Below, piece after piece: positions 1 through 48,922 of a stretch of 48,922 nucleotides of DNA (its first letter is position 1; each line of letters starts with the position of its first letter). This DNA is from a virus (taxonomy: Duplodnaviria; Caudoviricetes). The stretch is from the IMG/VR virus record IMGVR_UViG_3300042822_000036, positions 1 through 48,922 of that record; one strand, 5' to 3'. Below the pieces are notes generated by a model. It worked only from the letters and a program-made list of their open reading frames with translations, searched no databases and was not told where the DNA came from. A program made the position numbers and the translations under genes.

Positions 1-501
1 GAGCGCGCTGGTGCTGTTCAAGTAGCAGGTGGGAAACGGCGCCACGAACAGGTTGTTGACGATCTCCCGAGGGTCGATGCCCATCCCGCGCGCGAGTCGC
101 TGGTAGCGGCGTGCGGTGGCCTTGAAGCCCTGCTCGTAGTCCAGGTGCTTGGCGACGCCGCGCTGACAGTGAAACTTGCCCCACACCGGCACGCCCGCGG
201 CCACCGACAGAATCAAACTCTGCGCAGCCATGGTCTTCGCGCTAGCGCCATACCCAGCCAGCATCGCTGGACGGCCCGGCCCTATCTGCAGCTCCTTGCT
301 CACCCAGGGCGTGGGCGGCAATGGCAAGAACACCTCGCGGCCTAGGCGCCACTCGATGCTCGCCGCATTCTTGCGCAGCGATATGACATTGCCACCGCCG
401 TTGCCCGTGCCGTTGGCCATGACCTTGCCGACTGGCGCGAACTGCCCGCCATCAGCGATGTAGTCACTTAGATCCTTTGGTGGCGGTACTTCCTCTTTCA
501 T
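1..501 (-). CDS. RecA-fold (AAA_25/RepA-like) replicative helicase, N-terminal part; continues at 48922-48257 across the circular join
   Basis: Not in the ORF track because it runs off the window. Manual translation from ATG at 501: MKEEVPPP...GRPAMLAGYGASAKTMAAQSL...HLDYEQG...YLNSTSAL with no stop. Walker A-like GYGASAKT; ATG overlaps the primase stop. Confidence 0.85.
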   Translation of the reverse strand, partial: MKEEVPPPKDLSDYIADGGQFAPVGKVMANGTGNGGGNVISLRKNAASIEWRLGREVFLPLPPTPWVSKELQIGPGRPAMLAGYGASAKTMAAQSLILSVAAGVPVWGKFHCQRGVAKHLDYEQGFKATARRYQRLARGMGIDPREIVNNLFVAPFPTCYLNSTSAL

Positions 502-1553
502 GCGTCCGACTCCCAACGCTCGACTCGCACATTTCGGTGCGCAAAACTCTCGGCGATGGCGACGGCGTAGCGCTCACCTGCCTTGTCGGGATCGGTAGCA
601 ACCACCACCGTGGACCCATCGGCGATCCGAGCCGCGACCTCGGGCGACCATGAGCCGCTCACGACGCCGAACGACGCCGGCGCGCACTCGGCCGCATCGG
701 ACCACTGTATCGCCGCCATGAGGAAGTCGATCTCGCCCTCGGCCACCACCACCCGCAGCTCGGTGCTGCCCGGCCACCAGTCGGGGCGCTGACCGTTTGC
801 GAGTAACCATCGGCCAAACCCATCGGCCATCAGCAGGCCGGCGCGACCAAAGCCAGTCGGAGCAAAGCTCTTGATCTGCGCAGTGCCGTCGATGTTGCGA
901 GCCAGCACGCTCCGCATCAGCCCGCGCTCGTCGAACAGCGGCACGATCAGCTGGTGGCCACTCTCGACCCAGCTCACCGGGCGACCGAGATCCATGTCCC
1001 ACCGGGCCGCCCACGTCGGCACAGCTTTGCCCGCGCGCAGCGCGCGAGCGAGATCGAAGCTAGTCACCAGCGTCGGCCACACCTTGCGACCTGCGAGGTA
1101 GTCACGCACCGCCGGGTCGGTATCCGCGGGCACGCAGGCATCCCAGAAGCACCGCACCTCGGCCTCGGGTGGGTACTCAGCCGGTATCGGCGCGGGTTCA
1201 TTGGCTGGCCACAGCTCGACGCCAGCGAACTTGCCGCACCACTCGCGCACCTCTTCGCGCGCGGTAGCCCCGAGATCACGAAACCGCTTGCCGCGCAGCA
1301 CCAGCGCCACCAGGTCGATGCTGTCACCGCTGACGTCGCAGTCCATGCAGCGAAAGCCGGTGCCATCGCGTCGAACACCGAGCGCACCGCGACGATCGCG
1401 CCGTCCAGCATGCCGCCGCTCCACGCCGCACGCGGGGCACCCATACACGCTGCCGCCAGATGCCCCGCGTGCGGGAGCGGTCTTCAGGCCGAGCGCCGTG
1501 GCGACGCTGAGCACCGGCGTGCCCCGCATGGCGTCGATCCAGGACGGCGTCAT
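498..1553 (-). CDS. DNA primase (Zn-binding N-terminus + TOPRIM domain)
   Basis: CPAC...CMDC zinc motif; TOPRIM-like VVAEGEID and VVATDPDKAG; directly upstream of the helicase. Confidence 0.8.
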   Translation of the reverse strand: MTPSWIDAMRGTPVLSVATALGLKTAPARGASGGSVYGCPACGVERRHAGRRDRRGALGVRRDGTGFRCMDCDVSGDSIDLVALVLRGKRFRDLGATAREEVREWCGKFAGVELWPANEPAPIPAEYPPEAEVRCFWDACVPADTDPAVRDYLAGRKVWPTLVTSFDLARALRAGKAVPTWAARWDMDLGRPVSWVESGHQLIVPLFDERGLMRSVLARNIDGTAQIKSFAPTGFGRAGLLMADGFGRWLLANGQRPDWWPGSTELRVVVAEGEIDFLMAAIQWSDAAECAPASFGVVSGSWSPEVAARIADGSTVVVATDPDKAGERYAVAIAESFAHRNVRVERWESDA

Positions 1554-2245
1554 ACGACCCCCTTGGTGAGCGTGCCAAGCGCTTCGCGTGCGCAGCCAAT
1601 TGGATCCCGCCAGATGTCTGCGCCGCTGAACCGGAACACGAGATGGCCGTGCGCCTGCATGTAGCGATCACGCGCCTTATCCGCACTTGCCTGCTGCTTG
1701 GTACGCTCGTGGTAGTCGTGCCCATCACACTCAATCGCCATCGTGCGACGTAACTGGGTGACGCCACCCACGCAGTCCTCGAACACCGCGAATATGTCGG
1801 CGCGGTACGGGCCCAGCTTGAGCTGCGGATACAACAGGACCCGCAGCTGTACCGGCCCGTCAAGCCAGCCGTCACAGGCCTTGCGAGCCGAGCGCGACCA
1901 CGTGAACTCTGGTAACCGAACAAAGCAACGCCGCTCTCGGATGAGTCCTGGCGACCACAGCGCGCATTTGAATGCACCGGCGGCGACTTCGAGCACCAAC
2001 GCGGCCAGCAGCGCTCGTTCAATCGGTGATTCGCAGGCACGGAAGGCTCTGTGCACATGCGAGTGGATCAGCACGCCACCACTCATGCCGCCGACGTGAT
2101 CGGCCACCGTGGCAGCGAGGCGATAGTCCCACGACGCATGGCCGAACTGCCGCTTGGGATAGGCAACGGAAGCAAGCTGATCGAACCGCTCCGCCCAGCG
2201 CGTCGGCCAGAGCTCGTCCAGGTTGTCGTCCCCGCCCAGCGCCAC
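1550..2245 (-). CDS. DUF559/Vsr-like PD-(D/E)XK endonuclease
   Basis: ESPIE, YRADIF, AIECDGHDYH and RDRYMQAHGHLVFRFSG motifs typical of DUF559-type nucleases. Confidence 0.75.
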   Translation of the reverse strand: MALGGDDNLDELWPTRWAERFDQLASVAYPKRQFGHASWDYRLAATVADHVGGMSGGVLIHSHVHRAFRACESPIERALLAALVLEVAAGAFKCALWSPGLIRERRCFVRLPEFTWSRSARKACDGWLDGPVQLRVLLYPQLKLGPYRADIFAVFEDCVGGVTQLRRTMAIECDGHDYHERTKQQASADKARDRYMQAHGHLVFRFSGADIWRDPIGCAREALGTLTKGVV

Positions 2246-2254
2246 GTTCGCCCC

Positions 2255-2701
2255 CTACCCGTCCAGCCGCCTGCCCCCCTTGGCCGTCACGGTCTCGGGC
2301 TCTGGGTCGAGGTGCTTGCGCAACGGCCGCTCCTCGTCATCCTCGTTGAGCTCGCCCTCGTCCTGGTCGTCGAACATGTCCTCCTGCCGATCGGCAGCGC
2401 TCATCGCGCGCTGATCGACCTCCGCCCCGGTGTCCTGTCGGATGAGCCGAAAGCAGTTCTTCGGGAAGTCCTCGACCCAGACGCAGCGCACCTGGCGCAG
2501 CTCGTTGCCGCTGTCGATCACGCCGGCGAGCTTGCGGCGCAAGATCTGCTCGTTCTTGATCTGGTCGGTCACCGCCCCGCGCTCGAGCTTGAGCTGCTCG
2601 ATGCGCAGTTCCGCGTCGGCCATCGCGTCACCACGCGCCAACAACTCGGCCTGGTTGAGCTCACATGAAAGTTCGCGCGTCTCGATTTCTGGCTCTGGCA
2701 T
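2255..2701 (-). CDS. hypothetical phage protein (coiled coil, acidic tail)
   Basis: ORF in the cro-primase operon; ATG at 2701 preceded by a G-rich SD-like sequence. Confidence 0.7.
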   Translation of the reverse strand: MPEPEIETRELSCELNQAELLARGDAMADAELRIEQLKLERGAVTDQIKNEQILRRKLAGVIDSGNELRQVRCVWVEDFPKNCFRLIRQDTGAEVDQRAMSAADRQEDMFDDQDEGELNEDDEERPLRKHLDPEPETVTAKGGRRLDG

Positions 2702-2765
2702 CGTCCATTCCCCCTGCCCGCAAGTGATCAAGAGGCGCTCTTCAGCGCCGACATCTGTCCAGTTG

Positions 2766-3059
2766 TCAGTTCAGCGCGGTGACTCCTTCTCGAACCGCGC
2801 GCACCCGCGCCCTGTACGGCCGAAGACCAAGCGCCCGATCGACAGCGCCGAGCACGTCAGCTAATGAACCGCCGCACACCGCGGCAAAGAGCGCGCATGT
2901 CTCGATCGTCGGCGCGTGCACTCCGCGCTCGATCCGCCCAATGATCGAGCGGTACGAATCGCAGTGGAACGCGACCTGTGTCTGCGACAAACCCGATGCC
3001 AGCCGTAGCCGCCGAAGCTCAGCGCCAGCAGCGCGAGCAATTCGGTCGGCAACGATCAT
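2766..3059 (-). CDS. XRE-family HTH transcriptional regulator
   Basis: LRRLRLASGLSQTQVA...IGRIERG...PTIET pattern; ATGA-coupled to the upstream Cro-like gene. Confidence 0.8.
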   Translation of the reverse strand: MIVADRIARAAGAELRRLRLASGLSQTQVAFHCDSYRSIIGRIERGVHAPTIETCALFAAVCGGSLADVLGAVDRALGLRPYRARVRAVREGVTALN

Positions 3060-3364
3060 GCAACGCCCTCGCGCGGCTGCTCGCCCACGGGTTCGTCGTC
3101 GTCGTCGTCATCATCGTCCACGCTAGACGGTGGCGGATCCGTCGGCAGCGCCTGCGGCGGCGCGCCTTGCCCGAACACCAACCAGACACGGTCGACGTTG
3201 AACAGTCTGGACGCTTCCTCGAGCGTCGGTAACGTCAGCGGCGATTCACCGCGCTCCCATCGGCTCACGGTTTGCGGATCGACGTCGAACAACCTCGCCG
3301 TCTCGCGCTGCGTGAGGCCGCGAACACGACGTGCATGCCGAAAGCGATTGTGGCGGGAGTCCAT
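3056..3364 (-). CDS. Cro-like XRE HTH regulator with acidic tail
   Basis: RGLTQRETARLFDVDPQTVSRWERG; divergent from the repressor gene. Confidence 0.8.
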   Translation of the reverse strand: MDSRHNRFRHARRVRGLTQRETARLFDVDPQTVSRWERGESPLTLPTLEEASRLFNVDRVWLVFGQGAPPQALPTDPPPSSVDDDDDDDDEPVGEQPREGVA

Positions 3365-3509
3365 GGACTGAACCCAACAAGTCTAGGCATACGACGCGGA
3401 GTTTGCAATGCCGGAGCTCGGTCAGCGCCCGTCAAATGCTTTGCGCACATTGGACTAGGCACACCGCGTTTATACACGTTATACGCACCTGGTGCAGTAT
3501 CTACGCGAA
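3365..3509. promoter_or_regulatory. divergent cI/cro control region with CTAGGCA operator-like sites
   Basis: Intergenic region between divergent HTH genes; CTAGGCA at 3383-3389 and 3455-3461. Confidence 0.6.
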
Positions 3510-3941
3510 ATGTCTCTCGCCATTGAGGACGAGGAGCGCGGCAAACGGATCGCAGCCCTACGTGAAGCCCGCGACCTCGTGCAGGTGCAGCTCGCCGCCA
3601 AGCTTGGAGTGGACGCGCAAACCATCAGTCGGTGGGAGCGCGGTGCCAAATTCAAACCGAAAAACCTCGACAAACTCGTCAAATTCTTCGGTGTTAGCGC
3701 TGAGTTCATCCTCGAGGGCACGGCTGGCAACGCTGTCGTGACCTATCCCGCCTTCGCCGAGTACCAGGCGTGGTTGGAAAAGCACCCTGAGGAACTCGAG
3801 GCGCTGCCGCCGGGCGCGCTCGAGAATATACGCACCTTTCGACTTACAATCGCCAACGACTACGAACCAACTCTTCAGAGTTACATGGTGCTACATAGCT
3901 TTATGGTCGGGCTCAAGAAGCGCAAGCGTGGGCGCGGCTAG
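3510..3941 (+). CDS. CI-like repressor (XRE HTH, no S24 peptidase domain)
   Basis: LREARDLVQVQLAAKLGVDAQTISRWERG; recognition helix nearly identical to the Cro-like protein (QTVSRWERG). Alternative GTG start at 3492. Confidence 0.8.
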   Translation: MSLAIEDEERGKRIAALREARDLVQVQLAAKLGVDAQTISRWERGAKFKPKNLDKLVKFFGVSAEFILEGTAGNAVVTYPAFAEYQAWLEKHPEELEALPPGALENIRTFRLTIANDYEPTLQSYMVLHSFMVGLKKRKRGRG

Positions 3942-4036
3942 CACGCTACCCGACAACAGCGCATGGCCAGCGGCGGGTAGCGAAAGAACAGTCTTTTCAA
4001 GGGCGAATCAGCGTGTGAGGTTTTCCGCAACACGCC

Positions 4037-4276
4037 ATGGCACGCAACCTCGGCATCGTAGAGACACGCTTATACCTGGAAACCACGGCGGCCAAGGCTC
4101 TGCCGATGTGGCTACGCACAGCGCTGGTCATGTTTCGATGGCCGGACGACTACGCACCTAGCACACGCGACCTTGCCGGGTTGGTAGCGTGCTTACGGGC
4201 GTTCCGGACAAGCACATTGCGCAAGCCGCTAGCTGCAACCAGGGGTAGGCGCCCCGTGATGAAACGAGCGGGCTGA
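4037..4276 (+). CDS. small protein resembling the repressor C-terminal domain (candidate antirepressor)
   Basis: Shares E-x3-[YW]LE, ALP-x9-FR and DY-x-P[ST] with the C-terminal half of 3510..3941; lacks an HTH. Confidence 0.6.
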   Translation: MARNLGIVETRLYLETTAAKALPMWLRTALVMFRWPDDYAPSTRDLAGLVACLRAFRTSTLRKPLAATRGRRPVMKRAG

Positions 4277-4328
4277 GCGCACCCGGTAGCCTGCAAACGG
4301 GGCGGGCTGACCTTGCCAAGCATTTTTG

Positions 4329-4381
4329 TTAGGCATATCGCGACGTGTTCGCTTGATGCCTAGACCTAGGCATGTAACGCT
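4329..4381 (+). promoter_or_regulatory. early rightward promoter/operator
   Basis: Perfect inverted repeat ATGCCTAG-AC-CTAGGCAT (4356-4373) overlapping a TTGATG -35-like hexamer (4353-4358); extra TTAGGCAT at 4329-4336. Confidence 0.6.
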
Positions 4382-4387
4382 TAGTAC

Positions 4388-4603
4388 ATGCCCGGTCAGC
4401 ATGAGTCTTCTGCCTCTGGATCGACGCCCGCCCCGCCCCGCTTCCGCACTCTCCCGCCTGCCGACGTCGCCTACCGATCGGCGCAACTCCACGCAGCCGT
4501 CGCCGAGGCCTTCGCCGCCAAGGAGAAGCCCGTAACGCGCTGCGCAGCCTGCGGCATTGTCATTCACGTAGGCTGCAACGCCGCGGGGAGCTGCGTGCGA
4601 TGA
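4388..4603 (+). CDS. hypothetical protein (Cys-rich C-terminus)
   Basis: First ORF after the operator; stop overlaps the next ATG. Confidence 0.5.
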   Translation: MPGQHESSASGSTPAPPRFRTLPPADVAYRSAQLHAAVAEAFAAKEKPVTRCAACGIVIHVGCNAAGSCVR

Positions 4604-4962
4604 GCCGCCGCTACGACGACAAAGACGGCCTCGACGCGCCGTTCAATCAAGCATGGGACGCGGCGATCCGCGAGGACAAGATCCGCGAGGACGCCAAGCG
4701 CAAGCGCGCGTTCAAGTGCAAGCGCTGCGGCGACGCAGGCTTCATGCTCACCGACACGCAGCGCACTGAGCTCCACAGCAAGCTGCTCGCGCTGCTGAGC
4801 GGCCCCATCGACTGGACGTGCCCGGCCGAGAACTCTCTTCTCAACCCGGCGTCACCGCCGCACGTGCTCGGCGTCGCGCATAACCTCGCCTCCCGCCTGG
4901 TGGCCGCTGACCAAGGGCTCTGCGTCTACTGCACCGACTACATCGAGGGCCCGGCATCGTGA
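4600..4962 (+). CDS. hypothetical Zn-binding protein
   Basis: CKRC and CVYC pairs; overlapping start/stop chain. Confidence 0.65.
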   Translation: MSRRYDDKDGLDAPFNQAWDAAIREDKIREDAKRKRAFKCKRCGDAGFMLTDTQRTELHSKLLALLSGPIDWTCPAENSLLNPASPPHVLGVAHNLASRLVAADQGLCVYCTDYIEGPAS

Positions 4963-5273
4963 TCGGCTGCCCCCACGACGCGCCGCTCTGCGACGAGTGC
5001 GATGACGTCGGCTTCGTCGTCGACCCGCGCTCTGCAGATGAGGACGGTGTGCCGGATCTGCTGCCGTGCCCGCGCAACTGCGGCGCGAGTGAGGGTCATA
5101 TGGTTCGAGGTTTGGACCAGTGGAAGTGCACCGTGCCCGTGGACGACCGCGAGCTCGAGGCCGAGCGAGCCGCGGCACTGGATGAGCTGGCCGAGGGCGA
5201 GCGCGACGTGCCGCGCGTCCAGCCGCTCGGCCCGGTGAGCGGGCCACTGGAAGAGGACGACATCCAATGGTGA
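4959..5273 (+). CDS. hypothetical Zn-binding acidic protein
   Basis: CDEC and CPRNC motifs; coupled to neighbours. Confidence 0.6.
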   Translation: MIGCPHDAPLCDECDDVGFVVDPRSADEDGVPDLLPCPRNCGASEGHMVRGLDQWKCTVPVDDRELEAERAAALDELAEGERDVPRVQPLGPVSGPLEEDDIQW

Positions 5274-5461
5274 ACCCGCAACTCGAGTGCGAGGAGTACC
5301 CCGGCGAGCTGCGCGAGCTGCGCGCGGTGCTGGCCGCGATCGCAAAGCGCGGCTGCCTCGAGTGCCAGCTCCGCGCCTCGGTGGCCGCGGTGGTCGCCAA
5401 GCAGCCGCCGGCTGAGCATCCGCTGCTGGCGCTGAACTGTTCGGAGCATCGCTCATGGTGA
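5267..5461 (+). CDS. hypothetical protein
   Basis: Fills the operon between 5273 and 5455 with short overlaps. Confidence 0.55.
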   Translation: MVNPQLECEEYPGELRELRAVLAAIAKRGCLECQLRASVAAVVAKQPPAEHPLLALNCSEHRSW

Positions 5462-6441
5462 CGCGCTTGCCCGTGATCACCTCGAGCGAGCAGCGCACCT
5501 TTCGGCGCTGCGCTCGCGAGCACTACCACACCTACGTGCTTGGCTACCGCACGCTGCACAAGGCCGAGGCACTGCGCTTTGGCACGCTCATGCACGCCGG
5601 CCTCGAAGCCTGGTGGCGCGCGCCCAGCAACCGCCTCTCGGCCGCGCTCGACGCCATGACGCCTGTGGCCGAGGACGAGTTCGACCTGGTGCGCGCCGGC
5701 GTGCTCCTGCAGGGCTACGACGCCCGCTGGCACGCCGAGGATCTCGAGGTGCTGGGCGTCGAGCTCGAGTTCCGGGCGCCCTTGCTCAACCCCAAGACCG
5801 GCGCTGCGAGCCGCACCTACGAGATCGCCGGCAAGCTCGATGCGCTGGTGCGTAAGCTCGACGATGGACTCGTCTACATCGTCGAGCACAAAACTACCTC
5901 GGAGGATATCGGGGCCGGTTCCCAGTACTGGCGGCGGCTCACTCTGGACCCGCAGATCTCGCAGTACTACGCCGGCGCCAAGGCGCTGGGCCACGACGTC
6001 GCCGGCTGCCTCTACGACGTGCTCGGCAAGCCCGCCATTCGTCCGCAGCGGGCCACACCGGAAGAGTGCCGCCGGTACACCAAGGCCGGTCTGCTCTACG
6101 CCAACCAGCGGGAGCAAGACGAGACTGCCGACGAGTACCGCGCCCGCCTGGTCGAACTCATCGCCGAGCAGCCCGATCGCTTCTACCAGCGCGGTACGGT
6201 GGTGCGCCTGGAGGATGAGGAGCGCGACGCGGCGTTCGACACCTGGCAAACCGCGCGCCTGATTCGCGAAGCCGAGCTCGCCAAGCGTCATCCCAGGAAC
6301 CCGGATGCCTGCTCCCGATACGGCCGCACGTGCGAGTTCTTCGGGGTGTGCACCGGCACCGAGTCGCTCACCGACACCACCCGGTTCCGGCACGTCGAGG
6401 ACGTCCACGAGGAGCTCAGCCCGGACACCAAAGCCGCCTAA
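5455..6441 (+). CDS. Cas4/RecB-like PD-(D/E)XK exonuclease
   Basis: FRRCARE, GTLMH, GKLDAL, IVEHKT, QISQY and C-terminal C-x6-C-x5-C (one + three Cys pattern of Fe-S RecB/Cas4-like nucleases). Confidence 0.85.
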   Translation: MVTRLPVITSSEQRTFRRCAREHYHTYVLGYRTLHKAEALRFGTLMHAGLEAWWRAPSNRLSAALDAMTPVAEDEFDLVRAGVLLQGYDARWHAEDLEVLGVELEFRAPLLNPKTGAASRTYEIAGKLDALVRKLDDGLVYIVEHKTTSEDIGAGSQYWRRLTLDPQISQYYAGAKALGHDVAGCLYDVLGKPAIRPQRATPEECRRYTKAGLLYANQREQDETADEYRARLVELIAEQPDRFYQRGTVVRLEDEERDAAFDTWQTARLIREAELAKRHPRNPDACSRYGRTCEFFGVCTGTESLTDTTRFRHVEDVHEELSPDTKAA

Positions 6442-6486
6442 AGTTCGTGCGCCAGTTCGGCGCGCGCTGTCGAAAGAGGAGACAGA

Positions 6487-7455
6487 ATGCAGAACGCAGC
6501 AGCACCGAAACAAGATTCCACTCCCAAGACCGCCCCCAAGCGCATGAGCCTTGTCGGGGTGGTTCAGGGCCGAGTGCAAAAGCCCATCCGCGCCCTAGTG
6601 TGGGGCGTCGAGGGCATCGGAAAGAGCACCTTCGGGAGCAATGCCCCGTCACCGATCTTCCTCGGTGCGGAGGACGGCACGACCGAGCTCGATGTCGCGC
6701 GCTTCCCGGAGCCCACAAACTGGCAGCACGTTTTTGACGCAATCGCCGAGCTCACCACCGCCGAGCACAGCTACCGCACGCTGGTGCTCGACACCCTGGA
6801 CTGGCTCGAGCCGCTCAACTGGGAGCACGTCTGCGCCAAGGGGGACGGCCGTGGCAAACGCATCGCGTCCATCGAGGACTTCGGCTACGGCAAGGGCTAC
6901 GCGGCTGCGCTCGACGAGTGGCGTCGTGTGCTCGCCGCGATCGAGCGCCTGCGCAACACACGAAACATGCACGTCGTGCTCCTGGCGCACGGCTGGATCA
7001 AGCCGTTCAAGAACCCGGACGGCCCCGACTACGACAGGCACGAGCTCAAGCTCCACCCCAAGGCCGGCGGCCTGCTCAAGGAGTGGTGCGATGCCGTCTT
7101 GTTCGCGAACTACGAGACCTTGACGCACGAGAACAATGGCCGTCACAAGGGTATCTCGACCGGCGCCCGCGTCCTGCATACGCAGAGGCGCGCGGCCTTC
7201 GACGCCAAGAACCGCTACGACTTGCCCGAAACGCTCCCGCTCGACTGGGAAGCGTTCGCCGAGGCGGTCGCCGCCCACCGCCCCGCGGACCCGAACCAGC
7301 TCAAGGCGCGCATCTCCACGCTGCTCGAGCTGGCTGACGCCGAGACCCGCACCAAGGTCACCGCCGCACTCGCCAAGGTGGGCGACGACGCCGCCCAGCT
7401 CGCACGCATCGCAGACAAGCTCGCAGCCACCGTCAACATCAAGGAGAACTCATGA
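6487..7455 (+). CDS. Sak4-like (AAA_24) ATPase/recombinase
   Basis: Walker A GVEGIGKST, Walker B LVLDTLD, GYGKGY, EWCDAVLF, AKNRY; lies between exonuclease and SSB. Confidence 0.85.
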   Translation: MQNAAAPKQDSTPKTAPKRMSLVGVVQGRVQKPIRALVWGVEGIGKSTFGSNAPSPIFLGAEDGTTELDVARFPEPTNWQHVFDAIAELTTAEHSYRTLVLDTLDWLEPLNWEHVCAKGDGRGKRIASIEDFGYGKGYAAALDEWRRVLAAIERLRNTRNMHVVLLAHGWIKPFKNPDGPDYDRHELKLHPKAGGLLKEWCDAVLFANYETLTHENNGRHKGISTGARVLHTQRRAAFDAKNRYDLPETLPLDWEAFAEAVAAHRPADPNQLKARISTLLELADAETRTKVTAALAKVGDDAAQLARIADKLAATVNIKENS

Positions 7456-7964
7456 TCCCTGCAGGCATCTATCGCGCGCGCGCAGTCGAAGGCGCCCTCG
7501 GCCGCACGTCCAAGGGCACCGAGCAAGTCGCCCTTCAGTTCACCGTAGTCGAGGGCGAGCAAAAGGGCTCGTCCATCACCTGGTACGGCTATTTCAGCGA
7601 AAAAACCCTCGAACGCACGCTCGAGTCCCTCGAGTACTGCGGCTGGGAGGGCGACGACCTGAGCGATCTCACCGGGATCGACCGGAACGAAGTTTCGATC
7701 GTGGTGGAGCACGAGCAGGACGACCAGGGCGAAGTCCGCGCCCGCGTCCGTTGGATCAACTCGGGTGGCGGCATCGCCATGAAGGAGCGCATGGACGAGT
7801 CGGACGCGAAGGCGTTCGCCCAGCGCATGCGCGGCGCCGTGCTCGGCCGTCGAGCGGGCAAGCCCACGCACGCCCAGGGCGGCGCCCAGCAGCGTCAGAC
7901 ACGGCAGTCGCAGCAACGGCCGCAGCAAGCCCCACCCCCCACCGACGACGACATCCCGTTCTGA
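7452..7964 (+). CDS. single-stranded DNA-binding protein (DUF669-like)
   Basis: IPAGIYRA N-terminus, Gln/Pro-rich tail ending DDDIPF (SSB-type acidic tip). Confidence 0.8.
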   Translation: MIPAGIYRARAVEGALGRTSKGTEQVALQFTVVEGEQKGSSITWYGYFSEKTLERTLESLEYCGWEGDDLSDLTGIDRNEVSIVVEHEQDDQGEVRARVRWINSGGGIAMKERMDESDAKAFAQRMRGAVLGRRAGKPTHAQGGAQQRQTRQSQQRPQQAPPPTDDDIPF

Positions 7965-7977
7965 GCGAGGGCTGGCC

Positions 7978-8217
7978 ATGAGCGACACCACGCGCCCGAA
8001 GTTCTACAACCTCGTCGGCCACGGCGGCGAAGTCGTCCCGGACATGCTGTGCTGCGAGGGCTGCGGGTATGGGGTGTGCTCGTGCCCTTCTGAGCCGCCC
8101 GACGACGAGCCCTACGGCTGCGTGAACCGGCAGATCTCGAGCCCACGAGAGTGCGTCGAGAGTGGGCACTACTGGTGCGACGCGTTCAAGTCCAAGCCGG
8201 CAAGAGGTGAGCCGTGA
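7978..8217 (+). CDS. hypothetical Cys-rich protein
   Basis: ORF in operon, multiple Cys. Confidence 0.55.
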   Translation: MSDTTRPKFYNLVGHGGEVVPDMLCCEGCGYGVCSCPSEPPDDEPYGCVNRQISSPRECVESGHYWCDAFKSKPARGEP

Positions 8218-8687
8218 CTGAGCCCACGAGCCCGGTCTGCACGGCGTGCGGAGTCGAGTGGTTCCACCACGGCGGCATGCCGCACGACTTCGAGTACCAG
8301 CCAGTGCCAGCCGCGACGGCGGCCCGCGACATGGCCGCGGACATCGACGACCTCTCGCGGGACTACACCGAAGAGATCGAAGCGCACCGCTTGACCCGTG
8401 AGCGTGCCGAGAAGGCGGAGGCGGAGCGGGACAAATGGGAGCGGCGAAACTCGGACCACGCTGCCAAGTATCTGGACGTCCTTCGCGAACGCGACACGCT
8501 GGCGCAGCGCATCAGCGATCTGACGGGCGAGGTCGAGGAAGCGGAGGCGCGGCTCGCGGAGCTGGTGCTCGAGGCGAACGACATGCTGCGCTACGTGGAG
8601 AACGCCGACGACTACCAGGAAGCGCGGCTGGCGACTCGACGCTTCCGCAAGAAGCTGCGCGATATCGAAGGGGGCGAGCATGGCTGA
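8214..8687 (+). CDS. hypothetical coiled-coil protein
   Basis: GTGA-coupled; CTAC motif and long charged helix. Confidence 0.65.
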   Translation: MTEPTSPVCTACGVEWFHHGGMPHDFEYQPVPAATAARDMAADIDDLSRDYTEEIEAHRLTRERAEKAEAERDKWERRNSDHAAKYLDVLRERDTLAQRISDLTGEVEEAEARLAELVLEANDMLRYVENADDYQEARLATRRFRKKLRDIEGGEHG

Positions 8688-8919
8688 GCCGTACAGCGAC
8701 AAGGAGTTGGCGACCGTGTTGCGTCTCCTCGACGAGAACGGCGCTACCCAGAACGCCGCGACCATCCGCCGCCTCCAACGCGAACGCGACAAGGCGCGGC
8801 ACGTGGCCAAGGTGCTAGCCGGCCCGGCGAAGCACCTGAAGGTTCTCGGACACGACCTGATGCCGGACGAGCTCAAGGCGATCCACGCCGCCATGGCCTA
8901 CCCGGGGCGCGAGCCATGA
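8680..8919 (+). CDS. hypothetical protein
   Basis: Overlap-coupled ORF with SD-like GGGGG. Confidence 0.6.
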   Translation: MAEPYSDKELATVLRLLDENGATQNAATIRRLQRERDKARHVAKVLAGPAKHLKVLGHDLMPDELKAIHAAMAYPGREP

Positions 8920-9152
8920 CGTACTCGGCGAAGGACTTGAGCAAGGCGTGGGAATACACGTTTGAAGGCATGGTCAACTTCCAGACGGTGGAGGACCTCG
9001 CCCAACTCATTGCCACCGTGCGACGCGACGCGCTTGAAGAGGCGGCGGTGTCGGTTGAGCGGTTCGACGAGCAGGCGGTCAACGAGCAGTTCATAGCGTC
9101 GCGCAAGCACATGGCTCGACGCATCCGCGCGCTGAAGGACGGTGCCCCATGA
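8916..9152 (+). CDS. hypothetical protein
   Basis: ATGA-coupled ORF; RDALEEAA-type helix. Confidence 0.6.
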   Translation: MTYSAKDLSKAWEYTFEGMVNFQTVEDLAQLIATVRRDALEEAAVSVERFDEQAVNEQFIASRKHMARRIRALKDGAP

Positions 9153-9367
9153 GCTCATGCTCGTCCTGCCATCAGCGCATCCTGTGGGCCAAGACCACCC
9201 GCGGCGAAAACATCCCGCTCAACCCCGAGCCCATCGTCGGCGGCAACCTCGACTTCGTGGACGGCGTCGTGCGCTACGTCCAGCCCAGCGGCGGGGTGAA
9301 GCTGTACACCAGTCACTTCGCGAGTTGCCCATGCGCGGACGCGCACCGCAAGGAGCGGCGGCGATGA
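9149..9367 (+). CDS. hypothetical Zn-ribbon protein
   Basis: CSSC...SHFASCP motif; ATGA-coupled on both sides. Confidence 0.65.
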   Translation: MSSCSSCHQRILWAKTTRGENIPLNPEPIVGGNLDFVDGVVRYVQPSGGVKLYTSHFASCPCADAHRKERRR

Positions 9368-9969
9368 GCACCATCGACGCGTACCCCCTGCAGTGGCCCC
9401 TCGGGTGGGCGCGCACCCATTGCGACGACCGTCGAGCGTCCCTGTTTCAGGTGTCGTTCGCGCGATCTCGCGACGAGGTGCTGCGCTCGGTGCGGCTGCT
9501 TGGCGGCGAGGACGTCGTCATCTCAAGCAACCTGCCGCTCAAGCGCAACGGGCAGCCGTATGCCAGCCAAGCCGAGCCCACCGATCCCGGCATCGCCGTG
9601 TATTGGACGCAGGACCGCCAACCGCGGGTCATGGCCTGCGACTGCTGGCGCACCGTCCGGGACAACCTGCGCGCTGTCGGGCTGACGATCGACGCCCTAC
9701 GCGCAATCGATCGCTCGGGCGCCACGCAGCTGCTCGAGCGCGCCTTCACCGGGTTCGCCGCCCTGCCCGAGAGCACGGCGGTGGTACGTAGCTGGCGCGA
9801 CGTCCTACACCTGAACGGCCAGCCCGTCACCCAGCGCGACGTGCTCGAGGCGTTCAAGCGCCGGCTGCCGTTCTGCCATCCCGACAGCGGCGGCTCGCAC
9901 GATCTGATGGTCGAGCTCAACCGGGCGCGGGATGAGGCGCTGCGCGAGATCGAGCAGGAGGTGCGGTGA
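9364..9969 (+). CDS. J-domain (DnaJ-like) protein
   Basis: Starts MSTIDAYPLQWPLGW; C-terminal WRDVL...FCHPDSGGSHDLMVELNRARDEAL with intact HPD motif. Confidence 0.8.
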   Translation: MSTIDAYPLQWPLGWARTHCDDRRASLFQVSFARSRDEVLRSVRLLGGEDVVISSNLPLKRNGQPYASQAEPTDPGIAVYWTQDRQPRVMACDCWRTVRDNLRAVGLTIDALRAIDRSGATQLLERAFTGFAALPESTAVVRSWRDVLHLNGQPVTQRDVLEAFKRRLPFCHPDSGGSHDLMVELNRARDEALREIEQEVR

Positions 9970-10202
9970 TGGGAGCGGCGGAGGACCGGCGAACCGACGA
10001 CGCTGAAGCGGATTTCACACCCGACGAGCGGGCGAAGCTGCGCGAGTTGCTCGATCTCATTGAGCGCGGCGCCCGCAAACGGTTGCGCGTTCGGCGCCCG
10101 GTTGACGATCCGGACGAGGACAGGGTAAGGCCGACCCCCGAACAGATCGCGGAGGTCCGGCGCAAGGTCAGGAAACACTTGAAGCGGCAAGGAGCACTAT
10201 GA
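9966..10202 (+). CDS. small basic protein, possible excisionase/recombination directionality factor
   Basis: 78 aa, Arg/Lys-rich, ATGA-coupled to the integrase; function from position only. Confidence 0.4.
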   Translation: MMGAAEDRRTDDAEADFTPDERAKLRELLDLIERGARKRLRVRRPVDDPDEDRVRPTPEQIAEVRRKVRKHLKRQGAL

Positions 10203-11479
10203 GGGAACCGAAGGGGCGTATTGACTGGGTCTATGCGAAGGACGGATCGCGCAAGGCGCGCGCTCGCTTCGCCGGTCTGTACCTTGGTCTGCACGACACG
10301 AAGGCGCTTGCGCAGGAGGCGATCGACGAGGCCAAGCGCGAGCGCGCGGGCGAGGACCCCGAAACCTGTCGAACCTACGCCGAAGAGTGGTTCAAGTTTC
10401 GCGAGGAGTCGGGCCACGTGCAGGACATCAGCGACCAGCGCAGCGACTGGCGATCACGTGTCGACATCGACACGGCCAAGTGGCTCGACATGACCCCGCG
10501 CCACGTTCGGCCCGTGCATCTGCAGACGTGGCTCAAGACGCTCGCCAAGCGCACGGCACAGGACGCGATTCGCCGCAAGCAGGACGGCGCATGGGTGACT
10601 GAGCTCGTCGACACTGGCCGCCCGCTTTCGCACGAGTCCGTTTCGAAGGCGGTGTCGCTGGTCAAGCTGTTCTTTGGCTGGCTGCTCAGCGAAGGCAAAA
10701 TGGGCAAGACCGAAGCCAACCCAGCGCGGGCGCTGCTCATGCCCGTTCGCAAGCGCGCCCAGCGCAAGGGAAGCCAACGCATCGTCCACCTGGTGGCCAA
10801 GGAGATCAAAGCGCTGTTCGCGCTCGAGATGCCGCTCAAGGTGCGCGCAGTGTTCGCCGTCGCCATCTATGCCGGACTGCGCCGCGGCGAGATATGGGGC
10901 CTGCGCTGGGAGTTCGTCGACCTCAAGGCCCGGAAGCTGTACATCCGAAACTCCTACCGCCGCGACGTCAAGACGGCGAGCTCGGTGCGTGACGTGCCCA
11001 TGTTGCCGTTCCTCTACGAGGTACTGAACGCCTACTGGAAATCGCTCACCCCACGACCGCTCCAGGGCCTGGTGTTCCCGGCGGCTAGCGGCGGTTGCCA
11101 CGGGGGCACGTACGACTGCGGCTGGAGCGACAAGCGGGCCCGCACCGCCTGGACCGACGAGCAGGGCGTCCGCCGTCACGGCAAGGCTGGGACGGTCAGG
11201 GTGACGCCCGGCTGGCGTTCCGCGGCTGGCGTGCGGCCCGAGGTCACGTTCCTGTGTCTGCGCCACACCACCGCCTGCCAGCTGCTCCAGGGGACCGTCC
11301 TGGGCAACGCAGAGCGCCTCGACCTGGAGGACATCTGCTCGTGGCTCGGCCACAGCGACATCGGGGTCACGCAGCGTCACTACGCCGAGTTCGCACCCGG
11401 CAACGTGCACGACAAGGCGCTCGGCCTGGGCAAGAAGCGCGCGGGCAAAGTGGAAAAGCAAAGTGGAAAACCGTTTTGA
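10199..11479 (+). CDS. int: tyrosine integrase
   Basis: YAGLRRGEIWGLRW (box I), VKT, CLRHT, WLGHSDIGVTQRHY (box II, catalytic Tyr); adjacent to a tRNA-derived attP. Confidence 0.92.
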   Translation: MREPKGRIDWVYAKDGSRKARARFAGLYLGLHDTKALAQEAIDEAKRERAGEDPETCRTYAEEWFKFREESGHVQDISDQRSDWRSRVDIDTAKWLDMTPRHVRPVHLQTWLKTLAKRTAQDAIRRKQDGAWVTELVDTGRPLSHESVSKAVSLVKLFFGWLLSEGKMGKTEANPARALLMPVRKRAQRKGSQRIVHLVAKEIKALFALEMPLKVRAVFAVAIYAGLRRGEIWGLRWEFVDLKARKLYIRNSYRRDVKTASSVRDVPMLPFLYEVLNAYWKSLTPRPLQGLVFPAASGGCHGGTYDCGWSDKRARTAWTDEQGVRRHGKAGTVRVTPGWRSAAGVRPEVTFLCLRHTTACQLLQGTVLGNAERLDLEDICSWLGHSDIGVTQRHYAEFAPGNVHDKALGLGKKRAGKVEKQSGKPF

Positions 11480-11600
11480 CGATACATGCTAACCACCTGA
11501 TTTCATTGCGCTCCCGGGAGGATTCGAACCTCCGACCAACGGCTTAGGAAGGAGTGGCAAAGCACTGCGATTTCCAGCGGTTAGGAGCGCTTTTCCATTT
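11448..11600. repeat. putative integrase arm-type sites (RRTGGMAAASC)
   Basis: AAGTGGAAAAGC 11448-11459, AAGTGGAAAACC 11461-11472, GAGTGGCAAAGC 11552-11563 and inverted GCTTTTCCATTT 11589-11600 flank the core. Confidence 0.55.
11507..11551 (-). other. attP core: 3' half of tRNA-Arg(CCU)
   Basis: Minus strand CTTCCTAAGCCGTTGGTCGGAGGTTCGAATCCTCCCGGGAGCGCA: anticodon loop with CCT, T-arm GGAGG-TTCGAAT-CCTCC, acceptor 3' strand; the 5' half is absent. Confidence 0.85.
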
Positions 11601-11780
11601 TCGTTCCAGCTTCGCGTTGGCGACGATATGGGCTATGAAGGGCCCGAGCCGACTGGACCCAGACGCGCTTGACTACACCAGCCCGTTTCGGTTGTGTTCA
11701 CGCCACATCTCGCCACACGCTGGAGCCCTGCTGACAAGCCAAGCGTTGAGTCGTCCGAGATCACTCGGGATACTCTTGAG

Positions 11781-12596
11781 ATGAAACGCGCAATTTGGGC
11801 AGGGTTACTCGCTGGCATCGTCGTCGCGTGCGCCGAGCCCGCGGCGGAAATGGTCGGCGAGATGATGCAGGTAGCCGGGCACGGCATGCTCGACGGCGGG
11901 CTGGCGGGTGCCGGCGGCGCCAACGCCATGGCCGATGCCGGGAAGCTCGACGCCGGGAAGCTGGACGCAGCCGTCGCCGACGCCATGGTCGATGCTGCTC
12001 ACATGCTGATTGATGCCGGCCACTGGCTCAACGACGGCGGACCGCCGAGCGACGCCGGTGCGCAGGAGCCGAGCGGTGATGGGCTGCCGCGCGGCCATTG
12101 GGTGCTGCGAGACAGTCACGGCCAGGCACTGAACGTGCTCGCGCTTGCATGGCGTGGTGCTGGCTATCAAGCGCGCTTCACCAACAATGCTGGCGATTGC
12201 GTCTACATCCAGTGGTTCAGCAGCCGCGAGATCAATCTGGCCTACCAGCTCTCCTCTGGAACCATCGCGACGGCGGATCACTGCATTGGCGGGGTCGATA
12301 GCGGGGCAAGCTGGCGAGACCCTGTGGTGCAGTCCAGGGTCGTCTTCCACGATAGCTCGTGTCAGACCCCTGCTTCGACATCCTCGCTCGCCACGGTACA
12401 AATTGGCGGCAGCTACTACTACACCGACGGCGCACCCATGCACGTCGCCAGCTATTACACGTGGGACCAAACCACGCAGATTTGCGCTCCATATGCCCCG
12501 ACCGCCGGTGCCGATCTGTGGCTCTTCAAGCCGATGCCCGCGCTTGTCGTCAACTTGATGCCCGATCCGCCCTACACATTCGAAGTCGTGTATTAG
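11781..12596 (+). CDS. lipoprotein (moron)
   Basis: MKRAIWAGLLAGIVVA-C lipobox; low-complexity DAG repeats, then a Cys-containing beta-rich domain. TTGAGT-17-GATACT promoter-like element 6 nt before the ATG. Confidence 0.75.
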   Translation: MKRAIWAGLLAGIVVACAEPAAEMVGEMMQVAGHGMLDGGLAGAGGANAMADAGKLDAGKLDAAVADAMVDAAHMLIDAGHWLNDGGPPSDAGAQEPSGDGLPRGHWVLRDSHGQALNVLALAWRGAGYQARFTNNAGDCVYIQWFSSREINLAYQLSSGTIATADHCIGGVDSGASWRDPVVQSRVVFHDSSCQTPASTSSLATVQIGGSYYYTDGAPMHVASYYTWDQTTQICAPYAPTAGADLWLFKPMPALVVNLMPDPPYTFEVVY

Positions 12597-12710
12597 CGCC
12601 GGCCTCGCGGCCAGGGAGGTGCCCCCTCCTTGCGTGAACTCCGCCGGTTCACGCGTCGTGAACACCTGCCCGGTTGTCGCCGGCCGTGGAGCTGTGGTAG
12701 CGCAGCCAGC

Positions 12711-12836
12711 ATGACCACGACTGCGTGGATGTGGCTGGTGCTGCTGACCGCGATCGCGATCTCCGCAACCGTCGGCCTGGTCGTGCGCTTCGTGCAACAG
12801 TCGCGGGCCAAGAGGGGGAAGTTCGATGGCAGCTGA
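12711..12836 (+). CDS. small single-TM membrane protein
   Basis: MTTTAWMWLVLLTAIAISATVGLVVRFVQQSRAKRGK: hydrophobic helix followed by basic tail. Confidence 0.55.
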   Translation: MTTTAWMWLVLLTAIAISATVGLVVRFVQQSRAKRGKFDGS

Positions 12837-13374
12837 CGGCAACTTCGGGAAGGTCTTCCGAGCGACCATGGCTGCGGTCGGCATGCCCTGGCCCGATGCG
12901 CTTGGCGACGACTTCGAAAAGGTAACAACCGTAGCCGGGGAGCTGGTCGCCGCGCGCGCGGTCGGCAAGAACACGTCTGCGCTACGCGCGATCTTTTTGA
13001 ACCTGCCACGGTCAATCATCACCGGGACGGGCGTGGACGCCGCGGCAACGACATCCGTGGTCGCCGCCGCCGGTAGCGTCGGTGCAGCCTACGTTGGCGC
13101 CGTGCTCGGGTCGCTTCTCGTCGCCACATGGGACACCTACGGGCCGAGCGGCATAGGCAAGCTGCAGCGGCTCATCACCGACACCGAGCGTGCCTACGGG
13201 ACCGAGTTTGCGTGGGCCGCGCACTCGATGATCGCCTCGCAGCCCGAGCTCGCCGGAGCGGCAATGACGCGCGCCCTGCATATCGGGCGTGCCGTCAGCG
13301 CACCACGAGCCCAGTACCGGGGCGTCGGTGGCCGCGGCGGTGGTGGCGCTGGCGGGCGCAGCGGTGGCTGGTAG
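12826..13374 (+). CDS. hypothetical protein with hydrophobic Gly/Ala-rich helices and Gly-rich tail
   Basis: SVVAAAGSVGAAYVGAVLGSLLVAT segment; GGRGGGGAGGRSGGW end; SD GAGGGGG upstream. Confidence 0.7.
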   Translation: MAADGNFGKVFRATMAAVGMPWPDALGDDFEKVTTVAGELVAARAVGKNTSALRAIFLNLPRSIITGTGVDAAATTSVVAAAGSVGAAYVGAVLGSLLVATWDTYGPSGIGKLQRLITDTERAYGTEFAWAAHSMIASQPELAGAAMTRALHIGRAVSAPRAQYRGVGGRGGGGAGGRSGGW

Positions 13375-13379
13375 CCCGC

Positions 13380-13559
13380 TCACGCCTCCCCGACCACCGC
13401 CCACCCCGCGATCCGTTTGCTTTGCGACCATAGCCACACCGCCCTAGTCGGCTCGCCCCCGTCCCAGAACACGTGCAGCTCGAGCTCGACGCGATCGCGG
13501 CCGGGTGACTCGGGCAGCTCCAGGACGACGTGGCCGGGGTCGAGATCGTGCCAGTTCAT
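13380..13559 (-). CDS. hypothetical protein
   Basis: MNWHDLDPGH...; convergent with 12826..13374, stops 5 nt apart. Confidence 0.4.
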   Translation of the reverse strand: MNWHDLDPGHVVLELPESPGRDRVELELHVFWDGGEPTRAVWLWSQSKRIAGWAVVGEA

Positions 13560-13727
13560 GCGGTGGTTGTCGGGCGGCGATGCTTGCGGTTGCGCCGCCG
13601 GGTAGTCGTACGCTATGAGCCGTACCCTCACGAACGGGGGCTGAGCTTGGGTCACGGGACGGATAAGGACGAGCCGGCGCAGGGCGAATTGGACCAGGAT
13701 CGCCACGCTCAGAGAGCCGAGCGGATC

Positions 13728-14090
13728 ATGGGAAACGTCGCGAAAACATTCGCGTGGGTCGACCTGGTCCGCACAGTCGCTGAACGTTTCGGGCCCTCTG
13801 CGGCGGTGCTGGTGTTCATGCTGCTGGCCTGCAAGCTGCTCGGGACAGAAGCGACGGGAGACGAATTTTTCCGCGCGGTGGTGTTCGGCGAGCATGGTTG
13901 GGGCCTGCCCGTGTTCACCTCCATCCTCTTGGTGGACGTCGCAGTAGGTAAGCATCTCCGCAACCGCCTAGTGCGCATTGGCGATTCTCCCGAGAAGGAG
14001 CGCATTATTCAGGAACGGAATAGGCTTCAGGAAGAGCTGTTGAACCGCAAACTCACCCACACCGGCAAGGAGGACGATAATGAACGCTGA
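13728..14090 (+). CDS. membrane protein (2 TM) with charged C-terminal helix
   Basis: SAAVLVFMLLACKLL and WGLPVFTSILLVDV hydrophobic segments; the start may lie further upstream. Confidence 0.6.
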   Translation: MGNVAKTFAWVDLVRTVAERFGPSAAVLVFMLLACKLLGTEATGDEFFRAVVFGEHGWGLPVFTSILLVDVAVGKHLRNRLVRIGDSPEKERIIQERNRLQEELLNRKLTHTGKEDDNER

Positions 14091-14622
14091 CACGCTGTTC
14101 TGGCCCCTGGCCGCTCTCGCCATGGTCGCCACTGGCCATGTCTTCGTCCTGTGGAGAGTCGTAGAAGAGCGCACGTTTCGATCACGCATGTACGCGTTGC
14201 GAGACGAGCTTCGCTGGGCCGCGATCAAGGATCCCCGCCTCGCCGCCTCACCGATCTTCGATCACTTCGACAGGCGTCTGACCTGCTCGGCGATGGAAGC
14301 CCGAGTGTTGTCCCCCTACCTGGCACTGCCGTTCCTGTGGCACCGGGGCATGATACGCACCATCCTGCGCGCTTCCGAGCAAGCAACTCGCACGGTGCAA
14401 AGCTCCGGCATCGACTCGGTGCAGGGTCTGAGCGCCCGAATCGACGCCGCGCTCTACACGTTCTTGTGGCGCCGTTCTCCCTTGGCAATGCTCGCCCTTG
14501 CGGTGGGCTTGCGGCTGCTCACTGAAGGACGCCGGAGTCTGCGCGCCGTCGCCGCTGCGTGCACGATTGCCGCGATCGACATCCGACTCGACGGGGCAGT
14601 GCATACGCAGACGGCAGCGTGA
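14080..14622 (+). CDS. membrane protein
   Basis: N-terminal TM (LFWPLAALAMVATGHVFVLW), further hydrophobic segments, AGGAGG SD. Confidence 0.7.
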   Translation: MNADTLFWPLAALAMVATGHVFVLWRVVEERTFRSRMYALRDELRWAAIKDPRLAASPIFDHFDRRLTCSAMEARVLSPYLALPFLWHRGMIRTILRASEQATRTVQSSGIDSVQGLSARIDAALYTFLWRRSPLAMLALAVGLRLLTEGRRSLRAVAAACTIAAIDIRLDGAVHTQTAA

Positions 14623-14855
14623 TCACCTGGCGCGACGTCACCGGCGACCACTGCACCGCGGACGTGAGCTACCGCGCCACGCCAATCGCTCGCCTGCACG
14701 CGCGCCCCACCCGCTGGCAGGTCGAGTTCGTGGGCGGCACGCTCGATGGCCCGGCAAACTCCATCGGCCACGCCAAGCGGGCCGCGCTCCAGGCGCTGGC
14801 CGAGGCCCTGCGCGCCCTCGACATGGACCTGCAGATGGCGCTGCGATCGACGTAG
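14619..14855 (+). CDS. hypothetical protein
   Basis: GTG overlapping the previous TGA (GTGA coupling). Confidence 0.5.
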   Translation: MITWRDVTGDHCTADVSYRATPIARLHARPTRWQVEFVGGTLDGPANSIGHAKRAALQALAEALRALDMDLQMALRST

Positions 14856-14870
14856 CAAGCCCCACGCAGC

Positions 14871-14906
14871 GACGCCCCGCCACCCGGTGAAGGGCGACGG
14901 GGCGTC
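14871..14906. terminator. GC-rich hairpin between convergent transcription units
   Basis: GACGCCCCGCCACCC ... GGGCGACGGGGCGTC, 15-bp stem with 2 mismatches; no clear U-tract. Confidence 0.55.
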
Positions 14907-14951
14907 AGGAGGGGGGAACGTATCGGGAGCGATCAAAGTCTTGGGCGGGGG

Positions 14952-15461
14952 CTACTCGACGTGCGCCTGGGCGAACAGCTCGTCGTAGGCCACCTCTGGT
15001 GGATCATCCTCGGCGCGCTTGTCGAACTTGCTGGCGAACTTGGCGCCCACGTCGTCCATCCGACGGCGGCGGCGCTCGGGCTGATCGACATACGCGGCGG
15101 CTCTCACCTCGGACAGCGCGCGCCATGCGAGCCACTGACCACGCTCGAGCTTCACGATCCGGCCGCGCTTACCCGGCTCGGTCGCGAAAAGCTTCTCGTC
15201 CAAGTCCCGCACCAGCGCCTTGATCGCCAAGAGCTCACCGCGCACCGCTACCGCCTCGGCCATCTCCGCCTTGCTGTCCATTTTGCTGGCCACCCAGCCG
15301 CCGGTGCCAGTCAGCACGCTAGCCAGGACGGCAGCGATCCACGGTGCTGCCCTGCGCAGCAGCGATCGGCCCTTGCGCGACCTGACCACCGTGGTGAGCC
15401 CGGCCATGAGCGAGTTGCCATCGCGCTCGTCGATGCGCTCTCCCGGGCGCTGCTCGCTCAT
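14952..15461 (-). CDS. single-TM protein following the endolysin (lysis accessory; holin- or i-spanin-like by position)
   Basis: APWIAAVLASVLTGTGGWVA TM followed by a helical domain; ATGA-coupled to the endolysin. Confidence 0.55.
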   Translation of the reverse strand: MSEQRPGERIDERDGNSLMAGLTTVVRSRKGRSLLRRAAPWIAAVLASVLTGTGGWVASKMDSKAEMAEAVAVRGELLAIKALVRDLDEKLFATEPGKRGRIVKLERGQWLAWRALSEVRAAAYVDQPERRRRRMDDVGAKFASKFDKRAEDDPPEVAYDELFAQAHVE

Positions 15462-16246
15462 ACGATCGCCGCCTGGCTGTCGTACGCGAGCTGCACCTGC
15501 TCGAGGTACCAGCTCATCGGAAAGCCCGGGCCGGGGTCGTGGTGGTCGGAGCGGCCGAATGCGATCGAGACCTCGTGGTGGGTGGTGATCCCGCGCGCGC
15601 CCTTCTTGAGTAGGTCCGCGGCTCGCACGAACCGCAGGGGCAGACTGCGCTCGCGAGCCTTGCGCGCCACCAGCTGCGCGCTCAGCCACAGCATCCGCGT
15701 GCCGAAGTCGTCGAGCCATTCCGCTCGGCTCTGCCGTGCATAGCCGGCATGTTCGATCTGGATGCCGTTGTGATTGGCTCCCGGCGCGGCGTAGGCCACC
15801 AGGTGGTCGCGGACGCCCTGGATCACCGAGTCACTGTCGACGTAGTAGTGGGCAGACTTGGGGCCCGCATCGGCCGGCAGCGTAGCCATGTACTCGGCGC
15901 AGCGCTCGGCCCGCGTGCTGCTCTCGGCACCCTCCATGCAATGGAGCACGACCAGGTCCACGACCGCGCGGATCTTCGATCCATAAAACCGCGACGGCAC
16001 GAACGGTATGGTGTACGGCAGCACGGGCGGCGGTCGAATGCTCGGCGTCGTTGATGCGCTCATCACCTGCAATTCGAGCGCGGTGACCTCGCCCGTCGCC
16101 TCGATCCCCGTCGCTGCCTGAAATGCGCAGGTCGCGTTGTGCGTGCGCTTGCCGAACTGCCCATCGGCCACGCCCACGAGATAGCCCCGAGCGATCAGCG
16201 CCTGCTGCCACGCCATGACGTCAGGGCCGGTGCTGCTGAGTTTCAT
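15458..16246 (-). CDS. endolysin: peptidoglycan-binding domain + N-acetylmuramoyl-L-alanine amidase (Amidase_2)
   Basis: GPDVMAWQQAL...DGQFG...AFQ (PG-binding 1); VVLHCME, SAHYYVD, IQIEHAG, HHEVS...HHDPG Zn-amidase motifs. Confidence 0.9.
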   Translation of the reverse strand: MKLSSTGPDVMAWQQALIARGYLVGVADGQFGKRTHNATCAFQAATGIEATGEVTALELQVMSASTTPSIRPPPVLPYTIPFVPSRFYGSKIRAVVDLVVLHCMEGAESSTRAERCAEYMATLPADAGPKSAHYYVDSDSVIQGVRDHLVAYAAPGANHNGIQIEHAGYARQSRAEWLDDFGTRMLWLSAQLVARKARERSLPLRFVRAADLLKKGARGITTHHEVSIAFGRSDHHDPGPGFPMSWYLEQVQLAYDSQAAIV

Positions 16247-16250
16247 GGCG

Positions 16251-16889
16251 TCACTGCTGAATCATGAAACAGCAGGAACCGATCTGGATAGTGACCGCTG
16301 ATCCGGCTACGCCAGATGCATAGCGGAGCGCCAAGTTCCCGCCCGTGATCGTGCGACAGAACCCGAGAATGACGGCTGTCACGTCAGCGGCGCCGGGACC
16401 AACGCCTGCAGCACCAAGCGGCGTGTCATTAGCGGCGATGTTGCCCGACTGGAAAGCCGTCGCGGAGGTCGCACCGAGTAGACCGTAGCGGAGCAAAGAG
16501 AATGTTCCCGTGTAGTTCACTGCTAGACGCAGTCCCGTGGTCGCGGCGGCCGTACGATACGCCACGACGAACATAAACATGTTCCCGGAATCATCTTTCA
16601 GGTTGAAGCCCATCTGAGTGGCATGCACATCAGCCAGCGTCACAACGCTACTGTTCTGGGTGGCCATCAGCCGCGCCGTGGCCAATGTGCGCCCTTCGAT
16701 AAGAGGGCCCGAGCGCCGCAAAAAATCGAGATCGGGTATGGGCCCCGTTCCCAACTCAGTCGGTCCGGATGTCTCAACCAGCGGGTGGACGTGGTCTACC
16801 GCGCTAGCTAGTCGACCTACCCCCGCGCTGGCGCTGCCGCCGACCTTGACCGGGACAACCTTGCTAATGATGGGATTGACGAGGGGCAT
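16251..16889 (-). CDS. tail fibre/virion-associated protein
   Basis: SAVDHVHP motif common in fibre proteins; beta-rich C-terminal domain. Confidence 0.55.
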   Translation of the reverse strand: MPLVNPIISKVVPVKVGGSASAGVGRLASAVDHVHPLVETSGPTELGTGPIPDLDFLRRSGPLIEGRTLATARLMATQNSSVVTLADVHATQMGFNLKDDSGNMFMFVVAYRTAAATTGLRLAVNYTGTFSLLRYGLLGATSATAFQSGNIAANDTPLGAAGVGPGAADVTAVILGFCRTITGGNLALRYASGVAGSAVTIQIGSCCFMIQQ

Positions 16890-16892
16890 GGC

Positions 16893-17345
16893 TCAACCCT
16901 CGTGGTGCTCGACGTGCGGAGGGGCGAGGCCGCCATCGCGGATGAGCCGATAGATCGCCTCGAACGGGTTCGCTGGTGGACTCGGCAGCTGCGAGAACGC
17001 CTCCATCAGCGCTGCAAGTACGGGTGTCACATCCTCGCTCGGCCCGTCATAGCTACTTGTTTCGGCGACCCAGTATCGCGAGCTGGCCGGCGCACCCGGA
17101 TCCATCGCCGTCAACACCACCTCGGCATTGCTGAGGTGATCGGCGTAATCTGCTGGCTGGCGCTCGAGCGGTTGGCCAACGAGCGAGTGCCAGATCGTCG
17201 CCGCGCGAGCCAGTCGCAACTCAAGCGCTTTAGCCTCGGCCTCGGTGTCGCAGACAAAGCGTGGGATATGGCGGCGGCGCTCCTTGCCAGGCTCGTCGTA
17301 GTCCACATCGTAGCAACGCATCACGATCCATTTTGTGGTGGTCAT
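16893..17345 (-). CDS. hypothetical protein
   Basis: Tightly packed in the tail operon. Confidence 0.6.
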   Translation of the reverse strand: MTTTKWIVMRCYDVDYDEPGKERRRHIPRFVCDTEAEAKALELRLARAATIWHSLVGQPLERQPADYADHLSNAEVVLTAMDPGAPASSRYWVAETSSYDGPSEDVTPVLAALMEAFSQLPSPPANPFEAIYRLIRDGGLAPPHVEHHEG

Positions 17346-17349
17346 AGTC

Positions 17350-17793
17350 TCATCCTGTTTCTGTCACGTGCGCATCGCCGGTCGCGTTGCTCCAAATCCC
17401 CGTGACGATCCCGCCGTAGTACCGCGGCGGCATCTCCCAATAGCCGCCGGGTTCGACGGGAAATGACCAGCTGCTGAGCGAGGCGCCCGATGCCAGCTTT
17501 ACCCACAGCGTCGATGTCGACGTGCTGTTGTTCATGATGAGAAGCCCGACCCGGGTCGCTTTGGCTGCAGCAAGGGTGACCACACTCGCGCTCGCTGGGA
17601 TGGTGGTGACTGTCGCTGTGCTCGGTGTAGTAGCGAGCGTCGCGAGAAAGCCCCTGCTCGCACCGATGTCACTCTCCACCGTGCCGGGCAGACTCTCGAC
17701 GTCGTGCGCGGGGATGACCGCATCGCCCGGCATGCGCGACTTCATCTTGAGCGGCGCTGCAGCGATGGGGTCGTCGTAGTAGAGATCGGTCAT
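17350..17793 (-). CDS. hypothetical virion protein (beta-sandwich-like)
   Basis: RVGLLIMNNS...YGGIVTGIW pattern; coupled to the fibre gene. Confidence 0.6.
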   Translation of the reverse strand: MTDLYYDDPIAAAPLKMKSRMPGDAVIPAHDVESLPGTVESDIGASRGFLATLATTPSTATVTTIPASASVVTLAAAKATRVGLLIMNNSTSTSTLWVKLASGASLSSWSFPVEPGGYWEMPPRYYGGIVTGIWSNATGDAHVTETG

Positions 17794-18950
17794 AGCACGC
17801 CCCCGAGATAGATCCTGCTACCGGCCAGCGCCCACAGCTGACCGTCGATGAACTTCATCCACGTGAGTCGCGCGTCAGCCACGTAGTCGATCTTGACGTC
17901 GGCCGGTTGATCGACAGCGGTCGTGCTGTAGCGAGCCTCGGCTGAAGTGTAATACTGACCGGTACCCGCGCGGTAAGTCACCCAGCCGTGCGGCGAGGCA
18001 AGCAAGCCTTGGACGGGGAGCGTGTTGTGGATCTTGGTCCACGTAATCCCATCGACTGACCGGAACACGTCTTGATCTGCGCCGTAGCTATACAGAAATC
18101 CCAGCGCCGAGTGAAATACCAAGCAGCCGATGTCACTTGCGCCGCCGAGGGTGCGTCGCGCCGTCCACGCGCTGCCGCTCGGCGAGGACGCGATATCACC
18201 ATCAGTCGTGCCAAACACGAACAGCCCGCCGCCGAACTCGATGGCTTTGATGTCCCCTGTGAACGGGCTCGTTGCCGAGGTCCATGATGTCCCATTGGTC
18301 GAATACTTTATGAGCCCGCTCTGACCGACCGCGACGCACAAGCCAAGTCCGTTGGTGGCTATCTTGTAGAAGTTACCACCGCCGCTTGCGCGCCTAGTCC
18401 ACACTGTTGGAATGCTGGGCGGCGAAGTCTGAATCTCACCTGTGTCACCGACTGCAATGAACAACCCAAGTGTCGCGTCGTACGTGACGTCGCGAAATGT
18501 GCCCGTGAACGGCGAGGCGGCCACCTGCGACGAGAAACCGCTGGCGCTGCCACCGTTGTTCAGTATGGCCGCAGATGTTCCGACAACGACTAGCTCGCCG
18601 TACACCGGCTCGCGCGCCAGCGCCATCAACGTTTTCGGCCCGATCTGTGTGTCGTAGATCATGCGCACCGTACTGAGCGCTGTTTTGAGCTGCGCGCGTC
18701 CGAGCATCGTCTGGACCGCTTGCAGTGCCTGCGTCAGATCCGACGCACTGCGTGTCAGGCCCGCACCGGCGATTAGATTCGCGAGTTCGTTCTGCGTGTC
18801 AGCAAGCGCCGAGAATGCGTGGTTGAAGTAGCCGGCCGGCGGTTCCTCGCCATTCGCCCAGCCCGCGATGCGCTTCGCAGGCGGGGGCGAAATCGTGCCG
18901 GGATAGCCGGCCGGCGGAGTCGTCGCCCATTGGTCGAGTTTCAGATCCAT
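17790..18950 (-). CDS. tail fibre/receptor-binding protein with beta-propeller-like repeats
   Basis: N-terminal GWANGEEPPAGYFN baseplate-attachment-like motif; repeated FIAVG/CVAVG and S-x-[ND]G-x-[ST]W units. Confidence 0.75.
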   Translation of the reverse strand: MDLKLDQWATTPPAGYPGTISPPPAKRIAGWANGEEPPAGYFNHAFSALADTQNELANLIAGAGLTRSASDLTQALQAVQTMLGRAQLKTALSTVRMIYDTQIGPKTLMALAREPVYGELVVVGTSAAILNNGGSASGFSSQVAASPFTGTFRDVTYDATLGLFIAVGDTGEIQTSPPSIPTVWTRRASGGGNFYKIATNGLGLCVAVGQSGLIKYSTNGTSWTSATSPFTGDIKAIEFGGGLFVFGTTDGDIASSPSGSAWTARRTLGGASDIGCLVFHSALGFLYSYGADQDVFRSVDGITWTKIHNTLPVQGLLASPHGWVTYRAGTGQYYTSAEARYSTTAVDQPADVKIDYVADARLTWMKFIDGQLWALAGSRIYLGGVL

Positions 18951-19579
18951 CAGAGCACCACCAGCAGCGCGCCACCGCGCTTGTGGACGCCAATGTAGAG
19001 AGTGTAAATGTTGCGACCCTCGCTCACCGCCGAGAGCCGGCTCAGCGTAAAGCCCTTGTCACTGCCCATCATCGACGCGCCCGTCTGCGAAAATCGGAAC
19101 CCGTGCACGGTGTCCGACCACCGGAAGTGCATTCCGATGCCCGCTGCTTTGGCGAGCCTCAGCAGCTTCGCAATCTCCGATCCAACATCGCCGGGTATCG
19201 GTTGGCGCGCGTGGAGCGTGACCCAACCCGGGTACTGCTCCTCGAGCCACACCGGTTCGCCGCAAAGCTTCCGGGCGATGGCGAGTAGCTGCGAGGCCCT
19301 GCCGCTACTGGCGTTCACGAGGATGCGACCGCTGATCCAGATTCGATAGAGTTCGTCGGTGAGACTCAACCGCGGCTGGCCTACGATCTTACCCAGGATG
19401 TCCAGCACTACGCCCTCGGCAGTGGCTGGCGAGCGCTTAGTCAGCAGATCCCAGCTTGCCCGCTCGACCTCTTGGACTTCCGCGAGCCAACTCGCGAGCA
19501 GCGCCGAAATCCTCGGCTTGCGCATGCGCTCGGTGAGTCGCGCGATACCGTCGGTCTCATGCGTGGTGACAAGCTCCAT
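18950..19579 (-). CDS. baseplate wedge protein (DUF2612-like)
   Basis: AEGVVLDILGKIVGQPR...LTDELYR motif; follows baseplate J. Confidence 0.75.
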   Translation of the reverse strand: MELVTTHETDGIARLTERMRKPRISALLASWLAEVQEVERASWDLLTKRSPATAEGVVLDILGKIVGQPRLSLTDELYRIWISGRILVNASSGRASQLLAIARKLCGEPVWLEEQYPGWVTLHARQPIPGDVGSEIAKLLRLAKAAGIGMHFRWSDTVHGFRFSQTGASMMGSDKGFTLSRLSAVSEGRNIYTLYIGVHKRGGALLVVL

Positions 19580-19581
19580 AC

Positions 19582-20772
19582 TCAGAGCTCCACCACGGCA
19601 ATGTTCGCGTCGGCTGCGACAGTGGCCAGTTGCCGCTGCGAGATCACGATCGAGAGAGCGCCAGCATCTGGGTCCGTGATTACCGAAGTGGCAAGCCCAA
19701 CGCGAGCGTTGAGCACCCCCGGCACCTCGAGTGCGATGCAGACGATGCGACCGGCGTACACGCTCGTTCCCACGTCGAGGTAAGCAGGGTTGAGCTTGTC
19801 GATGAACGCCGCGCGAATCGCCGCCCGGACCCGCTGCGCATTCACGTACCCAAGGCCCGTCTCGACTTCGATGGCCATGAACACCGGAACCTCGGCGGGC
19901 CGGCTAAAATACACGTCGTGGGCGTCGCCGCGGTCGTCGATCACCGAGACAACAGGCTCGGTGCCGTGCGTGCGGATACCGCCGATCTTGTTGCTGTAGA
20001 TGCTCTCGGCAATAGCTTGCGCGTCGCCGCCCCGGACGATCGCCTCGATAGAATGCGGCGGAAGCCCATCCACCGCGACGTCGGTTTCGTTCTCGAGCAC
20101 TTCGACCGCGAGCACATCGGGCACTCGCGCAAGGTCGGCGCGGATGCCGCTCACCGTGCCGCCACCGGGCGCTGTGAGCTCGATGAGGCGCCGGATGCGA
20201 TAGGCGGCGTCGCTCTCGATGCCCGAGCCGAGCGCCGCATCAGCGTCGTTTGTGATCGAGTTCCAGCCGGCGATGAACGTCTCGATGACGGTCAGCGTGC
20301 CGGCGTTGGCGACCACCTCACCAGCCACCTCGGCTTCGAACACAACTTCGAAGTTACCGGGGGCGCCGCCGGCGTTGACCATCGGATCGACATTCGTGAA
20401 GCGCGCGGCTGGGTTGCCCTCCACACTCGCCACTGCGTCGCCGGGTGCGACGTTGACGCCTGCGGAGAGGTTGACGACTGCGGTGACGCGGCTCTTCTTC
20501 GGTCCGAGCCGGAAGGTGTTCGTCAGCGCGTAGAGCGCGTCCTGCTGCGCGCCACTGGCCTTGTCGGGATCGAGCGCGTCGTAGAGCGCTTGCTCGGTCT
20601 CCCAAAGCTGCGCGATCTCGCTCGCGACGATGCCGTTGAGCTGCCCGACGATGCTAAACGGGCTCGTGTCGAGGTTGGCGCCAAGCGACCCCCGCTGGCG
20701 CGCCACGATGTCGGCTTCGATCTGCGCGAGGTTCTTCGGAACGAAGCCCTCGGGCGTGAGGCCAAACGTCAT
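19582..20772 (-). CDS. baseplate J-like protein
   Basis: GLTPEGF start, DPDKASG, ESDAAYRIR, ENET...GLPPHSIEAIVRGG motifs. Confidence 0.9.
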   Translation of the reverse strand: MTFGLTPEGFVPKNLAQIEADIVARQRGSLGANLDTSPFSIVGQLNGIVASEIAQLWETEQALYDALDPDKASGAQQDALYALTNTFRLGPKKSRVTAVVNLSAGVNVAPGDAVASVEGNPAARFTNVDPMVNAGGAPGNFEVVFEAEVAGEVVANAGTLTVIETFIAGWNSITNDADAALGSGIESDAAYRIRRLIELTAPGGGTVSGIRADLARVPDVLAVEVLENETDVAVDGLPPHSIEAIVRGGDAQAIAESIYSNKIGGIRTHGTEPVVSVIDDRGDAHDVYFSRPAEVPVFMAIEVETGLGYVNAQRVRAAIRAAFIDKLNPAYLDVGTSVYAGRIVCIALEVPGVLNARVGLATSVITDPDAGALSIVISQRQLATVAADANIAVVEL

Positions 20773-21146
20773 GGCGCTCCTCCGATCGACTCAGTGAGCC
20801 CGAGCGAGACGCCTTCGCCAGTGCCGAGGATCGCCTCAGCGGCCACAGTCAGCGTTCGGGTTGCGCGGTTGAGTCCAAGGCGCAGATCGCGCACGTCCGC
20901 AACGCCTGGCGTCTCACGCGTGGCGGTAGCGAAGATGGCGCGCAGCACCGGCGAACGAACGCCCTTCTCGAGGACGTCGTTCTGGTAGTCAATGCCCAAC
21001 GACCGATCGAGGAACCACTCGCCGCGGAACATGGTCACGTGCGAGGCCCAGAGTTGCGCGACTGCCTCGGCACCCTGAGCGAGACGAGCCCGGCCGCTCT
21101 CTAGCGCCAGGTCACCGGTCGCGGGGTCGAGCGCCAGGTCCGACAC
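20769..21146 (-). CDS. baseplate wedge subunit (gp25/DUF2634-like)
   Basis: DLALDPATGDL, RGEWFLDRSLGIDY, TPGVADV motifs. Confidence 0.8.
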   Translation of the reverse strand: MSDLALDPATGDLALESGRARLAQGAEAVAQLWASHVTMFRGEWFLDRSLGIDYQNDVLEKGVRSPVLRAIFATATRETPGVADVRDLRLGLNRATRTLTVAAEAILGTGEGVSLGLTESIGGAP

Positions 21147-21149
21147 GGG

Positions 21150-21181
21150 CGCTGGTATGCGCGGACGGCCCAGCGGTCAAG
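21150..21181 (-). promoter_or_regulatory. putative late promoter, copy 1
   Basis: C-TTGACC-N10-CCGCGCATACCAGCG-CCC-GTG(start of 20769..21146). Confidence 0.65.
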
Positions 21182-21207
21182 CTCCCCGCGGCGTAGCGGA
21201 CTGGCCT

Positions 21208-21918
21208 TTAGGTGGCCTTCACGTTCGTGGCACCCATGTCGCCGGGCCAGTTGGCCAATGCCCCCACGATGGCAGCTTTCAGAGCCGCGCCGCCATCCTG
21301 CGGGGTTGGCGCGGCATTGCTGATGGCATTCTTCAGCGTCGTCAGCTGCGCCTTGACCTTGGCCGCAAGCGCCACGGCGTCGAGATCAGTCGCCGCGCCG
21401 AGCTGCACCTGGCCAGCCGCCGTGATGTGGATCTGAGCCTTGCCGTTCACGTGCCCGATCACGAGGTCGGTGGCATGGACCCCCGCGAGCAATGCCGATC
21501 GCGGCGCCGGGCCGCACGGCAGAGCCACCGCGCCCTCCAGAACATGGGTACCCACGTCCCCCGGCGTAATCGCCCGCTGGCTGCCCTTGCGCGCGGTCTG
21601 TAGCCATTGGTCCAGCGACCGCTCGGCGAACACCAGAAGCACGAAGTCCCCCACCGCGATCGGCACCGAGATAAAGAACCCACCACCCTGCATGTAGCCT
21701 ACTGGCACCATGGGGATCACTGGCAGCGTCTCATCGACCACCTGGCCATCCTCGTTGGGGGCGCGGCGCTGAAGGCTCGGCTGTACGTCCACGAATTGCC
21801 GTTGGTGCGCGCCGGCATGTACCCGCACCACCTCAGCCGGCATGCAGGTGTGCACTTCTGCCAGAGCTGCATCCAGCGCGCTCCGGATGATGTCGAGTTC
21901 GGAGGGTGTGACAGTCAT
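21208..21918 (-). CDS. baseplate spike/assembly protein (Gp138/gpV-like)
   Basis: VHTCMPAEV, VDVQP, PIAVGDFVLLVFAERSLDQW motifs. Confidence 0.8.
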   Translation of the reverse strand: MTVTPSELDIIRSALDAALAEVHTCMPAEVVRVHAGAHQRQFVDVQPSLQRRAPNEDGQVVDETLPVIPMVPVGYMQGGGFFISVPIAVGDFVLLVFAERSLDQWLQTARKGSQRAITPGDVGTHVLEGAVALPCGPAPRSALLAGVHATDLVIGHVNGKAQIHITAAGQVQLGAATDLDAVALAAKVKAQLTTLKNAISNAAPTPQDGGAALKAAIVGALANWPGDMGATNVKAT

Positions 21919-22745
21919 GACTTGCGCTCCTCGCTGCGAAGCTCGAGCTCCACGTACCAGTCGCGCTCGGCTGTGCCGCCCAGGTGCCGGGTGGTCTCAA
22001 CGCGGTAGATGCCGGTCACGTGTTCGCTCGTGAGCTTGACGCGCCGGCCGGGATAGAGGTCTGGAATCATGAGGCAGCGTGCCTCAGTGATGCCCTTGTT
22101 GCCCGGCTCGGGCGAGCCTATGAGGCCCGTCTCGGGCGTGAGCTCGATGCCGAGTTCTTGCAAGGGCCGGCCCTGGTCGAGGAACTGCAGCTCGTCGTCC
22201 TGGATGGACCACTCAAGCCCACAGCTGCGCGCCAGCCGGTCAAGCTCCCGCTCGATGGCGCCAGCCAGCGCATAGCCGTTGAAGAACGCACTGGCCTGCG
22301 TACCCTGGACCTTCGCCGCGACGGTCTTGGCAGACGTGTTGCCGAGCCGAACGCCCATGGCCTTGGCCGCGGCAAGGAGCACGTCCTGCACGCTGGCGCC
22401 GGGCGCGAAGCTCTTGAGGATGCGCCGCTTGCGGGCGCGCCGGCCGCTGTCGCTCGTGATGGTGGTTAGCCAGTCGGTGCCCTCGCGCGTGCTCAGCACG
22501 TCGCGCAAGTCGCCACGAAAGAGCAGCGAGGTTCCCTGCTCATAGCCGGCTTCCAAGCTGACGAACACCTTCTCGAGCTCTTGGAGGTGCTTTCTGTGCT
22601 CGGCGTTCAGGTTCCAGATTCGGGTCTCGGCGCTGTTGGGTGTCTTGGCCGACAACGACTTCACGATCTCGAACGCGACGTCCAGGCCCTCGATCAGCAG
22701 CTCGTCGACCTGGATGCGGACCTTGCGGCCGAAGAGCTCGGTCAT
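21915..22745 (-). CDS. baseplate hub protein
   Basis: PNSAETRIWNL, LEAGY, WSIQDDEL, TGLIGSPE motifs. Confidence 0.8.
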   Translation of the reverse strand: MTELFGRKVRIQVDELLIEGLDVAFEIVKSLSAKTPNSAETRIWNLNAEHRKHLQELEKVFVSLEAGYEQGTSLLFRGDLRDVLSTREGTDWLTTITSDSGRRARKRRILKSFAPGASVQDVLLAAAKAMGVRLGNTSAKTVAAKVQGTQASAFFNGYALAGAIERELDRLARSCGLEWSIQDDELQFLDQGRPLQELGIELTPETGLIGSPEPGNKGITEARCLMIPDLYPGRRVKLTSEHVTGIYRVETTRHLGGTAERDWYVELELRSEERKS

Positions 22746-23071
22746 CCATCAACTCCACTCGCTTCGACGTAGTAGAGCCCGAAGCGACCCCCAAACTCCT
22801 CGAGCGTCGCGGGCGCGTCCTGGTCCTTGGCGTCGAGCAGAAGGAGCTCCCCCGGCGGGCGCGACGGGTGGAGGTTGCGGCGCAAGAGCGGAAACCGCGT
22901 CACGAGCTTGAGCCCCATGGCGATTGGGGTGCCATCGAGCGTGCTGAGATCCAGGTGCCAGGACTCATCCCGCTGGTTCCAGCGGAAGTGCAAGCTGTAG
23001 GTCACGCCGTCCAGATCGCACTGCTGCGTGGTGTCCGGATATGGTTCGACCGGGATGAGGCGGATGGCCAT
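22742..23071 (-). CDS. baseplate plug-like protein
   Basis: LDGVTYSLHFRWNQRDESWHLDL motif; position between Dit-like and hub genes. Confidence 0.7.
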   Translation of the reverse strand: MAIRLIPVEPYPDTTQQCDLDGVTYSLHFRWNQRDESWHLDLSTLDGTPIAMGLKLVTRFPLLRRNLHPSRPPGELLLLDAKDQDAPATLEEFGGRFGLYYVEASGVDG

Positions 23072-23073
23072 GT

Positions 23074-23829
23074 TTACGAACCTACGAGGGACTTCAGCTT
23101 CTCGACTCCAGCGGCGACCATCTCGGGTAGCTTGCTCAATGCGCTCTCGTTCGCCTCGCTCAAGGTCGCGGGCTCGACCTTTGTAGTGGGCTGCTTACCA
23201 CGGCTCTTGCCGGGCTTGGCGCGCTCGTCCACCGGATCGGGGAGCTTGGCAGTTTGGCTCCGGACGATACGTAGCACTCGGCCGCTGGCTGAGAACTCGA
23301 GCTTGTCCCGGCCGACTGCTCCTGACCGCTCGATGCTGAGGCTGGTGAGCGCGACGTTGTCATAGGTCATGAGCCCGGTCACGATGGTTACGAGCTGCCG
23401 GCGCTCCACGATCGACACCAGCGCCGCGTGTACTGCACTCACTCGGTCGAAGGGCTCGGTGAAGTGCAGCGCCATCGCCGCGAACACAACTTTGCTGCGC
23501 ACCTCGAGCCTGAGCGCGCCGAGGAGCGCCACGCCCTGGTCGACCCCGGGAATCGTGCTGAGCGCGCCCATCGACGGCTCACCCTCGATTTCGATCGACG
23601 AGCGGCTCTCTCGTGCAGTGCCGATGTGAGACGACGGCACCTCGATGGGGTAGTTTGTGACAATGCCTTCAATCGTGATCGCGGCAGGCAACGGGCGAAT
23701 GTGATCGGCGACGTTCGCGCCGGCTTCGACGGGGTGCTCGGTGATCTCGGCCTGGAGCTCGTGGCCCTCGCGCACGCTCACGTCGATCCAGACGTCGCCG
23801 ATGGTGACGTGCCGCGGCGGCAGAGCCAT
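23074..23829 (-). CDS. Dit-like/tail tube initiator baseplate protein
   Basis: ITEHPVEAGANVADH and VTGLMTYDNV motifs; follows the tape measure gene. Confidence 0.75.
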   Translation of the reverse strand: MALPPRHVTIGDVWIDVSVREGHELQAEITEHPVEAGANVADHIRPLPAAITIEGIVTNYPIEVPSSHIGTARESRSSIEIEGEPSMGALSTIPGVDQGVALLGALRLEVRSKVVFAAMALHFTEPFDRVSAVHAALVSIVERRQLVTIVTGLMTYDNVALTSLSIERSGAVGRDKLEFSASGRVLRIVRSQTAKLPDPVDERAKPGKSRGKQPTTKVEPATLSEANESALSKLPEMVAAGVEKLKSLVGS

Positions 23830-25463
23830 CAGCTACCTCCAGCCTGTGCTACCGCTGCCACAGTCTTGCGACGCTCGGCCTCAAGGGTTTTTTGCATGGC
23901 CCGGCGCATCTCCTCGGGGTTGCCGCCCACCATGTTCAGCACGACATTCATGGGGCCAGTGTTGACGGTGAGAGGGCCCTTTGCTCCTGCGCCAGCAGCA
24001 GGGCCAATCGGCGCGCTGACCGTCGGCGTCGCGCCCACCGCTGATGGAGCCGCCCGCCCGAACTGAATCTCTTCGACCGGCGCGTTCACGCCGCGGGTGA
24101 GCGCACGACCGGGTTTCGTCGCGATGCGCTCGGCGTTGATGTCAGCAGCCTTCTCGGCAAGCCCCTGCTGCCGCGCCTGCTCAGGGGTCATGAGCGCCGC
24201 GCCGGTGCCACGACCGGCCGCGCGTTCGCTCGAAAAGAGCACCCGCTGCTTACCCGTGGCAGCGCCGCCGATCACTGGGAGGTTGTAGAAGAAGTCCGCA
24301 ATCGCGGTACCCAAACGCGCGTAGAGGTTGTAAAGGCGCTCGCCGGCAAGCTCGAGTTCGCCAAACCAGCCGATCTGCGCTTGGAGATCTTCGGAGTCCG
24401 CATCTTTCCACAGGTTACGCCACGCTTCAGCGAGCAGCTCGACGCCGGCCTTGTGATTGCGGACGAACTCGTCAGTCGCTCCGATGCCAAAGACGGTGTC
24501 GATGTAGTCGCCGATGACGGTTTTGCCGCCCTTGAACAGCGTGAGCACTTCGTCGATCAGCAAGATGAGCGCGGCCGCGGCGAGGGCCGGGATGACGAAT
24601 GGCGCGATCAGGCTCGCGCCAATCACGACAGCGGCAGCACCCAGCACCCACATCGCAGCCTCGAGCAGGTGCGTGCCCTTGGCCCAGTCGCGAAACGCGC
24701 GTATGCCATCACGCACGAATATCACCCCACGCTCGATCGTCGGCATGACTGATTGGCCCATCTCAGTGCCGAGGTCGCGCATCGCCCCGCCGAGTGCCTT
24801 GCTTGCGTTCGCATAGCTGCCCGACGTGCGCGCTGCATCGCCTTGTGCAGTGGCAGTGTTGGCGAGAATGAACTGATAGCGGAGGTCAGTTTTCTCTGCG
24901 ACGTTCATTGCCGAGATTTTCTTGTTGATCCCCTGCGCGTGCGCGAACTCCTGAAGCGTCGCGTCTTGCAGCACAACGCCAAAGCGCTTGAGCGGCTCAC
25001 TCTCACCTGAAATGCCGGCGCGGAGCGCGATGAGTGCCTCCTCGTCGGTGGCGTTGAAGAAGCTGCCGAGATCCACAGCGAGCTTGCTGAGCGTGGTGCT
25101 CATCTCCTGCGCGGCGCCCTTGTTCTGGACCATAGGCCCAAGCATCGCCCCGAGGCGCCCGGCGAACTCCTGGAGTTGGTATTGAGAGCGCCCAACTTCG
25201 GTTGCCACTGTTGCCGACCACTCCTTGACCTGCGCTGCGCCGGCGGGACCAAACACCTCTCCGAGCACGTTGGCGGTTTCGTTGGCGTCGCTCGCGAGGT
25301 CGACGATCTTCTTGATGCCGACGCCAATGCCCGCAAGCGAAGCCACCTGACCCAGCTTCTGCAGGCCACTCTTGAGCTTGTCGACGGAGGACTCCGCCTT
25401 CTTGAAGCCTTGGGCGTCAACCTGGAACCCAAGGCGCGCGACTAGCTCGCGAAGCACGCTCAT
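23829..25463 (-). CDS. tail tape measure protein
   Basis: LRELVARLGF start, Ala/Gly-rich helices, GESEPLKRFGV, AQGDAARTS, central TM segments. Confidence 0.88.
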   Translation of the reverse strand: MSVLRELVARLGFQVDAQGFKKAESSVDKLKSGLQKLGQVASLAGIGVGIKKIVDLASDANETANVLGEVFGPAGAAQVKEWSATVATEVGRSQYQLQEFAGRLGAMLGPMVQNKGAAQEMSTTLSKLAVDLGSFFNATDEEALIALRAGISGESEPLKRFGVVLQDATLQEFAHAQGINKKISAMNVAEKTDLRYQFILANTATAQGDAARTSGSYANASKALGGAMRDLGTEMGQSVMPTIERGVIFVRDGIRAFRDWAKGTHLLEAAMWVLGAAAVVIGASLIAPFVIPALAAAALILLIDEVLTLFKGGKTVIGDYIDTVFGIGATDEFVRNHKAGVELLAEAWRNLWKDADSEDLQAQIGWFGELELAGERLYNLYARLGTAIADFFYNLPVIGGAATGKQRVLFSSERAAGRGTGAALMTPEQARQQGLAEKAADINAERIATKPGRALTRGVNAPVEEIQFGRAAPSAVGATPTVSAPIGPAAGAGAKGPLTVNTGPMNVVLNMVGGNPEEMRRAMQKTLEAERRKTVAAVAQAGGS

Positions 25464-25702
25464 GGATGCTGGCTCCGGGCTGCCAGTCGATCGAGCTCGT
25501 CATACATGTCCAGCACGTCGTGGGCCTCATACAGGTCGTCGAGCGACCATTGGCATTGGATTTCTACGAGGGACGCGCGGTAGCGTTCGCTGCTGGCGAT
25601 GCGGTGGATGTCCCAGTCGATGTGCTCGGGGACTGCGATGCTGACAGCACGTTCCGGATCCGGACGAGCAGGCCCGCGCCGCTGCTCGACCCGGCGAAAA
25701 AA
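25460..25702 (-). CDS. -1 frameshift extension of the tail assembly chaperone (gpGT-like)
   Basis: Open -1 frame from slippery T-TTT-TTC (25702-25696): FRRVEQ...IDWDIHRI...WSLDDLYEAHDVLDMYDE...HP*, stop overlapping the TMP ATG. Confidence 0.75.
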   Translation of the reverse strand, partial: FFRRVEQRRGPARPDPERAVSIAVPEHIDWDIHRIASSERYRASLVEIQCQWSLDDLYEAHDVLDMYDELDRLAARSQHP

Positions 25703-26091
25703 CTGCCAAAGTTCACCTCCAAGCAGAACGCCGCCCAGCCAAGCATCTCGTCATACCGCCCGGCGAAGTGCTGGTCGAACATGTCTGACAGTCGTGGCTC
25801 CCGGTCGCCCAGCACAAGCACGGTTTGCTTGGCGAAGTCATCGAGCACACTGCCGACTTCAGTCTCGGTGAGGCGCTCGGCGAGCTCGTAAAACCCCTGG
25901 CCGATGCCGGCAGCGACTGCCGCTTCGACCTCCTGGTGCTTGCCCTGGGCGAGGCTGCTCAGCAGCGCGCCGAGGCTGGGCCCGAGGAGCTTGACGATCC
26001 GCGTGAGAAGTCCGCGCCCCTGCTTGGCGCCGAACTGCGTAACGCGGTACGTGCACTCACCGATCCGCTTTTCTCGGTACTCGATGGCCAC
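25564..26091 (-). CDS. tail assembly chaperone (gpG-like)
   Basis: FDQHFAG...LEVNFGSFF motif; lies between tube and TMP genes. Confidence 0.8.
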   Translation of the reverse strand: MAIEYREKRIGECTYRVTQFGAKQGRGLLTRIVKLLGPSLGALLSSLAQGKHQEVEAAVAAGIGQGFYELAERLTETEVGSVLDDFAKQTVLVLGDREPRLSDMFDQHFAGRYDEMLGWAAFCLEVNFGSFFAGSSSGAGLLVRIRNVLSASQSPSTSTGTSTASPAANATARPS

Positions 26092-26094
26092 GCA

Positions 26095-26532
26095 TCACCT
26101 TCCGCCGATGAAGGTGGCCTGCGCTCGAGCGAGGCGAATCTTCCATTCGTACACCTGGACGGTCTTGCCCACCTTGATCGCCGGCAGCGCCATGATCCAA
26201 GAGCGTTCGGCGAGAATCACCAGCCGCCCTTCCTGATCGCGTGCGCTGAACACGCCAGCGCCGGCGCCGTTGGGAAGGTTGGTGTCCGCTATGAAGAGCC
26301 CGCTCAGTCGATCGTTAGCCGCTGCAGTGTGCGCATACCGAAGCGTGGCCGTCGCCCGATAGTCGTTGGTTCTGTACCGTGACACCTCGCCGTCGGCGCC
26401 GATGTAGTCACCAAACTGATCCTCGGCCCATTCGAGACTCAGCACTTCGTCGTCGGCATAGCCGCCCGCATCGAGCGGCACGGCATTGAGGCTCATTGCG
26501 AGGTCGTTGATGTTCCAGTCCTTGAATGCCAT
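26095..26532 (-). CDS. tail tube protein (DUF3277-like)
   Basis: IGADGEVSR motif, 145 aa, directly after the sheath. Confidence 0.8.
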   Translation of the reverse strand: MAFKDWNINDLAMSLNAVPLDAGGYADDEVLSLEWAEDQFGDYIGADGEVSRYRTNDYRATATLRYAHTAAANDRLSGLFIADTNLPNGAGAGVFSARDQEGRLVILAERSWIMALPAIKVGKTVQVYEWKIRLARAQATFIGGR

Positions 26533-26541
26533 GCGGACCTC

Positions 26542-27861
26542 CTACAGGGCCGTGCGAACCGTGCCGACAATCTGCACCTTGTGCACCGCGCCCTGCAGCA
26601 CGAAGGCGAACTTCACATCCGGCAGCGTGCGGGCCGTACGGTCGTTGGGGTTGATGGTCGCGACCTTGGGTACCGTCACCGACCAGGGCGAATCGCCGTC
26701 GATCAGAGTGCTGGCGATACCCTCGAGTATCTGGCCCTGCACCTGCACGCGAGGCAGTTCGACGCCCTTGTCGGTGTAGGGGATCTTGTCATTGTTGGCG
26801 AGCATCGCGACGATGCGCTCGACCACCCGCGCATCGAACCAATCCATGCCGTGGGTGATATCGATGTAGCGCCCCGAAGCTGCGCGCCCATCGAGTGTGA
26901 AGCCCACCCCCTTGACGTCGACGTAGTAGTTGCCCTTCTTGGCCTTCAGCGCGCCGCGCTCGCTGTCGCTGAGCGGCGTCTTGTCGACGGCGGCGAGACT
27001 CTTGTTGGCCCAGGTCGCCGAGCCCGGAGCCTTCGGCAGCATGCGCCCAGCCCAAGCCGCGGCGGCGTACTGCGAGGGCTTGTGGTGGTAGATCCAGACG
27101 GTTCGATGGTAGCCGGCCGTCATGAGATTGCTCATGACATCATCGGTAACGGCACCATCCTTGGTGTCGCTGTCGGCCGAGCTCACAAAGAGCAGCACGC
27201 GCTGGCTCTCGGCCCAGGCGGCAGCCGCCAAGATCTCAGCCTTACTGTTGCTGTCGAGCACGAGGCCATACCAGTCGGCATCATAGGCGCGGATGGCCGC
27301 GAGATCGGTGGCGATGCCCGTGGTCGGGTCGGCCGTCATGTCCTGGTAGGCCAGGTTGCTCGAGAGGTTCTCGTAGCGCGGAATCTCGCCCGGCGTTTCG
27401 GACGTCGCAGTCACGTGCGTGCTCGCGTCGGCAGCATCGATTCCCGACAGTGCCGTCATAGCGTCGGCGATTTCCCCGGTGATCTCCGATACGCTCGATG
27501 ACTCGTCGGCAGTGACGCTCAGCGCGCTTCCATTGACGTCGAGCTTGTACACTTCGCCCGGCGTCGGCGTGTTCGGCGTGATCCGCGCGATGTGCGTGAT
27601 GGTGCCGGCGCGCTTGCCCACCTTGAACTGCGGCGGGCATGGCTTCTGGCTCTTGAGAGCGCGCGCTGCGAGGTAGATCGGGTGCGTCAGCGGCATGCTC
27701 AGCGGCGCGACTGTCATTTCGTCGGGGTCGGAGAACGTGCGAACGAGCTCGGGCCAGAACGTGTGATAGCCGGCGATGAGCGGCGTGCCGAAGCCTTCCT
27801 GCGAGACGGCCGCGTCTTTGATCTCGATCGTGGTGGTGACGACTTCCGAAGCGCTGGCCAT
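26542..27861 (-). CDS. contractile tail sheath protein (DUF3383-like)
   Basis: GFGTPLI, PGSATWANK, YIDITHGMDW, KIPYTDKG, GAVHKVQI motifs; ATG at 27861 with GGAGG SD. Confidence 0.88.
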   Translation of the reverse strand: MASASEVVTTTIEIKDAAVSQEGFGTPLIAGYHTFWPELVRTFSDPDEMTVAPLSMPLTHPIYLAARALKSQKPCPPQFKVGKRAGTITHIARITPNTPTPGEVYKLDVNGSALSVTADESSSVSEITGEIADAMTALSGIDAADASTHVTATSETPGEIPRYENLSSNLAYQDMTADPTTGIATDLAAIRAYDADWYGLVLDSNSKAEILAAAAWAESQRVLLFVSSADSDTKDGAVTDDVMSNLMTAGYHRTVWIYHHKPSQYAAAAWAGRMLPKAPGSATWANKSLAAVDKTPLSDSERGALKAKKGNYYVDVKGVGFTLDGRAASGRYIDITHGMDWFDARVVERIVAMLANNDKIPYTDKGVELPRVQVQGQILEGIASTLIDGDSPWSVTVPKVATINPNDRTARTLPDVKFAFVLQGAVHKVQIVGTVRTAL

Positions 27862-27871
27862 ACCGAGCCTC

Positions 27872-28423
27872 CTACGGGATATCCTTGTCGGGGATGGCGA
27901 TGGCCCCATTCACGGTGCCGCTGAGCTTCACGCGTTCGATGGTGCCCACGGGGTTGTCGGTGTCGCTCTCGATGCTCACCCAGTTTAGGAGCACATCGAG
28001 CGACGCGACCGATTCCTCGCGCTGATCATATGCACGCCCGAGATCTATCAGTGCCGCGCTCTCGCGCACGCCAATGCCGAGCTGCCGGAACCCGTCCTGC
28101 GTCGACGGGAAGTAGAGCCGCCCGCGGACGCGCTCGAGCAGCGCGTAGGCGCGGTAGGCCGCCCGCTGGTCGCGGGAATGGATCTGGCAGTTCAAAGTGA
28201 TGCGCCGATTGCCCACTACCGTCACGGCGAGGTCGGCGCCCTGCTTGGTGTACCGCACCTCGTCCACGCTGGACTCGACGGCCGAGCTCTGGAGCTGCAG
28301 CTCGGCCCAGGGATACTTACGCATGCCCACCGGATCGCCGGCCCAGGCTACGCTTTCGACGGGTATACCGCTGGCATCGGAGAACCACGCGCGGAGCCCA
28401 TCATGGAGAACTTGCCAGTCCAT
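27872..28423 (-). CDS. neck/tail terminator protein
   Basis: Position immediately before the sheath; size 183 aa. Confidence 0.65.
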   Translation of the reverse strand: MDWQVLHDGLRAWFSDASGIPVESVAWAGDPVGMRKYPWAELQLQSSAVESSVDEVRYTKQGADLAVTVVGNRRITLNCQIHSRDQRAAYRAYALLERVRGRLYFPSTQDGFRQLGIGVRESAALIDLGRAYDQREESVASLDVLLNWVSIESDTDNPVGTIERVKLSGTVNGAIAIPDKDIP

Positions 28424-28932
28424 CAGGCGCCCTCCGCCTTGTGGGTGATGGAGCCGCGGAGCTGCCCACTGTCGATGAGTGGCTTGCTCGAGCCCTTGCG
28501 GGCGATGGTACTCGGCCTGTTGGGGGGGCTTATCCCGTCGGCGATGCGCTTCTTCATGATGCCGGTTGCCTGCTCGCCGAGCAGATTGAGTGCTTGGCCC
28601 ACGGCAAACTTGCCGAGCAAGACGCCTTGGCCGACGGCCGTGGCCGTGCGCTGCAGCTTGACGGCGTGCTCGTCGATGGCGGCTCGGATGAAGCTTCGCT
28701 GCGGGATGACGACTTCGGAGCCGTCCTTCTTGTGGATGACTTTCCCAAACTCGTGAATCGTGGCAATGGCGACGACCGTCATGGGTGAGCCAGGATGCTG
28801 GGCTGCCGCTTCGCTACCCTGAACCCCAACAAGCGTGAAAGCACCCGTGCGCGACAAGCGCAGCAAGCGGTCCTTGAGAGCGCGCCAGCCCTTGTCAGTG
28901 TCGGTGACTTTGACGCTGGCGCCTGCCATCAC
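28423..28932 (-). CDS. neck/tail completion protein
   Basis: IATIHEFG, IPQRSFIR, PNRPSTIARKGSSKPLIDSGQLRGSI motifs. Confidence 0.8.
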   Translation of the reverse strand: MMAGASVKVTDTDKGWRALKDRLLRLSRTGAFTLVGVQGSEAAAQHPGSPMTVVAIATIHEFGKVIHKKDGSEVVIPQRSFIRAAIDEHAVKLQRTATAVGQGVLLGKFAVGQALNLLGEQATGIMKKRIADGISPPNRPSTIARKGSSKPLIDSGQLRGSITHKAEGA

Positions 28933-29219
28933 ACGACCATGGGGCCTGCGAGCGCGCGCAGGAATCGGAGGTATTCTCGCTCATAGAGCGTGCGTGCGCC
29001 GTCGGGTTCCTTATTGGGATCGAGACGCGCGAACTCGCCGCCTGGCGACAGCGCTACGAGATGACAGGCGAGGTACTTCGTCACGAAGTCGTAGCGCTCG
29101 CCGAACGCAATCGCGTTGAGCATAGCCGTGGCGTCGGCGATTTTGGAAGAGACGAGCTGCGCGTCCGTATTCGCGAACTCGGTAAACTCCGCCTTGATCT
29201 GGTCGACGGTCACGGCCAC
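28929..29219 (-). CDS. head-tail adaptor (DUF4054-like)
   Basis: KAEFTEF, YLACHLVAL, TLYEREYL motifs. Confidence 0.75.
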   Translation of the reverse strand: MAVTVDQIKAEFTEFANTDAQLVSSKIADATAMLNAIAFGERYDFVTKYLACHLVALSPGGEFARLDPNKEPDGARTLYEREYLRFLRALAGPMVV

Positions 29220-29222
29220 TGC

Positions 29223-29591
29223 TTACTCCCTGTCGCCTCGACGTGACCCTGTGCCGCGTCCAGAAGGACCGACCGGCTCGGACTGAGCGGGTGCGCTGGG
29301 CGGCGTGCCCGGCGTTGACCCGCTCACAGACGAGGATGCGGTCACGGGCGCGGAAGCGTCTCCGCTCGCGCTGGCACCTTCGACCTCGAGCTCTTTGCTG
29401 TCAATCCACGCCTTTACGGCCGATGTCTTCAGCGCCTGCTGAAAGCAATTCTGCTCATCTTCGCTGTCGAACGTCACCTTGAAGCCAGGCGCGCCCTCTT
29501 CAGTCGGGGGGATGGCGATGACCTGGCCGCCCGCGAGCAGCAATTGCTTGACGTGTGCGGTCTTGTTTCGGAGCGTAACTTCCTTGGCCAT
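29223..29591 (-). CDS. hypothetical head-associated protein
   Basis: Follows the capsid gene; Ser/Pro-rich tail. Confidence 0.6.
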   Translation of the reverse strand: MAKEVTLRNKTAHVKQLLLAGGQVIAIPPTEEGAPGFKVTFDSEDEQNCFQQALKTSAVKAWIDSKELEVEGASASGDASAPVTASSSVSGSTPGTPPSAPAQSEPVGPSGRGTGSRRGDRE

Positions 29592-29594
29592 GAT

Positions 29595-30671
29595 CTAGAT
29601 CCCATTCATGTAGACGGCGCCGAGCGGATACTCGAACGCGACGCCGCCGATACGTCCGACCGAGTTGATTTCGAAGCTCAGGTTCTTGGCCTGCGGCGGG
29701 AGCTCCTGCTGCTCGAGCGGGATCTCCATGTGCACGACCGTCGGGTCGCGGCGATACATGACCGCGCGCGGTTGTCCTGCATTGGCGGTATCACACCAGT
29801 ACCACCACTCGATATTGCGAATGCTCTCGCTACGCTCCAGGAACACTTTGAGGATGGTATCTTTGGGGTCGGCACCTGCTGCGTCATAGAGCGGCACCTT
29901 GCCGAGCTGCCGCAACCGTGACATCGGCAATACAAGCGTATCGGGGCGCATCACGCCCTTGGTGGTGGTCAAAATGGAGTCTTCCATTGCGAGAAGGTCG
30001 CCCAGAACCTCGGGTGCCTTCTTGTCGGTGCCTGTCCATGAGGTGGACGAACCGGCAGCCGGAGCGGCGGCGTTGATCTGCGGAACGTTCGCGTTGTTGA
30101 GCAGGCCCTTGGCGTCAGTCTCCTTGATGCCGATGGCTGCGATCTCTTCGATTTTTTGCTCGAAGCCTGCGGTCACGGCCGCGGCCTTCCGTGCTCGCAG
30201 TGGCACGCCAGCTTTCGCCGTCCGCAATAGATCGAGCCAGCTCCACTCGTAGCCGAGGGCCATGGTTTCAATGCCATAGGTGAACTTCTTGGCGAATGTC
30301 GCGACCTTCGGGATGTCGTCGGCGTAGTTCGCGACGATCTTGGCCATGCCAGCCCGATCCCATTGCGAGTACGCCCAGGACTCCGCGCCCGGGTCCATTT
30401 CATTGGTGACCGGCACGAGCCGGCGCGCCTTGAACTCCGGGCGCTGGATGTCGACCGTGCGCGCGCGCATCTGCTCGAGCTGAGTCGTCAGGATCATCGT
30501 CTCGTTCGCGTCGAGGCGATGGGCACCGTAGACCTCAGCGCGATGGACAATCAGCGCTCGGTAGATGTTGTCGAGCTCGACTGCGTCCAGGCGTGCGCCG
30601 GTGAGCCGAGCGAGCTCGACCGCGATCTGCTCGCGGTTGTAGGGGGTCATGGTCTGATTCTGGAAGAGCAT
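29595..30671 (-). CDS. major capsid protein (DUF2184-like, HK97 fold)
   Basis: GMAKIVANYADDIP, GLLNNANVP, PDTLVLP, GGVAFEYPLGAVYMNGI motifs. Confidence 0.88.
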   Translation of the reverse strand: MLFQNQTMTPYNREQIAVELARLTGARLDAVELDNIYRALIVHRAEVYGAHRLDANETMILTTQLEQMRARTVDIQRPEFKARRLVPVTNEMDPGAESWAYSQWDRAGMAKIVANYADDIPKVATFAKKFTYGIETMALGYEWSWLDLLRTAKAGVPLRARKAAAVTAGFEQKIEEIAAIGIKETDAKGLLNNANVPQINAAAPAAGSSTSWTGTDKKAPEVLGDLLAMEDSILTTTKGVMRPDTLVLPMSRLRQLGKVPLYDAAGADPKDTILKVFLERSESIRNIEWWYWCDTANAGQPRAVMYRRDPTVVHMEIPLEQQELPPQAKNLSFEINSVGRIGGVAFEYPLGAVYMNGI

Positions 30672-30692
30672 GATCGGGATTCCTTTGCCGGC

Positions 30693-31178
30693 TCAGAAGA
30701 GCTCGATCTCGACCAGAACGAGTTGACCCGCACTGGCGTCAGTGAGGAAGATCGCGTAGGTGAGCTGCGCGGCGCTCGCGGTATCGGCATCCGCGCGGAA
30801 GCTGCCGATCTCTGTGCCGCCTGCGCCAGCTGCGTATCGGATGAACGGATGGGTCCAGCGCGCGACGTTGGATTCCGCCAATACCCACAGCCGGCCGCGC
30901 CTGATGACTCCGATCGGGCGGTTGGGCGGATAGTCCGACCCGCCCTCGCGCGTACTGTCGAGGAACGTGACGCCCATGGCGCCCGGCTTGGTGATGTCGG
31001 CGGCTGCGGCGGGGAGCTTGGCCGCGTTGCGCACCTTGCCGGCGGTCTTGTCGGCGGTGAGCAGCTTGCCGATCTTCACCGCGGTCTGCGGCACCACGGT
31101 GTCGACGTACTTGGTGAAGTCCTCGGTGACCAAGCCGAGGACGGCTTCGGGTTGCGTGTAGTCGTAGGAGGTCTGCAT
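30693..31178 (-). CDS. head decoration/cement protein
   Basis: MQTSY start, VIRRGRLWV motif; between protease and capsid genes. Confidence 0.7.
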   Translation of the reverse strand: MQTSYDYTQPEAVLGLVTEDFTKYVDTVVPQTAVKIGKLLTADKTAGKVRNAAKLPAAAADITKPGAMGVTFLDSTREGGSDYPPNRPIGVIRRGRLWVLAESNVARWTHPFIRYAAGAGGTEIGSFRADADTASAAQLTYAIFLTDASAGQLVLVEIELF

Positions 31179-31193
31179 GGCGTTCTCCCGCGC

Positions 31194-32369
31194 TTAGCTG
31201 CGCGCGTCCTTGCTCACGGAAAGCGGCTTTTGCCACTCGGGGACGAAGGCGTCCTGCCGCGCGGCGGAGGTGGACTGCGAGGTGTTCGACGTGGTGGCTG
31301 CCCGTGAGCGTTCGAGGGCGTCGTTGCGAGGCGCGCCTTGCTGCACCGGAGCGCTCGCTATCGCGCCATCGAAGCGCGCCTGCACGTACTCGTCGCTCTT
31401 GCCAGCCAGGTCGAGCTTGTCGTCGAGCTTTTTCAGAACCGCTTCATGGATCTGGCGCGGCGTCTGCCCATCGAACTTGTGCTCAGCGGGCAGTACCTTG
31501 CGCGCTTGTTCGAGCAGCGCAGAGCGCGCGGAGACCGCCTGGTCGAGGCGCTTGGGATCCTCGGCCGCGGCGAGCTTGGCTTTGAGATCCTTGTTCTCTT
31601 TCTCGGCCGCGTCCGCTCGGCCGAGGGCGGAGTCGCGCTCCTTGATGCGCTCGGCGAGCGCATCGTCGCGCTCTTTGAGCGCTTTCTCGAAGACCTGCGC
31701 GCCCACCTTGGGCACCTGGACGTCGAGACCGTCCACTCGCATCGTAACCGTGTCCATCTCCGACTCCTCTCCCGGCGGGTCGCTGGGCCCGTCGTCCCGC
31801 CGCTCTGGCGGCGCACCGAAGGCCGACGCGGTCATCGCGTCGCCAGAGTCCAGGCGCAGCGCCACTTCGCTGCCCGCGCGCCCCCAATTGCGCGGCCCAA
31901 GTGCCGCATGGTTGTACACGATGTCGCGCTGCACGGCGTCGTAGCGCTGGCCGTTGTAGTCGCCGGCTGTCACATCCAGCCGGCACTGATATCCGCAGCT
32001 GATCTCGCGCCGATCGCCACGTTCCACGCGCGCGATGACCTCTTCGTCTTCGATGGTGACGCTCGCCGCGACGAGGTTGCCGTCCTGGCGCACGGCCTCG
32101 CCGACGTGCCCGACACGCAGCGTGCGCACGTTCTTCGGCGACACCATCTCGGTCGGGTGCAGATCGGTCAGTGGCGCAGCCGATAGAGACGCGAGCGAGT
32201 CCGCGCGGAAGACTTCCTCGGGGGGCCGGAGCTCGCGGGCCATTGAGCCGTCGTGGCGCTTGTACTCGAACACGCCCGCGCGCGTCAGGAACGCGGCGAC
32301 GCGCAAGAAGCCCTGCGGAGTCCGCACGGGCTTGCCAATCTCAGCGACGTCGAATCGGTTGACGCGCAC
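31194..32369 (-). CDS. prohead protease/scaffold (DUF2213-like)
   Basis: TPQGFL, RPPEEVF, PLTDLHP, EISCGY, YNHAAL, GRAGSEVALRLD, then a coiled-coil scaffold region. Confidence 0.88.
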   Translation of the reverse strand: MRVNRFDVAEIGKPVRTPQGFLRVAAFLTRAGVFEYKRHDGSMARELRPPEEVFRADSLASLSAAPLTDLHPTEMVSPKNVRTLRVGHVGEAVRQDGNLVAASVTIEDEEVIARVERGDRREISCGYQCRLDVTAGDYNGQRYDAVQRDIVYNHAALGPRNWGRAGSEVALRLDSGDAMTASAFGAPPERRDDGPSDPPGEESEMDTVTMRVDGLDVQVPKVGAQVFEKALKERDDALAERIKERDSALGRADAAEKENKDLKAKLAAAEDPKRLDQAVSARSALLEQARKVLPAEHKFDGQTPRQIHEAVLKKLDDKLDLAGKSDEYVQARFDGAIASAPVQQGAPRNDALERSRAATTSNTSQSTSAARQDAFVPEWQKPLSVSKDARS

Positions 32370-32372
32370 CGC

Positions 32373-32404
32373 CGCTGGTATGCGCGGCTTTGCAGGGTGT
32401 CAAG
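32373..32404 (-). promoter_or_regulatory. putative late promoter, copy 2
   Basis: C-TTGACA-N10-CCGCGCATACCAGCG-GCG-GTG(start of 31194..32369). Confidence 0.7.
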
Positions 32405-32479
32405 CCCAGTGCCTTATCCGTCATGGATGGTGTTCATGTAGGCATCCCGGCTCGGGAGAAGCGGGTTAGAGGGAACGCG

Positions 32480-32534
32480 ATAAAGAGTGTGACGCTTTTA
32501 CTTGTGCGCGTGCATAAAGCGTGTCACTCTTTAT
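32480..32534 (+). promoter_or_regulatory. tandem palindromic operators of the TA operon
   Basis: ATAAAGAGTGTGACGCTTTTA (32480-32500) and ATAAAGCGTGTCACTCTTTAT (32514-32534) directly upstream of the toxin GTG. Confidence 0.65.
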
Positions 32535-32536
32535 TG

Positions 32537-32833
32537 GTGGAGTTCACGTGGGACCCGAAGAAGGCAGAGCAAAACATCCGGGACCACGAGGGCGTGACGT
32601 TCGAGGAAGCCAGAACCGTGTTCGAGGATCCATTCGCGCAGCACAAGCTCGATGCGGACATCCTGCACGAGATCAGGATCCGGACCATCGGTCAGTCGCT
32701 TGCGGGTCGCACGCTGTTCGTCGTGTCCCTCGAGATTGAGGACGGAGAGATCGCCCGCATCGTCAGTGCCCGCAAGGCTACCCCAAAGGAGCGCCGAGAC
32801 TATGAAAAAGCCAAACGCAAAACGCGCCGCTGA
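32537..32833 (+). CDS. brnT: BrnT-family (DUF497) ribonuclease toxin
   Basis: EFTWDPKKAEQNIRDHEGVTFEEARTVFEDP, E-x-R-x-RTIG, RIVSARKATPKERRDY. Confidence 0.88.
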   Translation: MEFTWDPKKAEQNIRDHEGVTFEEARTVFEDPFAQHKLDADILHEIRIRTIGQSLAGRTLFVVSLEIEDGEIARIVSARKATPKERRDYEKAKRKTRR

Positions 32834-33116
32834 GCGCGGGCCGTCCGCGGCGTCACTTGCCGCGATGCCCGAAGTCGATTTCACCACCGGCATCGTGGGC
32901 CAGGGCCCCGACGGGTACCGTGCTGTGGTCGCCTATGCACGAGCCAAGCGTGGCCGCCCGAAGAAGGGCGAGAAGGCGGTGGGTACTACAACCAAGTCGG
33001 TGCGCCTCACCGACGCCGAGTGGTCGCTGCTCAAGAAACGGGCCGAGCGCGAGCACATCTCTGTGCATGCGCTCTTGCGTCAGGCTGTAGCCGAGCTGCT
33101 GCGCAAGGCGGGGTGA
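32802..33116 (+). CDS. BrnA/CopG-like ribbon-helix-helix antitoxin
   Basis: MPEVDF, RGRPKKG, SVRLTDAEWSLLKKRAEREHISVHALLRQAV; overlaps the toxin 3' end. Confidence 0.8.
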   Translation: MKKPNAKRAAERGPSAASLAAMPEVDFTTGIVGQGPDGYRAVVAYARAKRGRPKKGEKAVGTTTKSVRLTDAEWSLLKKRAEREHISVHALLRQAVAELLRKAG

Positions 33117-33122
33117 CCTGCG

Positions 33123-33368
33123 TCATTCGTCCGGCACGGTGTCGACGTAGCAGTAGGTGCTGTTGCCGAACGCACGCTCGAGCGCGTCGTAATACACGAG
33201 CCCATCGGACGGGTTGAGCAACTTGTTGCGGCCGACGAGGCCGTCCAGGCCGAAGCTCTTTATCGCCCCCTTTGAGACCTCCGTGATGACCACGCGGTCG
33301 CCTTGCAACCGGAAGGTCGCGACGGCTTCCTTGCGGCCGTCCGAGCACACCAGCATGAGGCGTTTCAT
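33123..33368 (-). CDS. small protein coupled to MuF-kinase (candidate immunity protein)
   Basis: 81 aa; ATG overlaps the MuF stop (ATGA). Confidence 0.65.
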   Translation of the reverse strand: MKRLMLVCSDGRKEAVATFRLQGDRVVITEVSKGAIKSFGLDGLVGRNKLLNPSDGLVYYDALERAFGNSTYCYVDTVPDE

Positions 33369-35260
33369 CGGCGCGCCCCAGCGAGGCGATCGATTTCCGC
33401 GAGGTCGCCCCGACCGAGGCCCCGCTTTTCCGGTTCACGACCCAGCCACTTACGCATCGCCTCAGTTGGGGACTCGGACTGCGACAGACGGGCGAGCTGC
33501 TCGGGGTCAAGCTGGAGTGAGCGAATTCTGGCCAAGGTTTCCCGGATTTGGCGTGATGTGATGCCCGGTTGCCGACGCAAAATCGCCGCAACCCGGGGGA
33601 GGCTCAGCGCCCGGAGTTCCCGGATGCTTGTCTCATCCAATGTGAGCATAGCACGTGCAAAGGCGACGGGTTCGATGGCAAAAAAGAAGCGTTTCGGGGT
33701 GCCTTCCGGGAAAGCCGTTCCGTGGTCGATGGCGCTCACTTCAAAGCCGCCGTGAGGCTTGCGCCGCCACAATGCGTTGGCGCCGTGTCGATCGTCATTC
33801 GCCGCGATAACATCGAGCAGGAACATTCGCCGCACGCTTGGTTCCGCCGCCAACTTGGCCACCGGTGTCAGCTCCTCCAGCTCTACCCTGAGTTCGAAGG
33901 TGCGTTTCCCATCTACAAAAGCCTGCAGCGCCCCCTCTTGGCCGTTGAGGTTGCGAGACACTGTGGAGGGGACGACTGGCGGCCCACCAAGCGCACGGTC
34001 GAGGTCGTGCATCGCAACTTCTCGCTGATAGTACGTTCCCAACTGGACTCCCTTGCGTTGCGCGTCGACTTCATCCTCGTGCGCTTTCCACATCGCCAGT
34101 TGGCGTCGGCCGTCAGCGTCCTTCAGCGTGAGCTTCCGAGCACCATTGATTCCTTCGTTGCTGTACTCGCTTTTGAGAACTTCGACGTCGGCAGTCATCC
34201 ACTCCGGCACCTCGCTCGACGGCACCGCGATCGGCGGTGGTTTGCTCGGCGGTGGTACTGACCTGAGTCCTGGCTTGGGCGCCGTGCTAAGCGTACCGAG
34301 CGTGCTGGGCGTACCGAGCGTGCTGGGCGTACCGAGCGTGCTGGGCGTACCGAGCGTGCTGGGCGTGGACCGCTCCGGGCCAAGTAGCCCCGCCTCCCGC
34401 AAGACGTCGTCCACGTCCGGGATGGCCTGGCAGCGGCACCGGATGGGCTGGCCCGGGTGCGCCGGCACGCCGTCGACCATGGGCGGCTTGTCCCAACGCT
34501 GGTGCGTATCGTTCATAGCGCGGTGGCTCTTGCGCACGCGCTCGTCCTGGCTGGTCGACCAGGTGTAGTGCTTGATGCCGACTTGCTGCTGGCGGAGCTG
34601 CGCGAGCTCGCCATTGAGCGACGCGACCTGGTCGGTGGCGATCAGCGCAGCGCGGCGCCGGGACATCCCGAACCGCTCTTGAATCTCCTTGGCTACCTCC
34701 TCGTGGCGGTGCCCGAGGCGCGCGCCTCGCAGGATGATCCCCTTCAAATCCTCGAGCTGATCGAACGCGACCGACTTCACCAGGCGCACGTTGTCGGCCA
34801 CAAATGCGTCGATGTGCTGGGCGAGCCCCGCAGTTTGCTCGAAGAGATCGATCTTTGCGACCGCGTGAATTTGGCGCTCGAGCTCGCCGCGGCTGTGCTC
34901 ACTCACGCGCAGCGCGTTCTCCTGGGCCAGCATCTGGATCTGGCGCTCAGGGATGCGCCGCTCGAGGTCCCTGCGCGCGTCTGAAAGAGACTTCTCGGTG
35001 AGCGAGCCAGTGTCGTCCACGCGCAGTTCGATGGCGTCGGGCCGGAGCAGCTTGTGCTGGCCCAAGATCACCGGCAGAAGCGGCAGCACGTCGCGCCGAA
35101 CGGTGGCCTCGACGATATCCAGGATACCGAGGATGCCTCGCAGATAGGCCACGCGCGCGGCCGATGGGAACCGCGCCGTCGGCATCCGTGGGCGCTTCTT
35201 GCGCTTGGGGACGCGCCCGATCAGCGCCATCTGCCGCAGCGCCAGTTCGAGCGGTCGCAT
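33365..35260 (-). CDS. MuF/SPP1 gp7-like minor head protein fused to a C-terminal PI3K/PI4K/HipA-like kinase domain
   Basis: MuF motifs RAALIATDQ, YTWSTSQDERVRKSH, HPGQPIRCRC. Kinase motifs EGING, AMWK, REVAMHDLD, VVPSTV, GALQAFV, LDVIAANDDRHGAN, IDHGTAF. Located after the portal gene. Confidence 0.88.
   Translation of the reverse strand: MRPLELALRQMALIGRVPKRKKRPRMPTARFPSAARVAYLRGILGILDIVEATVRRDVLPLLPVILGQHKLLRPDAIELRVDDTGSLTEKSLSDARRDLERRIPERQIQMLAQENALRVSEHSRGELERQIHAVAKIDLFEQTAGLAQHIDAFVADNVRLVKSVAFDQLEDLKGIILRGARLGHRHEEVAKEIQERFGMSRRRAALIATDQVASLNGELAQLRQQQVGIKHYTWSTSQDERVRKSHRAMNDTHQRWDKPPMVDGVPAHPGQPIRCRCQAIPDVDDVLREAGLLGPERSTPSTLGTPSTLGTPSTLGTPSTLGTLSTAPKPGLRSVPPPSKPPPIAVPSSEVPEWMTADVEVLKSEYSNEGINGARKLTLKDADGRRQLAMWKAHEDEVDAQRKGVQLGTYYQREVAMHDLDRALGGPPVVPSTVSRNLNGQEGALQAFVDGKRTFELRVELEELTPVAKLAAEPSVRRMFLLDVIAANDDRHGANALWRRKPHGGFEVSAIDHGTAFPEGTPKRFFFAIEPVAFARAMLTLDETSIRELRALSLPRVAAILRRQPGITSRQIRETLARIRSLQLDPEQLARLSQSESPTEAMRKWLGREPEKRGLGRGDLAEIDRLAGARR
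34291..34366. repeat. 18-bp tandem repeat encoding (TPSTLG)x4 linker
   Basis: GCGTACCGAGCGTGCTGG x4 perfect copies at 34291-34362 plus partial flanks. Confidence 0.95.
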
Positions 35261-36705
35261 TACTCGTCCGCCTCGGGCTCAGGCGGTGGCTGTGGCGGCG
35301 GCTGTCCTGGCGGGTTGCCTGGGCCGAGCAGCTGCGGCGGAACGACCGCAGGCTTACCGGCCTCTTCTTCCAGGAGCTCGAGCTCGGCCTGTAGCGCGCG
35401 CTTGCGAACGTCGACGTCGATGGTGCTGAAGTCACCATCTTGGGCAAGTTCGATCGCGGCCTCCTCGGGCAACATGATCAGCGCCGTCACGAGCGCCGCC
35501 ACCGTATCGGCCTTCACCTTCTTGGTCTCCGCGCGCTCCTTGTCGGTCGGCTGCCAGAGCGGCCTGAACACGAGCTTCCAGTTCTCGGGCTCCTTGCCGC
35601 CCGTGGGTCCGGCTTTGGCGAGCATGAACAGCTTGATGAGTCGCTCGAGCCGGGGGCGGAGCACGTCGTTCTGCGCATCCTCCACCGTGTCGTACCAGCT
35701 GCGGATGTCGCTCTCGCCAGTCGCGTTCAGGCCCGCCGGCGAGCGGCCGTACAGCAGGGTCACCGGCATCTCGGCCGCAGCGGCATCGCGCATCATGAAG
35801 CGGTCGAGCATCTCGGGTAGACCTGCGAAGCTGGTCGCAACGCGCTGAAACTCTTCCCGGTCCGCGTCGACCAGGATCGCTCGGCACACCGAGCGCGCCA
35901 TGTCCATCATCTCCATGCGCGTGCGCAGGACGGCTTCGCTGCCGGCTGCGATGAGGTCGACGAGGTTGGCGATCTTGAGCACGCCCTGCGACGCGTCCGC
36001 GACCAAGTGGGCGGTGGACTGCCAGGCCGTGGCGCTCTGCCGAATGCTTTCCTCGGCGCGCTGCAGTACCGAATCATCCCATCCGTCGTCGCTGTACACG
36101 CCGCGAGCGGTGACGGCGCCGGGGAACATGATGAGCCTCGAGCGATGGATGAGCACCTCTTCGGTGGTGGCGACCGAGCTCGTGCGGCGCACCACGTACA
36201 GCTCGGGCTCACCGAAGAATGGATCGCGTACGTCTTCAGACCGCGTGCGCACCTGCAGCTGCGAGCGCTTGAGTACATTCAGAAACGCAATGTCGCGGAT
36301 GCGGTCCTCGGCGAGCGGTTCAGCCGGCTCAAGCCCATCGTCGGCACCGACGAACACCCCACCGCCGCCGTAGAGCCGGCCCCAAATCCAGGCTTCGCGG
36401 AGCTTGGGCAACGCCGACATGTCCTCCAAGCGGCCGATCAGCGCTCGCATGGCCTCGGCGGATTCTTCGCGGCTGAGGCCCTCGAACTCCAGCGTGAAGC
36501 CTCGGCGCGTGGCGTCGCGCGGGAGCCGATCCACGATCTTCGCGGCGAAGGCGTCGTCGTTGTAGAGCGCCTCGAGCTGGCTCTCCTGCAGGCGCAGCCC
36601 CGGCACGATCTGGGCGTGGGAAAGCTTGTCGCGCAAGCCCCCAAGGCCGGTGAGCGCGTTGACCCAGCTATCGGCGCGCTGCACGAGTCGTGCCGCGACG
36701 CTCAT
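35260..36705 (-). CDS. portal protein (DUF1073-like)
   Basis: DSWVNALTGLG, WGRLYGGG, IHRSRLI, PVTLLYGRSPAGLNATGESD, FRPLWQPTDKE; follows the terminase. Confidence 0.88.
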   Translation of the reverse strand: MSVAARLVQRADSWVNALTGLGGLRDKLSHAQIVPGLRLQESQLEALYNDDAFAAKIVDRLPRDATRRGFTLEFEGLSREESAEAMRALIGRLEDMSALPKLREAWIWGRLYGGGGVFVGADDGLEPAEPLAEDRIRDIAFLNVLKRSQLQVRTRSEDVRDPFFGEPELYVVRRTSSVATTEEVLIHRSRLIMFPGAVTARGVYSDDGWDDSVLQRAEESIRQSATAWQSTAHLVADASQGVLKIANLVDLIAAGSEAVLRTRMEMMDMARSVCRAILVDADREEFQRVATSFAGLPEMLDRFMMRDAAAAEMPVTLLYGRSPAGLNATGESDIRSWYDTVEDAQNDVLRPRLERLIKLFMLAKAGPTGGKEPENWKLVFRPLWQPTDKERAETKKVKADTVAALVTALIMLPEEAAIELAQDGDFSTIDVDVRKRALQAELELLEEEAGKPAVVPPQLLGPGNPPGQPPPQPPPEPEADE

Positions 36706-38105
36706 GACTGCATCTCCGCGGCGATGGCATTCATCGCAGACTGGTATGCGAGGACCGCGGAGTTGTGAAGGGCCTGAAACGCCCGGCTACACGCATCCAC
36801 AATGTCGTCGTGGGCAAGGTCTGGAAAGCCTTCAAGTTCGGCGAAGAATGCCTCATTCCAGGGCCCGCAGAGCACATCCACGTTGCCGGCCTCGACCTGA
36901 GTCGAGAACGGCCCGGCATACGTCAGCTTGTCGTGGCGGGCGACCACCGACTCGACCCGGTAGCCCACGAGCACGCTCTTGGTGTGGGTCACGTCCACGA
37001 CGCCGGCCTGCCCGGGGTCCTGCCAGATGCACACCTTGCACGCTTTGCCGTCCTGGCTGGCGATGTTCTGCATGGCGCGGTCGACTTGGTGGGGACTGCC
37101 GCGAAGCGACTCCACGTGCAGCACCACGAAGCGCCCGGCCCGCGTGACGCCCATCTTGACGCCGCGCGTCCAGTCCGGGTCAGGCCGCTCGACCGTCACC
37201 TGCGAGGCGGCTTTATCCCAGGCTCGTACCACCGCCACGAAGTCCGTAGGCGCGGCCTGGATGAGCCGGAACCAGCTCCGCTGGAAGTACAGCCCGGCGG
37301 CGGGCCGGATGCGCCAGTTGCCGCCTTTGCCACTACCGAGCAGCCGTTCCCGCTCGACCTTGGGCATGTCCAACAGCTTCTGGCGGTAGCCGGGGTCCTT
37401 CTCGAGCAAGATCTTGTTGTCGCTGAGGTAGCCGAGGATGAACGTGAAGCTCGTCGGGGGATCGACTCGAAGGGGGTACCGCGCGCGGAGCTCTTCCGGG
37501 CTGTCGCCCCACACGAGGTCATCATCCACGCGGTAGAAGTATCGAATCACGCCGGAGCGCTCGGGCCGGACGTATTCGCCGCGCTCGTCCAAGTACCACG
37601 CGATCATGTCTTTGACCCAGCTATCGGGGTCGGGGTTCATGGTGGCGCGAATGTAGGCCCGGACGCCGCTCACCGAGCGATTGCGCGAGTACAGGTACCA
37701 GAACTGCGACTTGAGAAAATGCGGCAGCTCGTCAAAGCCGATGAGCGCGTAGCCCTTGCCCTGGTGCTTGAGCTTGTCGCGGTCGAGCTGCAGGTGGTCG
37801 AGCCAGACGCTCGCCCCGCTCGGAAATATGCACCTGCAAGGGTTCTGCGTGAGCCGGCCGCCGAGCAGCGGATACCACTCGGTCATGAGCTCCCAGAGCG
37901 AGCCAGGACCGAAGAGCTCTGGGCTCGTGCGCCGGAAGATGATCGCGCCAAACCCTCGCACGTCGTGGTTGCGCAGAGCCTCGAGCACGAGGCCACCCGA
38001 CTTGCCCGAGCCCGCCTCGCCGCCGTAAAACGCGATGTCGGCAGTGCTGGCGAGAAAGCGCTCTTGCGAACCCGGCTGCGGGCGAATCTCAATCGCCGCG
38101 TTCAC
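36702..38105 (-). CDS. terL: terminase large subunit
   Basis: YGGEAGSGKS Walker A, IGFDELPHF Walker B, ATMNPDPDSW, RAWDKA, QDPGQAG, HDDIVDA nuclease motifs. Confidence 0.93.
   Translation of the reverse strand: MNAAIEIRPQPGSQERFLASTADIAFYGGEAGSGKSGGLVLEALRNHDVRGFGAIIFRRTSPELFGPGSLWELMTEWYPLLGGRLTQNPCRCIFPSGASVWLDHLQLDRDKLKHQGKGYALIGFDELPHFLKSQFWYLYSRNRSVSGVRAYIRATMNPDPDSWVKDMIAWYLDERGEYVRPERSGVIRYFYRVDDDLVWGDSPEELRARYPLRVDPPTSFTFILGYLSDNKILLEKDPGYRQKLLDMPKVERERLLGSGKGGNWRIRPAAGLYFQRSWFRLIQAAPTDFVAVVRAWDKAASQVTVERPDPDWTRGVKMGVTRAGRFVVLHVESLRGSPHQVDRAMQNIASQDGKACKVCIWQDPGQAGVVDVTHTKSVLVGYRVESVVARHDKLTYAGPFSTQVEAGNVDVLCGPWNEAFFAELEGFPDLAHDDIVDACSRAFQALHNSAVLAYQSAMNAIAAEMQS
36741..36770 (-). promoter_or_regulatory. 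putative late promoter, copy 3 (inside terL 3' end, upstream of portal)
   Basis: C-TTCACA-N10-CCTCGCATACCAG, same spacing as the other two copies. Confidence 0.55.
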
Positions 38106-38656
38106 TTGGGGTCCTTGGCATCGGGCTCGAGCTCGGGCCGGCGACCGTTGTCGGGCAGGTAGAAGCGTACATCGGCCCTACCCTCGACGCGCACATCGTG
38201 GCGCTCGACGAACATGCCGAGGTGTTTGCCAAGGGCGTTCAGGGCGTCGGTCTTGCTGTGGAGCTTCAGCGCCACCGACTTCTTGCCGTCGCCGGTCGCG
38301 AACATCCGCACCTCGGCAATCGCGGCGAGCTCGTCAGGGGTGCGCTCGCTGGATGGCTTGAGGTCGACGCCGTCGGGCCCAAAGCTTAGGAAGTCGGTGA
38401 TGTTGGCCCGCGCGATCTTGCAATACTCGCGCACCACGTCGTCGATCCGCATCTCGAGCCGCTGGGCCACGTCGGTCATGCGCTTGCTGAGCTCGTGCTG
38501 CACGTGCGGCTTGCCCAGGAGCTGGCACGCGATCTCCTTTGCGGTGCGCGGGCTGAACCCGGCCCGTACTGCAGCGGCCGTACCGTTCATGTCGAGTAGG
38601 TACTCGAGCACGAAGCGCTTTTGCTTGGCGGTAAGACCTTTCTTTTTAGCGCCCAT
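38102..38656 (-). CDS. terS: terminase small subunit
   Basis: LTAKQKRFVLEYLLDMNGTAAAVRAGFS, KLHSKTDALNALGKHLGMF. Confidence 0.9.
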   Translation of the reverse strand: MGAKKKGLTAKQKRFVLEYLLDMNGTAAAVRAGFSPRTAKEIACQLLGKPHVQHELSKRMTDVAQRLEMRIDDVVREYCKIARANITDFLSFGPDGVDLKPSSERTPDELAAIAEVRMFATGDGKKSVALKLHSKTDALNALGKHLGMFVERHDVRVEGRADVRFYLPDNGRRPELEPDAKDPK

Positions 38657-39035
38657 ATTCGGCCTCAAACCCGAGCGCGTCGATGGCGCGCAGCCTGCAC
38701 CGGTTGCAACACCGAGGCCGGTGGTGCTGCCAGGTGGTCCATTTCAGGGTGCGCCGCTGGCCGCAGGTGCATTGCACGAGCACATAGCGCTCGCGCCGCC
38801 CATCAGGGCGCACTCGGTGGCTCTTTTGCAATACGCGGAACTGCGGCTCGCTGTGGGCTGTGGATTTGGAAGCCGCGTGGGCAAATGAGAGCACACAGGC
38901 GCGGCAGAGACCGGCGTAGCGTCTGAGCCGCTCGAGCGGGCTGCCGCACTTCTGGCAATCGGTGGGCCGCGTCGGCACCGGCTGCATTGCACGGCGTTCG
39001 CCGTTCGAGTCGAGACCGTAGAGTGTGGGTTTCAT
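38646..39035 (-). CDS. hypothetical Zn-finger protein
   Basis: CQKC, CRAC, CTCG, CNRC motifs. Confidence 0.6.
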   Translation of the reverse strand: MKPTLYGLDSNGERRAMQPVPTRPTDCQKCGSPLERLRRYAGLCRACVLSFAHAASKSTAHSEPQFRVLQKSHRVRPDGRRERYVLVQCTCGQRRTLKWTTWQHHRPRCCNRCRLRAIDALGFEAEYGR

Positions 39036-39080
39036 GGTACTGCCTCCCGCGTGAATCGCTGTCCCGCGCCAGCGCTGCGT

Positions 39081-39572
39081 TCATAACCCAAGCTCCATCT
39101 GCACCGCCGGCACGCGCCGCACCGGCACCACCTCCCCCTCAAACCTCTGCGCGAGTCCCGCATGCCCGATCTGCCGGAGCGTGGCTGCCGTGTCGGCCCG
39201 CACCAGCTTGAGCGGGCGCTGCCACCACCATTCATGCCCAATGCGGAGCCGGCGGATGCCGTAGCGCACCCGGTCGCGCCGAATGCGCCGCAGCACCCAT
39301 GCCCGCGTGGCCGGGGACTCGTGGGCGTGCCGCTCGGCGTACTCGGTGAACCACTCCTCGGCCGTTCGGGCTGGCACCGGGCAAGGCCGCTGGGCGAGCA
39401 GCTGGGCGTCGAGCTCGGCGAGCATGGCGCGCTCGGCGTCGGTCAGCTCGCGGCGAGTAGTGGGCCGGACGTAGCCGGGGCGCTCGAGCACGAGGTCGCC
39501 ACCGCCGAACTCGATGCGGCATGCGCCGAGCGCGCACCAGCGGAGCAAGTCGTCCATGCGGTAGCGCGTCAT
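39081..39572 (-). CDS. hypothetical protein
   Basis: Start MTRYRMDDLL, ATGA-coupled. Confidence 0.55.
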   Translation of the reverse strand: MTRYRMDDLLRWCALGACRIEFGGGDLVLERPGYVRPTTRRELTDAERAMLAELDAQLLAQRPCPVPARTAEEWFTEYAERHAHESPATRAWVLRRIRRDRVRYGIRRLRIGHEWWWQRPLKLVRADTAATLRQIGHAGLAQRFEGEVVPVRRVPAVQMELGL

Positions 39573-40108
39573 TCGGCCGCCTCCGCCGTGGTTTCGGGTA
39601 TCGGTGCAAGGTGCCCGGTCCGCACCTGCGCGTACGTCAGTGGGCAGCGACGGAACTCGAGCTTGATCCAATCCAGGTCCGTGTTTGCGATGCGCGCCCA
39701 ACCGCCCTCGTAGCCACTTTCATCCCAAAGCCGAATGACGGGATGGTATGCGGCCTCTTGGCTACTTCGCAGGACGTCGATGTAGCGCATGGCTTCCCGC
39801 AGTTCTCGCCGGCTTGCGTCATCGTCCCTGAGCCGTGCATAGCCTCCCGCAACGAACGCTTTGTAGACGCTACACACCGGGCATGCCGCGGCTGTCTCGT
39901 CCGGACAGCGCAGGTAGCCCGGCGGCGGACTCGGACAGCGCAGGTCCAAGCCATGGCGCTCGTTCGGCTTCTTGGGCACGAGCCGGTCGCGTCGGCCGCA
40001 AGCTCGGCAAGAGAAGAACTCGGCCGAATCGGTGAGCCCGTTGTCGGTCCAGCAGTGGGTGCACATGTAGTCGCCTGCACGGACCTTCTCACGCGCCTGC
40101 TTGGCCAT
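39569..40108 (-). CDS. hypothetical Zn-binding protein
   Basis: CTHC, CRAC, CPVC motifs; start MAKQARE. Confidence 0.6.
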   Translation of the reverse strand: MAKQAREKVRAGDYMCTHCWTDNGLTDSAEFFSCRACGRRDRLVPKKPNERHGLDLRCPSPPPGYLRCPDETAAACPVCSVYKAFVAGGYARLRDDDASRRELREAMRYIDVLRSSQEAAYHPVIRLWDESGYEGGWARIANTDLDWIKLEFRRCPLTYAQVRTGHLAPIPETTAEAAE

Positions 40109-40110
40109 CG

Positions 40111-40317
40111 CTACCCCCGTTCGTCTTCGAGCGGATCGTCCTCGCCCATCCCCATGAGCTCCGCTCCACCACCGCCACGCCTGATGCCAACGAGCCACCC
40201 CGCCGCGCGCCAAGTGAGCTCGTAGAATGCCCCCGCCGCGCAAAGCATGCTGATGCCCGTGAGCAGCCCAAGGCCGAGCGCGAGTCGCAAGCAACTGCGG
40301 TACTGCGAACGGGCCAT
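40111..40317 (-). CDS. small membrane protein
   Basis: LALGLGLLTGISMLCAAGAFY hydrophobic helix. Confidence 0.5.
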   Translation of the reverse strand: MARSQYRSCLRLALGLGLLTGISMLCAAGAFYELTWRAAGWLVGIRRGGGGAELMGMGEDDPLEDERG

Positions 40318-40318
40318 G

Positions 40319-40483
40319 TCACGGTAGCCTCCACCCGAACGCCGCAGCCAGTAGCAAGAGCGTGCCGATCAGCGCCAGCACCCAACCGACCGCATTGGTG
40401 AACGCCGGCGGATGCTGCGCCTTGCCCACCCACGCTGCAATCACCAGCCCTACTGCAATGAACGCTCCTGCTTCTGCTCCCAT
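40319..40483 (-). CDS. small 2-TM membrane protein
   Basis: MGAEAGAFIAVGLVIAAWVG...VGWVLALIGTLLLLAAAFGW; GGAGG SD. Confidence 0.6.
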   Translation of the reverse strand: MGAEAGAFIAVGLVIAAWVGKAQHPPAFTNAVGWVLALIGTLLLLAAAFGWRLP

Positions 40484-40493
40484 GACGTACCTC

Positions 40494-40907
40494 CTAGCCC
40501 CACTCGGGCAGCTGTGATTGCTGAAACTTGCGCTTGGCGTCACGGGCGAGACTCGCGCAGTTCTGGCCGCACACCGAGCGCTGGATGTCGCCGAATATCC
40601 GGTCACTGCGCGGGATGGTATTGGCTGGCAACGGACTGCCGCACCCCAAGCACAACCGCGGCCGGCGGTGGAGCTGGGTTGGCTTTGCCACCACCTGCAC
40701 CAGCGGCACGTCTGCAACGCGCTTGCCTTTGGCGTGCATGGCGCCAATGGGACAGGTGCGGCAACAGCAGCCAGTAATGCCTTCGACCATGGGCCGAGTA
40801 CTACCCTTGCCTGCGAAGCTCTTGTGCCGCGCGGCGCAGCTCCGGCGGCTGATGCGCCCGTGCAGGTGCGCGCAGTCGAACACCTCGGCGAGCTCGAGCC
40901 TGGTCAT
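40494..40907 (-). CDS. hypothetical Cys-rich protein
   Basis: CRTCPIG, CLGCG, CGQNC motifs. Confidence 0.55.
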   Translation of the reverse strand: MTRLELAEVFDCAHLHGRISRRSCAARHKSFAGKGSTRPMVEGITGCCCRTCPIGAMHAKGKRVADVPLVQVVAKPTQLHRRPRLCLGCGSPLPANTIPRSDRIFGDIQRSVCGQNCASLARDAKRKFQQSQLPEWG

Positions 40908-41056
40908 AGCCGCCCCGTCAGAAACAGGATCAACAATATCAAGAGCAGTAGCCCGGCCGGTGACCACCCGGCCCAGCCATACGTCGTCGACGTTATCCCG
41001 CCGCCGAACACAGCAAGCACCAGCAGGATGACTAGGATGATGGTGAGTGTGTTCAT
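40904..41056 (-). CDS. small membrane protein (DUF3309-like)
   Basis: IILVILLVLAVFGG...GWSPAGLLLLILLILFLTGRL. Confidence 0.65.
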   Translation of the reverse strand: MNTLTIILVILLVLAVFGGGITSTTYGWAGWSPAGLLLLILLILFLTGRL

Positions 41057-41057
41057 G

Positions 41058-41465
41058 TCACGCAGCCCTTTCGGCAACACGCCTCGCGCGGGCCTTGTGC
41101 TCCGCCTTGCGCCACTTCGGCCGCATCCGTTCACACCACGCGCGATACCGCACCGGATCGGCTCGGCGGCGGGCGCGGTGCTTCGCGCACTGCTGCCGGT
41201 TGTACGCGCGCCAACCCGCTATACCCAGCGCCTGCTTCTTCCGCGCTCGATGCAGTGCGCAGGCTTGCCGGTTGTATGCGCTCCAACCCGCCGTACCCAG
41301 CCTGAGCTTCTTGAGCAAGTGCTTGCCGCGGACGCGCTCCCGAGCCGCGGCTGCCCTGTACTCGGCCCGCATCGCGAGGGCCATGCGGACATCCTCGCGA
41401 CGAAACGACAGCGTGTCGAACTCCGCCCCGATCTCAGCTCGCAAGCTCGTGTCATCCCATCCCAT
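41058..41465 (-). CDS. basic helical protein with internal repeat
   Basis: LGTAGWSAYNRQAC / LGIAGWRAYNRQQC duplication. Confidence 0.55.
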   Translation of the reverse strand: MGWDDTSLRAEIGAEFDTLSFRREDVRMALAMRAEYRAAAARERVRGKHLLKKLRLGTAGWSAYNRQACALHRARKKQALGIAGWRAYNRQQCAKHRARRRADPVRYRAWCERMRPKWRKAEHKARARRVAERAA

Positions 41466-41466
41466 G

Positions 41467-41688
41467 TCACACCATCCTTTCGCTAGAAGGCAAAGCCCCG
41501 CCCGGGTGTCCACTCCCGAGCGGGGCCGCTCCCCGCGCGTACTGCACCGAGCGACAGGAGGGCCGCTCGGCTGCGCCAGAGTCTTGTCGCGCCCGCCGCT
41601 CGGTGAACAGAGCGAACCCGAGCGCGACCAGCAGCGCCACGACCAGGAGCAGAATGAAGGCTTCGAGGTGGTGCTGGCGGTGGGCCAT
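41467..41688 (-). CDS. small single-TM protein
   Basis: AFILLLVVALLVALGFALF helix. Confidence 0.5.
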   Translation of the reverse strand: MAHRQHHLEAFILLLVVALLVALGFALFTERRARQDSGAAERPSCRSVQYARGAAPLGSGHPGGALPSSERMV

Positions 41689-42101
41689 CAGTTGCCGGGT
41701 CCCTTGGGCGATGGCGGTGGGGCGATGGGTCGCTCCAGCAGAGGCCCTCGCTCGTCGCCGATGAACCGGACGGGCTGAATGACCTCGGGGCCCGGCGGCG
41801 CCATGCTGACCGGCTTCATGGACGCCATGGACGTCCCGGCCTTCGCGATCGGCTGGTTGCTCGGCAGCGGCCCGATCACCACGCGAGGCAGCACTCGCCG
41901 AGCAGCGTCGAGGGCGACGATCAGCCAGTCGAGCCCCGATGCCAGTCGGGTGACCGCCTCGTCGTCGGCCTTGGTGGTCGTCTTGGCGGCGATTGCGGAC
42001 AGCGCCGGGATGAGGACTCGGATCGCCATCGCAGCTGCGGTGGTGGTGGCAAGCACCGTGAGCGCGGCCTCGGATGGGTTGGCGAGTATCCAGTCGATCA
42101 T
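41688..42101 (-). CDS. membrane protein, possibly holin-like
   Basis: MIDWILAN, hydrophobic helix, KTTTKADDEAV, second amphipathic helix. Confidence 0.5.
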   Translation of the reverse strand: MIDWILANPSEAALTVLATTTAAAMAIRVLIPALSAIAAKTTTKADDEAVTRLASGLDWLIVALDAARRVLPRVVIGPLPSNQPIAKAGTSMASMKPVSMAPPGPEVIQPVRFIGDERGPLLERPIAPPPSPKGPGN

Positions 42102-42361
42102 TTTTCATCGCTCCTCTCGTCGAGCTGCTGGCGCGCGAGCTCGGTCTGTCGCTCTTGCAGTTGCCGTGCGCGCTCGCGGTCGATGCCGTCAAAGAGCCCG
42201 GCGACGAACCTGTCCTTGCCGATCGGCGGGTGGACCACGATGGCGGGCTTCTGCTGGGTGAGGCGCTGCTTGGCCGAGGTGAGTGCGCGCTTGGCCACGT
42301 CGACGAGCACTTCGCCGGCGGCCTCGACGAACAACTTGGCCACTGCGCCGGCGATGCTCAT
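42098..42361 (-). CDS. hypothetical protein
   Basis: ATGA-coupled ORF. Confidence 0.55.
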   Translation of the reverse strand: MSIAGAVAKLFVEAAGEVLVDVAKRALTSAKQRLTQQKPAIVVHPPIGKDRFVAGLFDGIDRERARQLQERQTELARQQLDERSDEK

Positions 42362-42630
42362 AGGCGGTGCTCCCGGCAGTAGTGGTCGAAGTCCTCGGCC
42401 ACCGCGTCCGCGATGTTGCGTGCCACTTGCCGCGCGTGGTCTGCGTCCTGGTGGTCACGCACCTCGCCATTCAGGCGCAGCCCGGTGAACTCGGCCGCGT
42501 AGGCTCGCGTCCAAAGCTCAGCGCGCAGCCGGCCTTTGGTGCGGCAGTCGTCGAGCCGATGTGTCTGCTCGTGCGCGACACGCTCGAGCTCGGCAAGGTG
42601 CGCCACGACGCCGCCTTGTTCGTCGGTCAT
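42358..42630 (-). CDS. hypothetical protein
   Basis: ATGA-coupled ORF. Confidence 0.55.
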   Translation of the reverse strand: MTDEQGGVVAHLAELERVAHEQTHRLDDCRTKGRLRAELWTRAYAAEFTGLRLNGEVRDHQDADHARQVARNIADAVAEDFDHYCREHRL

Positions 42631-42944
42631 GGCCCCGCCTTCCGCGCCGCCGCCGTGCGCTTCATTCCCGCGGCCTTGCGGGCGAGGCTCTCGAGCGTGT
42701 CGGTGTGCAGCGCCGCGAGGCTGCGCAGGTCGCCGCCCTGCAGCAGCTTGCGGGTCACCTGGTCGAGCACGGTAATCTCGCGCTCAGTGAACGACTGCGC
42801 GGCGCCCAGGTGCGGGGTGTGGCGCCGGAACGTACCGCCGTCGTTCGAGGGACAGCGCCACTCGTTCTCGGGACCTGTGCCGCGGTGGAAGCCCCATGGC
42901 TCCCCGCAGCGTTTGCACTTGGTGTTGAGGCGGGGCTTCCTCAT
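42627..42944 (-). CDS. hypothetical protein
   Basis: Start MRKPRLNTKCKRC; coupled on both sides. Confidence 0.55.
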   Translation of the reverse strand: MRKPRLNTKCKRCGEPWGFHRGTGPENEWRCPSNDGGTFRRHTPHLGAAQSFTEREITVLDQVTRKLLQGGDLRSLAALHTDTLESLARKAAGMKRTAAARKAGP

Positions 42945-43162
42945 AGCCGATTCTCCTCCGCTGCGCGCTCGAGGTCCGCAGCGGCCATTGCTTCGAGCGT
43001 CGCGGTCATGGCCCCGATGCTGTTCGCGCGCCGTGGATTGCCCTCGTCGCGCAGGCGCTGGGCGAGCAACTCGAGCGCGGAGTGCGCCTCGCGGTAGTGG
43101 CCGAGCAGCCGGCGGGCGCGCGAGTCGTGGGCGTGGCGAACGGATAACTCGGTGAAGCTCAT
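42941..43162 (-). CDS. hypothetical protein
   Basis: ATGA-coupled ORF. Confidence 0.55.
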   Translation of the reverse strand: MSFTELSVRHAHDSRARRLLGHYREAHSALELLAQRLRDEGNPRRANSIGAMTATLEAMAAADLERAAEENRL

Positions 43163-43458
43163 GCCGGCACCTCAGCGGCGACGAACGCGTCGTAGTCCAC
43201 GACCGCCTCGAGCGCTGCGATCTTGGCCGCTGTCCGGCACTCCGGGGCGAGCTCACCGCGCATGGTCGATGTGCCGAGCTTTGTCAGGTACGCCGCGCAC
43301 CACAGCTGCCGCCGGGTGTCAGCGCCGGTGGTTGCGGCTTGGCACTCCACATAGTCCGAGAGCGCGTCGACCGCGTCGATGATCATGCTCTCCGACGGTG
43401 TGATCGGTTCCTTCTCGGCCTCGGACAGGCGCAGCCGGATGAGCTCGAGGAGCGTCAT
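43159..43458 (-). CDS. hypothetical protein
   Basis: Start MTLLELIRL overlapping the MTase stop. Confidence 0.55.
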   Translation of the reverse strand: MTLLELIRLRLSEAEKEPITPSESMIIDAVDALSDYVECQAATTGADTRRQLWCAAYLTKLGTSTMRGELAPECRTAAKIAALEAVVDYDAFVAAEVPA

Positions 43459-45170
43459 GCCGGCACCTCGCGTTCGGGCGTGACCCACACCGCGCCATCG
43501 GGCCGCATCAGCATTGTGGCCTCGGCCTCCTCGACCAGCGCGATCAGCATCTGCTCGGCGATCGCGCGGGCAGCCGGCGGCGGAACCGCGTTGCCGATGC
43601 GCTCGCGCCATGCGGTCGACGACTTGCCGGCGAGCTCGAGCGGTTTGCCATCGACCTCGGTGGGTAAGCCCTGCAGTGCGGCGAGTTCCAGCGTTGTGAG
43701 CGGGCGGTGCCATGTGCCGTCGGCGGCGATGATCACCGGCACCACCGGCGGCGGCTTGCGCAAGTCCTCGATGATCATGACGGGGCGGTCCTCGGGCAGC
43801 CGCGGATCGGCGACCGCCCAGGCCCCGTTGTCGACACCCGCAACGCCCGTGACCGTCTTCGCCGCCTCGGTCCATGCGATCACGCCATAGGCGCCTTTTC
43901 GCGGCTCGCTCGGCACGCGAACGTCGGCGACAGAGTAGGCGCCCGTGCCGGGGTGCGCCTTGCCGTGCACTACGAAGCTCGGTTCGTCCCAGCGCAGGAT
44001 GCGATAGCCGTGGTCGTAGGCCACACGCACGCGTGGGTCGGCCACCGCGAACGTGCCGCCAGCCGGCACTGCATTGCCCGTCACCGTCCCGAGCGGCTCA
44101 GTCCACGGTTTCACGCCGAGCGCTCCGCCACCGAACGTGTCGCGGTAGCCGATGCGCGGATCGGCGACTGCTGGCGCGCCTGAACCGGGTCGGCTCGCTC
44201 CGATCACGGTGGACGCAGGCTCGTCCCAGGCGCCGACGCTGTACTTGTTCCAGTGGGCGCCCTGATTGCCCTGCTGCGGCACGACGCGCGGGTCGGCCAC
44301 GTTGGCCACACCATTGCTGCCGCTGCCTGCAACCGCGCCGGTTGGCTCTGTCCAGTCTTCGACCGCGTGGCGTCTGTGCACTGCGCGACGCTCGAGGTCG
44401 CCGAGCACGCCGGGCAGGTCGCGCCAATCGCCGCCGGCTGGGATGAGCGCGAGTCGAACCCAGTTGAGCCACGAGATCCTCGGCATGACGTGGAGCACGC
44501 CGCCGGCGGGGTCGTTCGGCATTGGAAGCTTCTCAAGAACTTCACCGCATGCACGCACGCGACGCTTGGGCGGCTGGTAGAGCAGCGGCGATATCCTCGA
44601 CGGCAGCCGCGCCACCAGCAGGAACCGGCGACGACGCTGCGCGAGGCCTCCGAGCTCGCCGCAGTCGTGGGACTGCTCGTGAAAAACATAGCCCGCGCGC
44701 CGCAGGAGCTTGCGGACCTTGCGCAACAAGTGCCGGCCACGGCTCGCGATGCGCGGCACGTTCTCAACCAGCACCAGGCCCGGCGGGCGATCAGCCCATG
44801 CCTCGAGCATGATCGTCGTCCAATGTAGTACGAGCCGGTTCAGCGCTCGGTACTTCGGCGCTCGCGAAACCGCCCGGCCGAGCAAGCCGCTGAACCCTTT
44901 GCACGGTGGCGAGAGGAATACGCAGTCCGGCGCGACGGAGCAGAACGCAAGGAGGTTGTCAGCTCTCATCGCAGCAATATCGGCGACGAGGCACGGCGAC
45001 TTGGTCAGACGCTCGAAGTCCTGCGCTGCGAGCGGATCGGAGTCGATGCCGCCGAGCGATCGAAACAGGCCGCGCCGCCCGAGCAAGCGAGCCTCAGCCT
45101 GCTGGAATCCAAGCGCGCCACCACCGATGCCGCAGAAGGGGAACAGCGCCGTGAAGGTACAGTCGGTCAT
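43455..45170 (-). CDS. DNA (cytosine-5)-methyltransferase with repeated variable region
   Basis: Motif I FCGIGG, IV SPPCKGFS, VI ENV, VIII QRRRR, IX-X RPLTTLELAALQ...IGNAVPP. Confidence 0.9.
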   Translation of the reverse strand: MTDCTFTALFPFCGIGGGALGFQQAEARLLGRRGLFRSLGGIDSDPLAAQDFERLTKSPCLVADIAAMRADNLLAFCSVAPDCVFLSPPCKGFSGLLGRAVSRAPKYRALNRLVLHWTTIMLEAWADRPPGLVLVENVPRIASRGRHLLRKVRKLLRRAGYVFHEQSHDCGELGGLAQRRRRFLLVARLPSRISPLLYQPPKRRVRACGEVLEKLPMPNDPAGGVLHVMPRISWLNWVRLALIPAGGDWRDLPGVLGDLERRAVHRRHAVEDWTEPTGAVAGSGSNGVANVADPRVVPQQGNQGAHWNKYSVGAWDEPASTVIGASRPGSGAPAVADPRIGYRDTFGGGALGVKPWTEPLGTVTGNAVPAGGTFAVADPRVRVAYDHGYRILRWDEPSFVVHGKAHPGTGAYSVADVRVPSEPRKGAYGVIAWTEAAKTVTGVAGVDNGAWAVADPRLPEDRPVMIIEDLRKPPPVVPVIIAADGTWHRPLTTLELAALQGLPTEVDGKPLELAGKSSTAWRERIGNAVPPPAARAIAEQMLIALVEEAEATMLMRPDGAVWVTPEREVPA

Positions 45171-45382
45171 GCAGCCGACTCCTTCTTCGCCCGCTTCCGC
45201 TCGAACCAGCAGTCGGTGCAGAGCTCGCCCCTGGCGTCGTACTCGTCGGAGTCGCCACCCGCGCACGCGGGCTTGACTGCCCGGCAGGCAGCGCACTTGA
45301 ACAGCGCGCACTCATCGCCGTGCTCGGCCTTACGCACGCAGGCGCGGTCCTTTGCGTACGGGCAGTGAACAGGGTCGGTCAC
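45167..45382 (-). CDS. small Cys-rich protein
   Basis: Multiple Cys pairs; coupled on both sides. Confidence 0.55.
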   Translation of the reverse strand: MTDPVHCPYAKDRACVRKAEHGDECALFKCAACRAVKPACAGGDSDEYDARGELCTDCWFERKRAKKESAA

Positions 45383-45783
45383 GGAGCCTCGCCCTCCACG
45401 GTCGTGCCGACCCGTTGCAAGAAGTCACGGCCGCGCACCGCCGCCACTTCGGCGCTGGTTGCTTCGGCAGCCACCGCAGCCTCCGGCTCGGCCGACATCT
45501 GGCGCGCTTGCGGCCCGGCTGGTGCTGCCGCCATGGCCGCGAAGTTCTGCACGGCCTGGTCGACGAGGCACGCGATCACGTGCGGGCCGTGCTGCCCAGC
45601 GAGGCGCTCGAGCTCGGCGGTTGGGTCCGTAGTGCGATCGAGCAGCACGGCCTGCACCGAGCCGAACAGCTCGTCCTTCGGGATGGCCGCGCACTGCGCG
45701 ACTGCCGGCCAGTCGACACGTGGTGGGCTGCTACCGCCGCAGCTCATGAGCAGTACGAAACAGACGGTGGTGATCGTTCGCAT
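45379..45783 (-). CDS. lipoprotein
   Basis: MRTITTVCFVLLMS-CGG lipobox-like signal. Confidence 0.65.
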   Translation of the reverse strand: MRTITTVCFVLLMSCGGSSPPRVDWPAVAQCAAIPKDELFGSVQAVLLDRTTDPTAELERLAGQHGPHVIACLVDQAVQNFAAMAAAPAGPQARQMSAEPEAAVAAEATSAEVAAVRGRDFLQRVGTTVEGEAP

Positions 45784-45787
45784 GGTT

Positions 45788-46117
45788 CTAGCCTTTCAAT
45801 CGTGCAGTGGTGACCACATCGACATCGACACCACATGGCTCCCATTCCTCGCGCCGCGCAGTCGCATCGAGCCCGCAGAAGTCGCAGCGCGACCAGTTGA
45901 TCTCGGCACCACAGCTCCAGCAGCGGCGGTTGATGCCCGCAGCTTGTGAGGGTTTTCTTAGCGCTGCCGCAACGCGCTTCATCGATGCATGGTGATGAGC
46001 GCAGCGCACGTGCACGCCGTCATTGGGCGCGCTGCAATCGATGCACTGACCACGTGCTTTCTGACGTGCGCGATACTCCCGGCTGTACTCGGTACTGGTC
46101 TTGCGCATTGCGCTCAC
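45788..46117 (-). CDS. hypothetical Zn-finger protein
   Basis: GQCIDC...RCAHH, CWSC, CDFC. Confidence 0.55.
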   Translation of the reverse strand: MSAMRKTSTEYSREYRARQKARGQCIDCSAPNDGVHVRCAHHHASMKRVAAALRKPSQAAGINRRCWSCGAEINWSRCDFCGLDATARREEWEPCGVDVDVVTTARLKG

Positions 46118-46120
46118 CCT

Positions 46121-46828
46121 CTAGCCTTTCGTTCTCGCTCGGCCCTTCGGCGGCATCCCGGTCCACGCCCGCAGTGACCGCTCGCTGGCGCGCTTGCCGA
46201 TGAGCTTGCCGACGAGCGCTGCTCTCGATGCCCAGTGCTGCATGCAGATGGCGGGCGCCTCGTCCTCGCCAACGTCTTCGCGGCCGACGATGCCGCGTGC
46301 CATGGCCTGCTCGACCGGTCGCACTTCGTCACGCTTGGCGTGCGCCCAGTTCGTCCCGAGCACCGGCCCGCGCCATTGCTTGGGCTGGCAGCGGCCCATG
46401 CGGGTACGCGCCTGGCCAGCTGCTCGCCAGGCCGCTCGCCAGCGCTCGCACGCGATCGCGCAGCCGACGGTGGCGTTGACCCGGCCGCCCCACATGAACT
46501 CGAGCACGATCACCACCGGCAGGCTGTGGATTTTGCCGAACTCGACCGCGCTCTCACAAACCCGGGCGCTCAGGTGCGGGCTGCGCTCGGTGTCGTGCTC
46601 ACCAGACATAACAATCTTGCCACGCACGCCGATCGCCCAGCCGCTCATGCGGGCGGCGTCGACCGTGACGATGACCGCTTCCCAGGGCTTGGGTGCGGGC
46701 ACAGGTCGTGTTCGAGCTTTCGCGCGCGGAACGCAGAGGGCGCGAGCTGCGGATGAGACAGGACCCGGCTTCGGGCCACTGTCCATGCCGGGCAGCGTCA
46801 GCGCGACTGCTGCGCGGCGCCTGCTCAT
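46121..46828 (-). CDS. RuvC-like Holliday junction resolvase
   Basis: IVTVDAARMSGWAI, VVIVLE, PKQWR, EDEAPAI: RNase H/RuvC-type acidic layout; last motif atypical. Confidence 0.6.
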   Translation of the reverse strand: MSRRRAAVALTLPGMDSGPKPGPVSSAARALCVPRAKARTRPVPAPKPWEAVIVTVDAARMSGWAIGVRGKIVMSGEHDTERSPHLSARVCESAVEFGKIHSLPVVIVLEFMWGGRVNATVGCAIACERWRAAWRAAGQARTRMGRCQPKQWRGPVLGTNWAHAKRDEVRPVEQAMARGIVGREDVGEDEAPAICMQHWASRAALVGKLIGKRASERSLRAWTGMPPKGRARTKG

Positions 46829-47028
46829 AGCTGCCCTCGCTTCGGCTGCGGCTCGAGTTTTGTCGGTAGCCGCGCACTTTCGACGACCCGCACCCGCCAG
46901 CCGTTCGGCGCGATCGTGTACGTGCCCCACCGTTGGCAACGCCGGCACACCCAGCGCTCACCGCTCGCGTCGACCTCGAGGTCGCGGTCGCACTCGAGGC
47001 ACCACTCGGGCTCGGGTTCATCCGGCAT
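46825..47028 (-). CDS. small Zn-ribbon protein
   Basis: CLEC...CRRC. Confidence 0.5.
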   Translation of the reverse strand: MPDEPEPEWCLECDRDLEVDASGERWVCRRCQRWGTYTIAPNGWRVRVVESARLPTKLEPQPKRGQL

Positions 47029-47290
47029 CGCGAGCCTCCCCCCATACACGCCGTCGGAGTTCGCGGACTTGGCGCTCTACCATGGCCGACTTCGGCTCGA
47101 GCCATGTCCCGCGGTTCACGTTCAGAGCGCCGCAATCTGGGCACCACCACAATCGGCAGCCCTTGTGCATAACGCCGTGGAAGTCGGTGGCGTGCGCGCT
47201 GCTCGCTACACAGCACTCGCGTGCATGCAGGCATTGCACCTTGGCTCGCACGCCGCGTCTCCCGCCTCGTGTTGGGACTGCCTTACGCAC
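47018..47290 (-). CDS. hypothetical protein
   Basis: WWCPDCGAL motif; probable GTG start. Confidence 0.45.
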   Translation of the reverse strand: MRKAVPTRGGRRGVRAKVQCLHARECCVASSAHATDFHGVMHKGCRLWWCPDCGALNVNRGTWLEPKSAMVERQVRELRRRVWGEARDAG

Positions 47291-47579
47291 GCTCGGCCTC
47301 CTCGCGCATGACGCGCACGCAGGCTTTCGCTTGCTCGAGCGGGGAGAGCCCGATCGCATTGCCAAGGCGGAGCAGCAGTTCTTCCAGGCGATCGCGACGC
47401 CCTGGTCGTGGGCCGACTCGCGCCCGACGTCGCACCGCCTTGCTCCACCGCTCGCGCAGCTGCTCGAGCTCGGCGGCAAGTTCGCCTTCGCCGGCGGCGG
47501 CAAGTTCCGCGATCGCCACGTGCATGAGCGTCTGCGGCAGCTCGCCAGTTTGCGCGACGAAGTTTTTGTGAGTGGTCAT
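47283..47579 (-). CDS. hypothetical protein
   Basis: Start MTTHKNF with GGGG SD-like sequence. Confidence 0.5.
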   Translation of the reverse strand: MTTHKNFVAQTGELPQTLMHVAIAELAAAGEGELAAELEQLRERWSKAVRRRARVGPRPGRRDRLEELLLRLGNAIGLSPLEQAKACVRVMREEAERA

Positions 47580-47611
47580 TGTGCGATCCCCCATCGCCGT
47601 TCAGGTGTCCG

Positions 47612-47845
47612 TCATGCCTTCCGCCAGGTGATGGCCGTGACTTCCGACCAGCGGATGTATCCAACCGTGTCGCCGTGCTCAGTTCCCTCGATGAGCGTCC
47701 AGGCAACGTCCGCCACATCGCCGGTGACGCTGCGCGTGAGTACCGGCTCGGTGGCAGACAACACGTGCAGAAGCGCGCCGCTGAGCGAGATGCGCACCCT
47801 GTACCCCTCGATACCGGACTCGGCAGCCTTCTTAGCCTTGGCCAC
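47612..47845 (-). CDS. hypothetical protein
   Basis: GTG start with GGAGGG SD; GDTVGYIRWSEVTAITWR. Confidence 0.55.
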   Translation of the reverse strand: MAKAKKAAESGIEGYRVRISLSGALLHVLSATEPVLTRSVTGDVADVAWTLIEGTEHGDTVGYIRWSEVTAITWRKA

Positions 47846-47925
47846 ATTGCCCTCCGGTACTGTGAAGTTTTGTGAAGGTGAGTTTCCTGTGAAACACCCA
47901 CCCGTCCCGAACGCGTAGTTTCTCC

Positions 47926-48250
47926 GGACGAGTGGTCAGCTGTTCGCAGACCAAACCACTCGTCCCAAGCCCCCGCGGCTGTCGGGACGCGACCACTCGT
48001 CCCAACCACGCGTCCCGCTTGTTTTGAACGCCTCGAAACCAAGGGCACTCGTCCCGTGTTTCAAAACCAAAACCACTCGTCCCGAGCCAAATGTCCGAAC
48101 CTCTCTTTTCTGAAAGAAAAGAGAGGGAGTGTTCGGCCAGAGACATTCCGAGCTTGGGACGAGTCGGGACGAGTCGGGACGAGTGCTTTTTTCGAACTCG
48201 TTTGGACACTCGTCCGAGCAACTTCGGACGCGTCGGGACGAGTCGGGACG
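47926..48250. repeat. iteron-like repeat array around an A/T-rich palindrome (putative replication origin)
   Basis: About a dozen (C)ACTCGTCC(C)-type copies in both orientations flanking CCTCTCTTTTCT-GAA-AGAAAAGAGAGG (48100-48126). Confidence 0.7.
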
Positions 48251-48256
48251 CATGAG

Positions 48257-48922
48257 TCATGACGCTCCCCCTTCACCCGTGCGATACGACTGAGTGCGTC
48301 CGTTTTGGCCGCTGTGTAACACCACGAGCCGGCCCTGCTCGACGAGCACCCGGAGTACCCGGTTGACGTCGCCCGCACGTATCCCGGCATGTGTGCGCAA
48401 GAAGTCTTGCGAGCACCCTTGATTCGCGCGCACGACTTCGAGCAGCGTTTCAGCGTTCCGCTCGAACTTCTCAGCCGGTTTGGGCGCTTCGTGTACCACC
48501 AGCTCGGTATGTGAGACACGAACGCCCGTGGGCGATCCAGCCTCGTCGAGTACATCCTCGATGCGCAACCCGAAGTCGTCCACACCCTGCGCTTCGGCGT
48601 CGGCCGGCGGCTTGGCTTGCTGCACCAAGCGCGGCTCCTCCTTGCGCTTGGGGTTGGTTACGACCAGCACGCACCCGGCAGCGTCAAAGAGCGCGCTGCT
48701 GCCCCGCAGCATCATGCGAGCGTCCGTCTGCCCTTCCTTGGGCTTGCCGGCATGATGCAGCAGCAGCACGGTTGCCCCCGTCCGTTCACTCACCTGCGTG
48801 AGCACATCCACGAACGATCGGATCCCCGACGCGTTCTCATCCTCGCCGGGCAACGCACCGCGCAGCGAGTCGATTACCACTAGACTCGCGCCCTCGCAGG
48901 CCTTCGCGTACACATCGAGCGC
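48257..48922 (-). CDS. RecA-fold helicase, C-terminal part (joins 501-1)
   Basis: ALDVYAKACEGASLVVIDSL (Walker B), DEN, LLLHHAGK, RGSSAL motifs of AAA_25/RepA-like helicases; C-terminal wHTH-like segment. Confidence 0.85.
   Translation of the reverse strand, partial: ALDVYAKACEGASLVVIDSLRGALPGEDENASGIRSFVDVLTQVSERTGATVLLLHHAGKPKEGQTDARMMLRGSSALFDAAGCVLVVTNPKRKEEPRLVQQAKPPADAEAQGVDDFGLRIEDVLDEAGSPTGVRVSHTELVVHEAPKPAEKFERNAETLLEVVRANQGCSQDFLRTHAGIRAGDVNRVLRVLVEQGRLVVLHSGQNGRTQSYRTGEGGAS

Follow-up and report, generated by a model that had tools for sequence, protein, structure and literature searches.

MuF polymorphic toxins share a common plan, in which a MuF N-terminus encoded after the portal gene carries a variable C-terminal tip and is followed by a small downstream ORF (<150 aa) in a temperate phage. 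The tips described in the available parts of the literature are nucleases, metallopeptidases, ADP-ribosyltransferases (ART), RelA-like synthetases and deaminases. Each SPP1 capsid holds 1-2 copies of gp7, which binds the portal, and it has been hypothesised that MuF tips are delivered (Jamet et al., 2017, PMC5576092). The Apk2 tip is toxic and is blocked by the small downstream protein IapK (PMC12226406), and the toxic Bxa tip is blocked by the small downstream protein Bsi (PMC11699363). In the main text of Jamet et al. (2017), as far as that text is available, the word "kinase" occurs 0 times; the accessible portion of its Table S5 lists four deltaproteobacterial MuF proteins of 1524-1529 aa, namely YP_003807778.1, YP_388399.1, YP_004199686.1 and YP_847907.1, with an unspecified "Kinase" label, which stands under Other_domain and outside the toxin counts (PMC5576092). 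We found no counterpart of these four proteins among 301 genomes from one phylum, no paper via their locus tags and no match in the accessible part of the Zhang 2012 supplement (PMC3482391).

Three other groups of described proteins are comparable. Polyvalent proteins also carry enzyme domains on MuF or portal anchors; in the available sections of that survey, the MuF-fused kinase is of the P-loop zeta type and the STY kinase has lost its whole C-terminal subdomain (Iyer et al., 2017, PMC5512222). HipBST and hipJS modules pair an atypical kinase with a small protein encoded next to it (PMC10627512, PMC8262856), and HipS inhibits HipT through contact with the Gly-rich loop (PMC10627512). The T7 kinase Gp0.7 (T7K), which resembles eukaryotic dual-specificity kinases and has a DPV motif and a shut-off domain, disarms host defences via phosphorylation and is a functional precedent as a defence-disarming phage kinase (PMC13645617).

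The window, that is, the whole stretch of 48,922 nt analysed here, is the virus record of an uncultured phage. A 412-aa frame spans the ends of this record, so the genome is probably complete and circular. It encodes terminase, portal, protease, capsid, tail and baseplate proteins, and the presence of an integrase gene (10199-11479, PF00589) and divergent HTH genes (2766-3941) suggests that the phage is probably temperate, a lifestyle predicted from genes only. The public sequencing runs that best match the phage are soil metagenomes, with no RNA runs among the matches listed, and a search for the host with the terminase gave best matches of 47% or less.

On the minus strand, an ORF at 33365-35260 encodes a protein of 631 aa. 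It lies between the gene of the portal protein (35260..36705, minus strand; PF06381, E 2.4e-85), directly upstream, and that of a DUF2213 prohead protease (31194..32369, minus strand; PF09979, E 3.8e-44, phrog_530), downstream. Residues 1-290 (34391..35260, minus strand) are a MuF/SPP1-gp7-type head module, as a preliminary description of this DNA had claimed: Phage_Mu_F (PF04233) matches residues 176-280 (34421-34735) at E 1.8e-17, phrog_324 (head morphogenesis) matches residues 19-288 at E 3e-60, and TIGR01641 (SPP1 gp7) matches at E 2.4e-17. A Pro/Ser/Thr-rich linker (34208..34390, minus strand), which contains an 18-nt repeat in 4.7 copies (34283-34366), separates this module from a C-terminal domain of 280 aa (residues 352-631; 33365..34207, minus strand) that is predicted to be a PI4K-II-like atypical kinase. 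The linker is also the region where kinase-bearing and short sister MuF proteins part. A gene for a protein of 81 aa (33123-33368, minus strand), called the partner here, overlaps the stop codon of the kinase by 4 nt.

The kinase part has a GC content of 0.618 versus 0.675 for the MuF part (Fisher p 0.015) and a GC3 of 0.68 versus 0.87 (p 4e-8), which agrees with the earlier claim that the kinase part is richer in A/T. The same bias is present in the sister locus L003, and the partner gene, with a GC3 of 0.88, is without this shift. The possibility that the fusion is an assembly chimera was rejected, because the complete ORF, differing in a single residue, is present on an independent contig (L002) and six other full-length MuF-kinase proteins were found. 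Contigs from sequencing runs reach both sides of the linker repeat, and none of the pieces listed spans it. A BrnT toxin and RHH antitoxin pair (32390..33116, plus strand; PF04365, E 3.6e-19, and RHH-type matches) is a separate insertion on the strand opposite to the head genes, and was rejected as part of the kinase cassette because it is missing in L003.

The five kinase motifs named in the preliminary description are all present in the tip, where EGING starts at residue 369, AMWK at 389, REVA at 413, NDDRHGAN at 488 and IDHG at 511. All 22 aligned tips share residues K392, D490, R491, N495, D512, G514, F517 and P518 without exception, and E414 and H492 are conserved at 90% or more in this set. 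Judged by alignment, the PI3K/PI4K-like residue set (beta3 Lys, helix C Glu, DRHxxN and metal-binding Asp) is intact. In the pair L012/L015, dN/dS is 0.09 for the kinase and 0.06 for the partner, and the predicted active site appears to be intact and under purifying selection.

A profile of the tip searched against the PDB matched PI4KII alpha best (E 2.9e-15), with matches to PI4KII alpha and beta spanning E 2.9e-15 to 2.6e-14 and Fam20 kinases next at E 1.2e-5; the sole outcome of a single-sequence PDB search was a designed-repeat artefact, which was discarded. The preliminary description had named Phage_Mu_F, PI3_PI4_kinase and HipA_C as profiles to look for. Besides the PF04233 match given above, PF00454 on the source protein alone gave E 1e-3 (19.3 bits, below its 27.1-bit cut-off), and HipA_C did not match the source protein; TIGR03843 gave E 3e-9 (36.7 bits, below its 172.4-bit cut-off). 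At loose E-values PF00454 and TIGR03843 were matched by 22 of 22 tips, and several relatives exceed the PF00454 cut-off. No PHROG match was found for the tip. Fam20C was matched by 8 of the 22 tips, HipA_2 by 6 and HipA_C by 1 (E 0.04), and membership of the tip in the HipA family was rejected on this last count.

The AlphaFold model of the tip, made from a 4-sequence alignment, is of moderate quality (pLDDT 65, catalytic loop under 50), and its helices at domain residues 183-278 have pLDDT values of 74-91. Structure prediction had been proposed earlier as a check, and VIA-align placed PI4KII alpha at the top for this model (4pla/4hnd; Z 9.7, rmsd 4.6-4.7, 217 residues aligned), with the alignment extending over model residues 1-276. 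A Z of at least 8 was reached by 2 of 48,161 chains. Lower values were obtained for CtkA (7.0), Fam20 (6.8), MavQ (6.6), 7wcf (6.0) and HipA (5.1), and the list also holds Fam20C, actin-fragmin kinase and CotH. Foldseek returned kinases only, at a TM of about 0.3, and the ESM atlas gave 0.96 to uncharacterised PI3K/PI4K-like clusters. From profile and modelled fold, we conclude that the tip is, by prediction, a PI4K-II-like atypical kinase domain. The earlier assignment to a PI3K/PI4K/HipA group is retained for its PI4K part and dropped for HipA, and a T7K-like assignment is likewise not retained.

The tip shares its fold and catalytic motif spacing with type II PI4-kinases (PDB 4hnd, 4pla, 9hhm) and the PF00454 and TIGR03843 (SCO1664) families. 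It differs from them in its 18% identity, its lack of a CCPCC motif, its scores below the two cut-offs, its phage head context and its dedicated partner gene. Unlike the available descriptions of the polyvalent kinases (PMC5512222), it keeps a helical C-lobe, in contrast to the truncated STY kinase, and is PI4K-II-like rather than zeta-type. The Gly-rich loop of HipA and HipT contains Ser (PMC10627512), whereas the tip consensus is LGxGxN with no conserved Ser; moreover, unlike HipBST and hipJS, the tip has no HipB and is fused to a virion protein. Unlike T7K, it has the motif DHG/DNG-x-x-FP, is head-anchored and lies in a late head module.

Scans of viral sequences yielded 31 loci in a first set and later 103 matches; 80 of the latter were retained. 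Among 21 distinct proteins of the first set, a MuF anchor was found in 8 and a portal anchor in 2, and these proteins add ART, zeta, GNAT, ParB and 2H domains. In a held-out set, 32 clusters were scanned for anchors, with MuF matches in 19 and portal matches in 3 (E up to 0.005); this anchor scan left out 4 open-ended clusters and 1 scanned earlier, of 37. The kinase is fused in frame to MuF and to Mu-type, lambda-type and HK97-type portals, and stand-alone forms also occur (e.g., L104 and L135). Database rows already co-annotate PF00454 with PF04233. Among 50,697 GenBank phage records, neither three kinase queries nor the partner gave a match. More distant relatives of the kinase were found at 12 loci in bacterial and archaeal assemblies; one of these has a clear partner (in the same element as L021) and two have weak partner matches. 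The kinase-partner pair is widespread in uncultured phages.

These data bear on what the kinase would phosphorylate. Because the kinase is PI4K-II-like, phosphorylation of a lipid or small molecule is a rival reading to be taken seriously: delivery and inhibitor would be the same, and the tip would act on a host inositol lipid or similar membrane component, easing DNA entry, altering signalling or poisoning the cell. The leads of PI4KII alpha and beta over Fam20 by sequence and of the PI4KII fold over CtkA and 7wcf by Z score are consistent with this reading, as is the occurrence of the distant relatives in 5 Nocardia genomes and Actinophytocola; actinobacteria make phosphatidylinositol. However, the tip (residues 352-631) is free of cysteine and so lacks the CCPCC palmitoylation motif, and the same fold list includes the protein kinases CtkA, Fam20C, actin-fragmin kinase, CotH and HipA. 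In addition, the GC range of the carriers (0.30-0.70) suggests hosts too diverse for one rare lipid. PI4KII alpha itself depends on its CCPCC motif (PMC3974213). Overall, we regard this rival as unlikely, and we lean somewhat towards protein Ser/Thr residues over lipids or small molecules as substrates.

In comparison with the small ORFs of the MuF polymorphic toxins, the partner is of similar kind at 81 aa and matches no Pfam family, and PHROG and NCBIfam searches also gave no match. A partner profile grown from ORFs downstream of kinase genes found the partner in 29 of 31 first-set loci, and in 29 of the 29 with room downstream, a count that is partly circular in that the profile was trained on 20 of these ORFs; the two loci without a partner end inside the kinase gene. 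The held-out test used a fixed profile (A3) on 52 new contigs in 37 clusters, 36 of them with downstream room, after 28 re-fetched contigs had been left out. In 25 of these 36 clusters, the partner lay at most 60 nt from the kinase stop, sharing the strand of the kinase in 24 of them and lying on the other strand in 1. The distance was 253-323 nt in two further clusters and 1366 nt in another one, and no partner was detectable in 8. Distances between kinases track those between their partners (rho 0.59, reached by 0 of 5000 permutations), as is expected from linkage alone, and the two proteins share their nearest neighbour in 13 of 20 cases. The partner family is unnamed and new here, and its members are likely cognate inhibitor or immunity proteins, as predicted from their gene position and association.

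The AF2 model of the partner has a pLDDT of 93.6. Its predicted fold ranks nearest to HipS and HipA N-subdomain-1, weakly: HipS/HipA-N chains took ranks 1, 2, 4 and 12 of 48,161 in VIA at Z values of 3.0-3.8, namely HipS 7ab3_B at Z 3.8 (rmsd 3.6, 65 aligned), HipA-N at 3.5 and 3.3, and 7vkb_B at 3.0. An atlas search gave Couple_hipA as the top row at a TM of 0.58, under the atlas bar, and Foldseek gave no match with this model. Homology to HipS by sequence was considered and found unsupported, because PF13657 matched 0 of 21 partners at E up to 1 and hhalign of 50 partners against 27 HipA-N rows gave a score of 8.65, against a mean of 9.04 when columns were shuffled. The modelled likeness to HipS thus weakly suggests a lead only.

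The arrangement of the genes was weighed against a further reading, in which the pair is a toxin-antitoxin-like moron acting in the producer or lysogen, by abortive infection, addiction or superinfection defence, and the MuF fusion marks an insertion hot spot at which delivery is incidental. The gap between the MuF and protease genes does take other inserts, namely the BrnT/RHH pair here and unrelated ones in L051-L053 and L066; the partner is on the strand opposite to the kinase in L004 and L125, and stand-alone kinases such as those mentioned above would also suit a moron. Modules of the hipJS type, with a kinase followed by HipS, are described in the available part of PMC8262856. What makes this reading distinctly unlikely is the repeated in-frame fusion to unrelated anchors (MuF and three types of portal), together with the absence of a HipB-like regulator alongside the kinase in the source phage and L003.

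Scans with a MuF profile gave 27 sister loci, of which 18 were analysed after 9 re-fetches or duplicates had been dropped. The kinase comes with its partner in three of the 18; of the others, 13 carry a short MuF, one has another tip and one is truncated. The locus with the other tip (L063) has a different small ORF; this tip looks ART-like from a motif, by eye only, but it has no Pfam match and a BLASTP E of 0.29 to the ART of L005. In six-frame searches, kinase and partner were absent from all 14 complete kinase-less sisters (best E 0.39), some of which are near-copies. The kinase-bearing MuF of L058 is 91% identical to short MuF proteins, and its DNA matches theirs up to the codons for RRPSLVPP, diverging after. 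To explain the distribution of the kinase label on the MuF tree, 5 changes are required, and well-supported branches force at least 3 of these; clustering of the label was not clearly different from shuffles (65/500).

Comparison of the source phage with L003 gave identities of 93% for terL, 89% for the portal, 90% for MuF and 92% for MCP, and of 84-97% for flanking genes overall, versus 55% for the kinase and 48% for the partner. Similarly, pS is 0.76 in the kinase compared to 0.41-0.48 in the flanks, and synonymous saturation is confined to the kinase. Kinase and partner form a cassette whose two genes come, go and are swapped as a unit, and which is found on different head anchors. A divergent, synonymously saturated kinase between conserved flanks fits exchange of the cassette by recombination.

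The sister loci also bear on whether the partner could be an activating subunit or a substrate of the kinase and not its inhibitor, in a split enzyme for head assembly or ejection. The partner domain is additionally fused N-terminal to the kinase in L030, like N-subdomain-1 in HipA, and a Ser near the partner C-terminus is conserved in 64% of 50 partners; the L030 fusion is equally compatible with a subunit and with an inhibitor. However, both genes are missing from sisters that share this head module, which implies that neither kinase nor partner is needed for assembly. Furthermore, the partner, at 48% between flanks of about 90%, diverges at the pace of the kinase, like cognate immunity proteins, for which the IapK figure is 35-38% in the accessible part of PMC12226406. 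We consider a subunit or substrate role very unlikely.

The best reading, to which we give a probability of roughly 0.55, is that the pair encodes a virion-delivered PI4K-II-like effector and its cognate inhibitor, and that the effector is a new type of MuF polymorphic-toxin tip. The MuF-kinase would be made late, and the co-translated partner would keep the kinase off in the producer. By analogy to SPP1 gp7 and the MuF literature, the protein would be packed in the head beside the portal at 1-3 copies, and the kinase would be injected with the DNA, injection being a hypothesis for the whole MuF class. The partner has no head anchor and would be left behind at packaging, so the kinase would become active only once inside the next infected cell, and there it may phosphorylate host proteins and blunt defences or growth. 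Inhibition would be by direct contact, in analogy to HipS acting on HipT or to IapK and Bsi acting on other MuF tips. No promoter-like (sigma-70-type) sites were found in 32200-35400; because none was seen that could drive the partner separately in a lysogen, immunity of kin is less supported than protection during assembly. Points against this best reading include the finding that the closest solved relatives are lipid kinases and not protein kinases, the 8 held-out clusters with no detectable partner, the weak resemblance to HipS, the L030 fusion and the moderate quality of the kinase model. The polymorphic-toxin interpretation in the preliminary description is upheld in its head-module site, tip polymorphism, intact predicted active site and co-travelling ORF, and is revised as to the type of kinase, which is not HipA- or T7K-like.

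The same description knew of no characterised MuF-kinase, which is too strong a statement in view of the zeta-type kinase on MuF (Iyer et al., 2017) and the four "Kinase" MuF proteins (Jamet et al., 2017) in the available parts of these papers. A search of the accessible literature found nothing on PI4K-like tips of MuF or portal proteins, or on the partner. As predicted from sequence, the known class of MuF/portal effectors here gains a type of tip and a partner family that are both new, and the phage likely injects, together with its DNA, a kinase weapon of a kind not described before. A more far-reaching version, which we rate as rather unlikely, is that an injected phosphoinositide-type lipid kinase of a viral PI4K-II branch remodels host membranes just as infection occurs and that its inhibitor is a remote relative of HipS; if this were true, one mobile virion cassette would link eukaryotic PI4K-II and bacterial HipA toxins.

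Under the best reading, the domains carried by MuF and portal proteins would come to include a kinase of the PI4K-II lineage with a partner family of its own. The T7 kinase acts after gene expression, whereas a kinase packaged in the head would be at work before expression of any phage gene begins. Kinase and partner are two small domains that bear on what MuF tips do, and the tip may bear on the substrates of prokaryotic PI4K-II-like proteins, of which SCO1664 is one.

The gene for the partner, the predicted cognate inhibitor of the PI4K-like kinase at the tip of the MuF head protein, occurs in several arrangements among the related loci. In L030, two tandem kinase ORFs (3366-6949) each carry a partner-like domain at the N-terminus, which is the same layout as in HipA, and a free partner gene is also present downstream of them. 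The partner gene is convergent to the kinase gene in L004 (6891-7145, minus strand) and in L125, and this orientation implies that its transcription must be separate from that of the late head operon. A second conserved, unnamed ORF of ≈100 amino acids lies 3' of the partner in the phage group of L004 (7296-7595), L009 (7180-7485), and L010 (7185-7475). Weak matches to the partner open two further long ORFs, which continue into 2H and XkdF protease domains in L026 (6711-9074; E 1.6e-3) and into a type IB topoisomerase core in L031 (6735-8330; E 1.5e-4).

The kinase itself shares a polypeptide with a zeta toxin in L020 and L028, with an ADP-ribosyltransferase in L005 and L092, and with a zincin-like peptidase in L100; in L120 and L124, intein-like stretches are found in the same polypeptide as the kinase. 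Among cellular assemblies, an Actinophytocola protein of >2860 amino acids (L042:1-8583) combines two PI4K-like domains with an EndoU nuclease at its C-terminus. PI4K-like domains occur singly in Nocardia loci L036-L039 and L043, and the partner was not found beside them. Two contigs, L021 and L034 (from a Thorarchaeota MAG), represent the same virus-like element, in which a portal gene accompanies two tandem kinase ORFs flanking one partner gene. The L034 copy was found within an Asgard archaeal bin; the element could be a virus of archaea, or the contig may have been binned wrongly.

A sister MuF protein (L063:1453-2970, the same as L033; 60% identical) bears a different tip, which had no match in a Pfam search and which looks ART-like by a motif only; a different 70-amino-acid ORF follows its gene. 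Elsewhere in the window, a 618-amino-acid C5 cytosine methylase is encoded at 43455-45311 (minus strand), with its Pfam match split into two stretches.

Between the partner and DUF2213 prohead protease genes, the window contains an inserted toxin-antitoxin module (32390-33116, plus strand), in which the ribonuclease toxin BrnT is paired with an RHH antitoxin, in the orientation opposite to both flanking genes. This pair is not present in the kinase-bearing sister L003 when the two loci are compared, and 0.5-1.1 kb inserts of other kinds occupy the same site in sister loci L051-L053, L055, and L066. Because sister loci carry different inserts there, we conclude that the site between partner and protease is a hot spot for insertions.
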